Shown here: piece after piece, positions 1 to 4,017 of the stretch
Position numbering within the stretch: the stretch's first letter is position 1
Layout: each line of letters starts with the position of its first letter
Source: a virus
Taxonomy: Duplodnaviria; Heunggongvirae; Uroviricota; Caudoviricetes
Strand: one strand, 5' to 3'
Virus record (IMG/VR): IMGVR_UViG_2713896779_000018
Length of the DNA stretch: 4,017 bases
The notes under the pieces: model-generated
Seen by the model: only the letters and a program-made list of their open reading frames with translations
Told to the model about the DNA's origin: nothing
Databases searched by the model: none
Program-made: the position numbers and the translations under genes

Positions 1-467
1 CACCAGCACAGTTCCGGCATTGTCACAACGTGACTGTCATCAAAACCGAGATCCCGACGCACGACAGACAACACCCAGCGGGCACAGTTATCCGTTGCCA
101 TTGACTCCAGCCGTTCCGTGAACTGATCACGCAGCTGGTTATCGCAGTGCCAGCACAGACGGATTGCGCCCGGCGCGTGTCGCATTGTGGTCATGTTCTC
201 GCTGTGCCAGTCGGAATGAGGCCACTGACAGCCCTTTTCACGAAGTAACCAGCTTTCAAGGCATTCCACGCCACCAGCACGACGGATCACTGCCTCATTG
301 CGGAACACGGCCCGAACGACAGGATCATCCGCCAGCGGTTGTGATGCCGCCGGAACGGCACCACTGGCGAAAGATGAATAACGTTCCGGCTCAGGCTCCA
401 GCAGGACACGCCCCTGCATAAACAGGGGCATCAGCTCTGAACCTGGCCTGAACAACACGATCCCCAT
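1..467 (-). CDS. hypothetical phage protein, 3'-truncated by window start (Cys/His-containing; function unknown)
   Basis: Hand translation of the minus strand from ATG at 467..465 is open to position 1 (>150 codons): MGIVLFRPGSELMPLFMQGRV...CQWPHSDWHSENMTTMRHAPGAIRLCWHCDNQLRDQF...SHVVTMPELCW. Not in the ORF track, presumably because no stop lies in the window. Alternative starts: TTG 503..501 (GAGG about 7 nt upstream, overlapping the upstream TGA), ATG 431..429, ATG 419..417. It sits downstream of the RusA/KilA-N genes, where lambdoid phages often carry the late antiterminator Q, but I do not recognise the sequence as any Q family. Confidence 0.5.
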   Translation of the reverse strand, partial: MGIVLFRPGSELMPLFMQGRVLLEPEPERYSSFASGAVPAASQPLADDPVVRAVFRNEAVIRRAGGVECLESWLLREKGCQWPHSDWHSENMTTMRHAPGAIRLCWHCDNQLRDQFTERLESMATDNCARWVLSVVRRDLGFDDSHVVTMPELCW

Positions 468-512
468 ACGTGGGGCAATTTCAGGGGTCAGTAGTGCTCT
501 CAACGTAGAACC

Positions 513-1028
513 TCACAGCACAATCTGTTTCAGTTTCTGTACCGCTTTCCCCATATCCGCCATAGCATCAACAAACTCATCAAATTTACGACTTGCCATT
601 CCATACGCCTGGAGGATTTCCAGTCTCAGAGGATCCAGTTGCTTTTTAATTTCCGCACGATCATTAAATTTCTTCTCTGCTTCTTCCGCAGCCCTGATCA
701 GCTCCTCAGCATGCCTGCGTAATTCATCCGGAGTAACGGTCTTTTTAATCACAACGGGTTCCTCTGTTTTTACTGGTATTTCACTATTTACTGCCTGATG
801 TCCAAATTTAGGATGATGTAACGTTGTAGTTCTTCCATCATTCGCAACGACCAGAAGTCCACTGTCGCGGATAATGCCAATGAGTATCTCCTTATCCCTT
901 TTATTCAGCAGACTGTACGCCTGCACTTTCTGTGATATCTGGGTCAGTGTTGCGCCTTCCGGCATTCGTTCAACAAAACGTTTAACCCTGGATAAAACTG
1001 GCTGCAGATGGGGTGGTGTAATTCTCAT
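513..1028 (-). CDS. hypothetical phage protein (171 aa; possible winged-helix N-terminus, charged helical C-terminus)
   Basis: Complete ORF from the track, ATG at 1028..1026, TGA at 515..513. A GGGAGG Shine-Dalgarno lies 8 nt upstream of the ATG. The sequence is visibly more AT-rich than its neighbours. C-terminal part is rich in E/K/R/A (AEELIRAAEEAEKKFNDRAEIKKQLDPLRLEIL). No family recognised with confidence. Confidence 0.7.
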   Translation of the reverse strand: MRITPPHLQPVLSRVKRFVERMPEGATLTQISQKVQAYSLLNKRDKEILIGIIRDSGLLVVANDGRTTTLHHPKFGHQAVNSEIPVKTEEPVVIKKTVTPDELRRHAEELIRAAEEAEKKFNDRAEIKKQLDPLRLEILQAYGMASRKFDEFVDAMADMGKAVQKLKQIVL

Positions 1029-1036
1029 GCTCCACG

Positions 1037-1042
1037 CCTCCC
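1037..1042 (-). promoter_or_regulatory. Shine-Dalgarno (GGGAGG on minus strand) for the 513..1028 gene
   Basis: Plus-strand cctccc at 1037..1042 is GGGAGG on the minus strand, 8 nt upstream of ATG 1028..1026, within the 15-nt spacer after the KilA-N stop (TGA 1046..1044). Confidence 0.6.
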
Positions 1043-1043
1043 A

Positions 1044-1838
1044 TCAGTGAACGGTATCGAGCAGCTTTAACAGCTCAGGGAATCGGGATTCGAAGAAATG
1101 CGGCTGCGTCTCGCGCGGATTTGCAGGACTGGTGATGTTCTTGCCGAACATGCAGCCTTTCGCCGTCAGCGACCAGAATTTTTTGATGTTGTTAATCGCG
1201 GTACGGCTGTATCGTTCGCGTTGTTCAACGATCCCCAGCTTCGCCATCTGGTGATATGCCTGATTAGCCGTCAGGCGGATACCATATTGCTTCAGCAGTG
1301 CACTCAGCGACAGCGTGGGGCGACTTGAGCCATCAGGCGCGTCAGCAGGAGCATCAATGGCATAGCGCGGTGCCAGATTCGGTAAGCCAACAGCCTCCTG
1401 GAGTTTCTGACAGGCACCAAGCACAGATGAGTTAGACAGGTTTAACTCCCGACGCATAAAGTCCAGCAGAATCACACCAGCCTGCATCTTGTCAGCAGCC
1501 TGCCCGGATAATTTTTCCGGTGCGCTGGTTACCATGTCGAAAGTACGGATCACCTTCAGATGGAATGACGGGCTGATCCACATTGCATAGGCATACACCA
1601 GTTCCTTACAGACATACGTTCCCCGTTCATTTCCCCCATGAATCACACTCACCGGGTCAACACCCAAATTCTGGGTGTTGGTCAATTCATGAACAAGCTC
1701 AACAGTTTGTTGGCTGGAAAGAAACTTTCCTGGCTCCTTGGTTCTGGCATTTGCACCAGATGCTACTGCTGCGCGATGCAGATCGTTCAGGCTGTAACGC
1801 CCATAAGCATCACGACGAACTTCAATACCATCAATGAC
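1044..1838 (-). CDS. KilA-N domain protein (Roi/antirepressor-like DNA-binding protein), 5' end hidden in the N run
   Basis: The track lists 1044..1685 from a TTG, but hand translation shows the same frame stays open upstream to the N run at 1839: ...VIDGIEVRRDAYGRYSLNDLHRAAVASGANARTKEPGKFLSSQQTVELVHELTNTQNLGVDPVSVIHGGNERGTYVCKELVYAYAMWISPSFHLKVIRTFD... This pattern (small N-terminal beta segment, GxYxLNDLHxAA, a K/R-P-x-x-F-L stretch, then a hydrophobic C-terminal helix ending AMWISPxF) is typical of KilA-N domains. The frame has a stop at 1917..1919 and no start codon between the N run and that stop, so the true start must lie within 1839..1888. Confidence 0.8.
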   Translation of the reverse strand, partial: VIDGIEVRRDAYGRYSLNDLHRAAVASGANARTKEPGKFLSSQQTVELVHELTNTQNLGVDPVSVIHGGNERGTYVCKELVYAYAMWISPSFHLKVIRTFDMVTSAPEKLSGQAADKMQAGVILLDFMRRELNLSNSSVLGACQKLQEAVGLPNLAPRYAIDAPADAPDGSSRPTLSLSALLKQYGIRLTANQAYHQMAKLGIVEQRERYSRTAINNIKKFWSLTAKGCMFGKNITSPANPRETQPHFFESRFPELLKLLDTVH

Positions 1839-2211
1839 NNNNNNNNNNNNNNNNNNNNNNNNNNNNNNNNNNNNNNNNNNNNNNNNNNACCGGTCCCCAC
1901 TCCACCAGCATTCTTTTCACCTGGCTGTCGTCTTCCCACACACCCGCGTGTGTCAGGGCGTCAAACAGTGCCTTGTTATAGTTGTCCAGATCGCGGATCC
2001 TGTTATCAGGAGGAAACAACACGATCTCCACTGAAGCAGGTGCCGACGTTGGTTTTGGCAGACGACGTAACTGCTCAACTATTGCTGCACACGCCGCGCT
2101 CTGAAATTTTCGCCCCGCCGCGCTTATCAGGCTCTTACCAGCAAATGCCCCTTTGTTGGGGTGTCGCCAGTACGTGTTCACGCTGGGCGGGAAAGGCAGG
2201 ATCAGCTTCAT
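1831..2211 (-). CDS. rusA: crossover junction endodeoxyribonuclease RusA (Holliday junction resolvase), 3' portion masked by N
   Basis: ATG at 2211..2209. Translation MKLILPFPPSVNTYWRH...PPDNRIRDLDNYNKALFDALTHAGVWEDDSQVKRMLVEWGP aligns with E. coli RusA (ITLPWPPSNNRYYRH ... [31 protein letters not shown]), including the acidic catalytic residues (DLDN, DD). If the N run is exact length, the frame ends at TGA 1833..1831, giving about 126 aa (RusA is about 120 aa). Confidence 0.85.
   Translation of the reverse strand: MKLILPFPPSVNTYWRHPNKGAFAGKSLISAAGRKFQSAACAAIVEQLRRLPKPTSAPASVEIVLFPPDNRIRDLDNYNKALFDALTHAGVWEDDSQVKRMLVEWGPXXXXXXXXXXXXXXXXXXH
1839..1888. other. run of 50 N (masked or unresolved sequence)
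   Basis: Directly visible. Covers the RusA 3' end and the KilA-N start; reading frames on both sides are consistent with a 50-nt span. Confidence 0.95.
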
Positions 2212-2534
2212 ACTTTCAGGCCTCTCTCATGTAACCAGTGAGTTGCACGCAGCCTTGCGTTTTCCTCACCGGCAAGCAGTGAGCGGATAATCCCGACCGC
2301 TTCGCTGTCGTCGTCCTTCACTGCGGTATGAAGCGTGATCCCCCGGGCCACACCACGCTTTATCGTGATGACGCCTTTTTTCTCCAGTGCGCGAAGATGC
2401 TCCACCGCTGCATTCACTGAACGGTATCCCAGCATGGTTGCCACCTCCTGATTGGTTGGCGGGAAGCCACGTTCTTTCTGATAAGAAATCAGCATATCCA
2501 GCACCTGCTGCTGGCATTGAGTTAACGTCGTCAT
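2208..2534 (-). CDS. LexA N-terminal DNA-binding-domain protein (LexA-like winged HTH, no S24 peptidase domain), 108 aa
   Basis: ATG at 2534..2532, TGA at 2210..2208. LTQCQQQVLDMLISYQKERGFPPTNQEVATMLGYRSVNAAVEHLRALEKKGVITIKRGVARGITL is closely parallel to E. coli LexA residues ~4-68 ([65 protein letters not shown]). The tail VGIIRSLLAGEENARL resembles the LexA hinge and cleavage region (VGRVAAGEPLL), but the protein stops about 20 residues later, so there is no room for the Ser/Lys peptidase domain. ATGA overlaps with both neighbouring genes. Confidence 0.85.
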   Translation of the reverse strand: MTTLTQCQQQVLDMLISYQKERGFPPTNQEVATMLGYRSVNAAVEHLRALEKKGVITIKRGVARGITLHTAVKDDDSEAVGIIRSLLAGEENARLRATHWLHERGLKV

Positions 2535-3184
2535 GCCGCCATCTCCCTGACCAGTTTTTCTGCCTGCTGGCGAACCTGCGCCAGAAAGGCCTCACCACAT
2601 GCCTCAAGTTCATCGCGCCCGATGTAGCTGATTGCCGGTCCCTTCCAGGTCTTGTCGAAAACAGCAATAGCACCAGCGAAGAAAGCGCCTGTCGGTACCT
2701 GCTTCTCGTCTTTCGGGATAAACCAGGCAGGCAGTTCAAAACCAATACGCCCTCGAATAAAAGCAATATGGTCCGCATCTTCCGGCCACCACACTTCGCT
2801 GGTGGCAGCTTTGATCAGGAAAACATAGCGCCCCCCCTTATCACGCATGGCACTGGCATGTTTCATGATGTAACGCATGCCGGTGATGTATTGCCCCTCA
2901 TGCTGACTGGCGCGGCTGTATGGGGGATTACCAAAGGCAGCCCCTTTAAGCTCCGCAAGACGTTCTGACCAGTCATGCGCCAGCGCGTTGTCTTCCGCCG
3001 TGTAATACGCAGCACATTTGGCGTTATCACCGTCAGTGAACAGATCCAGAACAAACGGGCCAAACAGGGTGTTAATTCCCCAGAAAATGTTGTCCGGCGT
3101 GCGCCACTGATCGCCCACTTCCTTCAGTTCATGGGCTGGTTTGTTCCGCAGTTCCACCAGCGCCTGGCAATATTTATTACTCAT
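2531..3184 (-). CDS. phage-type DNA N6-adenine methyltransferase (Dam-like, orphan)
   Basis: ATG at 3184..3182 preceded by GTGGGGG; the track's longer version starts at GTG 3217. Stop TGA 2533..2531. Contains the N6-adenine methyltransferase catalytic motif NPPY (AAFGNPPYS) and an N-proximal DQWRTPDNIF (WxTP) motif characteristic of the phage Dam family. No restriction endonuclease partner is visible in the window. Confidence 0.9.
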   Translation of the reverse strand: MSNKYCQALVELRNKPAHELKEVGDQWRTPDNIFWGINTLFGPFVLDLFTDGDNAKCAAYYTAEDNALAHDWSERLAELKGAAFGNPPYSRASQHEGQYITGMRYIMKHASAMRDKGGRYVFLIKAATSEVWWPEDADHIAFIRGRIGFELPAWFIPKDEKQVPTGAFFAGAIAVFDKTWKGPAISYIGRDELEACGEAFLAQVRQQAEKLVREMAA

Positions 3185-3551
3185 TAAGCCCCCACGAAAT
3201 TCCCTGACAGATACCACTCTTCACCCGATGCAGCGCGCTTGCTGCTTTTCCGTAAGCACNNNNNNNNNNNNNNNNNNNNNNNNNNNNNNNNNNNNNNNNN
3301 NNNNNNNNNCGCACAGGTCTGGTTTCACGAACTGGTTGTGGTTCCGGCTCCTGCGCTCTCTCAGTCAGGCGCGGGAAATGTCTGCGTGTATCTCCTTCAC
3401 AACGGTGAGCCACACGCCCACTCTGACGTAACTTGCTTGCTGACTGCAGAACGCGCTGTCGTGAGTAACCTGCAAAAGCATCCGCAATGTCTCCGGAAGT
3501 ACAGCCCGGATGGGCTTCAATGAATTTCTGAACTTCATTCAAAAGACTCAT
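3177..3551 (-). CDS. hypothetical small phage protein (possible HTH), interrupted by N run
   Basis: ATG at 3551..3549 with AGGGGG Shine-Dalgarno 5 nt upstream; the sequence reads TGATCATG with the upstream gene's stop. N-terminus MSLLNEVQKFIEAHPGCTSGDIADAFAGYSRQRVLQSASKLRQSG. About 80 codons before the N run and 27 after (AYGKAASALHRVKSGICQGISWGLNE*), in the same frame if the run is exactly 50 nt. Stop TAA 3179..3177 overlaps the methyltransferase start by 8 nt. Could be one gene or two. Confidence 0.55.
   Translation of the reverse strand: MSLLNEVQKFIEAHPGCTSGDIADAFAGYSRQRVLQSASKLRQSGRVAHRCEGDTRRHFPRLTERAQEPEPQPVRETRPVXXXXXXXXXXXXXXXXXXAYGKAASALHRVKSGICQGISWGLNE
3260..3309. other. run of 50 N (masked or unresolved sequence)
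   Basis: Directly visible; lies inside the 3177..3551 ORF. Confidence 0.95.
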
Positions 3552-3553
3552 GA

Positions 3554-4017
3554 TCACCCCCTGAATCCTGCCGGGATCTGGCTGTAGTCCACGTTGTCGT
3601 AACTGGCTTTGAAGTACGGGTCCTCGCGTCTGGCTGCAGATACCGCAGGAACTTCCCAGGATTCTTCGAAATGACGATCCGGACCAAAGAACGTGACAGC
3701 CTGTTTCACAAATTGTGTGCCGCTGTTACCCATCGCAGATACCCAGCCCGCGTAGCGTTTCACACCTTCCAGCATGGTTTCGGGTTTTACCCCCTCATTC
3801 AAACGGGCTTTCCAGGCTTTGAAGGCTGCAGATTTTGAATTGCCACCAGCACGTTTGGGATATGCCAGCCATGCCTGCTCAAACTCCGGAGAGTATTCCG
3901 GTCGGTTTGAACGAACTCGCACGGACTCATCAACTGATGCACCAACAGCTATTGGTTCATTGACTGGTTCTTTGACTGGTTCAAAAGAGTGACTGGTTCT
4001 GGGTGAATCTCCTGCAC
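3554..4017 (-). CDS. phage replication protein with DnaT-like (primosomal protein I-like) C-terminal domain; 5' end outside window
   Basis: The track ORF 3554..3922 starts at a GTG, but hand translation shows the frame is open to the window end (...AGDSPRTSHSFEPVKEPVNEPIAVGASVDESVRVRSNRPEYSPEFEQAWLAYPKR...). The C-terminus ...YDNVDYSQIPAGFRG* matches the extreme C-terminus of E. coli DnaT (...VSEPDSQIPPGFRG), and the preceding region shares the spaced aromatic/hydrophobic pattern (F..YP....F...A.W). Stop TGA 3556..3554. Confidence 0.75.
   Translation of the reverse strand, partial: AGDSPRTSHSFEPVKEPVNEPIAVGASVDESVRVRSNRPEYSPEFEQAWLAYPKRAGGNSKSAAFKAWKARLNEGVKPETMLEGVKRYAGWVSAMGNSGTQFVKQAVTFFGPDRHFEESWEVPAVSAARREDPYFKASYDNVDYSQIPAGFRG
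3951..3999. repeat. three exact direct copies of TGACTGGTTC (plus one degenerate copy) inside the replication gene
   Basis: Exact copies at 3961..3970, 3973..3982 and 3990..3999, with a partial copy (ttggttca) at about 3952..3959. Copies 1 and 2 encode the same peptide (EPV) but copy 3 is in a different reading frame. Confidence 0.6.

Follow-up and report, generated by a model that had tools for sequence, protein, structure and literature searches.

The open frame at the edge of a caudoviral DNA stretch is very probably the first half of an ordinary lambdoid-prophage DUF968/YdfU gene

DUF968/YdfU proteins have been grouped with DUF1364/YbcO (PDB 3g27) in His-Me finger group 7, and RusA, Q and antirepressor genes have been reported as neighbours of the DUF968/YdfU genes (Jablonska et al. 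2017, PMC5714182). YbcO, from the DLP12 prophage, is a small zinc-containing His-Me finger/treble-clef prophage protein that consists of a single 96-aa domain and is encoded beside rusA and Q. For Gram-positive DUF968 proteins, such as Orf20 of phiETA, an N-terminal domain like lambda Orf, fused to an HNH domain, has been proposed (Curtis et al. 2014, PMC4118853). YdfU of the Qin prophage of E. coli K-12 and the other enterobacterial PF06147 proteins are encoded just upstream of Q and near RusA, and they carry a C-terminal CxxC...HH...CxxxH...H motif. No published biochemical activity was found for any DUF968/YdfU member in the literature searched, and the term "nuclease", as applied to these proteins, is a prediction.

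The locus compared here lies at the start of a stretch of viral DNA of 4,017 nt (Caudoviricetes; IMG/VR record IMGVR_UViG_2713896779_000018), the whole of which is referred to as the window. All long ORFs of the window are on the minus strand. The minus-strand translation of positions 1–515 reads '*GSTLRALLTPEIAPRMGIV...MPELCW' and is stop-free after its first codon, and the other two frames are full of stops; the first-pass annotation had described an open frame of more than 150 codons running off the window start, and this description is borne out. The leading '*' is the TGA at 515..513, the stop of the ORF 513..1028, and this TGA is the sole separator between that ORF and the window-edge ORF (to 512, minus), the two being in the same frame, as had also been pointed out and as the ORF listing and the translation agree. 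The strings CQWPHSDWH, LCWHCD, CARW and LCW, as well as the ATG at 467, were all found in the window sequence. The remainder of the 329-codon gene lies beyond the window start, and the full-length protein was taken from a 100%-identical record. The features of the locus are collected in Table 1.

Table 1. Features of the DUF968/YdfU locus and of its upstream neighbour, in window coordinates.
Feature	Position	Strand	Basis or remark
5' part (codons 1-167 plus 2 nt) of 329-codon DUF968/YdfU-family gene	1..503	minus	100% identity to WP_001299344.1
TTG start codon of DUF968 gene	501..503	minus	PGAP start and conserved NTG at the aligned position
Putative Shine-Dalgarno sequence GAGG, 7 nt upstream of TTG, overlapping the TGA of the upstream gene	511..514	minus	function as ribosome-binding site inferred
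N-terminal β/α subdomain, codons 2-91, no Pfam family	231..500	minus	conserved from residue 1 down to 23% identity
Predicted zinc-binding ββα (His-Me-finger-like or treble-clef) module, codons 92-151	51..230	minus	
Putative ligand codons C92, H100, C117, C120	228-230, 204-206, 153-155, 144-146	minus	
Predicted β-hairpin and helix, residues 104-124	132-194	minus	
Upstream gene, 171 codons, hypothetical protein of phrog_2539	513..1028	minus	optional module between KilA-N and DUF968 genes
TGA, genuine stop of upstream gene	513..515	minus	protein end coincides with family profile end

A prophage of E. coli O121 RM8352, and at least eight other complete genomes among the matches listed, share 100% identity with window positions 1–1100; in RM8352 the PGAP annotation gives WP_001299344.1, a 'DUF968 domain-containing protein' of 329 aa whose start corresponds to window position 503. 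The ORF had been taken as unrecognised, but it belongs to this annotated DUF968/YdfU gene: the full-length protein matches PF06147 (DUF968) at 270.8 bits against a cut-off of 27.8 (6.5e-81, aa 160-326, of which only aa 160-167 lie inside the window), and it is collinear end to end with phrog_96 'HNH endonuclease' (1-329 against 1-334 of 334, E=2.2e-176). The Pfam match of the full-length protein to HNHc_6 is just above its cut-off (27.6 versus 26.6), and neither NCBIfam nor PADLOC gave a match with the full-length protein. The 170 aa encoded in the window, when searched alone, hit no Pfam family because Pfam does not model residues 1-167; a PDB sequence search with the single sequence as query returned chance matches only. 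All 102 homologues align with the window-encoded protein from residue 1. An exhaustive HMMER search with the N-domain over 1.84 billion representatives yielded only 187 clusters, and the full-length relatives in it are about 320-370 aa long and match from residue 1. The database protein P0182 (2,334 aa, 21 'stretches') was set aside, being a repeat protein without relationship to the family that owes its high score to its repeats.

Positions 1..503 (minus) are therefore assigned, with high confidence, to the opening half of a DUF968/YdfU gene, an ordinary gene of lambdoid prophages that is translated independently. The gene is already known and very common in prophages, being called 'HNH endonuclease', 'ydfU' or 'YdfU family protein' in phage records, and its 5' end occurs in 1,872 out of 5,426 complete genomes of E. 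coli. YdfU and the enterobacterial PF06147 proteins belong to the same family, full-length collinear through phrog_96, and share with the window gene its position just upstream of Q and near RusA as well as the C-terminal motif given above; nothing essential differs, except that the window allele has TTG rather than ATG or GTG and an extra gene upstream. Within the family, the allele common in E. coli ST131 (P0042; compared with window 1-160) differs from the window protein through residues 1-115, but from the LCWHCDNQL helix on the two are nearly the same; this points to a recombination breakpoint inside the DUF968 gene, at the zinc-site helix. The record of Salmonella phage 118970_sal3 (L004, locus 1013-2003) divides the DUF968 gene into two CDSs, an 'HNH endonuclease' (1155-2003) and a 'DUF968' (1013-1147), which points either to a sequencing error or to a change close to the 3' end, whether frameshift or nonsense.

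The ORF had also been placed where lambdoid phages carry the late antiterminator. It does lie close to the Q position, and a 'VECLE' string, according to the first-pass annotation, is common to the ORF and the lambda phosphatase; a divergent Q protein or a lambda-type Ser/Thr phosphatase might be read from these two points. However, the gene directly after the DUF968 gene in the E. coli O121 record, outside the window, is a separate 'antiterminator Q family protein', so that the Q position itself is occupied by another gene. The ORF was said to match neither lambda Q nor the Q82 type, and its resemblance to the phosphatase was said not to extend to the phosphatase motifs; both statements hold, with no Pfam Q or Metallophos hit at E<=1 and no NCBIfam Q hit. 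Together with the confident DUF968 assignment, these results leave the Q and phosphatase readings with a negligible probability, and the downstream Q gene and the Pfam results already refute them.

The arrangement that had drawn attention is the shared frame of the two ORFs. The prior chance that two adjacent ORFs are in frame is 1 in 3, so the in-frame arrangement is statistically unremarkable. At the junction, the minus strand reads ...CAG ATT GTG CTG TGA GGT TCT ACG TTG AGA GCA CTA CTG..., and it had been left open whether the common frame reflects coincidence, programmed readthrough or a recent split of one gene, with the frames of the homologous ORFs proposed as a check. Of the 77 homologous loci that have an upstream ORF, 76 have it in a different frame, and in 54 the upstream ORF overlaps the DUF968 start by 4 nt (NTGA); the frame is shared only in L025, which also has a 9-nt gap. 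The Klebsiella phage Kp4866-6 is the sole other phage with a diverged copy of the gene pair (68% DNA identity), and its junction reads ...CTGACTGTT TAG GGGGTATT GTG CGG GCA..., with a TAG stop, an 8-nt gap and a different frame; its upstream protein stops at the residue that aligns with the end of the window's (...KAVQKLKDLTV versus ...KAVQKLKQIVL). Judged by these comparisons, the shared frame is a coincidence of a 9-nt spacer at a mosaic joint; of the three options coincidence stands, and readthrough and a split gene are refuted.

Programmed readthrough of the TGA would join the upstream protein of 171 aa and the DUF968 protein in one product of about 504 aa, across a single TGA and only three sense codons, and UGA is the leakiest stop codon in E. 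coli. Against it stand the single in-frame arrangement among the 77 loci and the out-of-frame Kp4866-6 pair with its TAG stop, the Rfam search of the region, which revealed no conserved RNA element, and the DUF968 gene's own putative Shine-Dalgarno sequence and conserved start. The inspected proteins longer than about 330 aa tell against it as well: the database proteins above 329 aa (P0001-P0003, P0014, P0016 and P0044) are singletons, either internally duplicated or fused to other upstream genes, and do not represent the readthrough product. Programmed readthrough is thus considered very improbable, and the comparative data give no support to low-level TGA readthrough in this one prophage either. 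The idea that a recent nonsense mutation split one long ancestral gene draws on the same frame and the very short spacer, yet the upstream protein ends at position 228 of the 229 of phrog_2539 and level with the end of its 68%-identical Klebsiella homologue, the DUF968 family starts at residue 1 in all full-length homologues, and about 96% of the E. coli genomes with the gene have a different upstream neighbour; a split gene is accordingly given hardly any probability at all.

Coincidental juxtaposition at a mosaic joint is in line with the distribution of the upstream gene. The local gene order in the E. coli O121 record is LexA-like, RusA, KilA-N, the hypothetical gene (513..1028), DUF968 and Q, and of the 1,872 E. 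coli genomes carrying the DUF968 5' end no more than 82 have the junction seen in the window; the upstream gene with this junction was found in 2 phage records. Homology breaks at window position 502 in about 1,790 genomes of E. coli and in 60-odd phages, and in cdtI, SfV, 118970_sal3 and Stx2a_1447 a KilA-N-type gene, called 'transcriptional regulator' in three of the four phage loci, directly adjoins the DUF968 gene with a 7-nt gap. Gene 513..1028 is therefore taken as an optional module inserted at a mosaic joint. No promoter-like or terminator-like sites were detected in a scan of window positions 1-1200, which is consistent with co-transcription and, by extension, with translational coupling at the junction.

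Several further observations were made on the genes upstream. The PGAP start of the hypothetical gene corresponds to window position 965 (150 aa; the region 965-1028, minus, being left out), but the 21 residues from ATG 1028 (MRITPPHLQPVLSRVKRFVER) are conserved in the homologue of Klebsiella phage Kp4866-6 (MRMTPPHLQPVLSRVKRFVEK), and for this reason the 171-aa form of the protein is probably the real one. In window 2208-3217 (minus) lies a LexA-family repressor-like gene of 108 aa with 4-nt overlaps on both sides, with a phage N6-adenine methyltransferase gene upstream and with RusA downstream, the same tight coupling as elsewhere in the operon. Two runs of exactly 50 N are present, at 1839-1888 and at 3260-3309; the former masks the junction of the RusA gene end and the KilA-N gene start, and the latter interrupts a yfdN/PerC-like gene. 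ORFs listed across either run are masking artefacts.

As for the start of translation, ATG 467 or ATG 431 had been suggested, which would make 468-512 an untranslated spacer. ATG is the stronger start codon and TTG a weak one, and the RefSeq records of cdtI (L002) and SfV (L003), locus 1014-1931, begin at the equivalent of ATG 431 and give a protein of 305 aa. Neither methionine is conserved, however: among the 102 homologues M13 (ATG 467) is replaced by Leu in 53 and M25 (ATG 431) by Leu in 43, whereas M1 is present in 100. In 78 other Enterobacterales loci, drawn from one-genome-per-species contigs at 47-99% identity and including Citrobacter, Kosakonia, Phytobacter, Enterobacter, Erwinia, Pantoea, Serratia, Yersinia and others, NTG followed by M-R-A-L-L or a near variant stands at the start position in 77, the sole exception being a locus where the match sets in at residue 2; at the first codon of the alignment, 39 loci have ATG, 34 have GTG and 5 have TTG. 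In place of the window's TTG, phages cdtI, SfV and Stx2a_1447 carry TGAGGTGACC-GTG and Salmonella phage 118970_sal3 carries TGAGGTGATC-GTG.

Codons 2-12, which an internal start would leave untranslated, are under purifying selection and are conserved down to 23% overall identity. Comparison of the E. coli allele with that of Salmonella shows, within the first 20 codons, seven synonymous changes and a single conservative one, and residues 2-18 are modelled by AlphaFold2 as β-strands with pLDDT 84-93. The equivalent of 503 is used by PGAP, AP012536 and NC_031940. It had been remarked that no strong ribosome-binding site precedes ATG 467; this is correct for ATG 467 itself, upstream of which no Shine-Dalgarno sequence was seen on the minus strand, but not for the gene, where GAGG precedes TTG 503. 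An internal start is thus judged unlikely, the comparative data place the translation start of the DUF968 gene at TTG 503, and the cdtI and SfV RefSeq annotations are probably 24 codons (72 nt) short. As its second codon the DUF968 gene nearly always has AGA or AGG (loci L006-L085), with Arg2 in 88 of the 102 homologues, and the overlapping NTGA stop may help to keep Arg2 fixed.

The N-terminal half of the protein, which makes up the window-encoded part, matches phrog_11007 over residues 2-133, and a Pfam search with 25 diverse N-domains found no family. The suggestion that the Cys/His residues might bind metal was partly right. C92 and C117 are invariant in all 102 homologues. Position 100 holds His in 93 of them and Cys in 6, and position 120 holds Cys in 66 and His in 36; structural zinc sites typically show such exchanges of Cys and His at fixed positions, so a CHCC site is predicted here, and C92, H100, C117 and C120 look like a conserved zinc site with these residues as putative ligands. 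C141, the cysteine of CARW, is not conserved, and C166 (LCW), present in 90 of the 102, lies in a later helix; the other histidines are variable (H96 in 50, H109 in 44 and H119 in 71 of 102).

The AlphaFold2 model has a pLDDT of 84.5 for the full-length protein and 91.1 for the N-domain alone, and in the latter strands at 104-109 and 112-117 are followed by a helix at 118-124. C92 and H100 are in the loop before the β-hairpin, and C117 and C120 are at the end of β2 and the start of the helix, so that in the model the ligand placement is a treble-clef or ββα arrangement. Position 109, at the end of β1, is the site of the catalytic His in a His-Me finger; the window allele does have H109, but His occurs there in less than half of the homologues and Tyr, Thr, Val, Glu and Phe are also found, and by this alignment the N-terminal module lacks a conserved catalytic His. 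When the N-domain was compared with the protein's own C-domain by hhalign, the expected Cys/His regions were aligned, though not significantly (E=0.4). A PDB profile search with the N-domain gave only chance coiled-coil matches (WTAP, E>0.1), and Foldseek found nothing significant for the full model against PDB or for the N-domain against BFVD. A lambda Orf-like N-domain was also considered and rejected, no sequence or fold likeness to lambda Orf (PDB 1PC6) having been found.

From the model, the N-terminal half is probably a degenerate second His-Me finger. There is about an even chance that it has kept the CHCC zinc site and lost the catalytic His, and that YdfU-type proteins are tandem, 'pseudo-dimeric' HNH nucleases in which the dead module positions the DNA. 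The only mildly new point of the analysis is that the N-terminal half looks like such a second, degenerate finger; this half is not modelled by Pfam and is not described in PMC5714182 or PMC4118853.

In the C-terminal module, outside the window, C256, C259, H267, H268, D283, C290, H294 and H298 each occur in 93% or more of the 102 sequences, and on this residue pattern the module is assigned a complete HNH-type site. A PDB profile search with the C-domain gave YbcO 3g27 (E=0.47) and the IscB HNH domain as best matches, with E values of about 0.5-1.5. YbcO shares His-Me group 7 with DUF968/YdfU (PMC5714182), but it is a single domain whereas the window gene product has two modules, the sequence similarity between them is not significant, and the window-encoded module, in contrast to YbcO, is without a conserved catalytic His. 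The C-terminal DUF968/HNH module and the two-module architecture are held in common with phiETA Orf20 (PMC4118853). For phage P1 Ref, a RecA-dependent HNH nuclease (PDB 3PLW; Pfam RecA_dep_nuc), both scores are below the family thresholds.

Taken as a whole, the gene would be expressed from a delayed-early (nin-like) operon in which RusA, KilA-N, the optional 171-codon gene, DUF968 and Q follow one another. Initiation at TTG 503 would use the GAGG that overlaps the TGA of the preceding gene; because of this overlap, DUF968 expression is probably coupled to upstream termination, and gene 513..1028 and the DUF968 gene may be linked by termination-reinitiation. The 329-aa product is predicted to have two modules. 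The C-terminal one would be a canonical zinc-containing His-Me finger (HNH, ββα-metal) nuclease domain, and the N-terminal one would comprise a small β/α subdomain followed by a CHCC zinc-binding ββα module resembling a His-Me finger without a conserved catalytic His, most likely serving to bind DNA or a partner, or forming a structural pseudo-dimer with the active domain. The protein may thus be a zinc-containing, metal-dependent DNA nuclease, whose likely role, as suggested by fold, motifs and gene neighbourhood, would be DNA cutting in phage replication or recombination.

Sequence comparison establishes that the gene is independent, that it starts at 503 and belongs to the DUF968/YdfU family, and that the pattern of zinc ligands is conserved. 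In itself the outcome matters little; it strikes a candidate recoding event or 'unknown metal-binding protein' off the list. The junction is a clean example of a lambdoid mosaic joint lying exactly at a start codon. The family is found in about a third of complete E. coli genomes, its N-terminal half, for which there is no domain model, is an annotation gap, and the comparative data settle the correct start for the DUF968/YdfU gene family.

Follow-up and report, generated by a model that had tools for sequence, protein, structure and literature searches.

Why should a replication gene of a lambdoid prophage carry three exact copies of one 10-mer, TGACTGGTTC, and do these copies belong to a replication origin? 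We addressed this question in a 4,017-nucleotide stretch of viral DNA (hereafter, the window), which represents a stretch of the early region of a lambdoid prophage and carries its genes all on the minus strand. The copies lie close to the end of the window, at 3961-3970, 3973-3982 and 3990-3999, so that successive starts are 12 and 17 bases apart, and are accompanied by a degenerate fourth copy, CTATTGGTTC (GAACCAATAG on the gene strand), at 3949-3958. A sequence-only reading of the window had described this array and suggested that it forms part of an iteron-type prophage origin. The positions and spacings were verified, and chance is a poor explanation of the array, as none of 1000 first-order Markov simulations of the window placed three copies of a single 10-mer inside 60 nt; a duplicated 10-mer arose in 190 of the 1000. 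In the 37-kb genome of the Shigella phage SfV the exact 10-mer occurs at these three sites only, and no further copies of it were found past the window edge or elsewhere in the phage.

The repeats and the gene that carries them

The window contains the 3' part of a replication-initiator gene (3554-4017, minus strand), comprising the end of a linker and the C-terminal domain, as established by translation, by identity to SfV and to a reference locus (L001), and by PHROG and PF13730 matches. The stop codon lies at 3554-3556 and the minus-strand frame stays open through the window edge at 4017. In L001, which is 99.7% identical to the window, the gene spans 6245-7062 (818 bases), and hence about 354 of its bases fall outside the window. 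Positions 3310-4017 match E. coli prophages with 99.7% identity. Of 5426 complete E. coli genomes, 2713 gave a match to the gene region, and in 879 the match covered at least 80% of the query. The L001 gene is 98.8% identical to SfV orf39, annotated as 'replication protein', and the gene is also carried by mEp460, cdtI, Stx2c phages and Stx2a_WGPS2 (97.7% identity in the latter), while the N-domain of ST64B is identical. Stx2a_WGPS2 is the reference of the Eru6 replication type among Stx phages, and the Eru6 HTH protein contains PF13730 (PMC8951638).

Both PHROG families matched, phrog_270 and phrog_8540, are of replication initiation proteins (O-like), and PF13730 (HTH_36) was found at the N-terminus of SfV orf39, of distant relatives and of full-length proteins that share 97-99% identity with the window fragment. 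In the window's own gene this domain is encoded outside the window. The AF2 model of a 99%-identical full-length protein starts with a winged helix (1-88), whose recognition helix occupies 51-64 and whose wing is a beta-hairpin, and continues with a disordered segment (90-135, pLDDT 31-35) and a helical C-domain. Among 12 diverse representatives (alignment A1), the N-domain is 64-77% identical to the first sequence. With its N-terminal PF13730 winged helix, and with a C-domain that in this family is paired with a helicase or loader, the gene is of the SfV orf39 type and encodes a lambda-O-like initiator, composed of an HTH_36 winged helix, a disordered linker and a swappable C-domain. It had been called DnaT-like in the sequence-only reading, a label that found no support, as neither the DnaT DNA-binding domain (PF17948) nor DnaT structures were matched. 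A structure search with the C-domain, whose models had a pLDDT of 56-62, returned generic winged-helix matches and a non-significant DnaD-like match only.

The minus-strand frame around the repeats translates as ...AGDSPRTSHSFEPVKEPVNEPIAVG..., in which the copies at 3961 and 3973 are read GAA CCA GTC (EPV), whereas a shift of one base makes the copy at 3990 read AGA ACC AGT CAC (RTSH). The difference in frame noted at the outset was thereby borne out, as was the placement of the repeats where a lambda-O-like initiator gene encodes its linker, given that the 10-mers and the adjacent iterons both encode part of the disordered segment (90-135 in P0001, a relative with two iterons) that leads from the winged helix to the C-domain. 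Listed in gene order, the copy at 3990-3999 comes first, lies nearest the iterons and is read (R)TSH; the copy at 3973-3982 follows at +17 and is read EPV, and both of these are universal in the family. The copy at 3961-3970 follows at +12, is again read EPV, and at its position the motif pattern is passed in 71 of the 179 unique genes that bear a cluster (spacings (17,12) and (17,12,12)). The degenerate copy at 3949-3958 lies a further +12 along the gene.

Selection on the DNA and distribution across phages

An information profile, a codon test and an exact-pattern scan delimited the whole conserved element to 3949-4003. On the gene strand it reads CCC AGAACCAGTCAC TCTTTT GAACCAGTCAA A GAACCAGTCAA T GAACCAATAG, and its family-wide core is CCCAGAAYCAGTMAC-N6-GAAYCAGTCA-NN-GAA. 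The codon test and the profile were based on 68 unique homologues that had been sampled without reference to the element. The run of 12 codons that begins with CCC and ends with the GAA past the variable codon has 11 positions at which the commonest residue is encoded by one codon only (e.g., AGA 65/65, AGT 67/67, TCT 66/66 and GAA 66/66), the twelfth being GTC in 61/64, and this in an element where amino acids are replaced (T/I 38/30, H/N, F/L/S/P/I and P/S). By comparison, in 44 conserved columns of the N-domain the commonest codon is used in only 54% of the sequences, and two to six synonymous codons occur. Moreover, some lineages have spacings of 15, 16, 14 or 12+14 and keep the motif in other frames. 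With synonymous sites invariant, amino acids variable and the motif retained at other spacings and in other frames, we conclude that selection acts on the DNA, in agreement with the original argument that the conservation is no by-product of a peptide.

We nevertheless considered that the repeats merely reflect a linker peptide motif, RTSHSFEPVxEP, which is recognisable in most members of the family. Yet it is the amino acids that vary and the synonymous positions that are fixed; depending on the lineage, one DNA motif yields RTSH, EPV or NQS, and the segment that it encodes is predicted to be disordered (pLDDT 31-35). This inverted coding pattern, combined with the frame changes, rules out a peptide explanation, which we regard as scarcely credible.

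Since synonymous-site conservation alone cannot separate DNA from RNA, a constraint on the mRNA was weighed as well, whether as a regulator site for translation or stability of the initiator message or as a processing site of a primer transcript. Its appeal lies in the activation of ori-lambda, which requires transcription through the origin (PMC3017604). Against it, the element gave no Rfam match above noise, no structure beyond that of shuffled sequences and no promoter-like site, and direct repeats that are variably spaced and in register with DNA-binding sites fit a role as DNA better, making a constraint on the mRNA decidedly improbable in our estimate. When folded as a single strand, the element did not exceed its shuffles (z 0.84 and -0.33). 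We also discarded a single-strand initiation site, a primosome-assembly site and an RNA element, there being neither folding nor an Rfam family, and a match to mir-875 (E 0.056, 22 bits vs an 84-bit gathering score), located over the dyad iterons, was considered noise. A promoter on the plus strand, suggested by TTGACT, was likewise rejected, as the scan detected no sigma-70-like site and the leading T is unconserved (ATGACT in a Stenotrophomonas phage).

A DNA search of phage genomes showed the segment with the 10-mers to be the best conserved part of the gene in Vibrio and Stenotrophomonas phages (37-50 bases at 90-97% identity), and in many such phages it was the sole part of the gene matched. 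These phages have an unrelated C-domain, followed by TGACTGGTTC(A/T)AAAGAGTGACTGGTTCTGG, by three to five repeats that differ per phage and by the conserved N-domain. The exact-pattern scan located the element in at least 120 viral contigs, and among the matches listed it was always found at the junction of iterons and C-domain, in combination with many iteron types and C-domains. For an unbiased sample we took one genome per species and used patterns from the N-domain only, which left 80 loci from Enterobacterales, Pseudomonas, Aeromonas, Shewanella, Marinomonas, Halomonas relatives, Vibrionaceae, Pasteurellaceae, Cardiobacteriaceae and others. The element was matched within 5 of its 27 bases in 70 of these loci, and the remaining 10 contain respaced or altered versions of it.

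Two or more clustered copies were detected in 179 of 185 unique genes under a stricter motif pattern, with a range of 2-4 copies in the family and with frame patterns (1,0), (1,0,0), (0,0), (1,1,0), (1,2) and (2,1). In Shewanella (L190, L191 and L193) the spacing is 15 and both copies are read EPV; in Parashewanella (L175 and L183) it is also 15 and the first copy is degenerate; three Aliivibrio loci contain three copies at spacings of 12 and 14, read RTSH, RTSQ and LEPV; and in Avibacterium the spacing is 16 and the second copy is read NQS. In one locus (L187) both copies are altered in concert, to GAATCTATCA. Distant homologues, whose N-domains are 41-55% identical, keep diverged versions of the motif in the same place: TAACCAGTCA and TAACCAGTAA in mEp044, AACCATCA three times in Vibrio phage 1.036.O, and GAACC four times, 11-13 bases apart, in Pseudomonas phage LESphi3. 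Conservation in the homologous genes of related phages, on which the sequence-only reading had made its proposal depend, extends to very distant phages. Hundreds of related initiator genes keep the element almost letter for letter, whatever its frame.

The element is nearly identical in hosts as far apart as Enterobacterales, Pseudomonas and Stenotrophomonas, in contrast to the variable phage-specific parts, and it could also be a site at which the phage origin recruits a host protein common to Gammaproteobacteria (an IHF-, Fis- or DnaA-like architectural or replication factor, or the helicase-loading machinery). Host-factor sites beside iterons are common in plasmid and phage origins. Inspection by eye for DnaA box, IHF, Fis, sigma-54, Chi and recoding sites, however, revealed no convincing match, the partial ones (IHF- and Fis-like) falling on the variable spacer, and diverged motifs occur within the same host genera, as in LESphi3 in Pseudomonas and 1.036.O in Vibrio, which would not be expected of a fixed factor. 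The motif thus drifts with the initiator lineage and not with the host genus, which makes the initiator a likelier reader of it than a fixed host factor. In addition, every occurrence of the element that could be checked lies inside an initiator gene of this family, and no orphan copies outside such genes were found in the plasmids, loci and collections searched. Altogether, we consider a host-factor site unlikely. The apparent orphan copies were explained by truncation of the locus or by a KLSDNA variant of the motif in the N-domain. A genuine orphan would have been proof of an element that acts purely in cis as DNA.

Dyad iterons and exchangeable C-domains

The array had been expected to continue beyond position 4017. 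As far as TGACTGGTTC is concerned it does not, but a different and larger repeat array extends outward from 4003. The first of its five phage-specific, dyad-symmetric iterons is the 15-mer GTGAATCTCCTGCAC at 4003-4017, and the other four lie outside the window, at 6718, 6739, 6760 and 6784 of L001. They follow the pattern GTGMAnnTnnTGCAC, five copies of which are spaced by 24, 21, 21 and 24. In the whole SfV genome this pattern occurs inside orf39 only, and none of 100 shuffles reached the observed count. A lambda-type origin is marked by at least three dyad repeats at about two helical turns, as is the case here. The five dyad repeats are followed, past the window edge, by an AT-richer stretch (about 6799-6850 of L001, GC 0.40 vs ~0.50). 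From this arrangement, the window appears to end within a lambda-type intragenic origin.

In contrast to the 10-mers, the dyad iterons differ between phages, and nine iteron classes share one 10-mer motif. The similarity of iteron 6-mers follows the identity of the recognition helix (Spearman 0.78), with a partial correlation of 0.69 given the rest of the N-domain and of 0.13 in the reverse case, values that are inflated by sequence relatedness although the contrast between 0.69 and 0.13 remains clear. Helices with ...RSVMN... are associated with the iteron arms GTGCA or GTGAA, ...RSVMR... and ...RTAMR... with GTGAC(A), ...SAVR... with GCATA or TGCCA, ...RSTVR... with TAGGC, ...RSTVK... with GGCAG, and ...TTAI... 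and ...KTAI... with GTGTA or TGTAA. Because they vary between phages and covary with the recognition helix, the dyad repeats are the likely specificity iterons; they fit the definition of iterons and are the predicted targets of the recognition helix of the N-domain.

These observations bear on the proposal that the TGACTGGTTC copies are themselves iterons, i.e., specific sites bound by the initiator of their own phage. The copies are direct, frame-independent repeats, present in multiple copies in the linker-coding part of the rep gene, and as the N-domain is highly conserved, a conserved site for a conserved domain is conceivable. Iterons, however, are replicon-specific and coevolve with the residues that read them, whereas the 10-mers are essentially the same across differing recognition helices; it is the adjoining dyad repeats that vary, that covary with the helix (partial correlation 0.69) and that resemble the lambda iterons in their dyad form of 15-19 bp and their period of two turns. 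We therefore consider it quite unlikely that the 10-mers are iterons. Of the original proposal of an iteron-type prophage origin, what stands is the origin-like anatomy adjoining the repeats, and what does not is the assignment of the 10-mers as initiator-specific sites. The junction between the two arrays (...CACCC|AGAACC) has a high information content in the 68 unique genes, and the register of the element to the last iteron is fixed. As in an unwinding element, direct repeats thus abut the last initiator site in a fixed register.

On its other side the element adjoins the C-domain, which is exchangeable and matches the helicase or loader gene downstream. We distinguished 11 C-domain clusters, and each major cluster is combined with several iteron classes; one cluster is joined to up to seven classes, and the reverse is also true. 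The downstream gene belongs to the lambda-P family (PF06992) in clusters 1 and 2, encodes a DnaB-type helicase in cluster 4 and an IstB/DnaC-type loader in cluster 6. No downstream helicase or loader gene accompanies cluster 0, the class of the window, and the SfV genome has neither gene. In one locus (L203) the C-domain resembles the C-terminus of lambda O.

A natural recombinant was identified in a metagenomic contig (P0014/L212). Its sequence is that of phage Min27 up to and including the first 10-mer, with the iterons and the CTATCAC variant of Min27, and is identical to SfV from the spacer on, placing the crossover inside the element. An assembly chimera is unlikely, as the longest exact run common to the parents is ~13 bases. 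The shared element is, in practice, a crossover point for C-domain swaps. It might then have no role in replication at all and be kept as a linker at the module boundary for homologous exchange of C-domains, a view to which both this recombinant and the free combination of C-domain clusters with iteron classes lend support. Yet such second-order selection would not fix synonymous sites across hosts of 40-60% GC while the coding of the N-domain drifts, and it leaves unexplained the direct repeats, their fixed register, the new spacings and frames and the diverged repeats of distant relatives. A mere recombination linker is, in our view, improbable.

Candidate origin model and known systems

On balance, we favour the view that the 10-mers are a cis-acting DNA element of a replication origin located inside a lambda-O-like initiator gene. 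Within this origin they are most likely a shared working part and not the specific binding sites of the initiator itself. The order of parts along the gene is the winged-helix N-domain, the AT-richer stretch, three to seven phage-specific dyad iterons, 2-4 copies of GAAYCAGTMA and the exchangeable C-domain. In the model that we propose, initiator dimers would assemble on the phage-specific iterons, and the neighbouring conserved repeats would be the site where the duplex opens and where the host or phage helicase enters. The repeats would be read, as duplex or single strand, by a part of the initiator common to the whole family. A second recognition surface must be assumed, because the variable recognition helix cannot easily read an invariant motif too. 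We put forward tentatively, as possible rather than probable, the more specific proposal that GAAYCAGTMA is a sequence-specific unwinding and helicase-entry element, which a conserved surface of the initiator would recognise, perhaps in single-stranded form. It would be a phage counterpart of the DnaA-trio/basal unwinding system, set within a coding linker and common to a superfamily of temperate-phage origins that have exchanged their iterons and helicase-recruiting domains.

Origins inside initiator genes are textbook knowledge for lambda, and the annotated ori-lambda in gene O consists, in order, of N-domain coding sequence, four 18-bp dyad iterons, an AT-rich region and C-domain coding sequence. 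The present family resembles it in having origin-like parts inside the initiator gene, in the segment encoding the interdomain linker and in the same order; in its several 15-19-bp dyad repeats at about two helical turns; and in a C-domain matched to a helicase-loader partner, a lambda-P-family gene being located downstream in many relatives. By analogy, the 10-mer element sits where lambda has its AT-rich unwinding region. The two differ in that the N-domain of the family is HTH_36 (PF13730) and by sequence not recognisably that of lambda O, in that lambda has an AT-rich purine tract and the family a near-invariant direct repeat of ~40% GC, and in that the SfV type of the window comes without a loader or helicase gene.

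The 13-mers of oriC, the DnaA-trios and the 13-mers of RK2 oriV are similar in being short direct repeats beside the last initiator site, in a fixed register, and conserved while other parts vary. They are placed at a local stability minimum, as is the phage element in 16 of 27 high-GC loci. Experiments have established that these repeats, which are AT-rich and non-coding, are bound by the initiator as single strands. The phage element, in contrast, lies in a reading frame and is less AT-rich, and its binding by the initiator is so far a proposal. Plasmid iterons (those of RepA, RepE, pi and TrfA) are likewise direct repeats near the initiator gene and vary in copy number, as do the 10-mers (2-4 copies) and the dyad iterons (2, 5 or 7), but they are replicon-specific and coevolve with Rep, whereas the 10-mers are common to initiators of different specificity.

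The HTH proteins of the Eru5, 6, 8, 11 and 13 types of Stx phages (PMC8951638) and the DopC/O-like proteins (PMC5509034) belong to the same family, and it was already noted there that the HTH_36 N-domain is combined with various C-domains, DnaT_C and Phg_2220_C among them. These accounts deal with proteins only, as opposed to the DNA element described here: the text of PMC8951638 does not contain the words 'iteron' or 'repeat', and in dopC, according to PMC5509034, no iteron-like sequences were found. Our searches by sequence and by topic, in which subscription journals are poorly covered so that an earlier notice is possible, retrieved no published description of the element. Queries with the 10-mer and 11-mer strings returned unrelated primer lists only, those on SfV orf39, replication modules, Eru types and HTH_36 returned protein-family papers with nothing on the repeats, and in the searchable literature we found no experimental origin mapping, binding or autonomous replication for any member of the family.

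HTH_36 initiators are present in SfV, ST64B, cdtI, mEp460, several types of Stx-converting phages and prophages of many Gammaproteobacteria. The model offers an origin in three parts, namely iterons that give specificity, a repeat element that does not vary and a recruiting domain that can be exchanged, and predicts a target of 30-40 bases on which every member of the family should depend in cis. If the element is indeed the opening or loading site, it would show how a reading frame can accommodate an unwinding element of specific sequence, and the free shuffling of initiator modules at exactly this point would be explained. The element also provides a compact marker for locating such origins and a candidate handle on the replication control of Stx and serotype-converting phages.

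As for the physical properties of the element, it is only moderately AT-rich (~40% GC), with a GC content of 0.38-0.41 in mid- and high-GC loci and of 0.32-0.39 in low-GC loci. Among 27 high-GC loci (mean 58.5% GC), 16 have their least stable 30-bp window, over a range of ~400 bp upstream and 300 bp downstream, at the element. This low stability is not independent evidence, because it is a consequence of the element's conservation. Low-GC loci differ in that the wing-coding region, on the opposite side of the iterons, is less stable than the element. The iterons are flanked by two dips in stability, the wing-coding stretch and the 10-mer element, and which of them is the lower depends on the GC content of the host; in low-GC hosts, unwinding could take place at the wing-coding flank instead.

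Copy number and register of the iteron array

The dyad-symmetric iterons were found to differ in number among near-identical initiator genes, with two, five or seven copies, while the count of the adjoining 10-mers stayed constant. Two iterons are present in the 250-aa form of the initiator (P0001), a form found on 64 contigs, five in the SfV form and seven in the homologous gene at L018. Where one iteron meets the next in the E. coli prophage locus L001 (6694-6798), the joint is palindromic too (CACTACCCCCTAGTG), and the array is therefore readable in two registers; judged from the sequence, each register offers its own 15-mer as a candidate binding unit.

The 10-mer itself is altered in the homologue of Shewanella profunda (L187, gene nt about 355-395), where two copies of the motif, at a spacing of 15, have both become GAATCTATCA, an identical alteration that suggests concerted change or copy correction.

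Mosaic junctions and an annotated frameshift in the initiator gene

In a metagenomic contig (L212 78-860, encoding P0014), the N-domain and iterons of phage Min27 are fused to the C-domain of SfV, with the crossover falling within the conserved element that carries the 10-mers. The coverage of this contig is low (about 2x), and comparison with Min27 and SfV revealed no shared run long enough to produce an assembly chimera; this initiator is a natural recombinant. The gene's 3'-terminal 76 bases (window about 3554-3629, L001 6245-6320) are 97-99% identical in SfII, Kati and vB_EcoS-569R4, and the remainder of the initiator gene had no match in these phages in the search. The 3' end of the gene is thus a second mosaic junction.

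The initiator gene of the closest E. coli O121 relative (L001) carries a frameshift annotation, because a run of six A (about 6860-6866, outside the window) replaces the seven A of SfV. This difference sits in the part coding for the N-domain, outside the repeats.

Ties to lambda

The C-terminal half of the Avibacterium paragallinarum gene (L203) encodes a C-domain (…THREICGLFQWANQDLFWKTNILSPAKLREKWDQL…) close to the C-terminus of lambda O (…NHRDMCVLFRWACQDNFWSGNVLSPAKLRDKWTQL…), which ties the initiator family directly to lambda O through domain exchange. The AT-rich unwinding region of lambda (L211 520-565, lambda 39119-39164) likewise holds short direct repeats, namely two copies of ACAAAAGA at 18 bases and additional copies of AAAAGA. 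Relative to the last iteron, this region lies where the 10-mers lie in the present gene.

Gene content of the window

The remainder of the window (513-3557) carries, on the minus strand, a typical early-region gene set of SfV/CPS-53-like kind: going up the window, a 171-aa ORF, a KilA-N protein, RusA, a LexA-like repressor, a phage N6-adenine methyltransferase and a PerC-like (yfdN) protein. Within this set, no helicase or loader gene was found downstream of the initiator. The RusA-like and PerC-like reading frames are broken by two runs of N, each exactly 50 long (window 1839-1888 and 3260-3309), which look like masking rather than biology.
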